A DNA stretch of 64,000 nucleotides, from assembly GCA_963776285.1 (NCBI GenBank), contig CAVZLW010000007.1, forward strand, positions 185,415-249,414. The letters are read 5' to 3'. The notes under the pieces were generated by a model. It made no database searches. It saw only the letters and a list, made by a program, of their open reading frames with translations, and was not told the DNA's origin. Within the stretch, counting starts at the first letter, position 1; every line of letters starts with the position of its first letter. This document shows, one piece after another, positions 1 through 64,000 of this stretch. A program made the position numbers and the translations under genes. The DNA is from an uncultured Chloroflexia bacterium (GTDB lineage: Bacteria; Chloroflexota; Limnocylindria; Limnocylindrales; CSP1-4).

Positions 1-535
1 CCTGCTTCGGTCAGCGGAGTCCGGCAGCCGAATGGCCAGCGTCATCGAGATCCTGATCCTCCGGGCGCTGGCCCTCCGCGCGACTGGCGACCTCCGCGCC
101 GCACTGGTCCCGCTCGAGCGCGCCCTCGCGCTGGCCGAGCCCGAGGGCTACGTCCGCACCTTCGTAAACCAGGGGCCCGAGATGGCGGCGCTGCTCGACG
201 CACTGGCCAAGCGCGCCACCAGATCAGGCTACGTCCGGGGCCTGCTGACGGCGTTCGGGCGGTCCGAGCCCCGCACCACGGCGAGGCAGCCGCTGGCGGA
301 GCCGCTGAGCGAGCGCGAGCTGGAGGTCCTCCGCCTCCTCGCGTCCGACCTCGACGGCCCGGACATCGCGCGCGAGCTCGTGGTGTCGCTCAACACCGTG
401 CGCACCCACACCAAGAACATCTACGCGAAGCTCGGTGTGAACAGCCGCCGCGAAGCCGTGCGCCGCGCTGCGGAGCTGGACCTGCTGTCCCGGAGCCGTG
501 GCGCTGACGGCCGCGGCAATCACCAGACGATGTGA
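1..535 (+). CDS. LuxR-family (MalT/LAL-like) transcriptional regulator, C-terminal part; gene begins upstream of window
   Basis: The ORF is open to the window edge. The C-terminus carries a LuxR-type HTH (LSERELEVLRLLASDLDGPDIARELVVSLNTVRTHTKNIYAKLGV) preceded by a helical-repeat region typical of large ATP-dependent LuxR regulators. Confidence 0.75.
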   Translation, partial: LLRSAESGSRMASVIEILILRALALRATGDLRAALVPLERALALAEPEGYVRTFVNQGPEMAALLDALAKRATRSGYVRGLLTAFGRSEPRTTARQPLAEPLSERELEVLRLLASDLDGPDIARELVVSLNTVRTHTKNIYAKLGVNSRREAVRRAAELDLLSRSRGADGRGNHQTM

Positions 536-625
536 TGTCCGCTCACCACCTTCGCTCCTAGGTTCGGGTCAGACGCCGGACGGTCCTGACGCCGGCGCAG
601 ATCCTAGACACGAAGGAGGAGCGGC

Positions 626-1126
626 TTGAGCGGTGTCGCGGAGTTCATCGCACGAGGCGTGCTCATCGGCGTGGGCGGGTCGGCCCTGATGGGCGTCTGG
701 GCGCTGGTCGCGCGGCGCGCGCTCGGCATCCGGGGCGTCGACTTCGGGCTGCTCGGCCGGTGGATCGGCCACTTCCCGCGGGGCCGGTTCGTCCACGAGC
801 GCATCGGGGCGGCCGACCCGGTTCGGGGAGAACGGGCGGTCGGCTGGGCGGCGCACTACTCGATCGGGATAGCATTCGCGTTCCTGCTGCTGGCCGTCTG
901 GGGGCTCGGCTGGGCCCGATCGCCCGCGATCCTGCCGCCAATGCTGGTTGGCCTCGGAACCGTCGTCGCGCCGTGGTTCGTCCTGCAGCCCGGCATGGGC
1001 TCGGGCGTCGCTGCGTCGAGGACGACCGACCCGCGCAGCGTCCGCCTGCGCAACCTCGCGACCCACGCCGTCTACGGCGTCGGGCTCTACGCGTCGGCGG
1101 TCCTGCTCTCGATCCTCTGGGCCTGA
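626..1126 (+). CDS. DUF2938-like small membrane protein
   Basis: TTG start preceded by a strong RBS (GAAGGAGGAG). The 166-aa product is hydrophobic and multi-TM with a conserved-looking RGVDFGLLGRW segment. Confidence 0.55.
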   Translation: MSGVAEFIARGVLIGVGGSALMGVWALVARRALGIRGVDFGLLGRWIGHFPRGRFVHERIGAADPVRGERAVGWAAHYSIGIAFAFLLLAVWGLGWARSPAILPPMLVGLGTVVAPWFVLQPGMGSGVAASRTTDPRSVRLRNLATHAVYGVGLYASAVLLSILWA

Positions 1127-1260
1127 GCCGCGGAATCACCCCCCAAATCACCAGATGTGGGGATGCGCCCTCACCACATCCCCGCCGACCTTGTGATGGA
1201 ACCAGGGCACGACGGCCCCGCCGGCGAGCCGCCCCACTCGGTCCCACCACAAGGAGCGCC

Positions 1261-1506
1261 ATGAGCAACGTCCGCGACCGCCACGAGCCCGGGCGCTACG
1301 AGATCCGCGTCGGAGGCCACCTCGAGGCCCGGTGGGTCGCCTGGTTCGAAGGGCTCAGCCTCCGCCGCGACGGCGACGGAACCACCGTCATCCACGGCCC
1401 CATCACCGACCAGGCCGCCCTGCACGGCCTGCTCGCCAAGGTCCGCGACACGGGCCTGCCACTGGTCTCGGTGACCTGCGTCGAGGCTGACACCTCGACC
1501 GACTGA
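1261..1506 (+). CDS. 81-aa conserved hypothetical protein (paralogue A of the 21470..21715 protein)
   Basis: ATG with AAGGAG RBS. The C-terminal motif DQAALHGLLAKVRDTGLPLVSV is shared with the ORF at 21470..21715 (DQAAVHGLLAAIRDLGLSLVTV), and both products are 81 aa. Confidence 0.6.
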   Translation: MSNVRDRHEPGRYEIRVGGHLEARWVAWFEGLSLRRDGDGTTVIHGPITDQAALHGLLAKVRDTGLPLVSVTCVEADTSTD

Positions 1507-1571
1507 CCGGGGCCCGTCGGCCCCCAATCCGCTGGGTTCCCAGCGTCCCTCACAGAAGAAGGAGACCCGCC

Positions 1572-2291
1572 ATGACCTTCGCTCGCAAGTCAGCGCTCGC
1601 CGTCGGCGTGCTGTTCATCCTCACGTTCATCACCTCGATCGGCGCCGTGTTCGCCTACGGGCCCGCCCTCAGCGACCCCGCCTACATCCTTGGCGCCGGC
1701 CAAGACGGCCGCGTGTACCTCGGGGCGTTCCTCGAGCTGATGCTCATCCTCACCAACATCGGCTGCGCAGTCGTCCTGTTCCCGTTCCTCAAGCGCCAGA
1801 ACGAGGCCCTCTCGCTCGGCTACGTCGCCGCCCGGATCGTCGAGTGCACGTTCATCCTGGTCGGCCTCCTCAGCGTGCTGGCCATGGCGAGCATGCGCGG
1901 CGCGGCGACGGGCGCCGACGCGAGCTCGCTCAACCTGATCGGCAAGACGCTCCTCGCCATCCACGACTGGACGTTCCTGCTCGGCCCGGGCTTCACCGAC
2001 GGGATCGGGACCGGGATGATCCTGGGCTACCTGATGTGGCGCTCCGGCCTGGTCGGGCGGCGCATGGCGCTCCTCGGCCTCATCGGCGGCACGATGCTCG
2101 CCGCCTCCGGCGCCGCGGTGCTGCTGGGCTTCATCCCGCGAGGCGGCGCGGTGCAGGGCATCGCGACCATCCCCGAGGTCATCTGGGAGGCGTTCCTCGG
2201 CCTGTACCTGACCTTCAAGGGCTTCCAGTCGGCCCCGGTCCAGGCGCTCGAGAGCCGGACCGTCGGGATCGCGCGGGCGCTCGCCGCCTGA
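1572..2291 (+). CDS. DUF4386-family membrane protein
   Basis: RBS AAGGAGA. The 239-aa product has 5-6 TM segments and N-terminal motifs typical of DUF4386 (ALAVGVLFIL, IGAVFAYG). Confidence 0.65.
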   Translation: MTFARKSALAVGVLFILTFITSIGAVFAYGPALSDPAYILGAGQDGRVYLGAFLELMLILTNIGCAVVLFPFLKRQNEALSLGYVAARIVECTFILVGLLSVLAMASMRGAATGADASSLNLIGKTLLAIHDWTFLLGPGFTDGIGTGMILGYLMWRSGLVGRRMALLGLIGGTMLAASGAAVLLGFIPRGGAVQGIATIPEVIWEAFLGLYLTFKGFQSAPVQALESRTVGIARALAA

Positions 2292-2385
2292 CGGGAGGGG
2301 CCCCGAAGCCAGTCTCCGGGGCCCCTCCGCATCCGCTGACGCCCGGCGTCGCCAACCCCACGAGACAGGCAGAGGAGACACCACG

Positions 2386-3423
2386 ATGACCAACGAGACC
2401 GTCGGCAGTCGTGCCGACCACCAGCACCCCGTCCGGACCGTTCCCCGGTTCGCGCTCCGCATCTTCTGGCTGCTGCACCGCGCGATGGTCCGGCTCAGCG
2501 GCCACCGGTTCGGCCTCAGTCGGCCCGAGGCCGGCGAGCGGTTCGGGATGCTGCGCCTCACCACGGTCGGGCGTCGCTCCGGGGCAACCCGGGTGGCGAT
2601 CGTCGGCTACTACGAGGACGGGGCCAACCTCGTCACCCTGGCGATGAACGGCTGGGGGCGCACGGAGCCGGCGTGGTGGCTGAACCTCCAGGCGAACCCC
2701 GACGCCACGGTTGAGCTGCCCGACGGCCCCCGAGCGGTGCGGGCCCGCGCCGCGTCGGGCGAGGAGCGCGACCGGCTCTGGGCCAGGTTCCGCGACTATC
2801 CCGGCTGGGCCCCCGACATCGATGCCTCCGCGGCGCTGCGGCCCACCCCCACGGCGGTGATCGTCCTCGAGCCGCGTGATGCCCTGCCCGAGACCACCGC
2901 CCCGGCGACGAACGTCCCGGCGGACGTCCCCGCCCCGGCCGTCCAGACAGTGCTTACCGCGGACGCTCACTCGCCTCGCCGGCTGGCGCTCCGCCACCTC
3001 TGGATCGTCCCGGGGCTCGGCATCGCCCTCTTCGCCAACGCGCAGTCCACGACCTACGGCGTCGGCCTGGTGCCGCTCCTGCTGTTCGGGATCGTGCCCC
3101 ACCTCCCAGCCCTCGCGGGGATCGGTCAGCCGCTCGGTCGCGGCCAGCTGGCCCCGCGCGCCGTCCCGCTCTTCAACGCGATGCACCAGCCGGCCCTGCC
3201 GCTGGCGGTGGCAGTGCTTGCCGCCACAGGCGTTCTGTCCCCGTTCTGGCTGGTGGGCGCCCTGGCGTGGCTCAGTCACATCGTCGTGGACTGGGGCTTC
3301 GCCAAAGGAATCCGGACCCGCGACGGATACGTTCGGGGCTCCGCCGGCGCCGGACGCCGAGCGCACCGAGGCGAAACGACCAGCGGACCCTCGGCCCAGG
3401 TCGGCGTGTCGGCTCCAGCATGA
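2386..3423 (+). CDS. Deazaflavin(F420)-dependent nitroreductase (Ddn/DUF385-like) fused to a C-terminal DUF4260-like membrane domain
   Basis: RBS GAGGAGA. The N-terminal ~160 aa match the Ddn/PNPOx-like nitroreductase family (RLSGHRFG, LLRLTTVGRRSGATRV, ANPDATVEL). The C-terminal ~130 aa are hydrophobic and resemble the DUF4260 protein at 34873..35283. The two parts are in one continuous frame. Confidence 0.65.
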   Translation: MTNETVGSRADHQHPVRTVPRFALRIFWLLHRAMVRLSGHRFGLSRPEAGERFGMLRLTTVGRRSGATRVAIVGYYEDGANLVTLAMNGWGRTEPAWWLNLQANPDATVELPDGPRAVRARAASGEERDRLWARFRDYPGWAPDIDASAALRPTPTAVIVLEPRDALPETTAPATNVPADVPAPAVQTVLTADAHSPRRLALRHLWIVPGLGIALFANAQSTTYGVGLVPLLLFGIVPHLPALAGIGQPLGRGQLAPRAVPLFNAMHQPALPLAVAVLAATGVLSPFWLVGALAWLSHIVVDWGFAKGIRTRDGYVRGSAGAGRRAHRGETTSGPSAQVGVSAPA

Positions 3424-3445
3424 AGGAATGCAGTGCCCGGCCCCG

Positions 3446-3790
3446 GGGGCCGGGCACCGTGCGAACCCGCAGGATGACGGTCGCGTCCCACAGTTGCCAG
3501 GCCGAGTCGCCCCGCGATTCACCCCCCAAGCACGGGCTGAGCGTGGGCCCTCATATGGTCGACGCTGTTTCGCAAGCAGCAGCGCCAATCCGCCGCCTTG
3601 TCTGAGCGAAGGGATGGTTGTAGCCACGGGTGTAGCCAGACCGGTGGACGTCCTGCCGTCGCGGTGGACGGTTTGGGGCCTCTCGGGCGGCGTTTCATGC
3701 TCGCCAGGGGCCTCAGTGGACGCCGTCGGATGCCCGCTGTTCGGCTTCGTAAACAGCAGGTCCTCGGTTCAAATCCGAGTGTCGGCTCCA
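3446..3790 (+). ncRNA. ssrA: Candidate tmRNA (ssrA) / tRNA-like element
   Basis: The 3' end is ...GGTCCTCGGTTCAAATCCGAGTGTCGGCTCCA, with T-stem CTCGG/CCGAG, T-loop TTCAAAT and acceptor strand CGGCTCC plus discriminator A. A perfect complementary 5' strand GGGGCCG lies 345 nt upstream at 3446, giving a G3:U70 pair, which is tRNA-Ala/tmRNA identity. No canonical 73-76-nt tRNA can be folded from this 3' end. The only in-frame tag candidate ends ...AVSQAAAPIRRLV-TGA at 3603-3605, which is atypical. Three unpaired nt between T-stem and acceptor, and no smpB nearby. Confidence 0.4.
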
Positions 3791-4053
3791 GCCTTTGCCC
3801 CATGTCCTCTGCATGGCTGGCAACGCCTCGTGTGACCACTGAGTCCGCGACTTTCGCCGCCGGGGTTGCATACAGTGGCGGCGCGAACGGGCACGGCTCC
3901 CACGAACACGCCTGCGGTCAATCCCGCCGCGAGGATCACCGCCGCAGACGACGGCCGAACGACGCCACGCGATGGGGAGTGAGCGACACCGCCACCTGCC
4001 TGGTCTTGGTGACTTCCAGGAGTGCGATGGGTGGTGACCATCGTTTCGAGCGG

Positions 4054-4485
4054 TCAGGCGGCTGCTGCCGCGTCCGGCCGTCCGAACAAACCGAGCTGGA
4101 TCAGCATCCCGAGTTGATCCGGGACGCCCCAGTGCTCGACGATCTTGCCGTCAGCGAAGCGGATGACGTCGATCACCGTGATCTCGAATGACCGGCCGGT
4201 CGCCGGTCGGCCCATGACGTTGCCCGTGTTGACACCCGTCCCGCGACAGCGGATCCAGACCGTGTCGTCGCTCGCGATGAGGTCGACGATCACCAGCTCG
4301 AAGTCGCTGAACCAGGACCGGAGGGTCCGGATCGTCTCCTTGACACCCTCGATCCCCGGCTTCAGTCCGCGCTGATTCTCGACCGAATCCGGTGAGACGA
4401 GCTCATCGCAGACGCCCAGGTTGCCTCCGGTGAACCCTTCGGCGATCAGCCGGCGGGTGGCGGCGATGTTCTCTTGGACCGACAT
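4054..4485 (-). CDS. SnoaL-like / ester cyclase family protein
   Basis: The 143-aa product starts MSVQENIAATRRLIAEGF... with an NTF2-like polyketide-cyclase signature. RBS GGGAGGGGA. Confidence 0.7.
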   Translation of the reverse strand: MSVQENIAATRRLIAEGFTGGNLGVCDELVSPDSVENQRGLKPGIEGVKETIRTLRSWFSDFELVIVDLIASDDTVWIRCRGTGVNTGNVMGRPATGRSFEITVIDVIRFADGKIVEHWGVPDQLGMLIQLGLFGRPDAAAAA

Positions 4486-4513
4486 GAGGTCCCCTCCCTA
4501 CTACACTGGCGCT

Positions 4514-4545
4514 ATAGTTGCAACTGGAGTGATACTCTAGTTGCG
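4514..4545. promoter_or_regulatory. Candidate TetR operator in divergent SnoaL-like/TetR intergenic region
   Basis: Perfect palindrome AGTTGCAACT at 4516-4525, with a repeated half-site TAGTTGC at 4538-4544 just before the TetR start codon. Confidence 0.35.
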
Positions 4546-5180
4546 TGAGTCCTGTCAAGCCCCCGTCCGACGGATCCCGCGACCGCCCGCGTCGTCGCGA
4601 CCGGGCCGTGACGCGGGCACGGATGCTCGATGCCGCCCGGCGCCTGTTCCTCGAGCGCGGCTATGCGGCGACGACCATTCCGGAGATCGCCGCCGCGGCC
4701 GGCGTCGCCGTGCCCACGATCTACTGGGCGTTCGGATCCAAGCGGGCGCTGGTCAGCGAGATCCGCCGGGCCTGGTTCGAGGCGGCTGAGACGGGCGCCC
4801 GGCTCCGCGAGGTCCTGGCGATCGACGAGCCGGGCGCCAGGCTGGACGCCTACGCGGCATTCATGGGCAACCAGTGGGCGACCGGCGCGGAAGCGCTCGC
4901 GATCCAGCAGGACGCCATGCGTGCCGATCCGGAGATCGCCACCGAGATCGCCGCCGTCCTGGCGGAGCGCGCCGAGCGGCTGAAGAAGGTGGTGGTGCCA
5001 CTCGCGCCGCACCTGCGCGAACCGCTCACGGTCGAGACGGCCCACGACCTCCTGCTGGCGCTCAGCATGCTGGAGGTCTACAGGGAGCTGCGCGACCGTG
5101 GATGGTCGGACGCGCGGTACCAGGCCTGGCTGGGCCGCGTCCTTCGAGAGCAGCTGCTCGGGCGCGAGTCAGCTGGCTGA
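4545..5180 (+). CDS. TetR/AcrR family transcriptional regulator
   Basis: GTG start. The N-terminal HTH is AVTRARMLDAARRLFLERGYAATTIPEIAAAAGVAVPTIYWAFGSKRAL. Confidence 0.8.
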   Translation: MSPVKPPSDGSRDRPRRRDRAVTRARMLDAARRLFLERGYAATTIPEIAAAAGVAVPTIYWAFGSKRALVSEIRRAWFEAAETGARLREVLAIDEPGARLDAYAAFMGNQWATGAEALAIQQDAMRADPEIATEIAAVLAERAERLKKVVVPLAPHLREPLTVETAHDLLLALSMLEVYRELRDRGWSDARYQAWLGRVLREQLLGRESAG

Positions 5181-5461
5181 CGGAACGGCGGCACGTGGAC
5201 CGCTCACGGTGCCGGAGGACGCCGACGGGCAGATCGACCAGCGGCGCCGGACCTCGCTTCGTTACGTCGTCACCTCGGGGTCGGTGGCGAGAACTGGCCC
5301 CATCTGGCGCGGCGTGAGGAGCACGTTGACCAAAGAAGAGGCGAGCCTCGGCACCTCCCCGTGAGCTGCTGGAGGTGCCGCGGGCGGACATCCTGGCGCT
5401 CGTTCGGATTGCCGAGCTGCTCGCCGAGAGCGCGGACCCGGCAGCGATGATGGAGCACGCC

Positions 5462-5610
5462 TTCCCGACGGTGATCGGCCGAGACTTCGCCGGTGTCGTC
5501 GAGGCCGTCGGGCCGGGCCGGAGCGATGTCGCAGTCGGCGACGAGGTGCTCAGCTTCATGACGGCGATGCCGCCCCTCCACGACGGCACCTACGCCGAGG
5601 TCATCGCCGG
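5462..5610 (+). pseudogene. Fragment of a zinc-type alcohol dehydrogenase / quinone oxidoreductase (MDR) gene
   Basis: Only ~50 aa of the MDR catalytic-domain signature are present (PTVIGRDFAGVVEAVGPGRSDVAVGDEVLSF...DGTYAEVIA) inside a 146-aa ORF whose flanks do not continue the family. Confidence 0.45.
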
Positions 5611-5747
5611 GCACGTAGGCGGGATCTGCAACGGGCGCGGCCCAGCCGCGTGCTTCGGTTCAGAACGGGCCACGACGAACCTGCCGTCGGCGACCAGGAT
5701 CTGCCCGATCCAGAGCAGCAGGTTCGCGTTCATTCGTTCGTTCCGAT

Positions 5748-6374
5748 TCAGATGCCGACCGGCTCGCGGACGAGCACGACCGTGGTTCGCCCAGGCCGCC
5801 ACTCGCCGAGAATGAGGAGGACCTTGTCGAGGGAGGTGTCGACACCCAGGCGCTCCCGGACCCGGTCGTTCTCCCAGGGGAAGACGACCTCGCGGATCCG
5901 TCGCATCGCGGCATCGAGGTCGGGCACGAGCTTCTGGCTGCCGACGACGAGGATCAGGCGCCCCGCGCCCGCGGCATAGGCACCAAGCTGGCTGCCCGTG
6001 GCCGAGGCCGCCACGAGCGTGCCGTCGGCGGTGATCGCGGCGACGCTGCCCAGCATGAAGTCTGGCGCAGCAGAGAGCTTGCGGATCTCGCGGCCCTGCG
6101 TGGCCCGGTCCATCGCCATCATGCGCGGCCGGATCGCGTCGTACCGGCCCGACTCGACGAGCTCGCCGTAGAGCTCGATATCCTCGAGCGTCTTCGACTT
6201 GCCGGTGTGGACCTCCGCGCCCTCGGGGATCAGGCCAAGGACGAACGCGCGCGCCGCGTCGCCGTCGTCGACGACGACCGTCTCGATGTTGTGCGCGCGG
6301 AGGGCGGCCGCGACCTCGTCCAGGCGATGTGCGGCGGACGCATTGCCGGTGCGGCCCTGGTCGTCGGCGGTCAC
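5748..6374 (-). CDS. LUD-domain (LutC/YkgG-like lactate-utilisation) protein
   Basis: The 208-aa product has a LUD_dom-like C-terminus (LILVVGSQKLVPDLDAAMRRIREVVFPWEN). GTG start overlaps the upstream stop as GTGA. Confidence 0.65.
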   Translation of the reverse strand: MTADDQGRTGNASAAHRLDEVAAALRAHNIETVVVDDGDAARAFVLGLIPEGAEVHTGKSKTLEDIELYGELVESGRYDAIRPRMMAMDRATQGREIRKLSAAPDFMLGSVAAITADGTLVAASATGSQLGAYAAGAGRLILVVGSQKLVPDLDAAMRRIREVVFPWENDRVRERLGVDTSLDKVLLILGEWRPGRTTVVLVREPVGI

Positions 6375-6796
6375 AGCGGGAGTCCGACCGCCACGACGCC
6401 GACAGCCACGCCGATCGCCAGGCTGGCAACGCCGATCTGGTTCGAGCGTGCACGGTCGCGCCGCCGGGCCTCGGCGTCCTCGACTTGCACGGTCTGCCCG
6501 AGTTCGCCGAAGTTGTAGATCCCCCGCGACCCGAAGCCGGCGCAGAACCGGAAACGGGCCTGGAGATACCCCGACGCGGCAATGGCCGTCGGGAGGGCGA
6601 CCAATAGCCGGACCGGCCGCGGCGCGCCCACCCCGACGAGCCCGCCGAGCATGACGACCGCGGCACCGAGCCCGACGTGGCCCGCCCGGCGCCGCCTTGC
6701 GATCTCCGCAGGGCCGATGTTGCAGACCCCTGGCAGGTAGGCATCGCCGGACGCAGCCGCCGGCGTGCTGGGTGTCGTCTGGGACGCGAGCGTCAT
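6371..6796 (-). CDS. Hypothetical small membrane protein
   Basis: ~141 aa from MTLASQTT. The start ATG overlaps the TetR stop (ATGA) and the stop overlaps the LUD gene start, so the three genes look co-translated. Two to three hydrophobic segments. Confidence 0.5.
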   Translation of the reverse strand: MTLASQTTPSTPAAASGDAYLPGVCNIGPAEIARRRRAGHVGLGAAVVMLGGLVGVGAPRPVRLLVALPTAIAASGYLQARFRFCAGFGSRGIYNFGELGQTVQVEDAEARRRDRARSNQIGVASLAIGVAVGVVAVGLPL

Positions 6797-7464
6797 CGTG
6801 TGCTCCCTGTCTGATCTGTGGTGCTGTTCATCCGCCGCATCGCCCGCATGACCTGGCGCGGCGTGGGGGGTGGCGGCAGCGGGCTTGCGCCGCCGGCGCG
6901 GAACGCCTGGAGCATGAGGGCGGCGAACCGCCGCCACGCATCGGGCGCGTCTTCGCCGGATCCCTGGACGACACCGGCGTTGGCCATGAGCAGCAGGACG
7001 AGGTCCTCGGGGACGAAGTCGGCCCGCAACGCTCCGGCCTCCTGGGCCCGCTCGATCATGCGGACGGACAGCTCGTAGCCGCGCGCCCGGTGCGCCTCCA
7101 AGGCCCTCGCGGTTGGGAACGTCCTCGTGAGCACGTCCTTGAGGCCGCGGTCGGCGGCCTGCATCCCGCAGACGCGCTCGACGTAGGCGCAGAAGCCTGC
7201 CCAGGCGTCCGGGGCCTCGAGGGCCTCCTCGGCCGCCTGGGCATAGTCGGCCACCCTTCGCTCGAAGCAGGCGGCAATCAGGTCTTCGCGGGTCGGGAAC
7301 CGACGGTAGAGGGTGGCGATGCCCACCCCAGCGCGCCCGGCCACATCCTCGAGGGGCACGTCGAGGCCTCGCTCGGCGAATGCGACCCCTGCGGCCTCCA
7401 CGATCCGTCCCCGGTTGCGCTCGGCGTCGACGCGCAGGGGCTTGCTGGCATCGGCGGTTTCCAT
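6793..7464 (-). CDS. TetR family transcriptional regulator
   Basis: Start METADASKPL. HTH is RNRGRIVEAAGVAFAERGLDVPLEDVAGRAGVGIATLYRRFPTREDL. It is the first gene of a three-gene co-oriented cluster. Confidence 0.75.
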   Translation of the reverse strand: METADASKPLRVDAERNRGRIVEAAGVAFAERGLDVPLEDVAGRAGVGIATLYRRFPTREDLIAACFERRVADYAQAAEEALEAPDAWAGFCAYVERVCGMQAADRGLKDVLTRTFPTARALEAHRARGYELSVRMIERAQEAGALRADFVPEDLVLLLMANAGVVQGSGEDAPDAWRRFAALMLQAFRAGGASPLPPPPTPRQVMRAMRRMNSTTDQTGSTR

Positions 7465-7479
7465 GCCCTCACCATACCC

Positions 7480-7536
7480 CGAATCGGAGGACAGCCTCCA
7501 TTTGTGTCTTCGATCCACCGTATGCCTCCGATTCGC
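7480..7536. promoter_or_regulatory. 11-bp perfect inverted repeat (candidate TetR operator) upstream of the TetR gene at 6793..7464
   Basis: CGAATCGGAGG (7480-7490) ... CCTCCGATTCG (7526-7536). A second imperfect palindrome GGGATCCCGCAAAG...CTTGCGGGCGGGATCC lies at ~7700-7745, before the hydrolase start. Confidence 0.35.
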
Positions 7537-7760
7537 CCTCCAGTCGGTTACTCCCGCGGTCAGTCGGAGCCTGGAGTCGCGGAGTTGGACGCTGCTTCGG
7601 GGATGGGATGCGAAGAAGGCCGCCGGTGCTGCCGCCGCGCTGGCTCCGAGCTCATCGGGTGCCTGTGGGCTCACGCTCAATGTCTGTGCGGCGCGTCGCC
7701 GGGATCCCGCAAAGCCCATACTCTTGCGGGCGGGATCCGGCAAGGGCCATAATCGTCGCG

Positions 7761-8642
7761 ATGGCGATCCCTCTTCCCCCTCCGGTTGCAGGCGTCCCGT
7801 TCGATGTCGAGACCGCCGACGGCCGGGTCGCCGGCTACCGGCTGGGCGAGGGGCGGACGGTCCTGCTCCTGCACAGCTTCAATGCGGCCGGAGCAGGCGT
7901 GGAGCTCGCGTCCCTGGCGTCACGGTTGGCCGAACACCGGCGGGTCGTGCTGGTCGACTGGCTCGGCTTCGGCACCTCGGAACGTCCGGACGCGCCGTAC
8001 GGCTGGGCGCTCTACGGCGAGCAGCTCGAGCAGATCCGGGTCGCCGCCCTGGGGCCTGGTGAGACCTCCGTCGATGTCGTCGCGCTCTCGTTGCCCGGCC
8101 AGTATGTCGTTGTCGCCGCCGCCGGGCATCCGGAACGCTTCGGTCGCATCGTCCTCATCAGCCCCACCGGGTTCGGCCGCTTCAAGGGGAGCGCCGGTCG
8201 CACATCCCAGTATCTCTACCGGGCCCTGCGCCTGACGGGGATCGGCCGCCTGTTGTTCGCGGTCCTCGCCCGGCGCCGGGTGATCCGCTGGTTCCTGCGC
8301 CAGACGTTCGCGGATCCGGAGCGGGTCCCGCGGCAGTACGAACGGTACTGCTGGCGGACCGGCCAGCAGCCAGGCGCGTTCCGAGCCCCGCTGGCGTTCG
8401 TCTCCGGGCTGCTGAACGATCCTCGGGCGGAGGAAGCTTACGGGCTGCTCGCGAACCCCACGCTCCTCGTCTTCGGGGATCATCCGCGCTTCACGGACCC
8501 CGCGGCCTCGGAGGCGCTCGTCGCCGCGAACACCAGCCTGCGAACGGTCACGATCGAGCACGCCGGAGACCTTCCCCAGCTGGAGCAGCCCGATGAGACG
8601 GCCGCCGTGGTCGAGGGGTTCCTGCGCAACGAGGCCGGCTGA
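7761..8642 (+). CDS. alpha/beta hydrolase fold protein
   Basis: 294 aa. Oxyanion region VLLLHSFNAAG and a nucleophile-elbow-like LSLPGQ. Divergent from the TetR gene. Confidence 0.7.
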   Translation: MAIPLPPPVAGVPFDVETADGRVAGYRLGEGRTVLLLHSFNAAGAGVELASLASRLAEHRRVVLVDWLGFGTSERPDAPYGWALYGEQLEQIRVAALGPGETSVDVVALSLPGQYVVVAAAGHPERFGRIVLISPTGFGRFKGSAGRTSQYLYRALRLTGIGRLLFAVLARRRVIRWFLRQTFADPERVPRQYERYCWRTGQQPGAFRAPLAFVSGLLNDPRAEEAYGLLANPTLLVFGDHPRFTDPAASEALVAANTSLRTVTIEHAGDLPQLEQPDETAAVVEGFLRNEAG

Positions 8643-8671
8643 TCGGATCTCGTGACGCGGCACGCGACGGA

Positions 8672-10237
8672 GTGGGCCCGGCAGATAGAACGATGACCGC
8701 CTCGTCGATTGCGCCAACGGCCGTCGTGTGGTTCCGGCGCGACCTCCGCCTGCACGACCATCCGGCGCTCGACGCGGCACTCGCGCAGGCCGACCGCGTC
8801 GCGCCCCTGTTCGTCCTCGATCCCGCCCTGATTGCCGGCCGCTGGCGGTCGCCGAACCGGACCTGGTTCATGCTCGCCTCTCTCGCCGAGCTGGCGGCGT
8901 CGCTCGAGACAGCCGGATCGGCACTCGCCGTCCGGGTCGGGCGCCCGGACGAGGTTGTGCCGGCGTTTGCGCAGGAGGTCGGGGCGAGGGCGGTCCACGT
9001 GAGCCGCGACTACGCGCCCTACGGACGAGCCCGGGACCGGCGGGTCGCCGGGGCGCTCCGGGAGGCCGGGGTCCCGCTCCACGCCACGCGAGGCAACCTC
9101 ATCCATGAACCCGAGGATCTCGCGACGCGGTCGGGCACGCCGTACCGGGTCTTCGGCCCCTTCCACCGGGCGTGGTCGACCCTCTCGGTCAGGACACCGC
9201 TCGCCGCGCCGACGGTCATCCCGACCGACACGTCCCAGGCTCGCGCCCGGCCGAGGATGGGGACGGCCGACGGCCGGATCTCGGCCTGGCTCGACGCGCT
9301 CCGAGAGCACGGCGTCGACGCGGCGCAGGTGGAGAGCCTCGCCTCTCCGACCGCCGAGCCCAGTCTCGTCCCCGACCCCGGCGAGTCCGCGGCGCGACTC
9401 CGGCTCGCGCGCTGGACAGGGGCCGCCGGCGACCGGCCACCTCGCGTGCTGGACTACGAGCGCGGCCGGGACCTCCTCGGGATCGATGCAACCTCCCGCC
9501 TCAGCCAGGATCTCCGGTGGGGACTCCTCTCGCCGGTCGAGGTCGCGAGCCGTGTCTTCGCCGCGGGACCGGAACCGGGAGCAGACCGCTTCGTCGCCGA
9601 GCTCGCGTGGCGCGACTTCTACGCCCACGTCCTGTGGCACGACCCGGAGTCCGCCCGCCGGGCGACACGCCGCGTCTACGACGCCGTCCCCTGGCGAGAC
9701 GACCCGGCCGCGGTCGACGCCTGGACCGACGGGTCGACCGGCTATCCGGTGGTCGACGCCGCAATGCGCCAGCTGCGTGCGACAGGCTGGATGCACAACC
9801 GCGCCCGGATGATCGTCGCGTCGTTCCTGACCAAGGATCTCCTCGTCGACTGGCGGGTCGGGGAGGCTTGGTTCATGCGTCATCTCCTCGACGGCGATCC
9901 GGCCAGCAACAACGGCGGCTGGCAGTGGGCAGCCTCAACCGGGACGGATGCCCAGCCGTACTTCCGGGTGTTCGACCCCGTGGCTCAGGGGCGCCGCTTC
10001 GACCCCGATGGCGCCTACGTCCGTCGCTGGGTACCGGAGCTCGCCGGTGTCCCAGTCGAGTACCTCCACGCACCCTGGACGATGCCGGACGCCGCCCGGG
10101 CCGCACCGGGCTGCCGGATCGGCCTCGACTACCCTGCGCCGATCGTCGACCATCGCGACGCCCGCCGCCGCGCGATCGAGGCGTACGCGTCCGTCCGCGC
10201 TGGCCAGGGCCGGGTTTCGGGGCCCGAATCCCGATGA
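8672..10237 (+). CDS. phr: Deoxyribodipyrimidine photolyase / cryptochrome family protein
   Basis: N-terminal photolyase domain VVWFRRDLRLHDHPAL and a C-terminal FAD-binding domain (WREFY-like, GWMHNRARMIVASFL, TGTDAQPYFRVFDP). An alternative start at 8693 is possible. Confidence 0.85.
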   Translation: MGPADRTMTASSIAPTAVVWFRRDLRLHDHPALDAALAQADRVAPLFVLDPALIAGRWRSPNRTWFMLASLAELAASLETAGSALAVRVGRPDEVVPAFAQEVGARAVHVSRDYAPYGRARDRRVAGALREAGVPLHATRGNLIHEPEDLATRSGTPYRVFGPFHRAWSTLSVRTPLAAPTVIPTDTSQARARPRMGTADGRISAWLDALREHGVDAAQVESLASPTAEPSLVPDPGESAARLRLARWTGAAGDRPPRVLDYERGRDLLGIDATSRLSQDLRWGLLSPVEVASRVFAAGPEPGADRFVAELAWRDFYAHVLWHDPESARRATRRVYDAVPWRDDPAAVDAWTDGSTGYPVVDAAMRQLRATGWMHNRARMIVASFLTKDLLVDWRVGEAWFMRHLLDGDPASNNGGWQWAASTGTDAQPYFRVFDPVAQGRRFDPDGAYVRRWVPELAGVPVEYLHAPWTMPDAARAAPGCRIGLDYPAPIVDHRDARRRAIEAYASVRAGQGRVSGPESR

Positions 10238-10614
10238 CCTTCGCAGGTGGCGACGATCGACCAGTCCACCCCTGCTCAGGCCGCAGGAGTGGGTGTGAGA
10301 ACCGTCATGACCGCGACGAAGGCGTCGCTCGCCGCGGTCCACCACGACAAGCGGCCGGTCGCCAAGGGCGGGGAGACCGCTCGCCACATCAAGGATGCCA
10401 TCGAGCCGCGCGAACTCGTCACCGAAGCTCGACACGCCCGACTGCATCCTGGTCAGGAATAGAGAAGCGGTTGGCGCCGCAGTCAGTCAGAGTCCACGCC
10501 ACATAGCCGTCCGACATCGTCGCCAGGACGGTCATGCGCCCGCGATGATCTCGCGATCGGGTGGGCAGTTCCGGAAGTCACGGGTCTCCGTTCTGAAGCA
10601 CAGAGGAGCGTGTC

Positions 10615-11079
10615 ATGTCCTATGTCGTGGATTTCAGCAGCGTCTCGACGATCGGCCTGGAGTCGTCACCGGTCGCGCCCGCGCTCGCCGGTCTGCGGGC
10701 GAACGAGGCCCGCTACTTCAAGAACAAGTACGACCACGACTTCACCGTGGAACCGGCGAGCGAGGCCCACGAGACGATCGACTACGTGCACGGCATCCTC
10801 GAGGCGGAGCGCGGCCTCGTCATCTCGTCCCGCCCGCTCGAGGCGACGGCCTTCCAGGTCGAGAACATCCGGTGGGCGTACGTGTTCTACGAGAGCGGCC
10901 TGTCGATCAACGTGCTGTACACCCTCGACGACGCCGGCAAGCGTGCGGTCGGGTTCAAGCTCTCCGACGGGATGGAGGTCCCCGCCGAGCTCGCCTCGCG
11001 GTTCAAGTTCGCACGCCAGAAGTCGAAGCTGGCCGGAACCATCCGCGGCTCGTTCTTCGTGATCAAGGGCGAGTACTGA
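10615..11079 (+). CDS. Hypothetical protein with atypical composition (possibly horizontally acquired)
   Basis: RBS AGAGGAG. The 154-aa product is rich in F/Y/K/N/S. Local GC is ~58% against ~72% in the flanks. No family recognised. Confidence 0.55.
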   Translation: MSYVVDFSSVSTIGLESSPVAPALAGLRANEARYFKNKYDHDFTVEPASEAHETIDYVHGILEAERGLVISSRPLEATAFQVENIRWAYVFYESGLSINVLYTLDDAGKRAVGFKLSDGMEVPAELASRFKFARQKSKLAGTIRGSFFVIKGEY

Positions 11080-11491
11080 TCTCCGCCTGGACGAAGGTCG
11101 GCGTCCGATCACGAGGGGCGCCTCCGGGGGCCGCCCTGCTGGGCGGGAAGGCGACGAGGGCGCAGCAGCCGACGAGCACCGCGACGACGACGACCAGGGA
11201 CCTGACCGTCGCTGATGGAACGCCGGTCGCAGCGGCGCCGAACCAGACCGAGGTGATGATGGCCGCGCCGAGCGCACCCGCGAGTTGTTGCACCGCGCTG
11301 AGCGACCCGCTCGCCGACCCTGCCTCCTTCTGGTCCACGTCGCCGACTGCGATGTCGAACAGGGTGCCGATGCACAGTCCCATGCCCAGCCCGGTGACGA
11401 ACATCGGGGGAACCAGCGACCAGGTTCCGATGGACGTGCCCTGGGCAGCGACGACCGCGGTCAGGATGACCACACCGGCAGCCGTCACCAC
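11063..11491 (-). pseudogene. 3'-terminal fragment of an MFS (DHA-type) transporter gene
   Basis: The 142-aa ORF corresponds only to the last ~4 TM helices of an MFS pump (GLGMGLCIGTLFDIAVG...). No N-terminal half is present upstream in any frame. It lies immediately downstream of a TetR gene on the same strand. Confidence 0.55.
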
Positions 11492-11599
11492 CAGCCCGGC
11501 GAGGACGAGCTAGCGTCCGAGGCGCCCCATGAACGGTGCGGCCACGGGCCAAGGCTCCGAGGCCTCATACGTGCATGTCGGGCTGGCTCCCTACGGGTA

Positions 11600-11669
11600 T
11601 CGGGATCGTGCCCCACGTCACCGTCCTCGCGGGGATCGGTCAGCCGCATGCGCGGGGCCAGCTGGCCCC
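11600..11669 (+). repeat. ~70-bp duplicated fragment of a DUF4260-type gene (second copy of 3086..3155)
   Basis: tcgggatcgtgccccacGTCACCGTcctcgcggggatcggtcagccgcATGCGCGGggccagctggcccc is ~85% identical to 3086..3155 inside the nitroreductase-DUF4260 fusion. It would encode GIVPHVTVLAGIGQPHARGQLAP. Confidence 0.6.
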
Positions 11670-12301
11670 CCCTCGCCTCGAGGCTCGTCCGGCACCATCG
11701 CGTGGTCGAACCGGTCCGCGGCGACGCCGGCGCGAACGAGGTGCAGCCGAAGCACATCGACTGCGGCGGCCCGGACCGACACCGGGTCTGCCGCAAGCCC
11801 CGTGGTCGGACCCGCGACGATGATGGCGAGCACTCGGCGGGCAAGCTCGCGGGCGCCGGCGGGCTCGAGGTTCGGCGCGGCGGCGACGATGACGCGCCCG
11901 AAGATCGCCTCTCCCTGGCCGAAGAACCCGGCGAGCTGCGGCTGGGACAGGGGCCGTCCCACCTCGCGCGCAAGGTCGACCGCCAGCAGGTAGGTCGGCA
12001 TGACCTCGATGACGACGTCGACGGTCATCCGCAGCTGGACCAGCGGGTCGATGTCGGGGTCGATCCGCGTCGAGTCCCAGTCGAGGTGATCCTCGTCGAT
12101 GAGGAATGTCGCGAACGCTGCCTTGGACGGGAAGTAGTGGTAGAGGGCGGCCGGGCTGAGGTGGCACGCATGGGCGAGCGCCTTGATCGTCGCGCCGCGA
12201 TAGCCGTTCGCGCGGAAGACCGGCGCCGCAAGGCGGAAGAGCTCGTGGCGGCGGCCCGGGATGCCGGCCGCGAGCGCCGGGTCGAACGGCAGCCAGGTCA
12301 C
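11618..12301 (-). CDS. TetR family transcriptional regulator (C-terminal ~17 aa read through the duplicated fragment)
   Basis: HTH is AAPVFRANGYRGATIKALAHACHLSPAALYHYFPSKAAF. 227 aa with an unusual Gly/Pro/Arg-rich tail encoded antisense to the 11600..11669 repeat. Confidence 0.7.
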   Translation of the reverse strand: MTWLPFDPALAAGIPGRRHELFRLAAPVFRANGYRGATIKALAHACHLSPAALYHYFPSKAAFATFLIDEDHLDWDSTRIDPDIDPLVQLRMTVDVVIEVMPTYLLAVDLAREVGRPLSQPQLAGFFGQGEAIFGRVIVAAAPNLEPAGARELARRVLAIIVAGPTTGLAADPVSVRAAAVDVLRLHLVRAGVAADRFDHAMVPDEPRGEGGPAGPAHAADRSPRGR

Positions 12302-12469
12302 GGCTCACCCGTCCGTGCGCCGAAGGGTCTCCCTGACCAGCGTCCTGCTCCATCGCGCGGATTGTGCGCCACCCGCCCGCGGGAGGCGCCGGATGGATCC
12401 GAGCGTGCTCGCTGCGCCCGGCGGACGCGAGATCCGATCCGATGGAGACCAGGTCTAGAGGTCGGCTGG

Positions 12470-12968
12470 CTAGCGGTAGCCGCGCAGCGCCGCGACCGGC
12501 GCGAGCGCGGCGATGGCGAGGCGCGTCACGGGCCAGGGCGGACTCGAGGGACGGATCTCGCGACCGAAGGCCCGGAAGAGGACCGGAAGGTGGAGCGGCT
12601 TCGGCATGCCGCCCTTGCCAAGCTTTCCCTCGTTGGCGAGTCGGAAGAGGACCTCGAAGAGATGGCGAGTCTCGAGGGCGGGCCCGAAGGTCTCGACGTA
12701 GTGGGCCTCGGTGTCGGTCGGGTTCCAGAAGCGATGGTTCGGTGGCCGGTGGGATGGTCACCGTCTCGCCCGGTCCCGCCCGGAACTCCTTCCCGTCGAC
12801 CCAGAACGCGAGCTCGCCCGAGATGATCTCGAACCCGCTCACCTGCTCGGGATGGGTGTGGTTCGGCTCGCGCTCTTCGCTCGCCGGGCTCCAGCACTCG
12901 ATCCGCAGGGTCTGACGGCTCCCCGGGGCGACGGGACGGTCGCCCGGTTCGGGGTCGATGAAGCGCAT
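12470..12968 (-). pseudogene. Cupin-domain protein gene with a +1/-1 frameshift near 12745
   Basis: The N-terminal part (MRFIDPEPGD...HTHPEQVSGFEIISGELAFWVDGKEFRAGPGETVTIPP) is in one frame. The family-typical continuation (HRFWNPTDTEAHYVETFGPALETRHLFEVLFRLANEGK...RGYR-stop at 12470-12472) is in another. Same family as the intact cupin at 61243..61740. Confidence 0.55.
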
Positions 12969-13512
12969 CCGTTGTCCGGTGCGCTGGTTGACGATGAACG
13001 ACTGGTCCACGCAGGCCTCCTCGGCAGCTATCGACACGACGCTGGGTCCCGCCTCAGGAGCGGCCCTCGCGGGGCGGCCGGCGGCGCAGCCCGACCGGCG
13101 TCGGTGCCGGTGTCCCGGCAGACGTCGAGCGGCGCGTCGAGGTGGATCGTCTCGCGAATGCGGCCCATGCCAGGCTCCCCACCAATCCCGAGTCTCCGGG
13201 TCGATCCCGATGGCCCCAAGTGGACCACGGCGGGTCCCGAATCCGGCAGGCGCTTCGTTCGAATCGGGCACTCGCCGAAGCCTCCGCCGGGGCGATGCCC
13301 CGGCTCCCACCAACCGCCGGCAGCAGGAGGCGCTCTGCTCCCCCGGCACGAGCCCCGCCACCGCCTCCTGCCGCAATGTCTGTCTCCTGATCGGGAGGCG
13401 TCGGAGCGTGGCGGGGCCGCGACGTGTCATCCGCGAGAGCATCGAAGATGACGGACCGCGATCTCGGGCCCGATCGGCATGTCGCACAATTGGCGGAAGA
13501 GGTGAGTCCGTG

Positions 13513-14244
13513 CCGAGCAGCCCCGACCGACACCCCGCCAGCGACCGCGGCGACGAGATCCCGAGCGTGCCGATCCGCGGGCTCGAGCGCACGGCGCCCC
13601 GCTCGGCGGGCCTCGCCGGGATCGTCTTCTCGGTCCTGTTCGTGGCATCCCTGCTGCTGGCCGGCTCCCGGCCACCGGAAGGTCTCGGCGACGCCGCATT
13701 CGTCGAGTGGTTCCAGGCGCAGGGGCTGGCCGCGGTCACCTTCTCGGCGCTCTACCTGGCGCCGTTCGCGGGGATCGCCTTCCTGTGGTTCATCGGCGTC
13801 ATCCGTCACCGCATCGGCGCTGGTGAGGATCAGTTCTTCGCGACGGTGTTCCTGGGAAGCGGCCTGCTCTTCGTCGCGATGTACTGGGCCGCGGCAGCCG
13901 TGCTCGCGAGCCTCGTCGCCGGCAACCGCTACGATGCCGCCCCGGCACTGGGCGCCGGTCGCATCGAGGAAGTGCGCTCGGTCGCCTTCTCCTTCCTGTT
14001 CGTGCTGGCTGCGCGCGCCGCTGCCGTCTTCATGATCACGACCTGCACGATCGCCCGGCGCACGGCGATCTTCCCGCGGCCGCTGACGCTCGCGGGCTAC
14101 GCCATCGCCATCCTGATGCTCCTGAGCCTCTCGTTCCTGCAGTGGATCGTGCTGCTCTTCCCGGTATGGGTCTGCGTGGCAAGCGGCTACATCCTCGTCG
14201 CCGAGCTGCGCACCCTCCGGGCGGCCCCCGGGCCGGCTGGCTGA
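13513..14244 (+). CDS. Hypothetical integral membrane protein
   Basis: GTG start with RBS GGAAGAGG. ~244 aa with 5-6 TM helices. The longer ATG-initiated ORF upstream is low-complexity. Confidence 0.5.
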   Translation, partial: PSSPDRHPASDRGDEIPSVPIRGLERTAPRSAGLAGIVFSVLFVASLLLAGSRPPEGLGDAAFVEWFQAQGLAAVTFSALYLAPFAGIAFLWFIGVIRHRIGAGEDQFFATVFLGSGLLFVAMYWAAAAVLASLVAGNRYDAAPALGAGRIEEVRSVAFSFLFVLAARAAAVFMITTCTIARRTAIFPRPLTLAGYAIAILMLLSLSFLQWIVLLFPVWVCVASGYILVAELRTLRAAPGPAG

Positions 14245-14339
14245 CGCTCACCAGCGCGTCGCAGCGCCCCGGGTCGCGAGCTCGCCGTCGTCTTCCGACG
14301 GTCGGCACCGATCGACTCCCGGGCCATCGCCCCGGCGTA

Positions 14340-15093
14340 GGATCGCCGTAACGGCTCGGTCAGCCACGACGTCAAGGCGGTCTACACCTACTACCTGGGC
14401 TTCTTCGACGGCAACCCGGCGACGCTCCACCAGCTGCCGCCGGTCGAGGGGGCCAGGAAGACGGTCGAGTACATGGGCGGCGCGGACGCCGTCCTGGCGC
14501 GAGCCCGCGCCGACTTCGAGAAGGGGGAGTACCGCTGGGTCGCGCAGGCGGTGAACAACGTCGTCTTCGCCGACCCGGACAATGCCGAGGCCCGCGCACT
14601 CCAGGCGGACGCCCTCGAGCAGCTCGGCTACCAGGCCGAGAACGGGACCTGGCGCAACTTCTACCTCTCTGCGGCGAAGGAGCTCCGCGACGGCGTCACG
14701 AAGGCCGCGGTGCCGAGCACCGCCTCGACCGACCTTGCGCGGGCGATGCCGTCGGCGATGATCCTGGACTACGTCGCCGTCCGCCTCAACGGGCCGGGTG
14801 CCGCGGACCTCGCCTACGTCTTCGACCTGTCGCTCAGCGACGTCGGCGAAAGGTATCTGCTCGAGGTCGGCAACGGCGTGCTGAACTACACCAGGGACGC
14901 CACGGTCGACCATCCCACCGCGACGGTCACGCTCACGCGTCAGGCACTCGTGGGGATCGTGATGGGCCTGGCGACCGTCGAGGACCTGGTCGCGGGCGGG
15001 TCCGTCGCGATCGACGGCGATGGAGCGGCTTTCGCGGACTTCCTCGGCCTGCTCGACAGCTTCGAGTTCTGGTTCAACATCGCCACACCGTGA
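14340..15093 (+). pseudogene. C-terminal fragment of an alkyl/aryl-sulfatase (SdsA1/BDS1-type) gene; the MBL-fold catalytic N-terminus is absent
   Basis: Reading starts directly after a TAG at 14337. The product contains the dimerisation-domain signature VKAVYTYYLGFFDGNPATLHQLPPVEGARKTVEYMGGADAVLARARADFEKGEYRWVAQAVNNVVFADP and an SCP2-like C-terminus. The ~400-aa N-terminal domain is missing. Confidence 0.6.
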
Positions 15094-15224
15094 GGCTCTC
15101 GCGGCCCGCCGACCGCCCGTCGGCCGGCCCCGGCGGGCCAGGCTCGGATAGAGTGCGCGGCGGGCGCCCTCGCGTCCTCGCGTCCTCGCCTCGATGGACC
15201 ACAACCTGCTTCGGAGGACGGCAC

Positions 15225-16019
15225 ATGCGCCGCATGCTCATCGGACTGGGGATCATCACCATCGGCGTCGTGGGCGCGGCCTGCTCCTCGACCGGTGGTG
15301 GTGGTTCCGCCTCGGCGGGCGGGACCGGCGGCACGCTCGACGGCACCGCCTGGACCCTGAAGACCTACGCCGTCGGCGGCACCGCGACCCCGGTGCCCGC
15401 CGGCATGGTCATCGACGCGAAGTTCGCCGGGGGCAAGGTCTCGGGCTTCGCCGGCTGCAACGTCTACACCGCCTCGGCCACGATCTCCGGGTCGACGCTC
15501 AAGATCGGCCAGGCCGCGACCACGTCGATGGCCTGCGATGAGGCCGTCAGCAAGGTGGAGACGGCGTATCTCGCGAACCTTGCCCAGGCTGCGACGTTCA
15601 CCGCGACGGCCGACAGCCTCACGATATTCGGCAGCGACGGCAAGCAGCTGCTCGTCTACGCCGCGGCATCCGCCAACCCGCTCGAGGGCGAGTGGAACGT
15701 GACCGGATACAACAACGGCAAGCAGGCTGTCACGTCGCCGATCGCCGGCACGACGCTGACCGCCACCTTCACGGCCGACGGCCAGGTCGGTGGGAACGCC
15801 GGCTGCAACAGCTACCACGGTCCCTACAAGCTTGACGGCACCTCGCTGACCGTCGGTCCGCTCGTCACGACGCGCATGGCCTGCGACCAGGCGATCATGG
15901 ACCAGGAGACAGCGTTCCTGGCCGCGCTCCAGACGCCCACCAAGGTCGAGACGTCGGGAGCCACCGTGAGCCTGCGCGATGCGTCCGGCGCCACCCAGGT
16001 GGTCCTGGGCCCGAAGTGA
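15225..16019 (+). CDS. Lipoprotein with two tandem META (HslJ-like, DUF306) domains
   Basis: RBS GGAGGA. Signal peptide with lipobox MRRMLIGLGIITIGVVGAAC. Two repeats each carry GxAGCN..., TxMAC and (D)EA/QA motifs. Confidence 0.8.
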   Translation: MRRMLIGLGIITIGVVGAACSSTGGGGSASAGGTGGTLDGTAWTLKTYAVGGTATPVPAGMVIDAKFAGGKVSGFAGCNVYTASATISGSTLKIGQAATTSMACDEAVSKVETAYLANLAQAATFTATADSLTIFGSDGKQLLVYAAASANPLEGEWNVTGYNNGKQAVTSPIAGTTLTATFTADGQVGGNAGCNSYHGPYKLDGTSLTVGPLVTTRMACDQAIMDQETAFLAALQTPTKVETSGATVSLRDASGATQVVLGPK

Positions 16020-16161
16020 CCGCCGCGTCGTACGTGGCACGACACGTCGATCGTGGTCGGAGAGGACGACGACCCGTATGCTCCTCGCGTCGTCGGCGCG
16101 ACAACCAGGGCCGCCCGGCCCGAGGTGGCTGTCCCTTCGCGCCGACGCGAGGAGGACGAGG

Positions 16162-16626
16162 ATGCCTTCGGCAACGCACACGGTGACGATCCATCGCCCG
16201 GCAAAGGAGGTGTTCTCCTTCGTCGCCGATGGCACGACCGCTCCCCGGTGGCGTCCGGGCGTGCTCGACATCACGCTCGCGTCGGGGTCCGGCGTCGGCG
16301 CGACCTACCGCCAGGGCGTCAAGGGACCGGGCGGCCGGCGCGTCGCCGCCGACTACGAGATCACCGTCTTCGAGCCCGACCGCAGGCTCGCCTTCCGGGC
16401 GATCGCGGGTCCGGTCCGGCCGACCGGCGAGTATCGCCTCGAGGAGACACCCGACGGGACGCGGCTGACCTTCTCGCTCGCCGTCGAGCTCTCGTTCTTC
16501 AAGCGGCTCGTGATGGCGGGCGCGGTCCAGAAGACGATGGACGCCGAAGCCTCGGCGACGGAGCGCCTGAAGCAGGTGCTCGAGGCGCAGGGGCCCGCCG
16601 CGACCGCAGGACCCGCCGGCGGCTGA
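16162..16626 (+). CDS. SRPBCC (polyketide cyclase/dehydrase-like) domain protein
   Basis: RBS GGAGGACGAGG. 154 aa (MPSATHTVTIHRPAKEVFSFVADGTTAPRWRPGV...). Confidence 0.7.
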   Translation: MPSATHTVTIHRPAKEVFSFVADGTTAPRWRPGVLDITLASGSGVGATYRQGVKGPGGRRVAADYEITVFEPDRRLAFRAIAGPVRPTGEYRLEETPDGTRLTFSLAVELSFFKRLVMAGAVQKTMDAEASATERLKQVLEAQGPAATAGPAGG

Positions 16627-17286
16627 GCCCGGCCTGGCCGCTGGAGGGCGCCCGACGATCGAGAACGTCGATCGTCCGGGCCAGTCGAGGACGGTGGACG
16701 CTGGGCTGTGTCGGGCGCAGCGGGACGCGTTCCCGGCCGTCCTGCCGACGTCGTCCAGCTCGAGGGTTGGCAGAGCCTACGACACCGCGGGTGCGGGAGA
16801 GCCATGCGCGCTCGCCCGGCGGTTGCGCACGAGTGCGCCGATCCAGATGAGCCCACCGGCGAGCAGGATCAGGGCCGGGATCCACGGCGTGGAGAGACCC
16901 AGCCAGGAGTCGGGGATCGTCGCCCAGTGATCCCAACGCCACCGGCCCGGCGGCCGGGCAGGTCGGCAGCGAGGTCGGTCCGGGCGGTACGACCACGAGC
17001 AGCAACTGCGCGCCTTCGGTGACTTCGAGCCGATCGCGCCACTGGACGATCTGCTCGACCGTCCGGCCTGGAAGTCGGCCAGGAGCTGCGAATAGGCAAG
17101 GGGCGGGCGCGCGGCGAATGGGCCGCGCGCGTCGATCACCCCGCCGATGATCCGGCCAGAGCAGGAAGCCCAGGCGATCCAGCGCGTGCGAGGCATTCGA
17201 CCAACCCTGGCTCGGGCGGCCCCTCCGCCCTCACACGATCTTCACGCACGCCACGGGTCAGGACAACGTGCCGATCGGCACAGACG

Positions 17287-17700
17287 TCAGGGCCGGCTCT
17301 CGGCCGCCCGCACGTCCTTGAGCCGGCGCCAGCCGCCCGCCCGGTTGTTCGCGACGATCTGTCTCAGGATGGCTGCCAGCGCCGTCGCGTTGATGGGCTC
17401 ACCCTGGCGGATCGCGATGGTCCGCGCGGTCAGGTTGTCGTGGCCACCGGTGATGATGCCGTCGGGGTCGGGGACGATGCCACCGTCGTACAGGAAGACG
17501 TTGACATGGTCCTTCGCCGCGAGCAGGGCGCAGATGTTGCCGTGCAGGACGAAGTAGGGACGGTTGGTCCGCTTGATCGTCTCGACGACCTCCGGGTCCG
17601 CCGCGTGAGCCAGCGCCCGAACCTCGCGGCAGATGGCCCGCTGCCAGTCCGGCAGCCCCTCGATGTAGGCGTCCACGCGCGGATCTGCCGTGTCGCTCAT
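17287..17700 (-). CDS. DUF1801 (YdhG-like) domain protein
   Basis: 138 aa (MSDTADPRVDAYIEGLPDWQRAICREVRALAH...KRTNRPYFVLHGNICALLAAKDHVNVFLYDG). Confidence 0.7.
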   Translation of the reverse strand: MSDTADPRVDAYIEGLPDWQRAICREVRALAHAADPEVVETIKRTNRPYFVLHGNICALLAAKDHVNVFLYDGGIVPDPDGIITGGHDNLTARTIAIRQGEPINATALAAILRQIVANNRAGGWRRLKDVRAAESRP

Positions 17701-17795
17701 CGCGCGATCATACGAGCCGACCTCGGCGATGGCGCAGGGTCGGCATCCGTCGCATCGGTCCCGGCACCGGAGCGCCGCCCTGGACCACGAGATCG

Positions 17796-18317
17796 TCAGT
17801 CCCCGCCCCCGGCGGGCGCGCCGGCCGGAACGGCGCTGAGCTCCGTGGCGATCGACGCGGCCCAGTCCCGCATCGCCGGCCAGTCTCGATGGTCTCCCCA
17901 GGGCGACGGGACCATCGAGACGATCCGCCGCTCGACGAAGCCGAGCTCCTTCTTGTCCGCCTTGCCGGGGAAGACCCGGTGCTCCCGTGCCCCGACGAGC
18001 TCGAGGAGCCTGGTGCCCTCGGCCGCGTCGGCGGGATCGACGATGTCGCGCCCGAGCGGCCCGCTCGAGAACAGCCACACGGAGCGCGTGCGCAGCGCAT
18101 CCGCGGAGCCCTTGACGAGGTCCCGAGCGGGCGCCATCCAGCGGCCCCAGTGGACCGCGCTCCCGACGATGACGGCGTCGTAGGGGGCGACGGACTCCAC
18201 GTCCTGGGCGTCGACGACCTCGACCTCGATGCCCGCCTCGCGGACGGTCTCGGCGATCCAGCCGGCGATCTCCCTGGTGCTGCCGTGCTTCGACGACACG
18301 GCGATCAGCGTCTTCAT
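17796..18317 (-). CDS. Flavodoxin-family protein
   Basis: RBS AGGAGGGAA. MKTLIAVSSKHGSTREIAGWIAE...YDAVIVGSAVHWGRWM. Confidence 0.75.
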   Translation of the reverse strand: MKTLIAVSSKHGSTREIAGWIAETVREAGIEVEVVDAQDVESVAPYDAVIVGSAVHWGRWMAPARDLVKGSADALRTRSVWLFSSGPLGRDIVDPADAAEGTRLLELVGAREHRVFPGKADKKELGFVERRIVSMVPSPWGDHRDWPAMRDWAASIATELSAVPAGAPAGGGD

Positions 18318-18369
18318 GGCGTTTCCCTCCTGGGACGCGCGACTCTTGCCCGGAGCTCGAGGCCGTCGC

Positions 18370-18918
18370 CTACGACACCGGCACGCGCGCGAGCGCGAGC
18401 GCCGGGTTGGCCATCTCCATCAGCGACACGCCGATGCCGTACGTCAGGAACCGCCCTTCGGGCACGAGCTCGATGACGCAGCTTCCGGCCTTTCGCGCCT
18501 CGGGCACGAGCTTCTCGAGGTCCTTCGACACCGAGCCGATGTCGAGCGAGCCGGCCGGGTGGACCGTCGCCCTGGCGTGGAAGGTGATGGTGGCCGGCGG
18601 GATGGGCGCAAGCAGCGCGAGGATGCCGCCGCGACGGACCGGCACGGTGACGGCGACCTGCTGGCCGGTCACGACCTGGCGCGCCTTCCAGCCATCCGCG
18701 GCGACTGCCACGAACAGCCGCCGGTTGGCGGTCCCGTACACGACACCGCTCGAGCGCGGCTCGCCCGCGGCGTTGACGTGGCTGACGACGGCGAACGAGG
18801 CCCTGGCGAGCGCCCGCCAGACCGCCTCGCTGCTCACGCGGGCCCTCTCGGTCGCAGTCTCGTTCGCTGCCGCGGCGGACGTGGTCGCCGGCAGCGCGCT
18901 CGTTCCGTTGGCGTTCAT
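18370..18918 (-). CDS. Pyridoxamine 5'-phosphate oxidase-family (F420/FMN-binding split-barrel) protein
   Basis: The core AVWRALARASFAVVSHVNAAGEPRSSGVVYG...RRLFVAVAADGWKARQV is PPOX-like. The Ala/Thr-rich N-terminal 25 aa may be N-terminal to the true start. Confidence 0.65.
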   Translation of the reverse strand: MNANGTSALPATTSAAAANETATERARVSSEAVWRALARASFAVVSHVNAAGEPRSSGVVYGTANRRLFVAVAADGWKARQVVTGQQVAVTVPVRRGGILALLAPIPPATITFHARATVHPAGSLDIGSVSKDLEKLVPEARKAGSCVIELVPEGRFLTYGIGVSLMEMANPALALARVPVS

Positions 18919-19077
18919 CGACGATGTCTCCAGCCCGGGTCACGGGGCGTCGCTCCTGCTCCGCCGTCGCATGACCCTCTCCCACCCTGCGGCTCAACCG
19001 CCACCCGGCGCATCCATCGTTGGACGGACGCGCTGGTTGGTTCTGGGGGGCGGGAGGAGAATGCGAAGCCCGAGGGC

Positions 19078-21231
19078 TCAGCCGAGCAGGCCGAGCTCCC
19101 GGCCCCGGGCAACAGCCTCGACCCGGTTCGCGGCCCCGAGCTTGCCCGAGATCGTGTGAAGGTGCGACTTGACGGTGCCCACGGTCACGAAGAGCTCTGC
19201 CGCGACCTGGCTGTTGGACCGCCCGAGGGCGACCAGGCGCAGGACCTCGAGCTCGCGCGCGGTGAGCTCCTCGACGAGAGGGTCGGGACCTTCGCCCTCG
19301 CGGCGACGGGGCTCGCGGCCGGCGTTCGCGAGCAGCGGGCCGATGCGCGCGAGCGTCGCCTGGGCGAGCCGCGCGCTCGGCGCGTCGCCGGCCGCTGTTG
19401 CGAGCTCGAGGGCGCGACGCGCGGCGGCCTCGGCGAGCTGGGGCTGCCCGAGATCGGCCCGGGCGCTGGCCATGACGGCCCAGACCGCTGCGCTGTCGGT
19501 CGCGCCCGACTCCCTCGGGGTCCGCTCGAGCTCCGCCTGGCACAGTCGGGCCGCCCGCTCGGGATCGCCGCGCATGATCGCGATCCTTGCCAGGTCGCCG
19601 ATCGTGCGCCCCACCGCGAGCGCGTTGCCGGCGGCCCGCAGGTCGGGCAGCGCGGCTTCGTAGGCCTCGGCAGCCGCGTCGAGGTCGCCGGCACGGATCA
19701 GCGCCACGCCGAGCAGCGCCGCGGCCGTGCCATGCAGCGTCGCCGCGGCGTCCTCCGGGAGCCCGGCAGGGACGAGGTCGCGCGCGAGGCGCGCCTGCGC
19801 GATCGCGGTGGCGCTGTCCCCTTCGAGCCCGGCGAGCTGCGAGCGGAGGAGAGCGAGCTGGGTGGGAATCGCCGGCCGCATCATCGGACCGCCGTCGTGC
19901 CCGTCGGCGAGCGCGCGTTCGGCGTCGGCGAGCCGCTCGGCGACTCCCTCGGTCTCGCCGGCGAGGAGAAGGCACCAGGCGTACGAGGCGCTGAGCTGGG
20001 CATGGCCGCGGACGACCTCCGGCGGCAGGGCGTCGAGCCACCGCCGGACCGTGCTCAGCTCGCCCGCATTGACGTGCCGTCCCGAGGCGACCGCGACGAT
20101 CCGGCTCGTGCGCTCGAGATCGCCGGACCGCAGCGCGTGGTCGATCGCCTCGTCGTCATCTCCGCGCTCCTCGTGCCAGGCCGACGCTCGCGCGTGCAGC
20201 TCGGCGACCTCGTCGGGACGGAGCGTCCGAAGCCGAGCGCGGAGAATCCCGGCGAAGAGCGCGTGATAGCGGTACCAGCGTCGCTCGTCGTCGAGCGGGG
20301 TGATCAGGAGGTTTGCGCGCTCCAGCCCTTCGAGGCGCGCCTGGCCCCCGGGCTCCCCCGTCACCGCCTCGCACAGCGGACCGCACAGGCGGTCGAGGAT
20401 CGAGGTGCGCAGGAGGAACTCCTGGGAGTCGCGCGGCAACCCGGCCAGGACCTCCTCGACGACGTAGTCGAGGATGTAGCGGTGGCTGGCCCCGAACCGC
20501 CGCACCAGGTCGGCATGATCGGGTCGGCCGCGCAGGGAGACCGCTGCCAGCCGCAGCGCCGCGGCCCACCCCTCGGTTCGGTCGGTGAGCTCGTCGATCT
20601 CCGACGGGGGGAGGTCAACCCCGGACGAGCGGACGAGCGAGGCAGCTTCGGCCGCGGTGAAGCGAAGGTGGTCCGCGCGGACTTCGAGGAGCTCGCCGCG
20701 GGCACGCAGGCGCGCCAGCGGAAGCGGCGGGTCGGCCCGGGTGGCGATCGCGAGACGGGCCCCGGGCGGGAGACGCTCGACGAGCGCCGCGACGAATCCG
20801 TGGATGGCCGCTTCGTCGATCACGTGGTAGTCGTCCAGCACCACGACGGCGCCGCCTCCTGCAGCGGCGAGGCGGTCGAGGACGTGGGCCAGGGCCAGCT
20901 CGGGATCGAAGGACCCGGCGTCGAACGCCCCCGTGTCCGCCCGTTCGCCGGCGAGCTGTGCCGTGGCCGCCGCGAGATAGCGCGCGAACCGGACGATGTC
21001 GTTGTCGCGCGCGTCCAGCGAGACCCACGCGCCCCGGACGTCCGGCTGACCCAGCCAGTCGGCGAGCAGGGTGCTCTTGCCGAACCCGGCGGGCGCCGAG
21101 ACGAGCACGAGTCGAGCGCCGGCGGAGGTGTCGAGCTGCGTCCGCAGCCGCTCGCGGTCGACGTGGCGCGTGCCTCGCGCCTGGACGCCGAGCTTCGTCG
21201 TGATCAGGGCATCTCGCCCTGGCATCTCCAT
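19078..21231 (-). CDS. Large LuxR-family (MalT/LAL-type) regulator: AAA/P-loop NTPase, helical repeats and C-terminal LuxR HTH
   Basis: Walker A LVLVSAPAGFGKSTLL. C-terminal LTARELEVLRLVALGRSNSQVAAELFVTVGTVKSHLHTISGKLG. Confidence 0.85.
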   Translation of the reverse strand: MEMPGRDALITTKLGVQARGTRHVDRERLRTQLDTSAGARLVLVSAPAGFGKSTLLADWLGQPDVRGAWVSLDARDNDIVRFARYLAAATAQLAGERADTGAFDAGSFDPELALAHVLDRLAAAGGGAVVVLDDYHVIDEAAIHGFVAALVERLPPGARLAIATRADPPLPLARLRARGELLEVRADHLRFTAAEAASLVRSSGVDLPPSEIDELTDRTEGWAAALRLAAVSLRGRPDHADLVRRFGASHRYILDYVVEEVLAGLPRDSQEFLLRTSILDRLCGPLCEAVTGEPGGQARLEGLERANLLITPLDDERRWYRYHALFAGILRARLRTLRPDEVAELHARASAWHEERGDDDEAIDHALRSGDLERTSRIVAVASGRHVNAGELSTVRRWLDALPPEVVRGHAQLSASYAWCLLLAGETEGVAERLADAERALADGHDGGPMMRPAIPTQLALLRSQLAGLEGDSATAIAQARLARDLVPAGLPEDAAATLHGTAAALLGVALIRAGDLDAAAEAYEAALPDLRAAGNALAVGRTIGDLARIAIMRGDPERAARLCQAELERTPRESGATDSAAVWAVMASARADLGQPQLAEAAARRALELATAAGDAPSARLAQATLARIGPLLANAGREPRRREGEGPDPLVEELTARELEVLRLVALGRSNSQVAAELFVTVGTVKSHLHTISGKLGAANRVEAVARGRELGLLG

Positions 21232-21469
21232 CCGGCGATCGGCCTCAGCTACGGGCGTCGGGACGGCACAGGCCTCCGGAAGTGTCCCGGCGGCGAACGC
21301 GTTCGCCCAGAGCCGTTCGACGCGACTTCACCCGAACCTTTGCCCAGGCGGGCCTCTTCGACGTTTCAACCACCCGGTCCATCCGCGGATAGATGTGCCG
21401 GCCGTTGGTTGAGCCCCACGCTCCGTGATGAGATCCGGCAGCACAAGACCGGAGCATGCGAGGTCCCCG

Positions 21470-21715
21470 ATGGCTCATTCGGTCCGCTACCAGGTCCGCG
21501 TGCGAGTGCAAGGGGAGCTCGATCCCGCCTGGTCGAGCGTGCTCTCGGATCTCGCCGTGGCGGCCGAGCCCGACGGAACGACGCTCGTCAGCGGGGAGCT
21601 GGCCGACCAGGCCGCAGTCCATGGGCTCCTCGCCGCGATCCGGGACCTCGGCCTGTCGCTCGTCACCGTCGAGACCGTCGCCGTCCCAGCGCCACAACCT
21701 CACGGAAGCACGTGA
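21470..21715 (+). CDS. 81-aa conserved hypothetical protein (paralogue B of 1261..1506)
   Basis: ATG with GAGG 9 nt upstream. Shares the GTT(L/V)..G...DQAA(L/V)HGLLA.(I/V)RD.GL.L(V/T)(S/T)V core with the ORF at 1261..1506. It is divergent from the LuxR gene. Confidence 0.6.
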   Translation: MAHSVRYQVRVRVQGELDPAWSSVLSDLAVAAEPDGTTLVSGELADQAAVHGLLAAIRDLGLSLVTVETVAVPAPQPHGST

Positions 21716-21779
21716 TGGCGCCCTTGGCACGCGCTCAGCCTCCCAAGCCCTCCATGAGGTGGCGCGCCGTCGGCGCCGC

Positions 21780-22916
21780 TCATGGGACGGGGAGATCCGG
21801 GGCAGCCGGGGGCGTCGAAAGCTGGACCGGCCGGCCCATGAAGGCACCATATGCTCGCGCGGCCTCACCGAGCTCCTCGAGCACGTCGGCGGACAGGCGG
21901 CCGAACGGGATCGGGTCGACGACGATGTCCCTGGGCCTGATCGTCCGCCGCCATGTCCCTGCGACCTCGCCGTCCACGACGATCGTCGGCTTGAACATCC
22001 CGTTGCCGCCCGGGACGATCGCGGCGGCGTGCTCCGGCGCCAGGGCGGCCGTCCGGTCGCCGTAGCCGAGCAGGTACTCGTCAAACCCCGGCAGGAGGTG
22101 AACCCGGCCGGGCGGCGCGGCAAGGTCCAGGGTCTCCGGGGCGAGGTGGTAGGTCACGCCCTCGAGCTCGACGCTCGCGAGCCGGCTCCCCGCGATGGCG
22201 AGCCCGCTCCGCACGTCGCGCACGGTCAGCCCCGACCAGCGGACGAGGTCCCTCACCGTGGCGGGTCCGTGGCTCCGGTAGTACCGGAGAGTGAGCTCGC
22301 CGAGCGCCTCGTCGCGGTCGAGCCGCCGTGGATCGGACACCCAGTCCTCGAGCAGGGCGAAGGTCTGCCCGCGCCCATCCGACGCGCCCAGGACGAGCGT
22401 GCCGGTCTGCGCGAGGTACCACAGGAGGTGATACCCGCGTTGTCCCCGGGTGCTGACGCCGGCGGTGTCGAACGCGGCAAGGAGCGCCTCGCGCGGCATC
22501 GTCCTGCGGCCCGCCAGTGCATCGACCGCGATGGCCCGCGCCCGGTCCACGTCCGCGCCGGTGATCCCGAGGGCGGCGCGTCTCGCCGCCGCCGAGGCGA
22601 GGGCGCGCGACGCCGTGAGCTCCAGCATCCATCCCAGGTCGTCGGCGGCCACCAGGTGCAGCGTCCCGCGCAGCGGCCAGGACCGCACGATCTCGCCCGC
22701 GTCGCAGGCCGCCTCCACGCCTGCCTCGGTCGCGCCCGCGAAGCGGAGACCGACCGACCATTTCGCGCCCGGGAAATCCTGGGCCTGCATGCCCAGCATC
22801 CAGCGGACGGCCTCCGCCGCCGTCGCGGACTCGCCCGTCCCCAGGCGCTGGGCGGCGAGGCGCAGGCGGGTGATGCGCCGGCGACTCGGGTTGGCGGCAG
22901 CGCCTGGCATGGGCAC
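21780..22916 (-). CDS. Winged-helix YcaQ/AlkZ-family (DUF1006) DNA glycosylase-like protein
   Basis: 378 aa with the family-typical pattern (RLAAQRLG...AVRWMLGMQAQDFPGAKWSVGLR...LHLVAADDLGWM...EYLLGYGDR). Confidence 0.7.
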   Translation of the reverse strand: MPMPGAAANPSRRRITRLRLAAQRLGTGESATAAEAVRWMLGMQAQDFPGAKWSVGLRFAGATEAGVEAACDAGEIVRSWPLRGTLHLVAADDLGWMLELTASRALASAAARRAALGITGADVDRARAIAVDALAGRRTMPREALLAAFDTAGVSTRGQRGYHLLWYLAQTGTLVLGASDGRGQTFALLEDWVSDPRRLDRDEALGELTLRYYRSHGPATVRDLVRWSGLTVRDVRSGLAIAGSRLASVELEGVTYHLAPETLDLAAPPGRVHLLPGFDEYLLGYGDRTAALAPEHAAAIVPGGNGMFKPTIVVDGEVAGTWRRTIRPRDIVVDPIPFGRLSADVLEELGEAARAYGAFMGRPVQLSTPPAAPDLPVP

Positions 22917-22985
22917 AGTATCGGGCAGGGCGCACCGTCAGCCGGGCGAGCTCACGCGCTCCGTCGGCAGCGCCCTCGGTCCGGC

Positions 22986-23405
22986 TCAGGTCCGCCCGGG
23001 AAGCAGCCCCAGCTGGCTCATCATCGACAGCCCGTCGTACTGGTGCCAGTGTTCGGCGATCCTGCCGTCGGCGATCCGGAAGATGTGGATCTCGCCGATC
23101 GAGTAAGCACGGTTCGTCGCCGGGATGCCCATGAACGGACCGACGTGGCGGGCCCTCGCTGTGACGCGGACGACGACGCGGTCGCCTTCGGCGATCATGT
23201 CCTCGATCGTCCAGTCGGGCTCGGCCAGCCCGGTCGACACGCGCTGGATGGCGGCCTTGAGGTCGGCCTTGCCGTCGCCCGTGGATGGCCAGGTGTGCGG
23301 GACGAAGTCGTCGGCAAGGAGCTCGTCGACCGCCTGGAAGCTCCCCCCGATGAACACCTCTGCGACGAACCGCCGCACGAGGGCCTTGTTCTCCTCGACC
23401 GTCAT
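22986..23405 (-). CDS. SnoaL-like / ester cyclase family protein
   Basis: MTVEENKALVRRFVAEVFIGGSF...YSIGEIHIFRIADGRIAEHW. This is the second member of the family in the window. Confidence 0.7.
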   Translation of the reverse strand: MTVEENKALVRRFVAEVFIGGSFQAVDELLADDFVPHTWPSTGDGKADLKAAIQRVSTGLAEPDWTIEDMIAEGDRVVVRVTARARHVGPFMGIPATNRAYSIGEIHIFRIADGRIAEHWHQYDGLSMMSQLGLLPGRT

Positions 23406-23511
23406 GGCGCGACCCTTCACGATGCCTGGCGACCACAGCGGCCACATGGTGCCATGGTCCGGCGTCCCTCGAGCTTCGAGCCGATGCCCGAGCAGGAGGG
23501 CCGGCGGCGGA

Positions 23512-23850
23512 CTACCCCGCGCTCCCGAGGCCCTGTGCAGCCGCGCGGGCAAGGCTGGGCCACGCGCCGGCCTGCTCGAGCGGGACGCGCACCCACGCCT
23601 TCATCGGCCGTCCCCTTCCCGACGGATCGAAGAGCACGGCACCGGGGAGAGCGAACGCCGCGGCGTGCGCCTCGCCATCGAGCTTGAAGACCATCGCGTC
23701 GCCGAACAGGCCCGCGAAGGCCTTGCCGCCGAGGTACAGGGTCGGCATCCCCATCATCTTGCCGTCCGTCGCGCCGAGCATCTGGGCGAGCTCGGCGGCG
23801 ACCTGCGCGTAGCGCCCCTGGGCGTCGGCCGAAGCGATCGGACGATCCAT
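23512..23850 (-). CDS. TfoX/Sxy N-terminal-domain family protein
   Basis: RBS GGAGGAG. MPTLYLGGKAFAGLFGDAMVFKLDGEAHAAAFALPGAVLFDPSGRGRPMKAWVRVP matches the TfoX_N pattern (RMFGG.AF.VNGKM..GV.GD.LMVR....RPFDFTGRPMKGWV). Confidence 0.6.
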   Translation of the reverse strand: MDRPIASADAQGRYAQVAAELAQMLGATDGKMMGMPTLYLGGKAFAGLFGDAMVFKLDGEAHAAAFALPGAVLFDPSGRGRPMKAWVRVPLEQAGAWPSLARAAAQGLGSAG

Positions 23851-24251
23851 GCTCACTCCTCCAGGATCAGCTTGACCCTGTCGAGGGCCGCGACCTCGGT
23901 TTCGCACCAGGCACAGGGGCCGCATGTCTCGAGGCTCTGCCGATCGATCATCCACCCCTCGTCGACTGTCGACAAGCCCTCGCGTCCCCTCGCTGCCACC
24001 ATGCTCGTGGTGACGCTCATGCTGGCACCGGCGCTCGTCGCGATGACCGCGTTCCAGCTCGCCGCGGGCATCACCTTCACGCCCGGCGAGGTGATCGGCC
24101 CGATCGTGTCGCTCACCGTCATCGGCCCCGTCGGAATGGTGCTGGCGGCGGTCCTCCTCCGCGATGTCGGTGACAGGCGGGGGATCGCGATCGTCGGGTG
24201 ACGGCCCCCGAACATCGCTGGCCGTGGGCCGCCGAGGTCACCGCGTGCATC

Positions 24252-25253
24252 TCAGGGTTTGGTCGACCCGCTCAACGTCTGCTCCGGTAGGACCTTGACG
24301 GTGATCGTCGTGCTCGCCCCCTGGCCCTGGAGGTCGGCCAGGAGGGCCGACATCGGCGGCAGCGTCCCATCGCCTCCGATCTCGGAGTCCACGTTGCCAT
24401 CGGTCGCGGCGACGGTGATGACCCGGTAGTTCGTCCCCGTCAGCCAGGTCGTGAGGGCATCGCCGGCCTGCTGCTCCAGGCGGTAGTCGACCAGGACCCG
24501 GTAGCTGGTGATCCCGAGGGGCAGGATCACCACGACGAGCGCGATCACGATGACCAGGCCCGCCGTCCGCCTGGCTGCCCTGCTCGCCTGCTGGCGGGCG
24601 ACCGTCCCGTAGCCCAAGAGCGCGAGGAGCACGACGCCGGCCAGCACGATCGCCACGAAGTTCGTGAAGAAGAGGAGGAACGCGCCGCCGGCAAGCCCCG
24701 CCTGGCCATCGGCGAGGAGGATGCCGGCCGCGGCCAGCGGGGGGACCAGCGAGACCGCGATGGCCACCCCGGGGAGGGCATCCGAGACGTCCTCGCGGCC
24801 GAGGGCGAACGCCCCGGCGGCGCCTGCCGCGAGCGCGACGACCAGGTCGAGGAGGCGAGGGGCGGTCCGGGCGAGGATCTCCGGGGTGATACTGCCTCCG
24901 GTGAGCGCGATCCGCGACATCAGGGCCGCGGTCGCCATCACGAAGACGACGCCGACCGCCACGATGGCCACCGAGCGGACGATGTTGCGCCCGTCGCCGA
25001 TCAGGATGGCCAGGGATGTCGCCATCATCGGCGTCATGAGCGGGGCCACGATCATCGCCCCGATGATGACCGCCGAGGAGTTCCCGATGAGCCCGCCCGC
25101 CGCGATGACCGTGGCGAGGAACAGGAGCACGAAGAACTTCACCAGGCGGTCGGCGACGGGGGGCCGGCCGTACAGGAGCTTGTCCTCGAGGACCTCGAGG
25201 TTTGCCGGGAGCGGCAGGCCTCCGTGCAGCAGGCTGGCGATCCGCGTGAGCAT
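24252..25253 (-). CDS. DUF389 (TIGR00341) family membrane protein
   Basis: 333 aa, multi-TM, with the characteristic IIGAMIVAPLMTPMMATSLAIL segment. Confidence 0.8.
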   Translation of the reverse strand: MLTRIASLLHGGLPLPANLEVLEDKLLYGRPPVADRLVKFFVLLFLATVIAAGGLIGNSSAVIIGAMIVAPLMTPMMATSLAILIGDGRNIVRSVAIVAVGVVFVMATAALMSRIALTGGSITPEILARTAPRLLDLVVALAAGAAGAFALGREDVSDALPGVAIAVSLVPPLAAAGILLADGQAGLAGGAFLLFFTNFVAIVLAGVVLLALLGYGTVARQQASRAARRTAGLVIVIALVVVILPLGITSYRVLVDYRLEQQAGDALTTWLTGTNYRVITVAATDGNVDSEIGGDGTLPPMSALLADLQGQGASTTITVKVLPEQTLSGSTKP

Positions 25254-25783
25254 GCTCCCTCACCTCCGACCCGATCCGTCTCCCGGTGAGTCGCCGTCGT
25301 CCATCCGCCGGCGGCGCCTCCCGACGAGCATCATGCCCTGCCCGATCGGCGGCTGCGTCGGCGCTGGGCACTCGGTGCTCCGCACATACCCCGACGGGAG
25401 CGCGACCGAGCGCGATGGCGCATTCGGCGGGTTCGTGCAGCACCGGTTGCCAGCAGGCCGAGCGTGGCGACACGCTGGACCGCCTCGGAGCTGAGCGGTC
25501 TGCTCGATGGCGCGCGTCCGGCAGTCGCCGGCGGCGATGGCAACCACGAATGCCCGGCCGAGTCCCGCGGCGGCGTGGTCGACGGCGGACGGCGGCGCGA
25601 CGGCGCCGGTGGGGGGTGCAAGGTCGAGCATGGTCCTGACTCCTGCCCTGCAATCCCGTGCCAGGACCCTGGGTCGTCCGCGGCCCTGCCAGCCACCGCA
25701 GGACGACGGGGTTTTCGGACGGCGCTCATGGAGCCCGCTCGCTCGGCGCCCGGCGCTGGAGCGGCGGAGTGGACCTGGACGCC

Positions 25784-26179
25784 TCAGCTCCCCTCCGCCT
25801 GCACCGACAGCCCCGCGGCGGTCCACGCCTCGAATCCACCGATCACGTCGGCCACGCTCGCAAAGCCGAGGTCGCGCAGGGTCGCTGCGGCGAGGCTCGA
25901 GGAGTAGCCGTGAGCGCAGATGAGGATCACCGGGCGGGTGAGGTCGGAGAAGGCGGGATCGTCGTAGCCCGAGCTCGGATCGAGCCGCCAGAACAGGACC
26001 GAGAGAGGGACATGGACCGAGCCCGGGATGGTCCCCGTCGCACGACGGTCGTCGCTGCAGCGCGTGTCCACCAGGAGCGCGCCCTCGGCCATCGCGCGAT
26101 GGGCAGCCTCGGGGGATAGGCGCTCGATCCGACCCCGTGCGGCCCCGAGCAGGCCGTCGATCGTCTGTCGCTCGCTCAT
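25784..26179 (-). CDS. Rhodanese-like sulfurtransferase domain protein
   Basis: RBS GGGAGGGGG. 132 aa. The active-site loop is ICAHGYSSSLAAATL (Cys-containing CxGxxR-like). Confidence 0.75.
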   Translation of the reverse strand: MSERQTIDGLLGAARGRIERLSPEAAHRAMAEGALLVDTRCSDDRRATGTIPGSVHVPLSVLFWRLDPSSGYDDPAFSDLTRPVILICAHGYSSSLAAATLRDLGFASVADVIGGFEAWTAAGLSVQAEGS

Positions 26180-26339
26180 CGCCCCCTCCCGATGCACGCT
26201 CATGATCGCCGCATCGTGACAGCGTACAGGCGCCGCGGCAGCCTCCCTTCCGCGTCGTCGGCGACCTCGACGGAGTGCCATCCTTCGGCGAGGCGCCCGA
26301 CGTGCGCGCGGGGCAGCGGGCGCTGCGCCCGACCTCGCG

Positions 26340-26918
26340 TCAGCCTGGGGTGCGCTCATTGCGGGCGGCCGCCTCCGCGACTCTCGTGATCCGCGCCGCC
26401 CGAGTCTCGGGTCGCCGCGCGACCGCGATCCAGCCGAGCAGCATCCTTCGCGTCGAGGCGGGGAACGCCGCGAAGTTGACCTCGGCGTGCGGGCGGTTCT
26501 CGAGGGCCGTCGCGAGGTCGTCCGGTACCTCCAACCGCTCGGCGCTATCCAGGATCTCCCAGGATCCGTTCGCCTTCGCCCGGCGGATTGCGGCGAGGCC
26601 CGCCGGAGCCATCCGTCCCTCGCGGATCAGGCGCTCGACGCGCGCCTTGTTGGACGCCGCCCACACGCTGCGCGGCTTGCGCGGCGCGAAGTAGAGCTTG
26701 CCGCGCTCGTCGTCCACGTTGCCGCCGGTGCTGTCCACCCAGCCGAAGCACAGGGCTTCCTCGACGGCCGCCTCGTAATCGAGGCCGACTCGGCCGGACC
26801 GCGGCCGCCAGGTCACCAGCCAGGCGCCACGGACGGTCGCGTGGTTCGCCTCCAGCCATGCCCGCCACGTGGCGCGATCGTCGGCGTGGACGTGCGGCGC
26901 ATCGTCGAGGACGGACAT
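26340..26918 (-). CDS. YdeI/OmpD-associated (DUF1905/DUF1801-like) family protein
   Basis: WRAWLEANHATVRGAWLVTWRP...AVEEALCFGWVDST...GKLYFAPRKPRSVW. Confidence 0.7.
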   Translation of the reverse strand: MSVLDDAPHVHADDRATWRAWLEANHATVRGAWLVTWRPRSGRVGLDYEAAVEEALCFGWVDSTGGNVDDERGKLYFAPRKPRSVWAASNKARVERLIREGRMAPAGLAAIRRAKANGSWEILDSAERLEVPDDLATALENRPHAEVNFAAFPASTRRMLLGWIAVARRPETRAARITRVAEAAARNERTPG

Positions 26919-27010
26919 GCTCCGAGTCTAGTGCCGCCGCATGCCGGTGCGCGACGGGCGAGCGCCCGCCCGGCACGCGGGGATCGTGCCGGGCGACGCT
27001 TGACTCCGAG

Positions 27011-27658
27011 CTAGGCGGCCAGGCTGGTCGCAGGGGCGCCGACGAGCACGAACGCGGTCCGCCAGTCGCCGCCGTCGATGAGCTGCAGGCGGATGTTCAG
27101 CCAGGCGACCGCCTCGAGCTCGCGCGCTGCGGAGAGCGGGCCGACCAGGACGGGGCGGAAGCCGATGGAGGAGGCGAGCTCGGCCACGGTGGCTGAAGCG
27201 ACGTCGTCGTCGGTGGCGTAGAGGGCGTCGAGCGTCGTGCCGTGCGTCGTCGGGTCCGCCTGGACAGCGCCGAAGATCGTGTTGAAGGCCTTCGCGACGT
27301 GCGCCTCGGGGAGGAGCCCGGCCACCCGTTCGGCCACGGAAGGCCCGCCGACGTTCGCCAGCCCGGAGTAGTCGGGCTTGAGCGGGTTCGTCGCGTCGAT
27401 GACCACCTTGCCCGCGGCGACGGGGCGAATGTCCGCGACGACGGCCTCGACCTCGCCCGAGGGGACGGCGAGGACGATGGCCTCGGCCTCGCGCGCGGCG
27501 TCGGCGGTCGTCGGGGCCGCGGAGCCACCGAGGTCGCTCGAGACCTGCTCCGTCTTCTTCGCGTTGCGGCCCGCGAACGTGACCTCGTGGCCGGCTCGCA
27601 TGAACGATCCGCCGAGCGCCTGACCGACGTTCCCGGTGCCGATGATCGCGATCTTCAT
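27011..27658 (-). CDS. fno: NADPH-dependent F420 reductase
   Basis: MKIAIIGTGNVGQALGGSFMRAGHEVTFAGR. Rossmann fold with the typical Fno/NpdG family pattern. Confidence 0.8.
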   Translation of the reverse strand: MKIAIIGTGNVGQALGGSFMRAGHEVTFAGRNAKKTEQVSSDLGGSAAPTTADAAREAEAIVLAVPSGEVEAVVADIRPVAAGKVVIDATNPLKPDYSGLANVGGPSVAERVAGLLPEAHVAKAFNTIFGAVQADPTTHGTTLDALYATDDDVASATVAELASSIGFRPVLVGPLSAARELEAVAWLNIRLQLIDGGDWRTAFVLVGAPATSLAA

Positions 27659-27713
27659 GATGTGCTTCCCTGTCCTTCTCGCGAGCCGCGTCTGACTCTT
27701 GACGTGTGTCTGT

Positions 27714-27788
27714 TGGCAAACCACTATTGCCACTGAGCGAAGTCTCCCACGACTTCGTCCGGAGGTCAAGTATCTTGTCTGAAGACAA
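27714..27788. promoter_or_regulatory. Two inverted repeats (operator candidates) in the fno / XRE-cupin regulator divergent promoter region
   Basis: TGGCAA-N7-TTGCCA at 27714-27732 and the perfect TTGTCT-GA-AGACAA at 27775-27788, 7 nt before the regulator start codon. A TTGACG -35-like hexamer lies at 27697-27702. Confidence 0.35.
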
Positions 27789-27795
27789 AGCAGGG

Positions 27796-28431
27796 ATGGC
27801 CGCCCCCTCGATCCGCATCGGACACGAGACGCGGCGCTGGCGCCTCGAGCGAGGCCTGACCCTGGCGCAGGTCGGCGAGCGCTGCGGCCTCAACATCGGC
27901 TACCTCTCGCAGATCGAGAACGACAAGGCAGTCCCCTCGCTCGAGGCGCTCGCCTCGATCGCATCCGCCCTCGATGTCCCGCCCGCGTGGCTGCTGCTCG
28001 ATTCCGCGTCGCCACCGCGGGTGGTCCTCGAGACGGACCGCCCGCGCACGGTCATGCCGAACGGCGGACAGCTGAGCGAGGTCGACGCGGGGACCTCGCG
28101 GGATGTCTGCATCCTCGAAGCGGTCGTGCCGGCCGGCGGCGCCACCGGCGTCCATGCCCATGCCGGGGATGAGCACCACGTGGTGCTGACCGGCAGGTGG
28201 CGGCTCACGCAGGGCGATCACGTGGTCGAGCTCGGTCCCGGCGACTACCTGGCCTGGGATCCGACGGTGCCGCACGACGTCGAGAACATCGGCGACGAGC
28301 CCGGTCGCCTCCTGGTGATCTACCCGCGCCATGCCGCGCGACGGCCGCACGGCGGATCCGAGGGCGGACCGGCGCGGGGCGAGGGCGACCTGCCGCCCGA
28401 TCACCCCGAGAGACGTGCGTCGCCCGCCTGA
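27796..28431 (+). CDS. XRE-family HTH regulator with C-terminal cupin domain
   Basis: HTH is IRIGHETRRWRLERGLTLAQVGERCGLNIGYLSQIENDKAVPSLEAL. Cupin region is GVHAHAGDEHHVVLTGRWRL...GDYLAWDPTVPHDVEN. Confidence 0.75.
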   Translation: MAAPSIRIGHETRRWRLERGLTLAQVGERCGLNIGYLSQIENDKAVPSLEALASIASALDVPPAWLLLDSASPPRVVLETDRPRTVMPNGGQLSEVDAGTSRDVCILEAVVPAGGATGVHAHAGDEHHVVLTGRWRLTQGDHVVELGPGDYLAWDPTVPHDVENIGDEPGRLLVIYPRHAARRPHGGSEGGPARGEGDLPPDHPERRASPA

Positions 28432-28468
28432 TCGTCTCGAGAGCCGCCGGCCGTCTCCGCGCTATCCG

Positions 28469-29227
28469 CTACGCCAGGCCGCGCGCCGCCCAGGCCACGG
28501 CGCTGACCACGAACGGCTCGGAGAGGACCTGCCGCCGGCAGGCCTCGCGCAGCTCCATGCGCCGGTTTTCGTCGAGGCTCGCCAGGTAGGCTCCGGCCGG
28601 GCCCACGCCGCGCGTGAATGGCTCCCACCAGGATTCGAAGGTCGGGTGCTCCAGGCTCACGGCGAGCGCGGCTGCCTCGATCTCGTGCAGTCCGGCGGCC
28701 CCGAACAGCTCGGCAAGGTGGCCCTCGCGGGTGCCGGCGAGGGTCGACTCGTCGTCGACCGACGGATCGAGCGCACGCGCGGCCTCCCAGAAGAGCCGGA
28801 GCGGCCCCTGGCTCCCACCGTGATCCCAGACGCACGCCGAAACGACACCATGACGCCGGGTCACGCGGGCCATCTCGGTGATCCCCGCGACTGGATCCTT
28901 CATGAAGTGGACGACGAGCTGCGCGAGAGCCGCGTCAAACGCATCGTCCGCGAACGGCAGCAGCTCGGCGGGAGCTTGCCGGACATCGACGCCCGGGTGG
29001 CGCGCCCGCGTCGCGGCGACGAACGGCTCGGACGGATCGACGGCCGCCACCGCTCCAGGCCCCAACCGTGAGACCAGCTCGCCCGTGAGCGCGCCGGTGC
29101 CGCAGCCGACGTCCAGGACCCGCTGTCCGGCGCGTATTCCCGCGAAGCTCGCCAGCTGACCCGAGAGCAGGCGGGAGTATCGACCCATGAAACCGTCGTA
29201 TGCCTCGGCGGCGACATCGAAGCTCAC
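28469..29227 (-). CDS. Class I SAM-dependent methyltransferase
   Basis: Motif I is VLDVGCGTGALTGEL. 252 aa. Confidence 0.8.
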   Translation of the reverse strand: MSFDVAAEAYDGFMGRYSRLLSGQLASFAGIRAGQRVLDVGCGTGALTGELVSRLGPGAVAAVDPSEPFVAATRARHPGVDVRQAPAELLPFADDAFDAALAQLVVHFMKDPVAGITEMARVTRRHGVVSACVWDHGGSQGPLRLFWEAARALDPSVDDESTLAGTREGHLAELFGAAGLHEIEAAALAVSLEHPTFESWWEPFTRGVGPAGAYLASLDENRRMELREACRRQVLSEPFVVSAVAWAARGLA

Positions 29228-29375
29228 GGGCAGAATTCTACGCTCTCACCGCGCCGGATCGCCGCCGACGGCGTCCTCGTGCTTCGAACGACGCCGTCGT
29301 TGACGGCGTTGACGACTGTCCGACCATGCTCCGACGACCGACAACCCGGCCGTCCGCCTCCCGTCGCGAGGAGCC

Positions 29376-30431
29376 ATGTCCGTCGCAACCTCGGAGCTGG
29401 ACTCCGTCCCGGCGCTCGTCATCGGTGACCCGCTGCGCGCACCCGTCGGGCGCGCCGTGGCCGCCACGCTCGTGACCGCCGTGGTCTTCGTCGTCTTCGC
29501 CTGGACCAGCAAGGAGATCAGGGCCCTGTACGGCCACGCGCCATGGCAGAACGACCCGTACGACGCCGTGGTCTCGTTCACCCTGTTCTTCGTGCCGCTC
29601 GGCGCCGCGCTCCTCGTGATCCGAGCGCTGCTCTGCCGGCGCGATGCGCCACTGCCCGTGACGCGCGTGGTCGGGGTGCTCCGCGCGTCGCGCGTCGTGC
29701 TCGCGGCCGTGCTTGTAACGCTCGCCGCCGACTGGCTCAGCGTGCTCCTGCGAGCCGACGAGGAGACGTGGACTGCGACGACCGAGGGCCTGGTCGTCGC
29801 GCTGGCAATCGTGACGCTCGTGGCAGGACCGGCCGCGTTCCTGGTTCACCACGCCGGGCTCGCGTCCCGCGGGTGGCGGTCGCCTGCGGGTCCCGACGCG
29901 CTGGCCGACGCCCTGGCACTCGGCCTGCAGTGGAGCGCGAGACTGGGGCCGGTCGAGGGGCCAGCGCGGGCGCTCGTCACGGCGGTCGGGACGCACGCCG
30001 CACCACTCCTGCGACGGCACCCGCTGGCGGCGGCGGCGCTGGGCTCCCTGGCGTTCGGCGCTGCGATCTGCGTGGCGGCGGTCCGGGAGGAGGGCGTTGC
30101 GCCCGTGCTCGGGCTCGTCTTCGGCGTCGCCTTCTGCGGGATGTTCGCATTCCTGGCGGCAGCGGGCAGCTACCTCGGACTGGTGCGCGCGGAGCAGCCC
30201 CTCGTCGGCGCCGGCCGTCGCCTCGCCGACGCCGCGGTCCTCGCGGCCGCCGCCGTTCCGGTCGCCCTCGCCTTCCGGGGGTCGCTGTGGTGGATCGTGG
30301 GCTCAACCGAGCCGACGGCCGACCTCGTCGAGCTGGTCGATCTCCTGCTCGTCGCGGCCGTGGCCACGTTCGCCCTCGTGGTCGTCGCTGAGACGCTCGT
30401 CGGCCTCCACCGGGGCAGACAGGTGGAGTGA
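29376..30431 (+). CDS. Hypothetical polytopic membrane protein
   Basis: 351 aa with ~8 predicted TM helices and no recognisable family. Coding is supported by its length and a composition consistent with membrane proteins. Confidence 0.5.
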   Translation: MSVATSELDSVPALVIGDPLRAPVGRAVAATLVTAVVFVVFAWTSKEIRALYGHAPWQNDPYDAVVSFTLFFVPLGAALLVIRALLCRRDAPLPVTRVVGVLRASRVVLAAVLVTLAADWLSVLLRADEETWTATTEGLVVALAIVTLVAGPAAFLVHHAGLASRGWRSPAGPDALADALALGLQWSARLGPVEGPARALVTAVGTHAAPLLRRHPLAAAALGSLAFGAAICVAAVREEGVAPVLGLVFGVAFCGMFAFLAAAGSYLGLVRAEQPLVGAGRRLADAAVLAAAAVPVALAFRGSLWWIVGSTEPTADLVELVDLLLVAAVATFALVVVAETLVGLHRGRQVE

Positions 30432-30440
30432 GCCTCATGG

Positions 30441-31385
30441 TCAGCCTGGTTCGGCGGAGACCGGTCGCTCGCGCCGCGGGATCGGGAGCCTGATCCGGCC
30501 CTGGGCGATGGCGACCCCGAGGAGGATGACGACGGCACCGATCGGCTCGTTCCAGCCGAGGGGCTCGCCGAGGAACGCGGCCCCGACCACGACCGCGACC
30601 ACGGGCGTCACGTACGTGACCGAGCTCGCGACCGCGCTTCCGGCGACCAGGACGATCTGGGTGTTCAGGATGTAGGCAACGCCCGAACCGAGCGCACCCA
30701 GGGCCAGCATCCCCGCGATCGTGTCGAACGCCACCGGCGTGACGATCCGCCCGCCCCCGAGAACGGACTCCAGGATGACGACCGGCACGAGGAATGCGGC
30801 ACCGAGGAGGACCTGGCCGGTCGCGAGCGCGATCGGCCCGTCGCCGGTGGCCGCGAGGTGGCGTCGGGTATAGGGAAACGCCAGGCCGTAGCAGCAGATC
30901 GCGGCGACGCAGGCGAGGATTCCGGCCAGCTCGCCGCCCTCGAAACCCTGCCAGACGGCGAGGACGACGAGGACGCCCGCGAAGCCGACCATGAGTCCGA
31001 CGATCCGCTCGCGCGTCGGGCGCTCCTCGGGGAAGGCGAGCAGCGTGACCGCCAGGGTGGTGAGCGGCGTCGCCGCGTTGATGATCCCGGCCATGATCGA
31101 GGAGACATGGGTCTCCCCGAAGGCGAAGAGCGTGAAAGGGATGCTGCAGAAGAGCAGGGCCGTCACGCACAGGTGACGCCAGGTCCGGGCCGCGGCCGGG
31201 AGTGACGTTCGGGTGAGCCGAGCGATTGCGAGCAGCGTGACCGCCCCGACCGCCAGCCGCCCGAAGGCGACCTGGACGGGCGTGAGCGACTGCAGCCCGA
31301 GCTTGATGAAGAGGAACGAGCAACCCCAGATCACGCCAAGCGCGAGGAACGACGCCTGCCAGGGCACCGCGCGACCGGACTTCAT
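30441..31385 (-). CDS. DMT superfamily (EamA-type) transporter
   Basis: RBS GGGGGAGG. 314 aa with 10 TM helices and two EamA repeats (GVIWGCSFLFIKLGL...). Confidence 0.8.
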   Translation of the reverse strand: MKSGRAVPWQASFLALGVIWGCSFLFIKLGLQSLTPVQVAFGRLAVGAVTLLAIARLTRTSLPAAARTWRHLCVTALLFCSIPFTLFAFGETHVSSIMAGIINAATPLTTLAVTLLAFPEERPTRERIVGLMVGFAGVLVVLAVWQGFEGGELAGILACVAAICCYGLAFPYTRRHLAATGDGPIALATGQVLLGAAFLVPVVILESVLGGGRIVTPVAFDTIAGMLALGALGSGVAYILNTQIVLVAGSAVASSVTYVTPVVAVVVGAAFLGEPLGWNEPIGAVVILLGVAIAQGRIRLPIPRRERPVSAEPG

Positions 31386-31678
31386 GAGCCTCCCCCTACC
31401 CCGAATGGCAGGTCCAGCATGCTCTCGCGCACGCGCATGCGCTCGCGGGAAGCGGACATCTCCGTCCCTCTCGGGCGCGACGTGGATGCGATGGGACGCG
31501 CGCATCGCGGATCGGCGCGACCTGTTCGCCGGCCGCCGACCAGCCGCCGGCAGGCGGGTTACCGTTGGCCGACGCGCTGCGACGGTCCGTGACCATCGGC
31601 CTCGAGCGGGTCCTGGCGGGTCTGCCGGCCAGGGCGCACAACCAGGAGATGGCGGGCGTGACCGGTGAGTCCACGGGC

Positions 31679-32481
31679 ATGATCCATCTCTGCATCGCAG
31701 GCGCCACCGGCTGGGCCGGACGCGCCCTGGTCGACGCCGTTCTCGAGGCAGATGACCTGGCCCTGCGTTCGGCGGTCGCACGCTCGCCGCCGGAATGGAC
31801 CTCGGCACGGCGCTGGGTCGGGACGCGCTGGACGTTCCCGTCTACGCGACCGTCGACGAAGCGCTCGAGGGGGTCGACGTCCTGGTCGAGTACACCTCGC
31901 ACACGGCCGCCAAGGCGAACACGATGGCGGCGATCGAGCGCGGCGTCGCGGTCGTGATCGGCTCCTCCGGCCCGACCGCGGCCGACTACGCGGAGATCGA
32001 CGCGGCCGCCCGGGAGCACGGCGTCGGCGTGATCTCCTCGGGCAACTTCTCGCTGACGGCGGCGATGGCGCAGGCGGCCGCGCTGCTCGTGGCCCGCCAC
32101 CTGCCGCAGGCGGAGATCATCGACTACTCCAGCGCCACGAAGCCGGACGCGCCGAGCGGGACGTCGCGGGAGCTTGCGGAACGACTGGCCCAGGTCCGGC
32201 CGCCGGTCCTCGGTCGCCCCCTCGACGAGACCGACGGTCTCCGGGAGGCGCGGGGAGCGTCGGTCGCCGGCGTCCCCGTGCACTCCATCCGGCTACCGAG
32301 CTTCTCGGTCTCCACGGAGGTCATCTTCGGCCTCCCCGACGAGCGGTTGACGATCCGTCACGATGCCGGCCTGTCGGCCGCGCCGTACGTGTCCGGAACG
32401 CTCCTCGCGGTTCGCCTGGTGCTCGGGCGCGTCGGGCTGACGCGCGGGCTCGACACCCTGCTCCTCGACGCCCGGGACTGA
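31679..32481 (+). pseudogene. dapB: 4-hydroxy-tetrahydrodipicolinate reductase gene with an apparent 1-nt frameshift near 31790
   Basis: The N-terminal NAD(P)-binding part (MIHLCIAGATGWAGRALVDAVLEADDLALRSAVARS) is in one frame. The remainder (MDLGTALGRDALDVPVYATVDEALEGVDVLVEYTSHT...) is in the +1 frame. Restoring one G in the gccgccgg run gives ...ARSAAGMDLG..., which matches the family. Confidence 0.6.
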
Positions 32482-32608
32482 GTCGACGTCCGCGCAGGGG
32501 CCGGGGCCGGCCATGCGCCCACCACCGGGTGGGTGTCATGCCGGGCGGGCCGGGCTCGCGCGATCGATCCTGATCTCGGTGGGCGAGCCGGGAAGGCGTG
32601 CGCTCTGG

Positions 32609-32863
32609 TCAGACCGAGCCGGTCGAGCCCGCGTCCGTGGCCGAGGTGCCGTCCGACGCGGCCTGGTCGGCCACCGCCTCGGACGGAGCGACCGGCGAAG
32701 CGGTGGGCACCGGCGCCGCCTCGTCCGTGCCGTCCATGGCCCGACGGAAGTCGCGCATCGCCCGGCCGATTGCCGCGCCGGTCTCGGGCAGCTTTCCCGG
32801 GCCGATCACGAGGAGCGCGACGGCGAGGATGAGGATCACGTGAACCGGCGAGAGTGCGCCCAT
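32609..32863 (-). CDS. tatA: Twin-arginine translocase subunit TatA/E
   Basis: MGALSPVHVILILAVALLVIGPGKLPETGAAIGRAMRDFRRA is the canonical TatA TM plus amphipathic helix. It is followed by an acidic, Ala/Ser-rich tail. Confidence 0.8.
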   Translation of the reverse strand: MGALSPVHVILILAVALLVIGPGKLPETGAAIGRAMRDFRRAMDGTDEAAPVPTASPVAPSEAVADQAASDGTSATDAGSTGSV

Positions 32864-33154
32864 GGCGGTCTCCGAGGCTTCGGCCGAATGGAGCCGCACG
32901 ATACGCCACTTCGGGCAGGATCCGCGATCAGCCCGGGACGCCTGCGCGGCCCGGCCTCGGCGGGAACACGGACGAGGGCGCCGGCCACCAGGGCCGGCAT
33001 CGCGACGGCGGGCTTCACCGTCGCGAGCGGAGGGGCCGATCAGCCGAGCGAGACGCGAGCGCGGACGCGCGGACCGCGAGACTCAGTGCTCGAGCCGGAA
33101 CACCGGATAGCGCGCGGCGATCGGCTCGAAGTCCTCGACCGGCGCAGCCATCCG

Positions 33155-34684
33155 TCAGGACCGGGATGCCTGTCGCCCAGCCGCCAGCACCTCGTCGACC
33201 AGGGCGTCGGCGTCGTCGAGCGTCGAGCGCGGGTTGATGAAGCAGGGCCGGATCGCGAAGCGCCCGGCGACCCGCGTCGCGGACGGGATGCAGCGGCCGC
33301 GCGCCCGGACGGCGTGCAGGATCTCGTCGTTCAGGGCGTCCAGGCGGGCCTCGTCTGTCTCGCCCGCCGGCCGGTAGCGGAAGCAGCAGATGGAGAGGAT
33401 GGGTTCGCGGAGCAGCTCCAGCTCGTCGCTCGCGCGGGCGCGATCGGCGACCCGCCGGGCGCAGTCCAGGTGCCGGGCGACGCGGGCGCGCATCCCGTCG
33501 GCGCCGATCTCGGCGAGGGTCGCCCAGACGGCGAGGCCGCGGGCCGGCGTCGAGAAGTCCAGGCCCCAGTCGGGCGTCCCGTGGCCCAGCTCGTCGAAGG
33601 GCGAGCCGGTGTCGCCCGTTCCGGGTCGGGTCGTCCGCTCGCGGTCGTAGTCGCCGGTCTCGATGGTGAAGGCGCGGCCGAGGACGCCCTCGTCGCGGAC
33701 GATCACGGCCCCCGTGCCCACCGGCGCCGCCATCCACTTGTGGGGATCCACGGCGAAGGAGTCGTACGTCGCCACGTCCCCGTAGAGGTCGCGCACGCGC
33801 GCATCCAGGAGGCCGAAGCCGCCGTACGCCCCGTCGACGTGGAGCCACGTGCCGCGCTCGCGAGCGATCCGCGAGAGCTCCGCCAGCGGGTCCACGACGC
33901 CCGTGTTCACGTCGCCGGCGCAGCCGACGATCGCCACCGGCGTGCACCCGGCCGCCGCGTCCTCGTCGAGGGCGCGCTGCAGGAGGTCCAGGTCGATCTG
34001 CCCGTCCGCGTCGGTCGGGATGGAGCGCAGGTTCCGGCGGCCCATCCCCAGGACGCCCAGCGCGCGACCCACGACGTGATGCGTCTCCGTGCCGGCGTAG
34101 ACACGCGGCTCCGGCAGGCCCCCGAGCCCGTCGAGGGACGGCCGCAGCCCCAGCCGCTCGCCGGCGGCCTGCCTCGCCGCACCGATCCCCAGGAGGTTGG
34201 CGGTCGAGCCGCCCGCCGTGAAGGTCCCCACGAAGCCCGCGGGAAAGCCGAGCAGCTCGATGAGCCAGCGCATCGCCACGGCGTCGATCAGGTTGGCGGG
34301 CGTCGCCCACCACTTCTGTGGCGACGCGATCGCCTGGACCAGGTCGGCGACCGCACCGATGGTCGTGGGGGCCGTGGTTACCCAGCCACTGAATCCGGGA
34401 TGCCCCACGCGCAGCCCGTTCGCCACGACCTCGTCGCGAAGAAGCGCCAGCGTCCGCTCAGGGCCCATGCCGGCTGCCGGCAGCGGCTGGTCCAGCACCG
34501 GCTGCCAGGACGAGCGCCGCGTTGCCGGGTCGGAGCCTTCGAAGCGCAGGAAGCGCTCGAGGCCGGGAAGGACCACCGACAGCGACTCGGACAGGCCGTC
34601 GACGATCGCCGGATCGGGGCCGACGTGCTCGCCCGTGCCGGCGTGCTCGCCGATGCCGACGTGCCGGCCCGTGCCGCTTCCCAT
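33155..34684 (-). CDS. PLP-dependent group II decarboxylase (aspartate aminotransferase fold)
   Basis: PLP-lysine motif SFAVDPHKWMAAPVGTGAVIV and GGSTANLLGIGAARQ. ~509 aa. The N-terminus has a short GTGEHVG repeat. Confidence 0.8.
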   Translation of the reverse strand: MGSGTGRHVGIGEHAGTGEHVGPDPAIVDGLSESLSVVLPGLERFLRFEGSDPATRRSSWQPVLDQPLPAAGMGPERTLALLRDEVVANGLRVGHPGFSGWVTTAPTTIGAVADLVQAIASPQKWWATPANLIDAVAMRWLIELLGFPAGFVGTFTAGGSTANLLGIGAARQAAGERLGLRPSLDGLGGLPEPRVYAGTETHHVVGRALGVLGMGRRNLRSIPTDADGQIDLDLLQRALDEDAAAGCTPVAIVGCAGDVNTGVVDPLAELSRIARERGTWLHVDGAYGGFGLLDARVRDLYGDVATYDSFAVDPHKWMAAPVGTGAVIVRDEGVLGRAFTIETGDYDRERTTRPGTGDTGSPFDELGHGTPDWGLDFSTPARGLAVWATLAEIGADGMRARVARHLDCARRVADRARASDELELLREPILSICCFRYRPAGETDEARLDALNDEILHAVRARGRCIPSATRVAGRFAIRPCFINPRSTLDDADALVDEVLAAGRQASRS

Positions 34685-34801
34685 GGGCTGCTCGCCGGCC
34701 CTCGGCTCCTGCGTCACCACCGTCTGGCCCCTCCACCTGGCGTCCTCGCGAGACCCGACATGATGGGGGACGCGGGCATTTCTCGCGCCCGGCGGCACGT
34801 C

Positions 34802-34844
34802 ATGGCTATTGACAGTAGCTATCATGGCGACGTATCGTAGCCAT
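34802..34844 (+). promoter_or_regulatory. Consensus-like sigma-A promoter overlapped by an inverted repeat (likely TetR operator) upstream of the DUF4260-TetR operon
   Basis: -35 TTGACA (34809-34814), 18-nt spacer, -10 TATCGT (34833-34838). The IR is ATGGCTA (34802-34808) / TAGCCAT (34838-34844). This lies 30-70 nt upstream of the 34873 start. Confidence 0.4.
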
Positions 34845-34872
34845 CGTCGATCACGACCATGGAGACCGAGAC

Positions 34873-35283
34873 ATGCTGGCAACGACATCACCCGCGAGCC
34901 GGGGCACGACGGTAGGCGCGGTGACCGGGGCGCCGCGGACGTGGCTCCGGATCGAGGGCGTCGCGGCGCTCGCCACGGGGGCGGCGATCTACCTCCAGGC
35001 TGGCGGCCAGCTCCTGTGGCTGGTCCCACTCCTGTTCGCGGTGGACGTGTCGATGGCGGGCTACCTCGTCGGCCCCAGGCTGGGAGCGATCGGGTACAAC
35101 CTGGCCCACAACTGGGCGATCGGCCTGCTGGTCCTGGGCGCGGGCCTGGCGCTCGCGACGACCCCACTGGTCCTGGCCGGCGCGATCCTCGTCGCTCACG
35201 TCGGCATGGACCGCTTCGCGGGCTACGGGCTCAAGTACCCTTCGGCATTCAAGGACACCCACCTCGGGCGGCTGGGGCGATGA
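34873..35283 (+). CDS. DUF4260-family membrane protein
   Basis: WLRIEGVAALATGAAIYL...LWLVPLLFAVDVSMAGYL...AHVGMDRFAGYGLKYPSAFKDTHLG matches the conserved DUF4260 pattern (...HIGMDR.LGYGLKY...THLG). The stop overlaps the TetR start as ATGA. Confidence 0.75.
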   Translation: MLATTSPASRGTTVGAVTGAPRTWLRIEGVAALATGAAIYLQAGGQLLWLVPLLFAVDVSMAGYLVGPRLGAIGYNLAHNWAIGLLVLGAGLALATTPLVLAGAILVAHVGMDRFAGYGLKYPSAFKDTHLGRLGR

Positions 35284-35840
35284 GCCCCGCGCGGGCGCGC
35301 ACGTCGCGAGCCGCGATCGTGGCTGCGGGTCGCGCGCTCCTCGACGAGGGCGGGCTCGACGCCGTCACGATGGCGACCGTCGCGGTCCGGGTCGGAGTGA
35401 AGCCGCCGTCCCTCTACAAGCACGTCCGGGATCGCCCGCAGCTCCTCGAGGCGATCGCGACCGACGCGGCCGACGAGCTGGGAGGCATCCTCGCCGAGGC
35501 GGGAACGGGCCCAGGCGGTGACCCGACGGCCCGGTTGGCGGCGCTCGCGGACGCGTATCGGGCGTTTGCCCGACGCACCCCGCGAGCCGCGGCGATCCTG
35601 TTCACGGACCTCGGTCCAGGCTCGCGGCCCCCGGTCGAGGCCGCCGCGCGAGCCGCGCAGCCGGTGATCGACGTCGCCGCGGAGCTGGCCGGCCCGGACG
35701 ACGCGCTCGCCGCGGCACGCGTCCTGACGGCATTCGTCTACGGCTTCACGAGCATGGAATCGGCGGGCGCCTTCCGCCTCGGGGGAGACGTGGAGGAGGC
35801 CTTCCGGCGCGGTATCGCCGCCCTGGCCCGCGGTCTCTAG
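35280..35840 (+). CDS. TetR/AcrR family transcriptional regulator
   Basis: HTH is RAAIVAAGRALLDEGGLDAVTMATVAVRVGVKPPSLYKHVRDRPQLL. Translationally coupled to the DUF4260 gene. Confidence 0.8.
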   Translation: MSPARARTSRAAIVAAGRALLDEGGLDAVTMATVAVRVGVKPPSLYKHVRDRPQLLEAIATDAADELGGILAEAGTGPGGDPTARLAALADAYRAFARRTPRAAAILFTDLGPGSRPPVEAAARAAQPVIDVAAELAGPDDALAAARVLTAFVYGFTSMESAGAFRLGGDVEEAFRRGIAALARGL

Positions 35841-35874
35841 ACGATCGGCCGCGCGGCGATGGCGCGACGGCCAG

Positions 35875-36231
35875 CTACTTTGAGCGAGCCAGCCAGGCGA
35901 TCCACGTCGCCTCGGATCTGCCCGCGGTGACGTCGTCCCCGAATCGCACCAGCGGGAGGCGCAGGAGGGACGGCTCGGAGAGGAGCAGCGTGACAAGTCC
36001 GGCCGCCTCCGTCGGGAGCGGGACCTGCCCGCCATCCCGCTCGGCGCGGCCGTCAACGTCCCGCAGCGCGGTCGGGCCCAGCCGATCGACGAACCGGCGA
36101 AGCTCCGCTCGGGCAATCGGCTGTCTGCGCAGGTCGACATAGCGGACGACGATCCGTCGCTCCCGGAAGAAGCGGACCGCCGCGCGGGTCGCCTGCGAGT
36201 CCTCGACGCCGAACACCTGGATGTTCGGCAT
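35875..36231 (-). CDS. ArsC/Spx/YffB-family (arsenate reductase-like thioredoxin-fold) protein
   Basis: MPNIQVFGVEDSQATRAAVRFFRERRIVVRYVDL is the family N-terminus, with the Cys position replaced (E/D). 118 aa. Confidence 0.65.
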   Translation of the reverse strand: MPNIQVFGVEDSQATRAAVRFFRERRIVVRYVDLRRQPIARAELRRFVDRLGPTALRDVDGRAERDGGQVPLPTEAAGLVTLLLSEPSLLRLPLVRFGDDVTAGRSEATWIAWLARSK

Positions 36232-36317
36232 CTTCCTGGTCGGCGTCTTGCCGAGCGGCGCCGGCATCGGTCAGGTCTGAGGGCCGGCGTCGACGACGGT
36301 CTGCCCGGACAGGCCGC

Positions 36318-36836
36318 TCACGACGGGGTGGCCGTGCGCCGCTCCCAGCGCGTCTCGACCGCCGGAGGAGCCAGGAGCGTCTGGAGCACCACGCAGTAGC
36401 GTTCCGTGCGTTCCATGAGCTTCGCCAGGCGCTCGTCGGGGACGTCGTCGCCGGCGAGGCTGAACCGGACCCGGATCGCCTCGAAGCCGACCGGCACTCC
36501 CGGGGTCCCGAGCGTGCCCCGGAGGTCGAGGTCGCCCTCCACCGTCACGCCCACCGTGACGCCATCGAGACCCATGTTCGTGGCGACCATCTGGCATGTC
36601 AGCTGGGCACAGGCGGCGAGGGCTCCGAGCACCAGGTCGCCGGAGCACGCGGACATCCCGGTTCCGCCCACGCCCGCGTGCGCCCCTGCCGCGTAAACGG
36701 CCCGGCCGATGTCGACCGAGCAGCTCATCGCCCCGTCCCCGCTGCTCCCGGTCGCTCGCAGGGTGATCCTGGCCGCGGATGGGTCGGCGCCGTAGCGCTC
36801 CTTGATCGGCTGCTGGAGCTGGCGGAGGTCCATGCG
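36318..36836 (-). CDS. OsmC/Ohr family peroxiredoxin-like protein
   Basis: Paired Cys region (GMSACSGDLVLGALAACAQLTCQMVA) and ERYCVVLQTL are typical of OsmC. Confidence 0.75.
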   Translation of the reverse strand, partial: RMDLRQLQQPIKERYGADPSAARITLRATGSSGDGAMSCSVDIGRAVYAAGAHAGVGGTGMSACSGDLVLGALAACAQLTCQMVATNMGLDGVTVGVTVEGDLDLRGTLGTPGVPVGFEAIRVRFSLAGDDVPDERLAKLMERTERYCVVLQTLLAPPAVETRWERRTATPS

Positions 36837-36954
36837 AATCCTTCCTCTCGTCGGGCTTCCTTCCTCGGCACCCGCCCTCCTCACGGATCATCCCCGCCCC
36901 GGCCACGCCGGGGATCCCCGTCTCGAAGCCGCGCTCGGCCGAGCCTCCGGCGGC

Positions 36955-39855
36955 TCACCGCCAGTTCGGGTCGAGGTTCCTGCCACCCCGGGTGGGCATC
37001 AGGTCGCGCGCACCCGTCCCGTCGGCGTTGACCACCCACAGATGGTACCCGTCGCCCGTGCTCGCCCGGTAGAAGGCGATCTGCCTGCCGTCGGGCGACC
37101 AGACCGGATTGCCGTCCTGGACCGCGTTGTGGGTCAGCCGTCTCGTGACCCTCTTCGTCGCCACGTCGAGCAGGTACACGTCGTTGCTGGCGTCGTCGAT
37201 GCCGTCACCCCGGACGAAGGCGATCGTTCGCTGGTCCGGGGACCAGGCGGGGTTTCGCTCGGAGGCGGGGCTGGTCGTCAGCCGCTCGTACCCGCTGCCA
37301 TCCGGCCGGACGATCGCGACGTCGTAGCCGGAGGTGCCTTTCGGATCGAGGTTCGCGGTGAGGGCCAGCATCGTCCCGTCCGGCGACCAGGCCGGCGACC
37401 GGAGCCGGTATCCGTGGACGACCTCGTGCGCGCCGGATCCATCGCTCCGGATCACCCAGATGGCCGAATCTTTGCTCGGCGGGACGGTTCGGACGAAGGC
37501 GATCCAGCCATCCTTCGACCAGGCCGGGAAGTAGTCGTCGGCCCGTCCACTCGTCAGCGGCCGCTCGGAGCCGTCGGCTTCGCGAATGTAGATGTCGCGC
37601 GTCCCGTTCACCTTGCGGGTGAAGGCGATCTGCCGGTAATCAGGCGACCAGGTCGGGAAGGTGTCGTCGACGCCGTTGTGCGTGAGCTGCGTGGTCTTCC
37701 CCGAAGCCGGGTCGAGAAGATACAGCTCGTTGTCGGTCTGGTTGGACCCGGGCTCCAGGTTGCTGTAGAAGAGGATGCCGGGCGAGACGGGCGCAGCCGG
37801 CGCGGGGGCGGCCGAACCGGGAGCCGCGGACCCGGGGGCTGTCGAACCGGGGGCGACTGATCGGGGACTGCTGCCGCTCGACGCGGCGGTCGTCGGCGAG
37901 TAGTCGCTCCGGGCCTCCCTGCCGGACGTGCGGCCGACCGCCGCCACCTCGACGCGCGTCCGATCCCCGATCTCGAGCGCCGCCCGGATCGAGCCATCGG
38001 CGGCGGCAACCACCGTCCCGGCCGGGTTCGCGTCGAGGGAGAGGTCGACATCCTCACCGCGGGTGAAGCCCGTCCCGGTCACCAGGACGGCCCTGCCCGG
38101 CAAGGTGCTCGCCGCGGAGACGGCGATCGAGGCGCCCGTGTCCGTCGGAAGGACGGCACGCCCGATGATGAGCAGGACGACGACGGCCGCGAGGCCCAGG
38201 ACGATGCGCCGCCATCGGAATCGCGCAGGCAGGGGTGACGCCTGCCCTGGGAGCGGGCGGGCCGCCGGCGCCGGTTCGGGCGCCCGCATGGTCAGTGGGC
38301 CGATCGCCGGCGCCGGTTCGGGCGCCCGAGTGGTCTGAATTGGCTGTCGATCCTCGTCGCCATCCGCCCCGGCTGCGCCCAGCCGATCCAACCCGGCGGC
38401 CGCGGTGGTCCCCGCGAGGGCAGGCCCGGGGAGCGCGTCCTCGGCCTCCTTCGGCCCGGGGAGCGCCGCCTCGGCAGAGCCGCCCGCGGGTGGCAGGGCC
38501 GGGATGGGGACGCCCTCCTCGGTCATGCTGGCGGCCGCGCCCGCGGCGACCGCAGCCACGGGAAGGACACCTTCGGGCGGCGAGGTCCCGGGGAGGGCGC
38601 CGGGCTGCGCGTCGGTCACCTGGAGCTGGCCGTCGGGCTGGCTGGTGTCGGCCGGGACGGTCGCGGCCGCAGCGGCGGCGGCTCCCGCCGGGACCGGGTC
38701 TGGGCTCGACGCCACCTTGGGCGGCAGGTCCTGCGGGTCGCGCCGCGGGATCGCGGCGGCGTTCGCCACGTCGAAGAGCTGGCCGTCGGCCACCCGCATG
38801 AACAGGACGGGCGTTCCCCACTCGACGTCGTTCTGGTCGGCGTAGATGGCAAGGCGCGCCTCCGCAACCGCCGAATTGACGGGCCGACCCTCGGCCAGCA
38901 TCGAGTAGAACTCCCCCGCGAAGAGGACCGCCGCACGGTCCGTGATCTCGAACTGCATCCCGATCACCGCGGGGATCTCGCGCTGGACCAGGCTCGTGGC
39001 GACCCCGGAGAACGGGTCGTCCACCGAGTTGCGGGCGCCCTCGCACGAGTTGAGCAGGACGAGTCGCAGCGACACCTTGTCGTGGAGGATGGTCGCGATC
39101 TGGTCCCCGCTCACCGGCCGGCCCCGACCGGCCTCGTCCTCGAAGAGGAGTGCTCCCTCGCCGCTCGCGTCGTCGAATCCGCCGTGGCCGATGTAGTGGA
39201 TGATGTGGTACTCGTCGGACCTGAGCGTGCGGGCCAGGGCCAGCAGGCTGGCCTCCTCGAGCCAGTCGACGGAGACGGCCTTCGCATCGATCACGGGGCG
39301 GAGCGCCTCCTCCAGCCGGGTCCGCTCCAGTCCCGCGTCGAGCTGCCCGGCGTCGGAAGGTGCGCTGACGATGCCAAGGATCCGGAGCGGGAGCTCCACC
39401 TGGAGCGGCCGGCGGGGCTTCGGGACGTCGAGGTAGCGGACAACAGGGGTCCATGTCGAGATCGACAGGAAGTCGGGCTCGTCGAAGAGGTACTCCCATG
39501 GGATCCCACCCAGCTCGGGCACCTCGCTCAGCGACAGGGTGACCCGCAGCCCCTGCCCCGCGGTCCGGGCCTCGCCGAGGCATGTGCGATAGAGCTCGTC
39601 GACCTTGCCCGAGATGAGGGCCGAGAACAGCCGGCCGCCGAATGCTCGCGCAAGCCCCATCTCGGGCGACTCGATGCGACGGACGCCGCGGCGAGTTCGT
39701 CCGACCTTCAGGACGAAGTTCTCGAGCTCCGTCGCGGTGAACGGCGCGGCGAACGTGCCGGGCGCCTCACCCCCGAGCCCGCTGGCCGCGACTCGGTAGG
39801 ACCCCGGGGTCGCTCCCCGCTCGATGCGCAGGCGAAACTCCGCGTAGGTCGTCAT
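36955..39855 (-). CDS. CHAT-domain (caspase-like peptidase) protein with Pro/Ala-rich linker, single TM helix and C-terminal TolB-like (PD40) beta-propeller
   Basis: The N-terminal region (YAEFRLRIERGATPGSYRVAASGLGGEAPGTF) is typical of standalone CHAT proteins. The CHAT His/Cys dyad is HIIHYIGHGGFD...LVLLNSCEGAR. A TM helix (RFRWRRIVLGLAAVVVLLIIG) is preceded by a basic patch, which places CHAT in the cytoplasm. There are five or more PD40 repeats (FPTWSPDYRQIAF, FPAWSKDGWIAF, SPAWSPDGTMLAL, NPAWSPDQRTIAF, NPVWSPDGRQIAF). Confidence 0.8.
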   Translation of the reverse strand: MTTYAEFRLRIERGATPGSYRVAASGLGGEAPGTFAAPFTATELENFVLKVGRTRRGVRRIESPEMGLARAFGGRLFSALISGKVDELYRTCLGEARTAGQGLRVTLSLSEVPELGGIPWEYLFDEPDFLSISTWTPVVRYLDVPKPRRPLQVELPLRILGIVSAPSDAGQLDAGLERTRLEEALRPVIDAKAVSVDWLEEASLLALARTLRSDEYHIIHYIGHGGFDDASGEGALLFEDEAGRGRPVSGDQIATILHDKVSLRLVLLNSCEGARNSVDDPFSGVATSLVQREIPAVIGMQFEITDRAAVLFAGEFYSMLAEGRPVNSAVAEARLAIYADQNDVEWGTPVLFMRVADGQLFDVANAAAIPRRDPQDLPPKVASSPDPVPAGAAAAAAATVPADTSQPDGQLQVTDAQPGALPGTSPPEGVLPVAAVAAGAAASMTEEGVPIPALPPAGGSAEAALPGPKEAEDALPGPALAGTTAAAGLDRLGAAGADGDEDRQPIQTTRAPEPAPAIGPLTMRAPEPAPAARPLPGQASPLPARFRWRRIVLGLAAVVVLLIIGRAVLPTDTGASIAVSAASTLPGRAVLVTGTGFTRGEDVDLSLDANPAGTVVAAADGSIRAALEIGDRTRVEVAAVGRTSGREARSDYSPTTAASSGSSPRSVAPGSTAPGSAAPGSAAPAPAAPVSPGILFYSNLEPGSNQTDNELYLLDPASGKTTQLTHNGVDDTFPTWSPDYRQIAFTRKVNGTRDIYIREADGSERPLTSGRADDYFPAWSKDGWIAFVRTVPPSKDSAIWVIRSDGSGAHEVVHGYRLRSPAWSPDGTMLALTANLDPKGTSGYDVAIVRPDGSGYERLTTSPASERNPAWSPDQRTIAFVRGDGIDDASNDVYLLDVATKRVTRRLTHNAVQDGNPVWSPDGRQIAFYRASTGDGYHLWVVNADGTGARDLMPTRGGRNLDPNWR

Positions 39856-40063
39856 GCAGCGACCGCGTGCGCCGACACCCTCGCCATCTGCAGCCCCCCT
39901 CGGCAGGTCGCGAAACGATACCCCAGCCTCGCCGCGCGCCCCAATCGGCCCCGGTCAGCCTTGCGCCCGCTCACTCGTGGAGCGATCCCCCATCGGCGAC
40001 AGACCGCGATCGAGGTCCGGCTCCTTCGCCCGTGCTGTGCCGAGGCTCGCCGGTCCGCCTCGA

Positions 40064-41416
40064 CTAGGCGGGCAGGATGTTCTGGTTCACGTGGAAGAGG
40101 TTCGCCGGGTCGTATCGCTTCTTCACCTGGGACAGCCGTTCGTAGTTGCCCCGGTACGTGGCACGGACCCGTTCCTGGCCCTCCTCCATCATGAAGTTCA
40201 CGTACGCACCGCCGGCGGAATACGGGTGCACCGCGTCCCAGTAGGCGACCGCCCAGCGCCTGAGCAGGTCCACGTTGGCCGGATCGGGATCGACGCCGGC
40301 GATCACCTGGGCGTACTTGGCATCCCGATAGGCCCACGCCGTCGCGTCGTTGGCGGGACGAGATGCCGCGCCGTTGACGGGGTAGATGTGCGACGTCGAC
40401 TTCATGGTCGGCAGCTGGCTGCCGTGCTCGACGTGGCGCTCGATCGCCTCGTCGGTCAGGTCGTTGATGAAGTCGGCGCGCCAGTACCACTGGTCGCCGG
40501 CGGGATAGAGCGGATCGAAGGCGCTCTGCCAGGCGGGGAACGGCATCGGCGCGATTCCGTCGAGGGCGGGCGGCCCGAACGCCCGGACCGGGGCCAGCGC
40601 TGCCTCGGCCCCGTCCGCGGGTCCCGAATAGCACCACACCAGCGCGCACATCTTCCTGAGGTGAAGCTCCTCGGGGAACGGCGGGCCCGGCGGCACGGTG
40701 AGCCAGGCGAAGAACGCGCTCAGATCCTCGGGCGCATCATCGATGAACGTGTTCCAGAAGCGCATGACGTCGCGCGCCATCTCGAGGGGATAGAGCGTCG
40801 GCCCGGCGTAGACGGTGCTCACCGGGTGCAGCCGGAAGAGGAACGAGGTGACGATCCCGAAGTTGCCGCCGCCACCACGGATCGCCCAGAAGAGGTCGGG
40901 GTTGGTCTGGCTGTCCGCGGTCACCGTGCTGCCGTCCGCGAGGACCATGTCGGCTGCCAGGAGGTTGTCGATGGTGAGGCCGAAGTGGCGGGTGAGGTGG
41001 CCGATCCCGCCTCCCAGCGTCAGTCCGGCCACGCCCGTCGACGCGATGGTCCCGGACGGCGTCGCCAGGCCGAACTCGGCCGTCGCCCGGTCCACCTGTC
41101 CCCAGGTCGCTCCGCCGCCGACGCGCGCGGTGCGGGCGACCGGATCGACGTCCACGGAGTCCAGCCCGGACAGGTCGACGACCAGTCCGTCGTCGACGAT
41201 CCCGAGGCCGCCGGCGTTGTGGCCGCCGCCGCGCACGGCGACGGCGATCCCGCCCGCGCGTGCGAATTCGACCGCGGTCACGACGTCGGCCACGTCGGCG
41301 CACCTGGCGATCAGGCGGGGCCGCCTGTGGATCATCCCGTTGTAGACCTGTCGTGCCGCGTCGTACCCCGCGTCATCGGGGCCGATGAGCTGGCCGTGGA
41401 ATCCCGTGGGACGCAT
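40064..41416 (-). CDS. FAD-linked oxidase (PCMH-type FAD-binding with BBE-like C-terminal domain)
   Basis: RBS GAGAGGGGGG. FAD-binding region AVAVRGGGHNAGG...WAIRGGGGNFGIVTSF. The C-terminal YDPANLFHVNQNILP is BBE-domain-like. Confidence 0.8.
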   Translation of the reverse strand: MRPTGFHGQLIGPDDAGYDAARQVYNGMIHRRPRLIARCADVADVVTAVEFARAGGIAVAVRGGGHNAGGLGIVDDGLVVDLSGLDSVDVDPVARTARVGGGATWGQVDRATAEFGLATPSGTIASTGVAGLTLGGGIGHLTRHFGLTIDNLLAADMVLADGSTVTADSQTNPDLFWAIRGGGGNFGIVTSFLFRLHPVSTVYAGPTLYPLEMARDVMRFWNTFIDDAPEDLSAFFAWLTVPPGPPFPEELHLRKMCALVWCYSGPADGAEAALAPVRAFGPPALDGIAPMPFPAWQSAFDPLYPAGDQWYWRADFINDLTDEAIERHVEHGSQLPTMKSTSHIYPVNGAASRPANDATAWAYRDAKYAQVIAGVDPDPANVDLLRRWAVAYWDAVHPYSAGGAYVNFMMEEGQERVRATYRGNYERLSQVKKRYDPANLFHVNQNILPA

Positions 41417-41691
41417 GGGAACCCCCCTCTCGGCGCTCGAACGCACCCTTCGGGCGGGTCGGTCTCGCCATTGGCCCGGGCGCGACGATCTGGGCGACCG
41501 CATGGGGACGCCGCGCCGGTAGGAGTCGGGACTCCCGTGCCTCCCACCCGATCGACGAATTGTGCGCTCGCAGCCCTGGAATGGGTAGCCCCAAGCTGGC
41601 CCGCATCGCCCGGCGGCCGCGAGGCGCCCTCGGCTGCCGCGTCCCCGGCGGCCGGACGGAGCGCTCCGGGCGCCGGCCCGAGATTGCCTGC

Positions 41692-42468
41692 TCAGCCTTC
41701 CGATCGCGGGCCCTGCGAGTACATCAGCGAGCCGGGTGTCGTGAGCAGCTCCCCGGTCTCCAGCAGCGTCTTCAGGCCGGAGAGGATCATCATCCATCCG
41801 CCGTAGAGCTCCTCGTTCGCGCCTTCGCGCAGCTGGTCGTGGGTGACGGTCAGGCGGCACGAGTCGCCGATCGGCTCGATCTCCCAGGTGACCCTCGAGG
41901 TCCCTTCGGCCCTGACGTCCTCGCCCCACAGCGCGTTGAAGCTCTGGACGAGCCGGCGCGGCGGGTCGACCTCCAGGTTCACGCCTTCCGAGATGGAGCG
42001 CGGCGCAGACGGGGAGCCGGCCACGTAGCGCGATCCGGCGGACCAGTCGGACTCGATGCGGACGCCGAAGTTGTACTTGCTGCGCATCTCGGGGTCGATG
42101 ATCGCCTCCCACAGGCGTTCCGGGGTCGTCTTGATGTAGATCTCGAACACCTTCTCCATCGCCTGGTCCTCCAGTTCGTGCTTGAGTCCGCTCAGGGTTG
42201 CGGCCCACGGCTCTGCGTACTTGCTCACCCACCGGTCGTGGACGAGCCGGATCGGGACGGGATTCAGGAAGTGCAGCTTCTCGCGGCCACGACGCCTGGT
42301 CACCACGAGGCCGGCCTCCTCGAGCACCCTCAGGTGCTTCATGACGCCGAAGCGGGTCATCGGCAGGCGCTGCACGAGCGCTCCCAGGGTCTGCCCATCC
42401 TCCTCGAACAGCTCGTCGAGAAGGCTCCGGCGGGTTGGGTCGGCGAGCGCCCTGAACACCTCGTCCAT
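41692..42468 (-). CDS. ArsR/SmtB-family HTH regulator fused to an SRPBCC (AhSA1-like) domain
   Basis: The N-terminal ALADPTRRSLLDELFEEDGQTLGALVQRLPMTRFGVMKHLRVLEEAGLV is a winged HTH. The C-terminal ~150 aa are SRPBCC-like. Confidence 0.75.
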   Translation of the reverse strand: MDEVFRALADPTRRSLLDELFEEDGQTLGALVQRLPMTRFGVMKHLRVLEEAGLVVTRRRGREKLHFLNPVPIRLVHDRWVSKYAEPWAATLSGLKHELEDQAMEKVFEIYIKTTPERLWEAIIDPEMRSKYNFGVRIESDWSAGSRYVAGSPSAPRSISEGVNLEVDPPRRLVQSFNALWGEDVRAEGTSRVTWEIEPIGDSCRLTVTHDQLREGANEELYGGWMMILSGLKTLLETGELLTTPGSLMYSQGPRSEG

Positions 42469-42698
42469 GCCCGGGACTATATGTGACCTTCTGGTCACCT
42501 GTCAAGGGTCGTCTTCCAGCGTTGGTGTCCAGCGTGCGGGTCGAACCGCGTGTGGCGACCAGCGGTCCGGTGTCGGTTGTCGCCCGGGTCTTCGCCCTCC
42601 GAAGCCCGGGAGCGCGCGCTCGGCGCAGTCGGCGGCCCGCAGCGCCAGGGACCTCCGCCAGGAAAGTCCGCGGCCGAGCGGCCCTCGTCACCTAGGAT

Positions 42699-43982
42699 GT
42701 GGCAATGTCCGGGAGCGCGCAGCAGACGGTCCTCGTCCTGTTCGTCGCGTTCCTCGTCGCATTGCCGCTCGTCGCGTTCGTCTCGGGGAGGCTGCGACTC
42801 CCGTACACCGTCGTGCTCGTCGTGGTGGGGCTCGTCGTCTCGGCACTCCCGATCCGCGAGGGCATCCAGCTCTCGCCGGAGCTCGCCGTCACGGTCCTCC
42901 TGCCGGGCCTGGTCTTCGAAGCCGCATATCGGCTCGACGGCGACGAGCTCCGGCGGTCGTTCGGCGGCGTCGCACTCCTCGCGGTGCCCGGTGTCCTCGT
43001 CACTGCGGCGGCGGTCGCCTTTGTCCTGAACGCTGCCACGGGCCTGCCCGTCAACGAGGCGTTCCTGGTCGGGGCGATCGTGTCGGCGACCGATCCCGTC
43101 GCCGTGGTCAGCACGATGCGGCGGCTCAACGCTCCCAGACGGCTGGTCACCCTCGTCGATGCGGAGAGCCTCTTCAACGACGGGACGGCGGCCCTCACCT
43201 TCGTCGTTGCGCTCGCGGCGCTCGGCAGCCGCCCGCCCACGATCGAGGAGGACATCCTGCAGTTCGCGGTGGGCCTGATCGGCAGCATCGTCATCGGCGC
43301 GGTCGCAGGCTTCCTGGTGTCGCGGACGCTGAAGGCCACGAACGACCACCTCATCGAGCTCACGCTCACGTTGCTGGCCGCCTACGGGACCTACCTCGTC
43401 GCGGACCTGCTGAACGAGTCGGGGATCATCGCAAGCGTCGTTGCCGGGATCGTCGTCGGCACCTATGGCCGCCGCGCGGGCATGAGCCGGCGAGCCGAAG
43501 AGGCGATCGACGTCGTCTGGGAGTTCCTTGCGTTCGTCCTGACCGGTGCCGCGTTCCTGCTCATCGGCTTCGCGATCCCGCTGAGTGCGCTGACCGCGGC
43601 CGCCTTCTCCATTGCCTGGGGCGTCGTCGCGGTGCTGGTGGGGCGTGCCATCGTCGTGTACGGCCTGCTGGGCGGCACGGCCCGGCTGGGGCACCGGGCC
43701 GGGCTCGGCCGCTCGCTGCCGCTGTCCTGGCTCCACGTCATGAACTGGACCGGGCTGCGCGGTGCCGTCGCGACGGCGCTCGCGCTGTCGATCCCCGAGG
43801 GCACGCCCGACCGCGAGCTCCTCCAGGGGATCGTGTTCGGGATCGTCCTCTTCACGCTCATCGTCCAGGGGACGACCGCCGAGCGGGTCCTGCGATGGGC
43901 GCGCGTGCACGGAGACGAGGACCTGGAGGATCCGGCCCAGCTGCGGGAGGCGGGGTCGGCCGACGACAGGGCGCCGTGGTGA
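42699..43982 (+). CDS. Cation:proton antiporter (CPA1/NhaP-type Na+/H+ exchanger)
   Basis: Conserved ATDPVAVVS motif (TDP of Na+/H+ exchangers). ~12 TM helices. Confidence 0.8.
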   Translation: MAMSGSAQQTVLVLFVAFLVALPLVAFVSGRLRLPYTVVLVVVGLVVSALPIREGIQLSPELAVTVLLPGLVFEAAYRLDGDELRRSFGGVALLAVPGVLVTAAAVAFVLNAATGLPVNEAFLVGAIVSATDPVAVVSTMRRLNAPRRLVTLVDAESLFNDGTAALTFVVALAALGSRPPTIEEDILQFAVGLIGSIVIGAVAGFLVSRTLKATNDHLIELTLTLLAAYGTYLVADLLNESGIIASVVAGIVVGTYGRRAGMSRRAEEAIDVVWEFLAFVLTGAAFLLIGFAIPLSALTAAAFSIAWGVVAVLVGRAIVVYGLLGGTARLGHRAGLGRSLPLSWLHVMNWTGLRGAVATALALSIPEGTPDRELLQGIVFGIVLFTLIVQGTTAERVLRWARVHGDEDLEDPAQLREAGSADDRAPW

Positions 43983-44249
43983 TCCCCGCCACGAGCAGCC
44001 GTAGGCCGGAGCGACTGCCACGCAGAAGTGAACGGCGACGGCCGACCGGCCGCCGTGCTCGACCCGAGACGGGTGGGATGGCGAGCGGGCTTCAACGGGC
44101 CGTCTCGCGGGTAGCCCATCGTCTTCTTGACCGCACCGCGATGCGCGCCTTAGCGTTGTCGTGCGCAGAGGTCGACGGGGTCGATGCGCCGCCGGCAGGG
44201 CGGCGAGGATGCGCGACGGATGTCGCGCGGTCGAGGGATGGGGGCAGCG

Positions 44250-47168
44250 ATGCGCATCGTCGTCACGCACGGACGCGACCAGGCATTCCAGATTCCCGAG
44301 ACGATGGGTCGTGCGTGGGCGGATGCCCTCCGCCACGGTCTCCGCTCGGCCGGCTACGCGCGGCCGGACGACCTCGACGTGCGGTTCGCGTTCTACGGCG
44401 ACCTCTGGAGGCCCGACCGCCGCGAGCCGGCCGACGACGAGCGCGGCGGTGGCGTCGAGCCTGACGCCCTGAGGGCGCCGCCGACCGCCATCCAGGCGGC
44501 GATCGGCGCCGAGCTCCTCGGACCGCGCCCGGACGCCGAGCGGATCGAGTGGCAGCGCCTGGGACAGGTGGTCCGCGCGCTCGACGACGTGTTCGGTGTC
44601 GGGGAAGTGCTGCTCACGCAGTTCATGGGTGACCTGGACGAGTACTTCCGGGACGCGGACCTGCGGGCGACGGTGCTCGAGCGGGTGGCCCAGGTCTGCC
44701 AGGCGGACGCTGAGCCGGTGCTCCTCCTCGGCCACAGCATGGGAAGCATCGTGGCCTATGACCTCCTCGCGACGCGCGGGGCGCGACCGCTCGGGGTCGC
44801 CGGACTCGTGACGTTCGGCTCCCCGCTCGGCATGAAGAGCCTTCATCGGCACGTGGATGACCTTCACCCCGGAACGCCGTTCCCGGCAGGTCTCGCCGCC
44901 TGGACCAATGTCTTCAATGCGGAGGACTTCGCGACCGTCGTCCCTTCCCTGGCGCCCCTGTTCCCGGGCGTCGGCACGCGGCATGTGAAGGACGTGGGGG
45001 CCGAGGGTCGGGAGCCGTCCTTGCTCTCGCCCGGTGAGGGCCACGACCCGATCGTCTACCTCAGCTCGATGGCACTGGGCCGCGCAGTCCGCGAGATGCT
45101 CGAGCCGGTTCTTGCCGCGCCCGTCGTAGCGCCGCCGCCGCCGGCCGTACCCGCCCGATCGATCCCGCGGACGGGCGGTCCCGTTGCGACCCCGTCGGCG
45201 GGCGCGCCGGCACCGCAGCCGACCAGGGCGATGCCGCCGCAGGCCGCGCGCCCGGTCCAGGCCGAGCCGCCGCGGCCGACCAGGGCGATGCCGCCGCCGC
45301 CGGCCACTCGTCCGGTCCAGGCCGAGCCGCCGCCGCCGAACTTGCATGGGACGCCTCCGCGGCAGTTCGCGCGTCCGGTCCAGGCCGAGCCGCCGCGGCC
45401 GACCAGGGCAATGCCGCCGCTGCAGGTCGAACCGCCGATAGAGGCTGTCGCCGCGCCGCCGCCCGTGGCCGCGGGCGGAGACCGCGGGGGCCTGGCCGCC
45501 TCGCCCGGCGGCTCCGGCGGCGCCCCGGCACCCGTCCTGGTGCGCGGTAGCGACGAAGCGCTGGCCGTCCCGGGGACCGCCACCGCCCCCGCGACGAAGA
45601 CCGTCGAGCGGGTCGCGTCGGCAGACTTCCCGCCCGTGGTCCTGCCCGGCAGCACCCACGACCTGCTCTTCGCCATCGGCGCCGCGGCCGCCTTCGCTCG
45701 CGCGGCCGACGTGGCGCTCGTCGTGCCGGCAGAGCAGCGGACGCTGGACCTTCGCGTCGGCGTCTACGCCCAGGACTTCGACATCCGGGTCGGCGACGAG
45801 GATCTCACCTGGCAGGCCATCACGATCAACCTGGATGACGCGTCGAGGAGCGTCTCCCGGACGTTCGCGCTGACGGCGCACGATGTCACCGAGAAGCGCG
45901 AGACGACGATCTACCTGACCGTCTACCGCGACAGCCTGCCCGTCGCCCAGGTGGCCCTCGTGACCACGATCGACCCGGCCTTCCAGCCGCTCCGGGCGTC
46001 GATCAGCCTGAACCTGGACGGGGCCGAGGATCCCGACTTCGTGCTGGTGATCATGGACCGCGGCAACCCGAAGGGCGAGGGGCCCTTCGAGATGTTCGTG
46101 AGCCAGAAGGGCGAGTTCGTCAACCGGCCGCTGGGCACGATGAACGTGACGATCAACGCCTGGAAGTACGCCCAGGACCGCCTCGCGGGCTTCAAGAGCG
46201 TGCGCGACGGAGCGACGGACAGGATGCGGTTCAACCGGGCAGAGAGCTTGGGACTCGCGCTCTGGCGGGACCTGCCGCCCGACTTCCAGCGCTTCTACTG
46301 GGACGAGCTCCACGGGCACGACTGGTCCATCGCCATCTACTCGCAGGAGCCGTACATCCCGTGGGAGCTGGTCCGCCCCCAGAAGGAGAGCGGGGAGCAG
46401 GCCGACTTCCTCGGCATCTCGTTCAGCATGGCCCGCTGGAAGCAGGCCGTCCGCTTCCCGGATCCGCTCGTGGTCTCGGGGTTCTCCGTCATCGCACCCG
46501 TGTACACCGAAGTGTCGGGCGCTCCGCCGCTGCCCGGCGCGCAGGAGGAGGCCGACGCGCTGGTCGCGACGTTCGGGGCCACGCGGATCGCCGGCGAGCT
46601 CGCCGCCGTGACCGAGCTCCTGGAGTCGACGCGGGGCGTGCAGCTCATCCATTTCGCGGGGCACGGCGATTTCGACCCCGAAGCCGACACCGACACGGTG
46701 ATCAAGCTCGCCGACCAGTCGCTGGTCCCGGAGGACATCTACCGGGCGAACCTCGGCCGGGCCTCGCGGCCCCTCGTGTTCCTCAACGCCTGCGAAGTTG
46801 GCGAGGAGGGCTGGTCGCTCACGCGGATCGGCGGCTGGGCCGAGGCGTTCACCGACGTCGGATTCTCCGGCTTCGTCGGGCCGTACTGGGCGGTCAACGA
46901 CACGGTCGCGCGCAAGGCGGCGCTCCTCTTCTACGGCGCGCTGCGCGACGGGGCGTCCGTCGGCGAGGCCCTCCAGGCGATCCGTCGCCAGTTCTACGAC
47001 GAGCCGGACGAGAAGTACCGGGGCCACCCGAGCTGGCTCGCCTACACGCTCCACTGCCAGCCGAACGTGCACATCACGATCCCGGCCGCCGGGGTCGCGA
47101 GCAATCCGCCAGCGCCAGGCACCTCCGGGACAGGCGATCCCCTCGCCGCGCCCGGCGCGAAGCCCTGA
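44250..47168 (+). CDS. Multidomain protein: N-terminal alpha/beta-hydrolase (GHSMG serine esterase/lipase-like), Pro-rich tandem-repeat linker, central unknown domain, C-terminal CHAT (caspase-like) domain
   Basis: MRIVVTHG... start with GGGGG RBS. Nucleophile elbow is VLLLGHSMGSIVAYDLL. About 4 tandem ~20-aa repeats (PTRAMPPQAARPVQAEPPR). The CHAT His/Cys dyad is LIHFAGHGDFD...LVFLNACEVGEEG. Confidence 0.75.
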   Translation: MRIVVTHGRDQAFQIPETMGRAWADALRHGLRSAGYARPDDLDVRFAFYGDLWRPDRREPADDERGGGVEPDALRAPPTAIQAAIGAELLGPRPDAERIEWQRLGQVVRALDDVFGVGEVLLTQFMGDLDEYFRDADLRATVLERVAQVCQADAEPVLLLGHSMGSIVAYDLLATRGARPLGVAGLVTFGSPLGMKSLHRHVDDLHPGTPFPAGLAAWTNVFNAEDFATVVPSLAPLFPGVGTRHVKDVGAEGREPSLLSPGEGHDPIVYLSSMALGRAVREMLEPVLAAPVVAPPPPAVPARSIPRTGGPVATPSAGAPAPQPTRAMPPQAARPVQAEPPRPTRAMPPPPATRPVQAEPPPPNLHGTPPRQFARPVQAEPPRPTRAMPPLQVEPPIEAVAAPPPVAAGGDRGGLAASPGGSGGAPAPVLVRGSDEALAVPGTATAPATKTVERVASADFPPVVLPGSTHDLLFAIGAAAAFARAADVALVVPAEQRTLDLRVGVYAQDFDIRVGDEDLTWQAITINLDDASRSVSRTFALTAHDVTEKRETTIYLTVYRDSLPVAQVALVTTIDPAFQPLRASISLNLDGAEDPDFVLVIMDRGNPKGEGPFEMFVSQKGEFVNRPLGTMNVTINAWKYAQDRLAGFKSVRDGATDRMRFNRAESLGLALWRDLPPDFQRFYWDELHGHDWSIAIYSQEPYIPWELVRPQKESGEQADFLGISFSMARWKQAVRFPDPLVVSGFSVIAPVYTEVSGAPPLPGAQEEADALVATFGATRIAGELAAVTELLESTRGVQLIHFAGHGDFDPEADTDTVIKLADQSLVPEDIYRANLGRASRPLVFLNACEVGEEGWSLTRIGGWAEAFTDVGFSGFVGPYWAVNDTVARKAALLFYGALRDGASVGEALQAIRRQFYDEPDEKYRGHPSWLAYTLHCQPNVHITIPAAGVASNPPAPGTSGTGDPLAAPGAKP
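45216..45440 (+). repeat. Tandem ~60-bp coding repeats (about 3.5 copies) encoding the Pro-rich linker of the hydrolase-CHAT protein
   Basis: Repeated ccgaccagggcgatgccgccg...cgtccggtccaggccgagccgccgcg units are visible directly. They translate to PTRAMPP(Q/P)xxRPVQAEPPR. Confidence 0.7.
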
Positions 47169-47181
47169 AGGAGACCGACCG

Positions 47182-48012
47182 ATGACCGACACCGACCCCG
47201 GCGCGAGGGTCTTCCGCCGGCTCAGCGCGACGGGCGAGGGACATGACTTCGACGACCCGACGCTGACCGAGATGGCCACCTCTTTGGCTGCCGACGGCGA
47301 CCGGGAGCTGACGGGGGACCGCGGCGGTGACACGAGCGCGGCGCCGTTCGACCTCGGCATCCCCGCGCCGCGGGCGGTCGACCTCCTGGCCCTCTGGAAG
47401 CTGACCGGCAAGCAGCCCGACCCGATGGTTCTCGCGACGCTCGGGCCGCGGACGCCGATCCTCCTGTCGCACGCCGTCACGGCCTTCCCGGCACCCGGCA
47501 AGCCGCCGCGCGTGTGGGGGATCAACTACGCGAGCTCTTTGTTCGACGTGGACGCGACGACGGTGGACCTGGCCCCGACGAGCGAGCTGCTCGACGTCCT
47601 CAAGGTGGATGCGACGGCCGGGCTCAGCATCGGGCTCGGCGGCGAGCTGAAGGTGCCACCCGTCGCGATCGCCGCGATCCAGCAGGTCCCGGGCGTGACG
47701 CTCAATGCCGCGACGGTCGGCGGCAGCATCAATGAGACGGCGACGCTCCAGATCGACTTCACCATGTCGGTCCCGAAGGTGATTGCGGGCCCGGACGCGT
47801 CAGGCGGGGCCCGCTGGCAGCTCTACGCGCAGGACCGCGCCCTCAACGGCTACCAGGCGCTGCTCCAGACGGTGCTCCTCCCGCCGGGCGTCCGCGCCAT
47901 CCGCGTCGACATCGTCGCGTCGGTGGCTGCCGCGGGCTGGTTCGGCCCGAAGGAATGGACCTACGCGACCGAGTCGTTCCAGGTCTCGCTGGATGGGCTT
48001 CCGAACCCCTGA
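47182..48012 (+). CDS. Hypothetical protein, tightly linked downstream partner of the hydrolase-CHAT gene
   Basis: ATG 14 nt after the CHAT gene stop, with a GAAGGAGA RBS. 276 aa with balanced composition (W/F/Y/K present). No family recognised. Confidence 0.6.
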   Translation: MTDTDPGARVFRRLSATGEGHDFDDPTLTEMATSLAADGDRELTGDRGGDTSAAPFDLGIPAPRAVDLLALWKLTGKQPDPMVLATLGPRTPILLSHAVTAFPAPGKPPRVWGINYASSLFDVDATTVDLAPTSELLDVLKVDATAGLSIGLGGELKVPPVAIAAIQQVPGVTLNAATVGGSINETATLQIDFTMSVPKVIAGPDASGGARWQLYAQDRALNGYQALLQTVLLPPGVRAIRVDIVASVAAAGWFGPKEWTYATESFQVSLDGLPNP

Positions 48013-48076
48013 CCACCGGGGGCGCGGAGGGCACGCTGCACACCCTGCCCCGCGTTGACGCGACGCCCGGCGGGTC

Positions 48077-48484
48077 TCAGGGCAGGCGCGCGTCCCGCCC
48101 GGGGATCCCCAATGCCGACAGCTCGCCGGCGAAGCCCTCGAGGTCGTCGACGCCGACGTAGAGCGCCGGGACCATCAGGCGTCCCCACCGGACCGGCGTC
48201 CGGAAGTCGAGGCGGACGCCGCCCCTGGGGCTTCCGGCGAACGAGACATCCGCGTGCCGGACGCTGCGCCGCACTCCGATCGCCGTGATCCAGCGCCACG
48301 GCCCCTCGATCCGCCAGCCCGTGACGTTGGTCACGGGGACCCGGAACTCGAACCGCCCGAAGCGAGCCGTGACCTGGCCGTCGGCCACCGTCGCCCACGC
48401 TCGTTCAGGGGTGACCCCGAAGACGATGCGCAGGAACGGGCCCGACTTCCGCCCGATCCGGATCGGATATCGCGGCGCTTCCAT
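48077..48484 (-). CDS. Hypothetical protein
   Basis: ~135 aa from MEAPRYPIRIGRKSGPFLRIVFGV... It contains W/F/Y-rich segments unlike spurious GC-frame ORFs, but no family was recognised. Confidence 0.4.
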   Translation of the reverse strand: MEAPRYPIRIGRKSGPFLRIVFGVTPERAWATVADGQVTARFGRFEFRVPVTNVTGWRIEGPWRWITAIGVRRSVRHADVSFAGSPRGGVRLDFRTPVRWGRLMVPALYVGVDDLEGFAGELSALGIPGRDARLP

Positions 48485-48661
48485 CAGCGCGCAGGGTACC
48501 CCCGGATCCACGAGGACCCCCGACGCGCCGTCCGGCCAACCTGCCGGCCTGGCGGGGGCGGCGGGCGGCGCGCCCTGTCTCGTCGCCACCGGCGCGCACC
48601 CGGGGCGACATGACGCGATCCCGGTGAAGTACCGTGGGGTTCCGCACGCTGGAGGATCGAG

Positions 48662-48847
48662 ATGGTCAAGGACGCGACCGGCCGCGAGGGCTACTCCGCC
48701 GGGGCGATGGCCAAGGAGCTTGGCATTCCGCCCCCCGCCGTGAAGAAGGCGTTGGCCGGTCTCAAGATCGAACCCGACTTCGTGAAGGCGGGCTGCGCCT
48801 ACTACTTCGCGGAGCGCGTCGAGGCCGTTCGCCAGACCCTTCACTGA
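48662..48847 (+). CDS. Small (61 aa) hypothetical protein, possibly DNA-binding
   Basis: Strong RBS GGAGGATCGAG before the ATG. Composition is balanced (K/E/F/Y). A helix-turn-helix-like stretch is MAKELGIPPPAVKKALAGL. Confidence 0.5.
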   Translation: MVKDATGREGYSAGAMAKELGIPPPAVKKALAGLKIEPDFVKAGCAYYFAERVEAVRQTLH

Positions 48848-48938
48848 TCGCAGAGGCGCCGGTCGCTGCCGTCGGCCGGGCGCCTCGTGCGCCGGCTCCC
48901 CTGGCGTGGAATTGAGGCGCGCCCGCTACCATCCGCGG

Positions 48939-49841
48939 ATGCAGACCGAGCGGATCCCGGTGACCGGCGGGGTGGAGCTGGCGGTCGACAGGTGGGCGCC
49001 GGCCCCGGACGAACGGCGATCGGTCGACGTCGGGCAGGCGCCGGCGCCGGGTCGGCCCGAGCTTCCGCCGTTCGTGCTCGTCCACGGCCTCGCGTCGAAC
49101 GCGCGCCTCTGGGACGGCGTTGCCACGGGCCTCGCGGCAGGCGGCCACGCGGTGGTGACGGTCGACCTTCGCGGCCACGGCCGCTCGTCCAAGCCCGACG
49201 GCCCGTACGACGTGCCCACGGTTGCCGACGACGTGGCGGCGCTCATCGCCGGTCTCGGGCTGGATCGCCCCGTGGTCGCCGGCCAGTCGTGGGGTGGCAA
49301 CGTGGTCATGGAGCTGGCGGCGCGGCACCCGGCCGCAACGCGAGGCATCGTCTGCGTGGACGGCGGCTGGCTCGAGCCCAGCCGCGCGTTCCCGGACTGG
49401 GAGGCCTGCCGGCGTGCCCTCGCCCCGCCCCGCCTCGCCGGCCGGCGCCTGGCCGAGATCGAGAGCTACGTCCGCTCCGCCCACCGCGACTGGCCCGAGG
49501 CCGGCATCCGGGGCACGCTCGCCAACTTCGAGGTCCGACCGGATGGGACGGTCGCCCCGTGGCTGACCTACGAGCGCCACATCGCGGTCCTGCGCGGGCT
49601 CTGGGAGCACCACCCGTCCCGGCGCTACGGAGAGGTGGGCGTCCCGGTCCTCCTCGTGCCCGCCGACACCGGCGAGCCGGACTGGACGGAGCGCAAGCGG
49701 CGGGACGTGGATGCCGCGCTCGCCGCGCTCCCGAACGCGCGAGCGCGCTGGTTCACGGGTGATCACGACATCCATGCTCAGCGCCCGGACGAGCTCGGGG
49801 ACGTGATGCACACGATGACCATGAACGGGTTCTTCGCATGA
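48939..49841 (+). CDS. alpha/beta hydrolase fold protein
   Basis: FVLVHGLASNARLWDGVA and the nucleophile elbow VVAGQSWGGNVVM. The stop overlaps the next start (ATGA). Confidence 0.75.
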   Translation: MQTERIPVTGGVELAVDRWAPAPDERRSVDVGQAPAPGRPELPPFVLVHGLASNARLWDGVATGLAAGGHAVVTVDLRGHGRSSKPDGPYDVPTVADDVAALIAGLGLDRPVVAGQSWGGNVVMELAARHPAATRGIVCVDGGWLEPSRAFPDWEACRRALAPPRLAGRRLAEIESYVRSAHRDWPEAGIRGTLANFEVRPDGTVAPWLTYERHIAVLRGLWEHHPSRRYGEVGVPVLLVPADTGEPDWTERKRRDVDAALAALPNARARWFTGDHDIHAQRPDELGDVMHTMTMNGFFA

Positions 49842-51142
49842 GCCGGCCGCCGTCCGAGGGCCGCGGGATCCTGGCGATCATGGGCTCGGGCGAGACGGCG
49901 CCGACGATGGCCAAGGTCCATCGCGCCCTCTTCGAGCGCCTCGGCCGCGAGCCCGCGCCGGCGACGATCGTCGATACGCCGTACGGCTTCCAGGAGAACG
50001 CCGACGAGCTCAGCGCCCGCACGGTCGAGTTCTTCGCGTCGAGCGTCGGGCGGCCCGTGTCGGTCGCCTCGTACCGGTCGCGCGACGTCGACCCTGTGAC
50101 GCTGGCGAGTGCGGTGGCCCGGATCCGCGAGGCACGCTACGTCATGGCCGGACCCGGCAGCCCGAGCTACGCCCTGCGCCACTGGGCGGGCGGGCCGATT
50201 CCCGGCGCCCTGGCCGGCACGCTGTCGGGCGGCGGCATCCTGACGATGGCGAGCGCGGCCGCCCTCACCCTGGGCGCGGTGACGATCCCCGTCTACGAGA
50301 TCTACAAGGTCGGGGAGGATCCGCGCTGGCTCGAGGGCCTGGACCTCCTCGCCCCGGCGACCGGCCTCCGCGCGGCCGTCGTCCCCCATTACGACAACGC
50401 CGAGGGCGGCAATCACGACACCCGTTTCTGCTATATGGGCGAGCGCCGCCTGCGGGTCCTGGAGCGGATGCTGCCGGAGGGCGTCTTCATCCTCGGCGTC
50501 GACAGTCACACGGCCCTGGTCCTCGATCTCGAGCGCCGCTCCGCATCCGTCACGGGCCTTGGCGGGATCACCATCCGGGTCGGCGGTCGGAGCATCGCCT
50601 ACCCGAGCGGCAGCGAGATCCGCGTCGAGAGACTGGCCGAAGTCGCGCGCGGGCTCGCCGCGGGCAAGGCGGTGGACCTCGGCCGGGAGCGCGTCGATGG
50701 CGGCCCGGGCGCCGGACCGGGCCAGCCGGCGCGATCGAGCGCCCCCCTGCGCGACGCGGTGGCCCAACAGGAAGGAACGTTCATCGAGGCCCTCGACCGT
50801 GGCGACACGCGCGCGGCCGTGGCGGCGCTCCTGGACCTGGAGTCGGACATCTCCGGCCGGATCCGGAGTGGCGAGGACAGCCCCGACCTGGACAATGCCG
50901 ACGCGACCTTCCGCTCGCTCATCGCCCGTCTCGGTGAGCGGGCCCAGGTCGGGATGCGCGACCCCCGGGCCATGCTGGACCCGTTCGTGATGGTGCTCCT
51001 CGAGCTGCGGGCTCGTGCCCGCGCCGGCCGCGACTGGGAGACGGCCGACCTCATCCGCGACCGGCTCGCGGCGGCGGGGGTCGAGGTCCGCGACCAGGCT
51101 GGCGGTTCGAGCTGGGTGCTTGCCGGGCAGACGCCTCGCTGA
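49838..51142 (+). CDS. Hypothetical two-domain protein: N-terminal class-I glutamine-amidotransferase-like / peptidase S51 (cyanophycinase, dipeptidase E)-like domain and C-terminal CysRS/MshC C-terminal-like helical domain
   Basis: ILAIMGSGETAP...YVMAGPGSPSY resembles S51/GATase1-like folds. The C-terminal RDWETADLIRDRLAAAGVEVRDQAGGSSWV resembles the cysteinyl-tRNA synthetase C-terminal segment. Assignment is tentative. Confidence 0.5.
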   Translation: MSRPPSEGRGILAIMGSGETAPTMAKVHRALFERLGREPAPATIVDTPYGFQENADELSARTVEFFASSVGRPVSVASYRSRDVDPVTLASAVARIREARYVMAGPGSPSYALRHWAGGPIPGALAGTLSGGGILTMASAAALTLGAVTIPVYEIYKVGEDPRWLEGLDLLAPATGLRAAVVPHYDNAEGGNHDTRFCYMGERRLRVLERMLPEGVFILGVDSHTALVLDLERRSASVTGLGGITIRVGGRSIAYPSGSEIRVERLAEVARGLAAGKAVDLGRERVDGGPGAGPGQPARSSAPLRDAVAQQEGTFIEALDRGDTRAAVAALLDLESDISGRIRSGEDSPDLDNADATFRSLIARLGERAQVGMRDPRAMLDPFVMVLLELRARARAGRDWETADLIRDRLAAAGVEVRDQAGGSSWVLAGQTPR

Positions 51143-51249
51143 GGGGTCCGGCAGGAAGATGCGCGAGGCCCGATGATGTCTCCTCCCGCTCGCTCGAGGC
51201 GTCCCGGCTGGACACTCACACACGTGACACCACGTCCACGGGCAGCGCG

Positions 51250-52560
51250 GTGACCGCTGCCGGAGACCTCGACGACGCCGGCGAGACCGTCGTCGGCCGC
51301 GCCCAGCCCGTTCACCCCTACGTCCACGTCGTCATCGTCGCCGTCATCGCCGCCGTCGCCGTCCTCGCCTGGCTCATCGTCTTCGAGACGGTGAGCCAGC
51401 TCCTCTGGGAGAACGACTTCGTCACGTCGAACCGGTGGATGTTCCCGGTCATCTGCCTGCCGTTCTCGCTCGGCGTCGGCCTGCTGGTGAAGTACCGCCA
51501 CGCCCCCACCAACCTGGACGGCTCGATGCTCGACAGCCTCGGCGGCGACCCCTCGAAGATCGACTGGCGAGCGCTGCCGCTGAACGTGGTGATGGCCCTC
51601 GTGTCGCTCTTCTCGGGAGCCGTGCTGGGCCCGGAGGGCGGGATCGGCGGCATCGCCTCCAAGATCGCCGCTCTCTACGGCGAGAAGGTGGGGGTCCCGG
51701 TCGAACACCGCTCGCGACTCGTCTTCTCGACGCTCGCCGCCGCGTACAACGGCCTGATCGCGAGCCCGCTCTTCACCGGGGTGTTGGGCACCGAGCTCGT
51801 GAAGGATCCCGAGGCACGCACCCGGAACCTGCCGGCAAACCTCATCGGCGGGTCGATCGGGTACTTCGTGTTCCTCGCGGCGGGGAGCTCGGGACTGCAG
51901 AACTACCTGCATCTCGCGCCCAGTCAGCCGTTCGCGCCCGCCGACGTCGTCCTCGTGGTCCTCTTCGGCATGGTCGGGCTGACCATGGCAATCGTCGCCG
52001 GCGGCATGTTCCGGGCGGCGAGCGCCTTCTTCGGGCGGTTCGAGGGCCGGGAGGTGGAGCGGGCGCTCGTCGCAGGGATCGCATTCAGCGTGGTTGGCAT
52101 GGCCGCGCCGATCCTCCTGTTCTCGGGCGAGTCCCAGGTCCAGGCGGTCGTGGCCGATCCGGCGAAGTACGGGCCGTTCCTCCTCGTGGTGATGGCGCTC
52201 GTCAAGCTTGCCCTGCTCGCGGTCGCCTTCAAGAGCGGCTTCCTCGGAGGGCCGACGTTTCCGGCGATCTTCGCCTCGGTCTGCGTCGCTCTCTCGATCA
52301 GCCTGCTGTTCCCGGGAATCCGCATCGACGTGCTGATCGGTGGCGTCATGGCGGGATTCCTGATGGTCCTGTTCCGTGCTCCGTTCATGGTCACCCTGCT
52401 GACGGTCGTCATGCTCCAGGCCGGTGCCGTCCTGACGGGGCTCATCGTCCTCGCCGTGGCCGCGGTGATGATCGTCCAGCCCTATGTCCAGGCCGCCATC
52501 ACGAGCCGCCAGGCGGCGCGGAGGGGACGGGCGGCCCGGGGAGGTCCGGCCGCGGGGTAA
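51250..52560 (+). CDS. Voltage-gated chloride channel (ClC) family protein
   Basis: GxEGP-type selectivity motif (VLGPEGGIGG), GK/TPxF-like region (LGGPTFPAIF), and ~10-12 TM segments. Confidence 0.8.
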   Translation: MTAAGDLDDAGETVVGRAQPVHPYVHVVIVAVIAAVAVLAWLIVFETVSQLLWENDFVTSNRWMFPVICLPFSLGVGLLVKYRHAPTNLDGSMLDSLGGDPSKIDWRALPLNVVMALVSLFSGAVLGPEGGIGGIASKIAALYGEKVGVPVEHRSRLVFSTLAAAYNGLIASPLFTGVLGTELVKDPEARTRNLPANLIGGSIGYFVFLAAGSSGLQNYLHLAPSQPFAPADVVLVVLFGMVGLTMAIVAGGMFRAASAFFGRFEGREVERALVAGIAFSVVGMAAPILLFSGESQVQAVVADPAKYGPFLLVVMALVKLALLAVAFKSGFLGGPTFPAIFASVCVALSISLLFPGIRIDVLIGGVMAGFLMVLFRAPFMVTLLTVVMLQAGAVLTGLIVLAVAAVMIVQPYVQAAITSRQAARRGRAARGGPAAG

Positions 52561-52671
52561 CGGCGGGAGAAGCGCGCAGCCCGGGTCGCGGGCATCCCGG
52601 GCTCGAACCCACCCGCCGTCGGCGCGCGTATCACCGACAGGGGGCGCCAGCCCTGCTCGCGGGAGGACACC

Positions 52672-52788
52672 ATGGCGACAATTCGCGAACTGATCTCCGG
52701 CCGGCCCCGGCTCGCGGCTGCTCTGCTGGTCGTCGTGTCGATCGTGATGGCCGCCTGCAACTCGGGCGGAGGTGGATCCGGGTACTGA
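52672..52788 (+). CDS. 38-aa lipoprotein-signal-like small ORF
   Basis: RBS GGGAGGA. MATIRELISGRPRLAAALLVVVSIVMAACNSGGGGSGY has an n-region, h-region and lipobox (MAAC), with only 10 residues after the Cys. Confidence 0.3.
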   Translation: MATIRELISGRPRLAAALLVVVSIVMAACNSGGGGSGY

Positions 52789-52829
52789 CCTCGAGGACGG
52801 GCGGCCCATCCACCTCCACCGCCGCCCGC

Positions 52830-52854
52830 GCACCGGGGCGCGCCGCCCCGGTGC
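52830..52854 (+). terminator. Perfect 11-bp GC hairpin downstream of the small lipoprotein-like ORF (no U-tract)
   Basis: GCACCGGGGCG-cgc-CGCCCCGGTGC. Confidence 0.3.
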
Positions 52855-53171
52855 GTCGACGCGTTGACCGGTGCCCCGGGTCATCGGTTCGCCGGCGACC
52901 CGGGCGAGACGGGCTTGCCGGGGCCGAGACGACAGAGGCCGGATGCCCCTGCGAGGGCGGCACCCGCGCACGCCGCCGATCGGCGATCATGGCGGCGACC
53001 GTGACGTGGCGCTCACCATCCCTCCGGGGATGCCTCCACCGCGCGGGCTGAAGCAGGTGCAAGCAGCCGGAGGGGCGCAGGCTCCCGATGACCGACGGGT
53101 TCGCATCTCGCCCGCCGGTCCGGATTCTCGGCGTCTGCGCCCGGGCCCCGCGCCAGGGCGCAGGCTGACCC

Positions 53172-54413
53172 GTGGCCCGACCGCGCCGCGACGTCACGTT
53201 GCTCTTCGCCACGCGCGGCCTGCGCATGTTCGGCTACGGCTTCCTGGCCGTCGTCCTCGTCCTGTACCTCGACGCGCTCGGATACTCGGGCGGCGAGGTG
53301 GGACTCCTGCTCGCACTCACCCTCATCGGCGACGCCGCCATCTCCCTCTGGCTCACCACGCATGCCGATCGGATCGGGCGGCGGCGGGTCCTGGTCGCAG
53401 GGGCCGGCCTCATGCTGGCCGCCGGGCTGGCCTTCGTGGCGACCCCGATCTACGCGGTCCTCGTCGTCGCCGCCACGATCGGCGTCATCAGCCCGAGCGG
53501 GAACGAGGTGGGGCCCTTCCTCGCCGTCGAGCAGGCGTCGCTCTCCCAGCTCGTCGATCCACGGGGCCGGACGGGCCTGTTCGCGCGCTATCAGCTGGCC
53601 GGCTCCCTGGCCACCGCCGTCGGCTCCCTGGTTGCCGGGGTCGTCGCCCAGCTGGCCATCGATCGCGGGGCCGGCACGGCAGACGCGTACCGGCTGGTGA
53701 TCGCCGGCTACGCCCTGGTCGGGATCGGCCTCGCCGTCCTCTTCTCGCGCGTCTCGGTCGACGTGGAGGTGCCCGCGGCCGAGCTCACGGACCCGACGAT
53801 CCGCTCGCGCCTCGGCCTGCACCGCTCGCAAGGGGTCGTGCTGCGGCTCTCGGCCCTCTTCGCCCTCGACGCCTTCGCCGGCGGGTTCGTCATGCAGAGC
53901 TTCATCGCCTTCTGGTTCAGCCAGCGTTTCGGCGTGGACCCGACGCAGCTCGGCGTGATCCTCTTCGGGGCCAACATCCTGGCCGGCGTGTCCGCGCTGG
54001 CCGCCGGTCCCCTTGCCGCCCGGTTCGGCCTGGTGAGGACGATGGTCTTCACGCACCTTCCGTCGAACGTCTTGCTGGCGCTGGTGCCCTTCATGCCGAG
54101 CCTGCCTCTCGCGGTGGCCGTCCTCCTGGTCCGCTTCAGCATCAGCCAGATGGACGTGCCGACCCGCCAGTCGTACACGATGGCGATCGTCGACCCTGAC
54201 GAACGCTCGGCGGCGGCCGGGGTGACCGGTGTCGCGCGCAGCATCGGCGTCGCCGTCTCGCCCCTGATCGCCGGGCCGCTCTACCTCGGGACCGCCTTCG
54301 CCGGGGCGCCCTTCGTCATCGCCGGGGGCCTGAAGGTCGTCTACGACCTGCTCCTGTACCGCCGATTCCAGGCCGTCCGCCCCCCGGAGGAGAGCTCCGC
54401 GCCGCACCCGTGA
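53172..54413 (+). CDS. MFS transporter
   Basis: 12 TM helices. MFS motif A-like region DRIGRRRVLVAG. Confidence 0.8.
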   Translation: MARPRRDVTLLFATRGLRMFGYGFLAVVLVLYLDALGYSGGEVGLLLALTLIGDAAISLWLTTHADRIGRRRVLVAGAGLMLAAGLAFVATPIYAVLVVAATIGVISPSGNEVGPFLAVEQASLSQLVDPRGRTGLFARYQLAGSLATAVGSLVAGVVAQLAIDRGAGTADAYRLVIAGYALVGIGLAVLFSRVSVDVEVPAAELTDPTIRSRLGLHRSQGVVLRLSALFALDAFAGGFVMQSFIAFWFSQRFGVDPTQLGVILFGANILAGVSALAAGPLAARFGLVRTMVFTHLPSNVLLALVPFMPSLPLAVAVLLVRFSISQMDVPTRQSYTMAIVDPDERSAAAGVTGVARSIGVAVSPLIAGPLYLGTAFAGAPFVIAGGLKVVYDLLLYRRFQAVRPPEESSAPHP

Positions 54414-54437
54414 CGGGCGCCGCCGCCGCGGGGACGT

Positions 54438-55871
54438 TCAGGGAGCCGTCGCCTCGCCGAGCCAGGCCGATCCGGCGTCCCCGATCCAGAGGAGCCCGAT
54501 CGGCAGGGCCAGGAGACGCCAGGACTGGTCGGGTGGCGTGACCGGGGAGATCGCCAGCGGCTGCCAGGTCAGCCCGTCGAACGAGGTCCACGCCGCGGGT
54601 CGCGTGCCACCCCGGTAGCCGACGAACCGCTCGCCGTCGGCCACGAGCTCGCCGTCCGGAACAAGCCCCGTGCCCTCTCCCTGGCCCTCCCAGACTCCGA
54701 GCGGTGGATAGCCGGGGAGCGGCTTCCACGCCCGGCCGGTCGTCGTCGACCACCACAGCGCCTGGCCCGGAGTGGCATTCGTGTCGCCCAGCCCCACGAG
54801 TCCGTTCGACCCAACCGCGAGGCTCCTGGCATAGCCCGGCCCCGACGCCGGCATCGTGACCGGTGTCCAGGTCCGCCCATCCCCGCTCCACAACGCCCCG
54901 GCGCGGTCTTCCCCCTGCAGCCCGACGGCGACGAACCCGCCCGCGACGGGGGCGATGTCGGAGCAGACGAACCCCGCGGGGAACGCGTCGAGGGGCAGCG
55001 TCTCCCACGCGACGCCGTCGCCCGAGCGCGCGAGGCGGCACGGGCCCTGCGCCTGCGTTGCCAGGAGGCCGGGCGCGACCGGGGGCGCGACGGGAACGGC
55101 GCGCGCGGCCACGATCGTCGCCGGGCGGCGCACCTCGACGACGGCCGCCGGGCGATCCCAGGTCCATGCGACCAGCCCCGGCTGCCCGGCGACCATGCGC
55201 GGCCGGTCGAGGCCTGCGTCGCCCCCGTACACCGCGGGCATCGGGAGGTCCGGTCCGGGGTGGGTGGTCCAGGTCTGGCCGTCGGACGATGCGACGACCT
55301 GCAGGGGTGGAGTGAGCGCCAGGCAGTCGAGCCCGAGGGTCCGGATGTCGCCGGGGCCACAGGTGCTGGCGCCGCCCGTGAGCGTGAGCGCGGCCACGCC
55401 GCCCGCGGTGGGCACGACATCGAGGATCACGGTGGAGGCGCCGAGGACGCCGGGCGCCAGGGCGGTCCAGGTCGCGCCGTCGGGCGAGACCCAGGCGGGC
55501 GTTCGCGACGACGCGCCGCTGACGATGGGGATCCCGACGGCGATGAAGCCGCCCTTCCAGCGGACCACGGATCGCACGCCGGCGAGCGGGTCGCCATCCA
55601 CCAGGGCTCGCCACCGGATGCCGGTCCAGGCCGTCGTCGCGGGCGGCGGGACCGGCGTCGTGAAGCCCGGCAGGGGGCTCGGCGCCGGTGCCGCCGGCGA
55701 CGGCGTGGCACCCGTCGAGGCGGGCGACGGGCTCGCGGCCGTCGCCGGCGACGGCGACGGCGACGCCGACGGACCTGACGACGCCGCGGCGCAGCCTCCC
55801 AGCACGAGGATCGCGGCCGCCGCCAGCGCCGTCGTGGCGACGAGGTGGGACCTCTCCGTTCGCGGGTGCAT
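54438..55871 (-). CDS. Lipoprotein with BNR/Asp-box repeats (sialidase-like beta-propeller)
   Basis: Signal peptide with lipobox (ALAAAAILVLGGC). Five or more S-x-D-G-x-T-W repeats (SPDGATWTAL, SSDGQTWTT, SGDGVAWETL, SGDGRTWTPV, SFDGLTWQPL). Confidence 0.75.
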   Translation of the reverse strand: MHPRTERSHLVATTALAAAAILVLGGCAAASSGPSASPSPSPATAASPSPASTGATPSPAAPAPSPLPGFTTPVPPPATTAWTGIRWRALVDGDPLAGVRSVVRWKGGFIAVGIPIVSGASSRTPAWVSPDGATWTALAPGVLGASTVILDVVPTAGGVAALTLTGGASTCGPGDIRTLGLDCLALTPPLQVVASSDGQTWTTHPGPDLPMPAVYGGDAGLDRPRMVAGQPGLVAWTWDRPAAVVEVRRPATIVAARAVPVAPPVAPGLLATQAQGPCRLARSGDGVAWETLPLDAFPAGFVCSDIAPVAGGFVAVGLQGEDRAGALWSGDGRTWTPVTMPASGPGYARSLAVGSNGLVGLGDTNATPGQALWWSTTTGRAWKPLPGYPPLGVWEGQGEGTGLVPDGELVADGERFVGYRGGTRPAAWTSFDGLTWQPLAISPVTPPDQSWRLLALPIGLLWIGDAGSAWLGEATAP

Positions 55872-56124
55872 CGCGGGCTCCTTCCGGGTGGTGCGTCTTC
55901 GAGGCGAGTCCGGATCACCATCCGACCGTATTCCTGTGGACGGCCGTCCACAAGTCCGGAAGATCATGGAACGGCAACCCGGGCCCTATGACGGGCCGGC
56001 GATCGGTCTGCAGCAGCGCGGCCACGCACGGCGCTCCCCCTGGCGCGGTAGGCTCGTGTCGCGAGGTCGCGCCGGGCGGCCGGACCGGCCGCTCCCTCGA
56101 GGGACCAGCACCTGGAGGCAGACG

Positions 56125-56973
56125 ATGGGTGACACGGCGGAGATCGGCGTCTTCGGCGGCTCGGGCTTCTACTCGCTCCTCGACGACGTCCGCGAGGTCA
56201 AGGTCGACACGCCGTACGGGGCGCCGTCGGACAGCGTCTTCCTGGCAAACGTGGGCGGGCGGAAGGTCGCCTTCCTGCCGCGCCATGGCCGGCGGCACAC
56301 GATCCCGCCGCACCGGATCAACTACCGGGCCAATATCTGGGCGATGCGGGCGCTCGGCGTGAAGGCCGTCATCAGCCCGTGCGCGGCCGGGTCCCTTCAG
56401 CGGAAGGTCGCGCCCGGCGACTTCGTCGTCTGCGACCAGTTCGTGGACCGCACCCGGGGCCGCGACGACACGTTCTTCGACGGGCCGATCGTGAGCCACC
56501 TCAGCGCGGCCGAGATCTATGACCCGGTTCTTCGTTCGATCGCCATCGATGTCATCCGCGAGCACGGCATCCCGCTCCACGAGCACGGCACCGTGGTCGT
56601 GATCCAGGGCCCGCGCTTCTCGACCAAGGCCGAGTCGACATGGTTCTCCGACGCCGGGTGGGAGGTCATCAACATGACCCAGTACCCGGAGGCCTACCTC
56701 TGTCGCGAGCTCGGGATGGCGGTCGTCAACATCAGCCTGATCACCGACTACGACGCCGGCGTCCTGGAAGGAACCGAGGCGGTCGACGCCCTCAGCGTGC
56801 TGGACGTCTTCCAGCAGAACGCGAGCCGGATCCAGAAGGTCGTCCTGGAGATGATCCGCCGGTTCCCGGAGGACCTGGACGCCCTGGGGGCTCGCGAGGC
56901 GCTCGCCGTCACCCGCGGAGACGGCCACGTGATCTCGCCGCTCGACGTGCGGCTGTTCGAGACCGGCCTGTAG
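56125..56973 (+). CDS. mtnP: S-methyl-5'-thioadenosine phosphorylase
   Basis: RBS GGAGG. IGVFGGSGFYSL...FLPRHGRRHTIPPHRINYRANIWAMRALGV is the canonical MTAP/PNP-family pattern. Confidence 0.85.
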   Translation: MGDTAEIGVFGGSGFYSLLDDVREVKVDTPYGAPSDSVFLANVGGRKVAFLPRHGRRHTIPPHRINYRANIWAMRALGVKAVISPCAAGSLQRKVAPGDFVVCDQFVDRTRGRDDTFFDGPIVSHLSAAEIYDPVLRSIAIDVIREHGIPLHEHGTVVVIQGPRFSTKAESTWFSDAGWEVINMTQYPEAYLCRELGMAVVNISLITDYDAGVLEGTEAVDALSVLDVFQQNASRIQKVVLEMIRRFPEDLDALGAREALAVTRGDGHVISPLDVRLFETGL

Positions 56974-57064
56974 ACGGCCCGGGTCAGGTCGCCGCCTCGA
57001 CGGCGGCGAGGCCTGCGCGTCCGGCGTCCGCCAGGCGCGCAGGCTGGTGACCGGCGGCCGGCTC

Positions 57065-58414
57065 TCAGACGCCCGACTCGGCGGCGACGCGGCCCGCCCG
57101 GATCGCGGCGACGAACGCCGCGTGGTCGCGCTCGTTCTGTTCCGCGTAGGCGACCGCGAAGTCGCCGATTGCCTGGTCGAAGGCCTTGTCGGTGCCGAGA
57201 TAGCCCGCGACCTCGGCCGGCTGGCCGGATCGGGCGTGGCCCCGGGCGAGCGCCCACCCGCACAGCTCGCCCCACGTGGTGAGGTCGTCGATCGTCATGG
57301 CGTCCACCACGGCGCCGCCCTTCTGGTCCTGCAGCTGGCGGACGTACCAGTGTCGGCCCCCGGTCCCGACCGTCCAGCCGAGGAGGACGTCGCTGGCAGC
57401 CTGGAGGCGACGCTGGCCGGCCACGACCCGCGCTCCGTGGCTGGGCTGGCGGCTGGGCGGCAGGAACCGCTCGAGGACGGAGGCCTCGGCCTGCTTGACC
57501 TGGAGGAAGAGCGGGTCGTCGTCGTCGCCACCCAGGAGGAGGCCGGCGAAGGCGCCGAGGCCCACGCTGCCGACTCCCACGACCTTGAGCGCCGCATCGA
57601 CGAGCTCGTAGCGGTCCAGGAGCACGCGTCGGTCCTCGGCCACCGTGTCGCGGTAGCCGGCGAGCGCGGACTCGATGAGGGCGGGGGTCAGCTCCGGCGG
57701 GTGGGTGATCACCGGGGGGTGGTCGACGATCCGACGACGTCCGCCCGCGTCGACCGCGGTCAGCTTCGGGAGCTCGTGGAGCGCATCGTGGTGGTGGGCC
57801 GACTTCACGGTCTGCTGGAGGAACGGCCTCGCCCGCTTGTCGACGAACGCCAGGATCCCGGCTGCGTCGACCCGCGAGTAGTAGACGTCGATCGCCGGCA
57901 TCGCGGCATATTCGGCCATGCGCTGGCGGTACGCCTGGACGGCGAGGTGGACCGCGTGCCGGGTCGCGTGCGCGTCGAATCCACGAACCCGGCCCGCGAC
58001 GATGAGGCTGGCGGCCAGGCGCCTGACGTCCCACTCGAACGGGCCGTGGAGCGTCTCGTCGAAGTCGTTGATGTCGAAGACGAGGTCACGCTCCGGCGAC
58101 GCGAAGAGGCCGAAGTTCGAGAGGTGGGCGTCGCCGCAGAGCTGGACGATGATGCCGCTCGCGGGCATCGGCGCGAGGTCGGCCGCCATCGGCAGCGCGG
58201 CTCCCCGGTAGAAGGTGAAGGGCGAGACCGCCATCCGGCCGTTGCGTATCGGCACGAGGCCCGGGATCCGCGTGGCAGCCTGTCCCTCGAGGAGCGCCAC
58301 GGGGTCGGGTCGATCGGGCGCCGGCAGCCAGCCGGCGAAGGTGGCCAGTGGCACACGGGCCCGGACCGCCTCGCCGGCCTTGCCGCGCTCCTCCCGGGTT
58401 GGGAGCGGAGACAC
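57065..58414 (-). CDS. DUF2252 domain-containing protein
   Basis: 449 aa with the family pattern (FYRGAALPMAADLA...QLCGDAHLSNFG...NDFDET). Confidence 0.75.
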   Translation of the reverse strand: MSPLPTREERGKAGEAVRARVPLATFAGWLPAPDRPDPVALLEGQAATRIPGLVPIRNGRMAVSPFTFYRGAALPMAADLAPMPASGIIVQLCGDAHLSNFGLFASPERDLVFDINDFDETLHGPFEWDVRRLAASLIVAGRVRGFDAHATRHAVHLAVQAYRQRMAEYAAMPAIDVYYSRVDAAGILAFVDKRARPFLQQTVKSAHHHDALHELPKLTAVDAGGRRRIVDHPPVITHPPELTPALIESALAGYRDTVAEDRRVLLDRYELVDAALKVVGVGSVGLGAFAGLLLGGDDDDPLFLQVKQAEASVLERFLPPSRQPSHGARVVAGQRRLQAASDVLLGWTVGTGGRHWYVRQLQDQKGGAVVDAMTIDDLTTWGELCGWALARGHARSGQPAEVAGYLGTDKAFDQAIGDFAVAYAEQNERDHAAFVAAIRAGRVAAESGV

Positions 58415-58423
58415 GATCCCTGC

Positions 58424-60193
58424 TCAGCCTTCCGCCGGCGCCGACCCGCTGGCGGGCGGCCCGCCCGCGGGTTGCGGGCTCACGGTGGCCTCGTAGGCGG
58501 CGAGGACGTCGCCGGAGGTCGCGAAGATCCGCTCGGCACCGATCTTCTCGGTGAGACCGTAGGCGTCGAGCAGCTTTTGCACGGCCGGATCGACGCTGCA
58601 CAGGACCAGCTGCGCGCCACGGCGCTCAAGCTCGCTCGCGACCTGGCGCACGGAGTCGGCGCCGGAGAAGTCGAGGTCGCCGATGGCGGCCGTGTCGATC
58701 GCCAGCCACCTGATCGGCGGATCGGCGGCGTCGACGATCCCCATGATCTCCTCGCTGAAGCGGCTCGCATTCGCGTAGAAGAGCTCCGCTCCAAAGGCGT
58801 AGATGACGAGGCCGGGTGCGGCCTGGACCGGCTCCGCGACCTGGCCGAGCAGCAGCTTGCCGTCGGGCGCGAACGAGACGATCCGGTCGTGCGGCTTGTA
58901 GACGTGCATGAGGACGACCACGACCGACAGGACGATCGCCAGGATGATCCCCTGCTCCACGCCCACCACGACGACGGTCGCGGCAGTGGCGAGCGCGACG
59001 GCGAACTCGTCCCGGCGGAGCCGGTAGACCCGGCCCATCCCGGCGTAGTCGACGAGCTTGAGCCCGATGAGGAAGACGACCGCCGACAGGACGGCGTTCG
59101 GCATGTAGGAGAGCGGCACCGTCAGGAAGAGCAGGACGACGACCACGATCACGCCCGTGGTCAGCTGGGCGATCTGGCTCCGGCCGCCGGCGCTGTCGAC
59201 CATCTCGGTCTTGGTCGGGCTGCCGTTGACGACGAACGTCCCGGAGAGGCCGGCGGCGAGGTTGCCCAGGCCCAGGCCGATCAGGTCCACGTTCTCGTCG
59301 AAGCTGTCGTCGTACTTCATGGCATAGGCTCGGGAGGTCGCGGCGGACTGGGCGAGGATGAGGATGAACATCGAGAAGGCGACCGGGAGGAGAGCCACGA
59401 CGTCGCTCGCGAGCTGGTCTGCCGGGATCGCCGGCAGGCCGATCGGGGGCAGGCCGCTGGGAACCGACCCGATGGTCGTGATCCCGCGAGCCGCGAAGCC
59501 GAAGACGTAGCTCGCGACGATCATCCCGACCACCGCGATGAGCGCACCCGGGATCTTCTTGTTGACCCGCTCGAGGCCGACGATGACGACGAGGACCGTG
59601 ACCGACACGGCAAGGGTCGCGTAGCTCGACTCGCCCGCGGCGATCGCCTTGAGCGCGTTGGCGAACTTCTCGAGGGTCGTCCCGCTGCCCTCGCTGACCC
59701 CGAAGAGCCCGCCCACCTGGCCCAGCGCGACCTGGATCCCGACGCCCGTCAGGAAGCCGATGAGCACGCTGTGGGAGAGGAAGTTGGCGATGAAGCCGAG
59801 GCGGATGATCCGGGCCACGATCATGAAGACCGCGCAGATGATGGCCGAGAGGCCGGCCATCGCGACCCACTGCGAGGACGCGGGCGCACCGGCGGCGGCG
59901 ATCCCGGCGAGACCCGTTGCCATGACCGCGGCAGTCGCCGAGTCGGCCCCGACCACGAGGTGGCGCGACGAGCCGAAGATCGCGAACGCTGCCATCGGCA
60001 GGACCAGGGTGTAGAGCCCGGTGATGACCGGCATCTCGGCGATCTTCGTGTAGCCCATGACCTCGGGCATCGCGAGCGCGGCCAGGGTGGCGCCGGCGAT
60101 GATCTCGGTGGGCAACCGCGCCGGATCGAACGGCAGGATGCCACCCAGGATCAGGGACGAGTGCCGCTTCTGCCGGGCCGTCGTGGACGCCAT
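58424..60193 (-). CDS. SulP-family inorganic anion transporter with C-terminal STAS domain
   Basis: Start MASTTARQKR. Sulfate-transporter TM core. The STAS domain (WLAIDTAAIGDLDFSGADSV...) is at the C-terminus. Confidence 0.85.
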   Translation of the reverse strand: MASTTARQKRHSSLILGGILPFDPARLPTEIIAGATLAALAMPEVMGYTKIAEMPVITGLYTLVLPMAAFAIFGSSRHLVVGADSATAAVMATGLAGIAAAGAPASSQWVAMAGLSAIICAVFMIVARIIRLGFIANFLSHSVLIGFLTGVGIQVALGQVGGLFGVSEGSGTTLEKFANALKAIAAGESSYATLAVSVTVLVVIVGLERVNKKIPGALIAVVGMIVASYVFGFAARGITTIGSVPSGLPPIGLPAIPADQLASDVVALLPVAFSMFILILAQSAATSRAYAMKYDDSFDENVDLIGLGLGNLAAGLSGTFVVNGSPTKTEMVDSAGGRSQIAQLTTGVIVVVVLLFLTVPLSYMPNAVLSAVVFLIGLKLVDYAGMGRVYRLRRDEFAVALATAATVVVVGVEQGIILAIVLSVVVVLMHVYKPHDRIVSFAPDGKLLLGQVAEPVQAAPGLVIYAFGAELFYANASRFSEEIMGIVDAADPPIRWLAIDTAAIGDLDFSGADSVRQVASELERRGAQLVLCSVDPAVQKLLDAYGLTEKIGAERIFATSGDVLAAYEATVSPQPAGGPPASGSAPAEG

Positions 60194-60323
60194 CCGTACC
60201 CCTCCTCCTGGCGCGCCGAGGCATCGACCGCCGGGCGCATCATGACCCGTGATGCCGCGCGGGTCTAGAGGGGAACCCAGGGTGGCAGCGCCGGCCCGCC
60301 TCCGCTCCGCGAGCGGCGCGTCG

Positions 60324-60967
60324 TCAGGGCACGGCGAAGACGAGGCTCTGCACGATCGGCGATGCGGCCGCGACCAGCTGGCCCCACACCGAGCCGTCGA
60401 AGGCGTCGACGTCCACGACCACCGTCCCGCCCCCCGGGACATCGAGCACGTCCAGGCGCAGGCGCTCGGACCCGGCCACGACCCAGCGCAGCTGGCCGTC
60501 GGAGCCGACGAACAACGGGACGGTCGGGACGCCATTGGCGAACGGACAGGACGTGGTCCAGCCGGCCGCGATCGCGACGTCGAGCTCGGTCCCCCGGAGC
60601 CCGCCGACCGTGACGATCCGCGGGGCGCCGACGGTCAACCCGGGGAGGCCGCGGATCCAGGCAACCAGCGCGACCGACGTCGCGGCGACGCCGGGCTGCG
60701 CGGAGGTGGGACAGGCCGGATCCTGCGACGCCGGCAGGGGATCGCGGAAGAGGTGAATGCCGACGACGTCGGATTCGACGGGCTGGAGCTGGAAATACCC
60801 TGCCTGGTCCGACGGGTTCCACCAGCCGGCGGGCAGCGTGTACGTGACCGGTGGCTGGAAGACCTGCGAGGCGTGCGTGCCGGCCGGCAGCGCGGCCGGG
60901 AGGCTGGGGGCCGGCGTGGTCGCCGCTCCGCAACCGGAAAGCAGCACGACGGCCAGGGCCAGGGACA
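60324..60967 (-). CDS. Hypothetical lipoprotein
   Basis: Signal peptide with lipobox MSLALAVVLLSGC. ~214 aa. No family recognised. Confidence 0.55.
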
Positions 60968-61242
60968 TCGCAGCCCGAGCGAGCGTCGTCGCGCCCAGCA
61001 CTCTCGGTCCCTCCTGTTCCGTTGCGGTCCCTCCCGTTCCGTCGAGCCCGGCCTGGCGAGGCGGCTCGCCGCCTCGAAGTCTAGCCCGCGCGCCCGGGCC
61101 GCCGGCGACGCAGTCCCGTCGCTCGTCGCCGCTGCCGGCCGAGGCCGCCCGGCGGGACCGGCGCCGCGGCGACGAGAGCCGCGGTCGACAGGGGCCGTCG
61201 GCGAGGTATCCTCGTGGTGACTCCGGCGACCGCCGGAGGATG

Positions 61243-61740
61243 GCGCTCGAGGGGGCACGGCGCATGTCCTTTCCCACCGATGCCGGAGGGTCCTGGGCCT
61301 CGATCGATCGAGCGCGCACGGCGCCGTCGGCGACGATGAGGTCCGGAGCGAGAGCGATCTTCGTGGCGCCCGGCGACCAGACGGCCGGGCGGTTCGGGCT
61401 GTTCCGCTTCGAGATGCCGCCGCGGTCCGGCGGCCCTGCCGCGCACTACCACCGCACGTTCTCCGAGTCCTTCTACGTGCTGTCCGGCCAGGTTCGCCTG
61501 TACGACGGGGCAGGCTGGATGACCTCCGGCCCGGGCGACTTCCTGTATGTGCCCGACGGGGGCATCCACGCCTTCGCCAACGAGAGCGACGAGCCGGCGT
61601 CGATGCTGATCCTCTTCGCGCCGGGGACGCCGCGGGAGCGCTACTTCCTGGAGCTCGCTGAGATTGCGGCATCCGGCCGCACGCTCACGCCCGAGGAGTG
61701 GACAGCCCTCTATGCCCGGCATGACCAGTTCATGGTCTGA
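61243..61740 (+). CDS. Cupin-domain protein (same family as the frameshifted gene at 12470..12968)
   Basis: HYHRTFSESFYVLSGQVRLYDGAGWMTSGPGDFLYVPDGGIHAFANESDEPASMLILFAPGTPRERYFLELAEIAASG. Start is uncertain (ATG at 61243, 61264 or 61336). Confidence 0.65.
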   Translation, partial: ALEGARRMSFPTDAGGSWASIDRARTAPSATMRSGARAIFVAPGDQTAGRFGLFRFEMPPRSGGPAAHYHRTFSESFYVLSGQVRLYDGAGWMTSGPGDFLYVPDGGIHAFANESDEPASMLILFAPGTPRERYFLELAEIAASGRTLTPEEWTALYARHDQFMV

Positions 61741-61909
61741 GGCCCGGCCCCGGGCGTCGTCCGTGCGGCGGCTGCCCAGGCGGGACGTCGATCCGCCGGG
61801 CACGGCCGGCCCGGGCGGATAGCCCGCGGCTGCAGGGAGGGAAGGCGGGCAGCGCGGTCTGCCCTGTCGTCCCTTGTCCCGTCGCAGGGACCGGTGATAG
61901 CGTGGCTCC

Positions 61910-63517
61910 ATGGGAGGGACGCGCTCGACAACGGCGAAACGCTCCGGGACGGCGGGAGCCGGCAGCCGGGCCGCCCGCCCGGCATCGCCGAACGGCGGCG
62001 CCCGCTCGGGGGCGACGCCGGAGTCGATGGCCCTCCAGGGCGGCGGCGTGCCGGAGGAGGCGATCGCCGGCATCCTGCAGTCCAGTGCCATCGAGCAGGA
62101 GGTGCTGGAGCGCCTCCAGGGAGCTGCCGGCAATCGCGCGGTTGCCCAGATCGTGCAGCGCCAGGGCACCACGCCGGCGCCGGCGGCCGGTGTCACGGCC
62201 GCCTCCCCATTCGGACCTGTCCCGGCTTCGACCACCGCGGCCGTGCCCGCGGACCTGGTGGCCTTCCGGGCGGCAGGACCGTACCCGGCAACCGACGCCG
62301 GCACCACCATCCTCCCGAGCACGGGCCGGGGCGGGTTCCAGGCCCGCTACGACGCGACCGCGATGGTGCTCACGATCACGATGAACGTCGGCATTAACTT
62401 CATCGACGGCATGAGCGAGACCGGCGGCGTGGCGGTCGCAGCGGACCCCAGCCTCAACGGCGCGGCGAACACCATCAACCGCCTCCCGAGCGAACAGCGG
62501 ACGGCGGCCATCAACCAGTGGAAGTGGAGCGGCGACCAGGAGACCTGGATGGGGGACTTCCGCTCGCAGGTCCAGGGCGCCTGGGGGACGGCCGGCCACG
62601 GGCTCCAGTTCCAGAGCAGCCATGCCGGCTGGGAAGCCCAGCTGGCGAGCGTCAACGTCGTGGTCAACACGCAGGACAAGAGCCTCACCGGCCCGCCGCC
62701 CGCCGGCGCCTCCTCGATCCCGTCCACGGCCGGCCCGACCCACTGCACGGCCAACGTCTACAAGACGCCCCCCGGCAACAACGACTTCGGCGCCGGCGTC
62801 CTGCCCGGGTCGCTGACGAGCGCCACCGACCAGACGCTCGACATCGGGAGCAGCCAGACGGTGACGCACAGCCATCTGCTGAACCAGCGCGTCTTCTTCG
62901 ATCGCGGGTCGGTCGAGCTGAACGCCGCGGCGCAGTCCGACCTGCTGGCGATCATCAACAGCTTCCAGACGCCCGCCGGCGGCGCCGGGACCTCCATCAA
63001 CATCGTCGGCCACGCCGACACCACCGGCGGCGGCACGACCGCGGGCGATGCCCGAAACCAGCGCATCTCCGAGCAGCGAGCCCAGGCCGTGGCCGACTTC
63101 CTGAAGGCCACGCGCAGCGGCGGGGGCACGCTGTCGAATGCGGCAACCCGGATCGCGACCACGACCGGCGTCGGCAGCGCGGAGGGCGGCACGAACGCGG
63201 CGGCGCGGCGCGTCGACGTCAACTTCGCCGGTGGCGGCCAGCAGAACGTGGCCGCCCACGAGTTCGGGCACATGCTCGGGATGCGCGACGAGTACGCGGT
63301 CGACCCGGGCGGGGTGATCAGCGGGTCGGCGGGCACGACGGGCACTGCGACCGACCAGGACCCCTCGGTGCAGGCCACGGGCCTGGGACGGTCGATCAAG
63401 GAGAACAACGACAACATCATGTCGCTGGGCGGGACCGTGCGGGCGCCGCACATGGTCAGCTTCATGGAAGCCCTCCGAACGGTGTCCGGCTCGAACGAAT
63501 GGCGGCTCAAGCGGTGA
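61910..63517 (+). CDS. Multidomain protein with DUF4157-type N-terminal 'LQxAAGNxAV' motif, OmpA-like peptidoglycan-binding domain and C-terminal HExxH zinc-metallopeptidase-like domain
   Basis: N-terminal motif LERLQGAAGNRAVAQIVQRQ. OmpA-like region FFDRGSVELNAAAQSDLLAIIN...INIVGHADTTGG...NQRISEQRAQAVADFL...ARRVDVNF. Zincin motif VAAHEFGHMLGMRDEY, followed by a possible Met-turn NIMSLGG. Confidence 0.65.
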   Translation: MGGTRSTTAKRSGTAGAGSRAARPASPNGGARSGATPESMALQGGGVPEEAIAGILQSSAIEQEVLERLQGAAGNRAVAQIVQRQGTTPAPAAGVTAASPFGPVPASTTAAVPADLVAFRAAGPYPATDAGTTILPSTGRGGFQARYDATAMVLTITMNVGINFIDGMSETGGVAVAADPSLNGAANTINRLPSEQRTAAINQWKWSGDQETWMGDFRSQVQGAWGTAGHGLQFQSSHAGWEAQLASVNVVVNTQDKSLTGPPPAGASSIPSTAGPTHCTANVYKTPPGNNDFGAGVLPGSLTSATDQTLDIGSSQTVTHSHLLNQRVFFDRGSVELNAAAQSDLLAIINSFQTPAGGAGTSINIVGHADTTGGGTTAGDARNQRISEQRAQAVADFLKATRSGGGTLSNAATRIATTTGVGSAEGGTNAAARRVDVNFAGGGQQNVAAHEFGHMLGMRDEYAVDPGGVISGSAGTTGTATDQDPSVQATGLGRSIKENNDNIMSLGGTVRAPHMVSFMEALRTVSGSNEWRLKR

Positions 63518-63936
63518 GCGCACGTCCCGGTGAGCCGCGGGAGGCGGTGCCGGTGGTCGAGTATCTCGTCCGGGCCCGGAGCACGTGGGGCACGCGCCTG
63601 TACGTCGACGGCCGCACCGAGGAGTGGCAGGACCCGGCCGGTTGGCGGCCGCTGGTGAAGGTCGCGCCGTCCGAGGTGGCGGCGTTCGTCGAGCTCGCCC
63701 GCGGCCGCGGATTCCTGGATCTGCCGGAGGTCCTGGCCGGTGGTGAGTCCGTAGACGACGGCTCCGCGGTCTCGTGGTCGATCACGGTGGGCGGCAGGCG
63801 CCATCGCGTCACCGCCCGGGCGACCGGGTCCAGCCTGGACCCCGTCCTGCGGGCCCTCAACGACGCGCTCCAGCTGATGATCGGCCGCGCGCTTGCCGTC
63901 GCGGCCGACGAGGCCGGGCACGGCCCCGGGACGTAG
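63514..63936 (+). CDS. Hypothetical 140-aa protein translationally coupled (GTGA) to the upstream HExxH protein; possible cognate partner/immunity protein
   Basis: GTG start overlaps the upstream TGA. Composition is balanced with W/Y/F/E. No family recognised. Confidence 0.45.
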   Translation: MSARPGEPREAVPVVEYLVRARSTWGTRLYVDGRTEEWQDPAGWRPLVKVAPSEVAAFVELARGRGFLDLPEVLAGGESVDDGSAVSWSITVGGRRHRVTARATGSSLDPVLRALNDALQLMIGRALAVAADEAGHGPGT

Positions 63937-64000
63937 CGCTCGCGTCAGCCCCGGCGCGGCTCGATGCGCGGCGGCGAGCCGGACACGACGACGGGAACGA

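Follow-up and report, generated by a model that had tools for sequence, protein, structure and literature searches.

The gene described here, which we call CHAT-B (a name also used for the family sharing its N-terminal CHAT module), occupies the minus strand of a 64,000-nucleotide stretch of DNA, hereafter the window, and encodes a protein of 966 amino acids. Its features are compiled in Table 1 together with two linked genes, ABH-CHAT-A and p276. A database protein (P0001) is identical to CHAT-B, and full-length homologues with 51-54% identity cover 100% of the query; the ORF is thus real, and its interpretation as a high-GC artefact was ruled out. The original prediction had proposed a CHAT-linker-TM-propeller architecture, every element of which was recovered, and the compiled features show CHAT-B to be a single-pass membrane protein whose CHAT domain lies in the cytoplasm and is joined, through a linker and a TM helix, to an extracytoplasmic part made up of an Ig-like domain and a propeller. 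Pfam matched both the CHAT domain (PF12770, residues 87-344, 101.2 bits versus a cutoff of 24, E 9e-29) and PD40, the latter in four stretches (E 5e-31), in addition to DPPIV_N. In PADLOC-DB 2.0, no defence model matched CHAT-B beyond the CHAT domain itself, which gave partial matches only (SAVED_CHAT, E 1.8e-14; BovA, E 2.3e-9).

Table 1. Features of CHAT-B and of the linked genes, with positions counted from the first nucleotide of the window
Feature	Position	Strand	Residues	Description or basis
CHAT-B, whole gene	36955..39855	-	966 aa	CHAT / TM / Ig-like / TolB-like propeller; ORF listing, Pfam, database homologues
N-terminal cytoplasmic module	38770..39855	-	1-362	Three-stranded beta meander, helices, CHAT caspase-like fold
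Conserved Arg-rich loop, GRTRRGVRRIESPEM	39658..39702	-	52-66	Alignment and structure model
Catalytic His codon, motif HYIGHG	39184..39186	-	224	Aligned to the His of 8tl0; invariant in 73 and 81 sequences
Catalytic Cys codon, motif LNSCEG	39043..39045	-	271	Aligned to the Cys of 8tl0; invariant in 81 sequences
Pro/Ala-rich cytoplasmic linker, presumably disordered	38215..38769	-	363-547 (185 aa)	Composition
Single transmembrane helix, WRRIVLGLAAVVVLLIIGRA, predicted N-in/C-out	38155..38214	-	548-567	Hydropathy, charge bias, AlphaFold2
Ig-like beta-sandwich, juxtamembrane, extracytoplasmic	37900..38130	-	576-652	AlphaFold2
Short Ser/Pro/Ala-rich linker	37822..37884	-	658-678	pLDDT <50, sequence
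Six-bladed PD40/TolB-like beta-propeller, extracytoplasmic	36964..37776	-	694-964	Pfam, NCBIfam, AlphaFold2, Foldseek
CHAT-B stop codon	36955-36957	-
ABH-CHAT-A, partner gene	44250..47168	+		Alpha/beta-hydrolase-like domain (GHS163MG), Pro-rich linker, middle domain, C-terminal CHAT (His805/Cys848)
p276, protein without known family	47182..48012	+	276 aa	Homologues directly after the fusion gene

Domain organisation and topology of CHAT-B

The N-terminal module has the caspase-hemoglobinase fold, and its HYIGH224G and LNSC271 motifs correspond in alignment to HFIGHG and LNAC in the solved structure of the SAVED-CHAT protease (PDB 8tl0). Across 81 family members, which represent several phyla, the His224/Cys271 dyad never varies, so that the catalytic residues expected of a CHAT protease are in place; judged from these alignments, the protease module is catalytically intact. 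In the Arg-rich loop, conservation reaches 90% or more at R55, R59, S63, P64, and E65. With a pLDDT of about 62, this loop is one of two low-confidence regions, and the remaining module is modelled confidently.

The long Pro/Ala-rich linker that had been read from the sequence is apparent from composition, residues 366-552 containing 25% Ala and 18% Pro; in homologues the linker is 30 to 260 aa long and its sequence is unconserved. Only one strong hydrophobic segment exists in CHAT-B, with a 19-residue Kyte-Doolittle mean of 2.82 compared with 1.25 for the next best segment, and AlphaFold2 models residues 548-567 as a helix. Directly in front of this segment stands RFRWRR with four Arg residues, while the flank count found no K/R after the 19-residue window; R566, close to the outer end, is the sole Arg inside the segment. 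As the charges cluster on its N-terminal side, an N-in/C-out orientation is assigned, and since the N-terminus is not hydrophobic, no signal peptide was recognised in CHAT-B by inspection. The PD40-type homologues agree, with one TM segment in 44 of 44 and mean K/R counts of 4.4 in the N flank versus 0.6 in the C flank. The positive-inside rule and the inspection for signal peptides, rather than a trained predictor, thus point to a cytoplasmic CHAT domain and a propeller outside the membrane, in CHAT-B as well as in all 44 homologues. This is the single, positive-inside helix originally proposed; neither a missing TM helix nor the opposite topology, the outcomes that would have spoken against it, was encountered.

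AlphaFold2 models the juxtamembrane Ig-like domain with seven strands at a pLDDT of 90-97. This domain, between the TM helix and the propeller, was absent from the original prediction, and it also occurs in family members that lack a propeller, e.g. P0037, P0038, and P0042. A C-terminal PD40/TolB-type propeller of five or more blades had been expected, and AlphaFold2 now gives six blades comprising 24 strands (pLDDT >90), which Foldseek superposes on TolB (2hqs, 1c5k; 275 columns, 2.4 A, 24% identity). We considered whether CHAT-B might be a TolB and rejected this identity, as the NCBIfam TolB model TIGR02800 (E 1.6e-40) scores 139.3 bits versus a cutoff of 343 and covers the propeller part only (model positions 256-418), the fold match is likewise limited to the propeller, and the TolB N-terminal domain is missing. 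Besides, TolB is accompanied by tol-pal genes, which are not found near CHAT-B, whose host is probably a member of the Chloroflexota without classical Tol-Pal context. The six-bladed PD40 propeller is what the two proteins share.

A constant protease module with variable C-termini

CHAT-B belongs to a large, uncharacterised family, mainly from Chloroflexota and Actinomycetota, in which the C-terminal part is freely swapped. The N-terminal CHAT module, about 362 aa long, is constant, with 50-77% identity across these two phyla. Among 127 cluster representatives, taken as unbiased clusters at 50% identity, 99 have TM helices C-terminal to the CHAT module (one in 88, several in 11), and 28 have none; the single-TM members extend a median of 309 residues beyond the helix. 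About 70% of the family is accordingly single-pass with an ectodomain, the remainder being multi-TM or soluble (SIR2, TIR, FHA). The CHAT-TM-propeller arrangement is kept in the PD40-type homologues, all 44 of which are single-TM with a charge bias for N-in; in the family as a whole the C-termini vary.

The ectodomains include PD40, CBM9_1, PQQ, WD40, TPR, and FGE-sulfatase types, which are binding modules in other settings. Effector C-termini are also present, namely SIR2_2 (8 of 80) and TIR_2, as are multi-TM C-termini. In five loci (L041, L051, L058, L082, and L085) tandem CHAT-B paralogues carry unlike C-termini. An nSTAND1-WD40 NTPase gene comes after the genes of SIR2-type members, Micropruina-type operons begin with an Hcp gene, and the CHAT-A protein of L057 carries TCAD7.

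Linkage with a second CHAT protease and with an alpha/beta-hydrolase domain

The new result of this analysis is a conserved gene linkage of CHAT-B with a second CHAT protease as well as an alpha/beta-hydrolase domain, both of which stand alongside CHAT-B in 25 of 88 loci. Two forms of this linkage were found. A DUF7379 alpha/beta-hydrolase gene, in which the HSRGG elbow is invariant, adjoins CHAT-B in 20 of the 88 loci, and CHAT-A, DUF7379, and CHAT-B usually constitute a tight same-strand operon in Chloroflexota and Actinomycetota. The other form consists of a hydrolase-CHAT fusion and a subsequent 260-290-aa protein without known family. It is the form carried by the window (44250..48012) and recurs in L005, L008, L009, L010, and L088-L090, loci whose CHAT-B C-termini differ, L088 encoding another TM-PD40 member. 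The fusion, p276, and CHAT-B genes are directly adjacent in L010 and L088-L090, with gaps of 5-19 bp in L088-L090. In addition, components are fused to one another, as in P0047 (DUF7379 with CHAT-B) and L044 (DUF7362, DUF7379, DUF7363, and CHAT-A).

The partner gene of the window, ABH-CHAT-A, likely starts at 44250. Pfam recognises its CHAT domain (E 6e-20) and gives weak PGAP1 and Hydrolase_4 matches, while PADLOC-DB 2.0 returned no match for the protein. Full-length alignment with the L010 protein whose gene adjoins a CHAT-B gene gives 43% identity, and the C-terminal half shows homology to the operon-type CHAT-A of L001 (E 4e-23). The His/Cys dyad is invariant in the 31 close members of this family; of 29 fusion-family members, 11 have lost the hydrolase nucleophile Ser, and in these the hydrolase part may not act as an enzyme. 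Wherever the fusion gene is seen complete, p276 lies directly 3' of it: homologues with 54-59% identity directly follow it in L009 and L010, further ones do so in L089 and L090, a third homologue is present in L008, and in L088 the p276 homologue comes after a truncated upstream ORF that is putatively the fusion gene. The 51 members of the p276 family have no Pfam, PDB, PADLOC, or NCBIfam match; they display a conserved APFDLGIP.PRA motif after a variable acidic N-terminal segment.

Among PD40-type loci, partner genes occur within 10 kb in 6 of 11, and none were found within this distance in L002, L003, L084, L085, and L087. In the window, ABH-CHAT-A lies 4.3 kb from CHAT-B on the opposite strand, and the ORF listing and Pfam verify the three unrelated intervening genes named in the original prediction, coding for an FAD-oxidase, an ArsR-SRPBCC regulator, and an NhaP antiporter; with this arrangement, co-regulation in the window is not evident. 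The second CHAT gene, initially regarded as a curiosity, emerged from the survey of conserved neighbours as a recurrent partner.

Related systems and proposed function

A cytoplasmic CHAT domain followed by a TM helix and an outer domain is a layout already known in kind, from HetF and from the systems of Kaur et al., 2020. The founding member of the CHAT proteases, HetF of Anabaena sp. PCC 7120, comprises a cytoplasmic CHAT domain, a TM helix, and a periplasmic TPR domain, and is a proven protease with the cytoplasmic substrate PatU3 (PMC8406250, PMC9457339). In both proteins the CHAT domain is N-terminal and cytoplasmic, a single TM helix is present, and a C-terminal repeat domain is extracytoplasmic; the catalytic Cys residues, Cys295 of HetF and Cys271 of CHAT-B, also have similar positions. 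HetF is cyanobacterial and has TPRs as its outer domain, whereas CHAT-B comes from another phylum and carries an Ig-like domain and a TolB-like propeller; the pairing of CHAT-B with a hydrolase and a second CHAT protease has no reported counterpart in HetF. The NCBIfam HetF model NF045509 aligns in register (CHAT-B residues 71-360 versus HetF 72-383, E 4.7e-17), but its 61.6 bits are far under the cutoff of 1200, and CHAT-B is hence a relative and no orthologue of HetF.

Kaur et al., 2020 (PMC7159879) describe a 'System 4' in which a constant N-terminal caspase is combined with about 50 different C-terminal domains, one third of which have TM helices; in some of these proteins the N-terminal caspase precedes a TM helix and a PBP domain outside the cell. 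They further state that caspase domains in conflict systems always have a neighbouring alpha/beta-hydrolase. 'System 4' and the CHAT-B family share a constant N-terminal caspase-superfamily module with dozens of C-termini, many of them TM and some with a TM helix plus an outer binding domain, and both are common in Actinomycetota; the VMAP ternary systems and the CHAT-B loci have in common a neighbouring alpha/beta-hydrolase and two caspase domains per system, and the accessory domains TCAD7 and nSTAND1, which were defined by Kaur et al. or entered Pfam from there, appear in both sets. The caspase/hydrolase pairing is seen here in the DUF7379 loci and, as a fusion with the second CHAT, in the window. 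In the window region, L001, L086, and L089, no MoxR, vWA, or VMAP was called; L084 alone has a divergent MoxR-DUF58 pair. No gene for EACC1, the protein with a single conserved TM helix that is encoded 5' of the caspase in 'System 4', was found among the annotated 5' genes of L001-L003 and L084-L087, which are DUF7379, sigma-70, Peptidase_S8, MoxR, or without Pfam match, nor 5' of CHAT-B in the window, where only 208 bp separate the FAD-oxidase stop from the CHAT-B start. The accessible text of Kaur et al. contains no mention of a PD40 ectodomain, a hydrolase-CHAT fusion, or p276.

The transmembrane anti-sigma factor DdvA of Myxococcus xanthus, which contains TPR-CHAT, is a proposed signal transducer across the membrane (PMC11506125; PDB 8rot). 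It resembles CHAT-B in being single-pass, in its CHAT domain with a His/Cys dyad, and in the flexible linker by the TM helix, but its topology is the opposite, with a periplasmic CHAT domain and a cytoplasmic zinc anti-sigma output compared with the N-terminal cytoplasmic CHAT of CHAT-B. In SAVED-CHAT (PDB 8tl0), in the TPR-CHAT protein Csx29 of type III CRISPR, and in separase, sensor domains switch on a CHAT protease, the triggers being cyclic oligoadenylate, RNA-bound Cas7-11, and securin removal, respectively; unlike CHAT-B, all three are soluble and cytoplasmic, with no membrane span or ectodomain. SAVED-CHAT reportedly starts a CHAT-to-caspase protease cascade, as described by Steens et al. 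in 2024.

A sensor-protease reading of CHAT-B is plausible. We give about even chances to a model in which CHAT-B is a membrane-tethered protease with a ligand-binding ectodomain, operating in a cascade with the products of the linked genes. The ectodomain would bind an envelope or extracellular ligand, for which a foreign surface, a peptide, or a piece of cell wall are examples, and binding would alter how the tethered protease oligomerises or where it is positioned, induced proximity being the usual switch of caspase-type proteases. The active protease might then cut cytoplasmic targets, for which ABH-CHAT-A and p276 would be the likeliest partners or substrates, CHAT-B and ABH-CHAT-A together constituting a two-protease cascade. 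The SIR2/TIR fusions and the nSTAND1-WD40, TCAD7, and Hcp neighbours point to an output such as growth arrest or cell death, in conflict or defence rather than in housekeeping. As SIR2 and TIR C-termini are effectors, the rule that the C-terminus is the sensor fails for some members.

An anchoring role is rather unlikely in our estimation, though more probable than the other alternatives. The TM helix and a wall-binding ectodomain would hold the protease at an envelope site such as the septum or growth zone with no outside signal, and the protease would degrade a division or morphogenesis regulator, as HetF degrades PatU3. HetF, with the same layout and the register match described above, is septal and interacts with FtsI, and its CHAT domain functions without TM and TPR when overexpressed (PMC8406250, PMC9457339), which suggests that the outer domain may only localise the protease; because the CHAT domain alone complements a hetF deletion (PMC9457339), anchoring or localisation is as simple an explanation as signalling. 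PD40/TolB and CBM9 are typical for envelope binding, and the high conservation of the protease module across phyla fits a conserved cellular substrate. Against anchoring, CHAT-B is no HetF orthologue, no division genes or cell-wall cluster were found among the annotated neighbours at any examined locus, and the tandem paralogues, the SIR2/TIR fusions, and the links to nSTAND1, TCAD7-CHAT, and Hcp are together typical of conflict systems and not of a housekeeping gene.

It is less probable still that CHAT-B serves to deploy an effector by autoproteolysis, following the logic of 'System 4': activated by a partner, e.g. CHAT-A and the hydrolase, it would cut its own linker and thereby free or unmask an effector in its C-terminal part, the released membrane stub and ectodomain of the TM-propeller form being dominant-negative on an envelope process. 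Auto-proteolytic effector release is proposed for constant-caspase proteins by Kaur et al. (PMC7159879); the same constant/variable pattern, including the effector domains SIR2_2 and TIR_2 and multi-TM C-termini, is encountered here, and a long flexible linker separates the protease from the remaining protein. This linker, however, varies widely in length and offers no conserved sequence usable as a cleavage site, no EACC1 was found 5' of CHAT-B in the window or among the annotated 5' genes of the seven other loci, and PD40, CBM9, PQQ, and TPR ectodomains are not toxic by themselves. That the two CHAT genes of the window are unrelated chance neighbours and CHAT-B acts alone would accord with their distance, opposite strands, and intervening genes, and with the five of 11 PD40-type loci lacking a nearby partner; we regard it as very unlikely because the pairing recurs, the fusion gene with p276 standing by CHAT-B in at least seven independent contigs and the alternative pairing of CHAT-A, DUF7379, and CHAT-B in 20 loci of two phyla, and fusion proteins unite the components.

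The ligand-responsive protease model can be extended, at a clearly improbable level, to an outside-in cascade in which CHAT-B, the hydrolase-CHAT fusion, and p276 would form a previously undescribed system. The propeller would detect phage or epibiont attachment, competitor contact, or wall damage; clustering would activate CHAT-B as a membrane-tethered 'initiator', which would cleave and activate CHAT-A as the cytosolic 'executioner', and CHAT-A might in turn process p276 near the APFDLGIP.PRA motif, leading to growth arrest or cell death. Such a cascade would be a bacterial counterpart of the signalling from death receptors to caspases, with the swappable ectodomains (PD40, CBM9, PQQ, and others) as a receptor repertoire.

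Extracellular propellers are also borne by receptor Ser/Thr kinases and anti-sigma factors of Actinomycetota, e.g. M. tuberculosis PknD. As in CHAT-B, an enzyme in the cytoplasm is connected through a flexible linker and one TM helix to a six-bladed propeller outside the cell, whereas the output of these receptors is a kinase or a sigma-factor binder and no protease. ECF sigma genes with TM-PD40 partners are located near the CHAT-B homologues of L002 and L087.

CHAT-B architecture and topology

The 966-residue CHAT-B protein is encoded in a window with a G+C content of 70-75%, in which spurious long ORFs are frequent. We regard the ORF as a real gene despite this composition, because a database search returned an identical protein already on record as well as full-length homologues of 51-54% identity covering the entire query. 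All coordinates of the original prediction proved correct. Long ORFs overlapping window genes in other frames or strands were set aside as high-GC artefacts, since the genes that they overlap have clear homologues; one of them, a 1676-aa ORF antisense to the antiporter and partner-CHAT genes, was dismissed because its only database matches are antisense ORFs of the same genes in two homologous loci (L009 and L010).

Both domains that had been read from the sequence were matched in Pfam, CHAT with an E-value of 9e-29 and the PD40 repeats with 5e-31. In an alignment with 8tl0, HYIGH224G and LNSC271EG fall on its catalytic His and Cys motifs, and neither His224 nor Cys271 varies across 81 sequences of the CHAT-B family. 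The linker is indeed rich in Ala (25%) and Pro (18%); among homologues the segment between protease and membrane ranges from 30 to 260 residues in length, with no conservation of sequence. An AlphaFold2 model of residues 1-372, built from an alignment of 73 homologues, is confident (pLDDT 90.6, pTM 0.91) apart from two short uncertain regions, one just after the catalytic Cys and the other a conserved Arg-rich loop. A second model, of residues 540-966 (pLDDT 88.8), contains the single membrane helix and a propeller, foreseen as having five or more blades and modelled with six, that can be overlaid on TolB (2.4 A, 275 columns, 24% identity). It also contains an Ig-like sandwich that the original prediction had not listed. 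The NCBIfam equivalog models TolB and HetF each match part of CHAT-B, far under their cutoffs.

CHAT-B has one strong hydrophobic segment (19-residue Kyte-Doolittle mean 2.82; runner-up 1.25), which is immediately preceded by RFRWRR, while its outer side carries one Arg only (R566, near the outer end) and one Asp. The N-terminus is hydrophilic and therefore lacks a signal peptide; together with the positive-inside rule, this makes the CHAT module and linker cytoplasmic and leaves the Ig-like domain and propeller on the outer side. Such a bias recurs in all 44 propeller-bearing homologues, each with one hydrophobic segment oriented alike by charge (on average 4.4 K/R before the segment and 0.6 after). 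The charge distribution thus strongly indicates a protease inside and a propeller outside, as had been proposed.

Positions of features in the window, in CHAT-B and in homologous loci
Feature	Position	Strand	Remark
CHAT-B gene	36955..39855	-	966 residues
CHAT domain	CHAT-B residues 87-344		Pfam
Conserved Arg-rich loop GRTRRGVRRIESPEM	CHAT-B residues 52-66		Uncertain region of AlphaFold2 model
Pro/Ala-rich linker	CHAT-B residues 366-552		
Membrane-span helix	CHAT-B residues 548-567		AlphaFold2 model of 540-966
Seven-stranded Ig-like sandwich	CHAT-B residues 576-652		AlphaFold2 model of 540-966
Disordered Ser/Pro/Ala stretch	Between Ig-like sandwich and propeller		AlphaFold2 model of 540-966
Six-bladed, 24-strand propeller	CHAT-B residues 694-964		AlphaFold2 model of 540-966
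Fusion gene (hydrolase-like domain + CHAT-A)	44250..47168	+	Window partner
Ser163 codon of window partner	44736-44738	+	Nucleophile Ser retained in window copy
p276 gene	47182..48012	+	Directly after fusion gene
Rejected 1676-aa ORF	42495..47525	-	High-GC artefact
Riboswitch match	41448-41553	-	Rfam c-di-GMP-II-GAG variant, model 1-86 of 86
FAD-binding oxidase start codon	41416	-	
nSTAND1-WD40 gene after SIR2_2-type member	L035:12656-16258		Homologues in L023, L024, L026, L036, L038, L043, L048, L066
Hcp-family gene	L039:5608-6171		Micropruina + related Actinomycetota; homologues in L047, L056, L058, L060, L062, L074, L082
ECF sigma-factor + TM-PD40 gene pairs	L002:7919-9825; L087:20577-22516		Within 10 kb of TM-CHAT-PD40 homologues

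A protease module with variable C-termini

The database search yielded 1,498 relatives of CHAT-B. Among the best 120 of these, the N-terminal 362 residues are 55-77% identical and the remainder varies. The closest relatives are exclusively Chloroflexota MAGs ('uncultured Chloroflexia' and Candidatus Limnocylindrales), so that the window is probably Chloroflexota DNA as well. When each species is represented by a single genome, the module is found at 571 loci or more, mostly in Chloroflexota ('Chloroflexia', Limnocylindrales, Anaerolineales) and Actinomycetota (Solirubrobacterales, Gaiellales, Acidimicrobiia, Micropruina), with a few members in other phyla. The larger totals of the representative search (10,573 at E<=1e-30) are upper bounds for the family size, because the profile contained propeller columns; its safe subset is the top 150, each scoring at least 606 bits across the N-terminal module.

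Behind the module, a TM helix is followed by PD40 repeats, by CBM9_1 (17 of 80) or by an Ig-like domain alone; other members end in PQQ, WD40, TPR or FGE-sulfatase domains or in a bundle of four to eight TM helices, and soluble ones carry SIR2_2 (8 of 80), TIR_2, FHA or PAS. An exhaustive profile search added 127 further cluster representatives; 88 of these cross the membrane exactly once after the protease and continue for a median of 309 residues past that helix, 11 have several TM helices and 28 none. A cytoplasmic CHAT domain tethered to a membrane-anchored outer domain is thus the commonest form of the family. In some loci two family CHAT genes lie close together, sometimes adjacent (L041, L051, L058, L082, L085), and their C-terminal parts differ wherever readable; in L085 the CHAT and PD40 parts of the upstream copy fall in separate ORFs, possibly through a frameshift. 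The SIR2_2-type soluble members are directly followed by a gene for an nSTAND1 NTPase-WD40 protein of about 1200 aa, and this pair looks like a separate defence-type two-gene unit using the same CHAT module.

The linked second CHAT, hydrolase-type domain and p276

All ORFs within 10 kb of a family gene were clustered, at 84 loci and then at 88, and one association was prominent, in two forms. The first is a tight same-strand operon of a second CHAT protease (CHAT-A, about 700 aa), a DUF7379 protein (about 500 aa) and the family CHAT. Of the 88 loci, 20, from both phyla, have DUF7379 next to the family gene, among them those of the TM-PD40 members in L001, L086, L004 and L020. The HSRGG elbow of this alpha/beta-hydrolase-type domain is invariant, its Ser being kept in all 19 stand-alone proteins. 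In the second form, one gene encodes an alpha/beta-hydrolase-like domain fused to CHAT-A and is directly followed by p276 (260-290 aa), as seen in the window and in L005, L008, L009, L010, L088, L089 and L090. The order in L089 and L090 is fusion gene, p276 and a family CHAT convergent at 5 bp, and in L088 the convergent gene, 19 bp off, is another TM-PD40 member. The window fusion protein and that of L010 share 43% identity from end to end; the C-terminal half of the former also matches CHAT-A as found in the L001 operon (E 4e-23). Further fusions join DUF7379 to a family CHAT (P0047), or DUF7362, DUF7379 and DUF7363 to CHAT-A (L044).

The second CHAT gene is therefore a recurrent partner of CHAT-B. 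The nearby copy that had been pointed out is present, 4.3 kb away on the opposite strand, and is conserved as a partner across loci, though the linkage is not universal and no partner gene lies within 10 kb in 5 of 11 PD40-type loci. As to whether homologues keep the arrangement and its neighbours, the single helix is retained in all 44 propeller-bearing homologues, but C-termini otherwise vary, and besides the CHAT-A and hydrolase partners no conserved neighbourhood specific to the PD40 subtype was found, contexts varying by locus. No additional CHAT-B, DUF7379 or PD40 gene was found elsewhere within the window.

Homology between the window hydrolase-like domain and DUF7379 was detected neither by BLASTP (E 1.6) nor by Pfam, and we treat them, on sequence grounds, as two alpha/beta-hydrolase-type domains of separate families that probably occupy the same role. 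In the fusion family (P0172-P0202) all 31 members keep the CHAT dyad, and 18 of 29 the nucleophile-elbow Ser (GHSMG). Since Gly, Asp, Ala or Arg stands in place of this Ser in the other 11, the hydrolase-like domain may be non-catalytic in many members of the family. The p276 family comprises 51 members, every one annotated as hypothetical; their N-terminal segment, about 45 residues long, is acidic and variable and precedes the strongly conserved APFDLGIP.PRA.DLR.LWKL, which could be a processing or docking site. Sequence searches of Pfam, PDB, PADLOC and NCBIfam gave no match to p276, and its assignment as a gasdermin or other known effector is unsupported.

The Micropruina-type operons begin with an Hcp-family gene (Pfam T6SS_HCP, E 8e-20), after which come CHAT-A, DUF7379 and a CHAT-B of the TM-CBM9 type. 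A type VI secretion system is not expected in Micropruina and related Actinomycetota.

Possible function, known systems and other neighbours

We propose that the outer domains of the family bind something at the envelope, and that this binding would control the tethered protease, most simply through clustering, since this is the usual activation route of caspase-type enzymes. The activated protease would then act on cytoplasmic proteins, the linked CHAT-A fusion and p276 being the first candidates. This mechanism is a conjecture, to which we assign about an even chance. That the two CHAT genes of the window are unrelated neighbours is improbable, because their pairing recurs across loci.

The architecture class itself is already known. 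HetF, from which the CHAT name derives, begins with a cytoplasmic CHAT domain, which a single TM helix connects to periplasmic TPRs; it is a septal protein that cleaves PatU3, and a deletion can be complemented with the CHAT domain alone (PMC8406250, PMC9457339). The outer part of CHAT-B might likewise do no more than localise a housekeeping protease, as perhaps in HetF, which we consider rather unlikely, if the foremost of the alternatives. DdvA is a membrane CHAT protein of opposite topology (PMC11506125). Kaur et al. 2020 (PMC7159879) describe a constant N-terminal caspase, paired with a 5' EACC1 gene, with some 50 alternative C-terminal domains, one third having TM helices and some combining a TM helix with a PBP domain outside the cell; they also state that MoxR-vWA-VMAP caspase domains always occur with a neighbouring alpha/beta-hydrolase gene. 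The CHAT-B family shares with that system a common logic and some accessory domains, namely TCAD7 on the CHAT-A of L057 and the nSTAND1-WD40 proteins after SIR2-type members. No EACC1 gene was found in the window or in the homologous loci read, nor were MoxR, vWA or VMAP genes found within the CHAT-B operons examined. Release of the C-terminal part as an effector by the CHAT module, a model that Kaur et al. put forward for theirs, seems to us unlikely, more so than mere localisation and a little less so than chance proximity of the two genes. PADLOC models recognised the CHAT domain and nothing beyond; the literature searched yielded no mention of DUF7379 or TCAD7 by name, and no description of the version with a PD40/TolB-like ectodomain or of the fusion-p276 cassette.

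Bacterial caspase-like proteases have been described as cytoplasmic executors that answer cues from within the cell, for example cyclic nucleotides, CRISPR targets or NLR-like sensors. A large, conserved family that connects such a protease across the membrane with interchangeable outer binding domains would add a route to it from events at the surface. The repeated pairing with a second CHAT and a hydrolase domain offers a concrete, widespread three-gene unit for testing whether bacteria link surface events to a caspase-type cascade. In the window this unit occupies 36955..39855 and 44250..48012; compact versions such as that of L089 are better suited for cloning. Even if CHAT-B is, more ordinarily, an anchored protease of the HetF kind, the family gives the one membrane CHAT protease that is characterised a set of hundreds or more relatives, as yet uncharacterised, in Chloroflexota and Actinomycetota from soil.

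Some further neighbours were observed. An FAD-binding oxidase gene lies directly upstream of CHAT-B on the same strand, and 32 nt upstream of its start codon ends a full-length riboswitch match scoring 41.7 bits, slightly over the gathering score of 40. Two TM-CHAT-PD40 homologues have nearby pairs of an ECF sigma-factor gene and an anti-sigma-like TM-PD40 gene, and in L084 a divergent MoxR-DUF58 pair lies upstream of the CHAT gene.

Follow-up and report, generated by a model that had tools for sequence, protein, structure and literature searches.

At the end of the window, by which we mean the whole 64-kb stretch of DNA analysed, lie two overlapping reading frames, ORF A and ORF B, and the locus raises the question of what this pair does and how its product would reach a target. 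ORF A and ORF B are best explained as an orphan metallopeptidase effector of the injection-system type and the inhibitor or immunity protein that belongs to it. This reading, with functions inferred from comparison, is in our judgement somewhat better than an even bet. The genes and their junction are as follows.

61910..63517, plus strand: ORF A of the ORF list, intact, 535 aa, a predicted leaderless metallopeptidase
63514..63936, plus strand: ORF B, the 140-aa partner (127 aa if the start is GTG 63553)
63514..63517, plus strand: GTGA overlap of the ORF A stop and the ORF B start, read from the sequence
63539..63555, plus strand: alternative ORF B start in the sequence, GGGAGG at 63539-63544 with in-frame GTG at 63553

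The GTG at 63514 overlaps the ORF A stop codon TGA at 63515-63517, as the first-pass annotation had noted, and GTGA or ATGA is found at the same spot in the close relatives L002-L008 and L018. In nine close relatives the base 5' of TGA is always G or A, and it is A in five of them despite a GC content of about 72%, which supports the overlapping ORF B start as real. In the public annotation ORF B (P0046, 127 aa) begins at GTG 63553 behind GGGAGG, so the overlap is backed by comparison, short of proof. The ATG at 63499 was rejected as a start because it arises from Glu-Trp codons that are conserved in ORF A; the conserved start position is that of GTGA/ATGA. Values of dN/dS between ORF A and its close relatives were 0.18-0.45. 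As judged from these comparisons, both are real genes under purifying selection. Their base composition is the same as that of the remainder of the window, and promoter and terminator scans of this high-GC sequence yielded nothing useful.

The product of ORF A can be divided into the following parts.

61910..62236, plus strand: N-terminal region, residues 1-109, predicted to be disordered save one helix
62105..62161, plus strand: conserved motif LERLQGAAGNRAVAQIVQR, residues 66-84, consensus [LM]QxxxGNRAVxx[IV][VI]QR
62237..62869, plus strand: N-terminal subdomain of the predicted peptidase catalytic domain, residues 110-320, beta-sheet and helices, W225 and W241 invariant
62882..63229, plus strand: predicted OmpA-like peptidoglycan-binding domain, residues 325-440, core GHAD...NQRISEQRAQAV
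63257..63295, plus strand: predicted zinc-binding/catalytic motif HEFGHMLGMRDEY, with H450, E451, H454, D460 and Y462
63419..63421, plus strand: Met504 in ENNDNIMSLG, a candidate Met-turn according to column conservation and metzincin fold matches

The homologue set of ORF A consisted of the identical protein P0001 and 44 homologues. H450, E451, H454, D460 and Y462 are unchanged in 45 of 45 sequences, and the segment HEFGHMLGMRD agrees with the metzincin pattern HExxHxxGxx(H/D) with all ligands invariant; the pattern HExxHxxGxxD has been described (PMC3890501). Position 504 is M in 43 of the 45 and position 505 is S in 44. In the AF2 model (mean pLDDT 82.5), residues 110-535 mostly exceed 90, and metzincin folds were matched over 114-152 aligned residues. 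Profile matches of the peptidase to M6, M10, M12B and snapalysin were weak and stayed at the level of HExxH, and NCBIfam gave sub-threshold matches alone, to models of OmpA type and to an M6 metalloprotease domain. The snapalysin M7 profile PF02031 did not match ORF A at E <= 1; the PDB snapalysin chains reached E 0.3 at best, covering the motif helix, and the relative L067 matched PF02031 with E 0.027, below threshold.

The OmpA-like module that had been proposed for ORF A was borne out by a PF00691 match above the curated threshold and by an OmpA-like fold. The domain sits just ahead of the active-site helix, inserted into the peptidase, and relatives lacking OmpA run contiguous across the insertion point. 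Its core contains GHAD(370) and QR(390)A; R390 is invariant in the 45 homologues, and position 370 is D in 27 of them and S or N in the others. We take D370 and R390 to be the equivalents of the diaminopimelate-binding Asp and Arg pair of OmpA-like domains. Going by the aligned residues, this predicted pair is present in ORF A.

On the strength of the metzincin fold matches and of the OmpA-less relatives, we assign the approximately 210 aa before OmpA to the catalytic domain. The ORF A peptidase is accordingly predicted to be a metzincin-like domain of about 300 residues which includes residues 110-320 and the HEFGH helix. The first-pass annotation had described some 200 aa of unknown sequence followed by OmpA and a short C-terminal HEFGH zincin. 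Its HEFGH motif is present (residues 450-454), but the zincin does not look short, and the supposedly unknown part is better read as the first half of the metzincin-like peptidase, into which OmpA is inserted. The peptidase family is unmodelled and has an unusual domain-in-domain layout. A tblastn search with residues 110-535 found no match in plasmid or phage collections.

The N-terminal region is polar and Gly/Ala/Arg-rich, with pLDDT below 50 at residues 1-60 and 83-101 and a helix at 60-83 in the AF2 model. An MGG... start is conserved in L002-L006, and inspection by eye of ORF A and its homologues revealed neither a signal peptide nor a lipobox nor a transmembrane segment. Conservation is concentrated in the LERLQGAAGNRAVAQIVQR motif (among 35 homologues, Q70 in 28, G74 in 32, N75 in 28, V78 in 27, Q83 in 30 and R84 in 32), the residues around it being otherwise unconserved. 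The designation of this motif as DUF4157-type held in part. In separate genes near the relatives, [LM]QxxxGNxAVxxxxQR lies 40-190 residues upstream of PF13699 (DUF4157/eCIS_core, a core of about 79 residues ending in HExxH), and the motif precedes PF13699 in 12 of 68 DUF4157 ORFs versus about 0.5 expected by chance. However, ORF A gave no PF13699 match at E <= 1 in the same scan that detected the domain in the neighbour genes with E 1e-28 to 1e-32. By this profile evidence, ORF A is not itself a DUF4157 member. PF13699 is fused ahead of the same C-terminal module in P0039, P0044, L026, L031 and L034-L040, and eCIS_core is carried by 15 of 92 family representatives. DUF4157 is known as a mark of the toxins of extracellular contractile injection systems (eCIS; PMC8213781, PMC11297309). 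AAA-dependent loading of eCIS cargo requires an N-terminal disordered region (bioRxiv 10.64898/2026.05.27.728243), and the N-terminal loading regions in the literature are disordered and unconserved between systems.

The genomic surroundings of the relatives give a hint of delivery. Contractile-injection-system (CIS) genes occur within 10 kb of the ORF A homologue in 11 of 41 related loci, and in several of these 11 the homologue stands directly behind a WHD-AAA ATPase. The homologue P0029, for instance, directly follows CIS_tube, Phage_GPD, GPW_gp25, Tail_P2_I and WHD-AAA genes and is itself followed by the partner and then a DUF4157 gene. The WHD+AAA architecture was confirmed in L010, L012, L026 and L034; Pvc16_N was found in L026 and CIS_tube in L010. 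The first-pass annotation saw no injection-system genes, and this is true of the entire 64-kb window, in which no tube, spike, gp25, baseplate, WHD-AAA or DUF4157 gene was found. The delivery context, which had been called unknown, can be inferred from these 11 loci for the relatives. An exact search of the contig index with ORF A, both as translated from the window and as P0001, gave no match. The first gene beyond the window end, read from a 2.3-kb contig carrying ORF B, is of the 2-phosphosulpholactate phosphatase (2-ph_phosp) type, and partial synteny with this gene is common to the window, L001 and L083. Like the window, the closest relatives (55-81% identity) have housekeeping surroundings, and no CIS genes were found in this close clade; the homologue of 80% identity lies on the 2.69-Mb contig CAWGCS010000001.1. 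With 92 representatives among 1.84 billion, the family is rare, and its distribution across phyla is patchy.

It has been reported that 88% of known eCIS toxins are encoded within ten genes of the operon (PMC11297309). Such proximity to an operon, about ten genes or less, was found in 11 of the 41 related loci and not in the window. The CIS-free window and the housekeeping contexts of the closest relatives speak against injection delivery.

Of the 41 related loci, 40 have, like the window, an ORF B homologue directly downstream of the ORF A gene, and it overlaps the stop codon or begins within about 40 nt of it. Conservation of this gene in relatives had been set by the first-pass annotation as a refutation test of its own; the test was passed, and an enzyme-inhibitor or toxin-immunity reading is the best fit. 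At the amino-acid level the partner changes more quickly than ORF A. All 12 loci from diderm lineages encode a partner with a lipobox or a hydrophobic leader; neither feature occurs in the partner of the window or in those of the 28 remaining related loci that have one. Judged from the absent export signal, the partner is cytoplasmic in the window and across the Chloroflexota-type loci, and an exported partner would be a better match for a peptidoglycan target. In known metallopeptidase effector-immunity pairs, the immunity proteins are envelope-targeted (PMC6899460).

Neither Pfam nor NCBIfam matched ORF B of the window. Among 22 partner homologues, 11 matched DUF6438 (PF20033; best 31.3 bits vs a cut-off of 30, the others below it) and four matched Emfourin (PF20242; best 20.9 bits vs a cut-off of 27), all in one and the same region. 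The predicted fold of ORF B is Mago-nashi-like. A Foldseek search with the partner did not recover the emfourin fold (PDB 6zyg), and for this reason the Pfam lead to Emfourin was given less weight; searching the PDB with a sequence profile of the partner alignment produced matches no better than chance, and we found no paper mentioning DUF6438. ORF B is probably the cognate inhibitor or immunity protein of ORF A. That the partner in the window lacks a Pfam match counts against this assignment.

The favoured reading of an injection-system-type effector with its inhibitor would work as follows. ORF A would be made in the cytoplasm as a zinc metallopeptidase without a signal peptide, and ORF B would be translated in step with it and most likely bind and block the peptidase, sparing the producer and its kin. 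The OmpA-like insertion would hold the enzyme on peptidoglycan, and hence the likely substrates would be the stem peptides of peptidoglycan or wall-associated proteins of the target cell. The disordered N-terminus is most likely a loading signal, since its motif is common to DUF4157-type eCIS cargo and the genes of relatives stand directly behind the WHD-AAA ATPase, which has been reported to load cargo via an N-terminal disordered sequence. Here and in the close clade, the pair may rely on an injection system whose genes lie elsewhere, or it may have become independent of one.

Such independence is the core of the alternative that survives best, a stand-alone intracellular protease-inhibitor pair whose leaderless protease stays inactive until lysis, stress or other release, without any injection system. 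We consider this unlikely, although the orphan context of the window and all close relatives, the missing export signal of ORF B, the weak Emfourin and DUF6438 similarity in relatives, and the same gene layout with a leaderless protease in protealysin/emfourin (PMC9505478) all fit it. It leaves the N-terminal motif, which is kept under selection and common to injection-system cargo, and the cargo position of more distant members in injection-system clusters without explanation. Moreover, an OmpA-like wall-binding domain would have no ligand in the cytoplasm, and the Emfourin fold match is poor.

Alternatively, instead of inhibiting ORF A, ORF B could act as its chaperone or as an adaptor for its loading. 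Strict co-occurrence, start/stop coupling, the cytoplasmic partner of Chloroflexota-type loci and the Mago-like fold as a protein-binding platform are compatible with this role, and accessory proteins are to be expected given that DUF4157 was proposed as an in-trans chaperone (PMC11297309). Nevertheless, the partners in cyanobacterial, Deinococcales, myxobacterial and Oligoflexia loci bear leaders or lipoboxes that would put them outside the cytoplasm, away from loading, and the quicker amino-acid change of the partner is a typical trait of immunity proteins (PMC6899460), which makes an adaptor a rather poor candidate. A housekeeping endopeptidase for cell-wall remodelling, tethered to the producer's own peptidoglycan and regulated by ORF B, is still less probable: the peptidoglycan-binding domain, the housekeeping surroundings with partial 2-ph_phosp synteny and the unremarkable base composition would suit it, but not the lack of any export or membrane signal in ORF A and its homologues, the rarity and patchiness of the family or the many members fused to or beside eCIS_core or injection-system genes. 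The DUF4157-family protein of the first-pass annotation, with the usual zincin core replaced and a short separate HEFGH zincin at the C-terminus, can hardly be upheld despite the association of the motif with DUF4157 proteins, as both parts are contradicted by the PF13699 null result, the metzincin fold matches placing the HEFGH helix in a domain that includes residues 110-320, and the OmpA-less relatives.

In a broader and distinctly tentative joint reading, ORF A would represent an undescribed family of OmpA-inserted metzincins serving as CIS cargo, ORF B a new Mago-fold inhibitor class and the N-terminal helix a loading tag. If true, the family would be carried by contractile injection systems of Chloroflexota, cyanobacteria and Deinococcota as cargo directed at cell walls, and the partner, which may be a new inhibitor family, would found a new class of protein metalloprotease inhibitors. 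The [LM]QxxxGNxAVxxxxQR helix would be recognised by one lineage of WHD-AAA loader ATPases and serve as a transplantable loading tag, which would explain how an effector whose gene is remote from the machine, as in the window, could nevertheless be recruited. To the question of how contractile injection systems select their cargo, a short, well-conserved motif that is common to otherwise unrelated cargo genes of one system group and survives in an orphan gene offers a testable candidate recognition tag. If the pair is an ordinary effector-immunity module, its value lies mainly in better annotation. Both genes belong to poorly studied soil and water Chloroflexota.

Among known systems, ORF A resembles eCIS toxins such as the AlgoCIS cargo Cgo1 (PMC8894135, PMC8213781, bioRxiv 10.64898/2026.05.27.728243) in lacking a leader, in its disordered N-terminus and in the predicted metalloprotease at its C-terminus; its relatives lie just after an AAA ATPase and beside DUF4157 genes, and some members are DUF4157 fusions. 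In contrast to these toxins (Cgo1 was compared by description), ORF A lacks a DUF4157 core, contains an inserted OmpA-like domain, comes with a partner gene of its own and is preceded by 62 kb free of injection-system genes. With snapalysin M7 (PDB 1c7k, 1kuh, 4hx3) it shares HExxHxxGxxDxY, Asp as the third ligand and a conserved downstream Met. It differs from that enzyme in its much larger N-terminal subdomain, the OmpA insertion, the missing PF02031 match and a Met-Asp spacing of 44 residues vs about 10 (PMC3890501), and snapalysin is secreted via a signal peptide, which ORF A lacks. The protealysin-emfourin operon of Serratia proteamaculans (PMC9505478) likewise consists of a leaderless metalloprotease and a small downstream gene, there an inhibitor, and ORF B relatives match the Emfourin model below threshold; however, protealysin is an M4 thermolysin-like Glu-zincin whereas ORF A is metzincin-like, and ORF B of the window has no Emfourin match. 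As in the T6SS Tpe-Tpi pair (VgrG2b C-terminal domain and PA0261; PMC6899460; compared by description), a metallopeptidase is constantly paired with a small downstream gene, partners reach the envelope by varied signals (for Tpi, a signal peptide, lipobox or transmembrane helix) and the pair may sit away from the core genes of the secretion system, whereas the delivery machine is another one and the partner is cytoplasmic in the lineage of the window.

Purifying selection acts on both ORF A, the predicted zinc metallopeptidase gene, and ORF B, its downstream partner. The two genes and the alternative start of ORF B are as follows:

61910-63517, + strand: ORF A, ATG 61910 to TGA 63517, 535 aa
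63514-63936, + strand: ORF B, 140 aa if read from GTG 63514, in the +1 frame relative to ORF A
63553, + strand: alternative ORF B start, GTG 39 nt downstream of the GTGA overlap, preceded by a GGGAGG box; start of the public call P0046 (127 aa)

Compared with five relatives, ORF A has a dN/dS of 0.18-0.45; for ORF B the ratio is 0.23-0.58, and its amino-acid change is approximately 1.1 to 3 times that of ORF A. The G+C content is about 72% throughout the window and the composition is unbroken at the locus. The MGG... start of ORF A is the same in its closest relatives. The GTGA overlap with the ORF A stop codon, claimed in the first-pass annotation, is present in the sequence, and GTGA or ATGA occurs at exactly the same position in nine close relatives (L002-L008, L018). 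Their genomes have G or C at about 90% of third codon positions, yet in five of the nine the sense codon just before the ORF A stop ends in A, which argues that the overlapping codon is a selected start for ORF B. An ATG located 15 nt upstream of the overlap was rejected as a start: it arises simply where ORF A encodes a conserved Glu-Trp. Start/stop coupling of the two genes is well supported but not proven, since the public gene call starts at GTG 63553.

The only above-threshold Pfam match in ORF A is OmpA (residues 329-424, E 3.5e-9), in agreement with the OmpA module recognized previously. Weak matches at the HExxH level were obtained with M12B, M6 and M10, and neither Pfam nor NCBIfam has a model for the catalytic domain, whose N-subdomain has just 92 cluster representatives among 1.84 billion. 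The catalytic residues are intact: in an alignment of 45 homologues, H450, E451, H454, D460 and Y462 are invariant within HEFGHMxGxxDxY, and Met504 and Ser505 in ENNDNIMSLG are almost invariant. The zinc motif follows the HExxHxxGxxD pattern with Asp as the third ligand, which is known among metzincins from snapalysin, where the downstream Met is retained as well (PMC3890501). In the AlphaFold2 model built on the homologue alignment, pLDDT is mostly >90 from residue 110 to the end and <50 for residues 1-60 and 83-101. Fold matches included catalytic domains of metzincins, aligned over 114-152 residues: ulilysin (8.1), atrolysin C (7.9), ADAMTS-5 (7.8), mirolysin (7.8), astacin (7.4) and, with 114/134 residues, snapalysin (7.2). 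As only about 95 residues lie C-terminal to the OmpA domain, the match must take in region 110-320. Moreover, in the OmpA-less relatives L064:9044-10264 and L067:8699-10273, the N-terminal subdomain recurs, with its GxFxAxYxP... and a pair of conserved Trp, and runs straight into AAHEFGHMLGLGDEY. Both lines of evidence thus point to a metzincin-like peptidase interrupted just ahead of the active-site helix by an OmpA-like domain. The earlier layout, in which about 200 aa of unknown sequence were followed by OmpA and a short C-terminal zincin, is ruled out by the fold-match length and the OmpA-less relatives: residues 110-320 form part of the metzincin-like domain, and the active-site helix belongs to a larger peptidase split by OmpA. 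An Asp/Arg pair in OmpA-like domains binds diaminopimelate; Asp370 and Arg390 are retained in the insert, Arg390 being invariant across the family, and are presumably this ligand-binding pair.

The motif [LM]QxxxGNRAVxx[IV][VI]QR sits on a lone helix (residues 60-83) in the model. Its positions are conserved in 25-32 of 35 sequences, the rest of the N-terminal region being unconserved. When all retrieved loci were searched in six frames, it was found near the N-terminus of family members and also in other nearby ORFs, five of nine of which have a strong eCIS_core (DUF4157, PF13699) match 40-190 residues downstream. The motif precedes the core in 12 of the 68 DUF4157-core ORFs of these loci (about 0.5 expected from the background rate); all 12 belong to Chloroflexota, Acidobacteriota or Verrucomicrobiota loci; Bacteroidota and Deinococcales loci contribute none. 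PF13699 was also found ahead of the same peptidase module (proteins P0039 and P0044, loci L026 and L031, Deinococcales loci), with fusions in 15 of 92 family representatives. The DUF4157 link proposed in the first-pass annotation is therefore right as an association. However, Pfam gave no PF13699 match in ORF A, in agreement with NCBIfam, and ORF A has the pre-DUF4157 region only. Three further ORFs, L009:13712-16006 (+), L032:561-1460 (-) and L032:5052-6095 (-), one with a long apolipoprotein-like helical C-terminus, carry the motif without DUF4157 or a peptidase domain and may be other cargo types using the same tag. The Bacteroidota loci L043, L044, L053 and L056 contain 3-6 consecutive same-strand DUF4157-core ORFs beside a WHD-AAA-like gene, all lacking LQxxxGNxAV.

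Some relatives of ORF A are linked to clusters of injection-system genes, which profile searches placed within 10 kb of the family gene in 11 of 41 full-length loci. The gene of P0029 (48% identity to ORF A) directly follows genes annotated as CIS_tube, Phage_GPD/Phage_base_V, GPW_gp25, Tail_P2_I, DUF4159 and WHD-AAA, and is followed by a partner gene and a DUF4157 gene. By Pfam scan, family members in L010, L012, L026 and L034 have a gene of WHD+AAA architecture upstream, and Pvc16_N is confirmed in L026 and CIS_tube in L010, where the CIS_tube protein (L010:19554-20234, +) has a C-terminal LysM domain. The profiles used for the 10-kb count found no injection-system genes in the 64-kb window, as its first reading had indicated. 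Of its larger ORFs, 20 have ordinary assignments (photolyase, transporters, hydrolases, CHAT proteins, DUF2252, SulP, cupin), and past its end lies a 2-phosphosulpholactate phosphatase-type gene. Loci of the close clade (L001-L008, L018, L083, L084; Limnocylindrales- and Chloroflexia-labelled MAGs) have differing housekeeping genes and partial synteny to this phosphatase-type gene. Plasmid and phage sequences yielded no ORF A relatives. L011 (labelled Acidobacteriota) is nearly identical in sequence and gene order to the Chloroflexota locus L010, as is L024 (labelled Pleurocapsa) to the Chloroflexota loci L021/L022/L041; these labels may reflect mis-binning.

Elsewhere in the window, two large CHAT-domain genes on opposite strands are separated by about 4 kb (36955..39855, -, 966 aa, PD40 beta-propeller repeats; 44184..47168, +, 994 aa), and between them is an Rfam match to the c-di-GMP-II-GAG riboswitch aptamer RF03169 (41448..41553, -; 41.7 bits vs gathering 40, E 9.7e-5). 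An AAA_16-TPR-GerE (LuxR-type) regulator (19078..21231, -) is encoded 40 kb from ORF A/ORF B, and a similar AAA_16/GerE gene (L083 21036..21461) 10 kb from an ORF A homologue; GerE regulators are reported near eCIS operons (PMC8213781).

In 40 of 41 related loci the family gene is immediately followed by a homologous partner ORF, so the downstream ORF, whose lack of conservation would have spoken against a pair, is conserved. Its start overlaps the stop codon or is at most about 40 nt away, often behind a Shine-Dalgarno-like sequence, and a single profile matches all copies, including five left out of its building. DUF6438 was matched by 11 of 22 members, one above threshold (31.3 bits vs 30), and Emfourin sub-threshold by four of 22, with a best E of 4.8e-4 and every match on one and the same segment; ORF B itself has no Pfam match. 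Single-chain partners of 246-314 aa that contain the ~140-aa domain twice in tandem occur in L034, L036, L037, L039 and L040 (Deinococcales) and L028 and L032 (Thermoleophilia/Actinomycetota). Localisation is more telling than the Pfam matches. Judged from hydropathy and by eye, a hydrophobic N-terminal leader or lipobox is present in all 12 partners of cyanobacterial, Deinococcales, myxobacterial and Oligoflexia loci and in none of 28 Chloroflexota-, Thermoleophilia- or Actinomycetota-type partners, nor in ORF B. Immunity proteins against periplasm-acting metallopeptidase effectors are likewise targeted to the envelope (PMC6899460), and this likeness of the exported partners in diderm lineages argues against a purely cytoplasmic chaperone. 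The cytoplasmic partner in the lineage of the window may shield the producing cell until the effector is loaded; alternatively, monoderm-type cells may be attacked at a cytoplasmic target.

We propose an effector role for ORF A: its disordered N-terminus, together with the conserved helix, would serve as the handle for a WHD-AAA loader, since AlgoCIS loading requires an N-terminal disordered region and an AAA protein (bioRxiv 10.64898/2026.05.27.728243). Docked on peptidoglycan through its OmpA insert, the enzyme would use its metzincin site to cleave stem peptides or wall-bound proteins, and ORF B would bind and block it. As a candidate tag for loading, the conserved motif offers the most useful lead.

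In the literature searched, we found no paper mentioning DUF6438 and no description of this OmpA-in-metzincin architecture. ORF A falls outside both DUF4157 and snapalysin (M7), and the partner falls outside Emfourin at the fold level. By analogy, the ORF A/ORF B module is predicted to work like an eCIS toxin with its immunity gene, like the Tpe-Tpi pairs and like the protealysin-emfourin pair.
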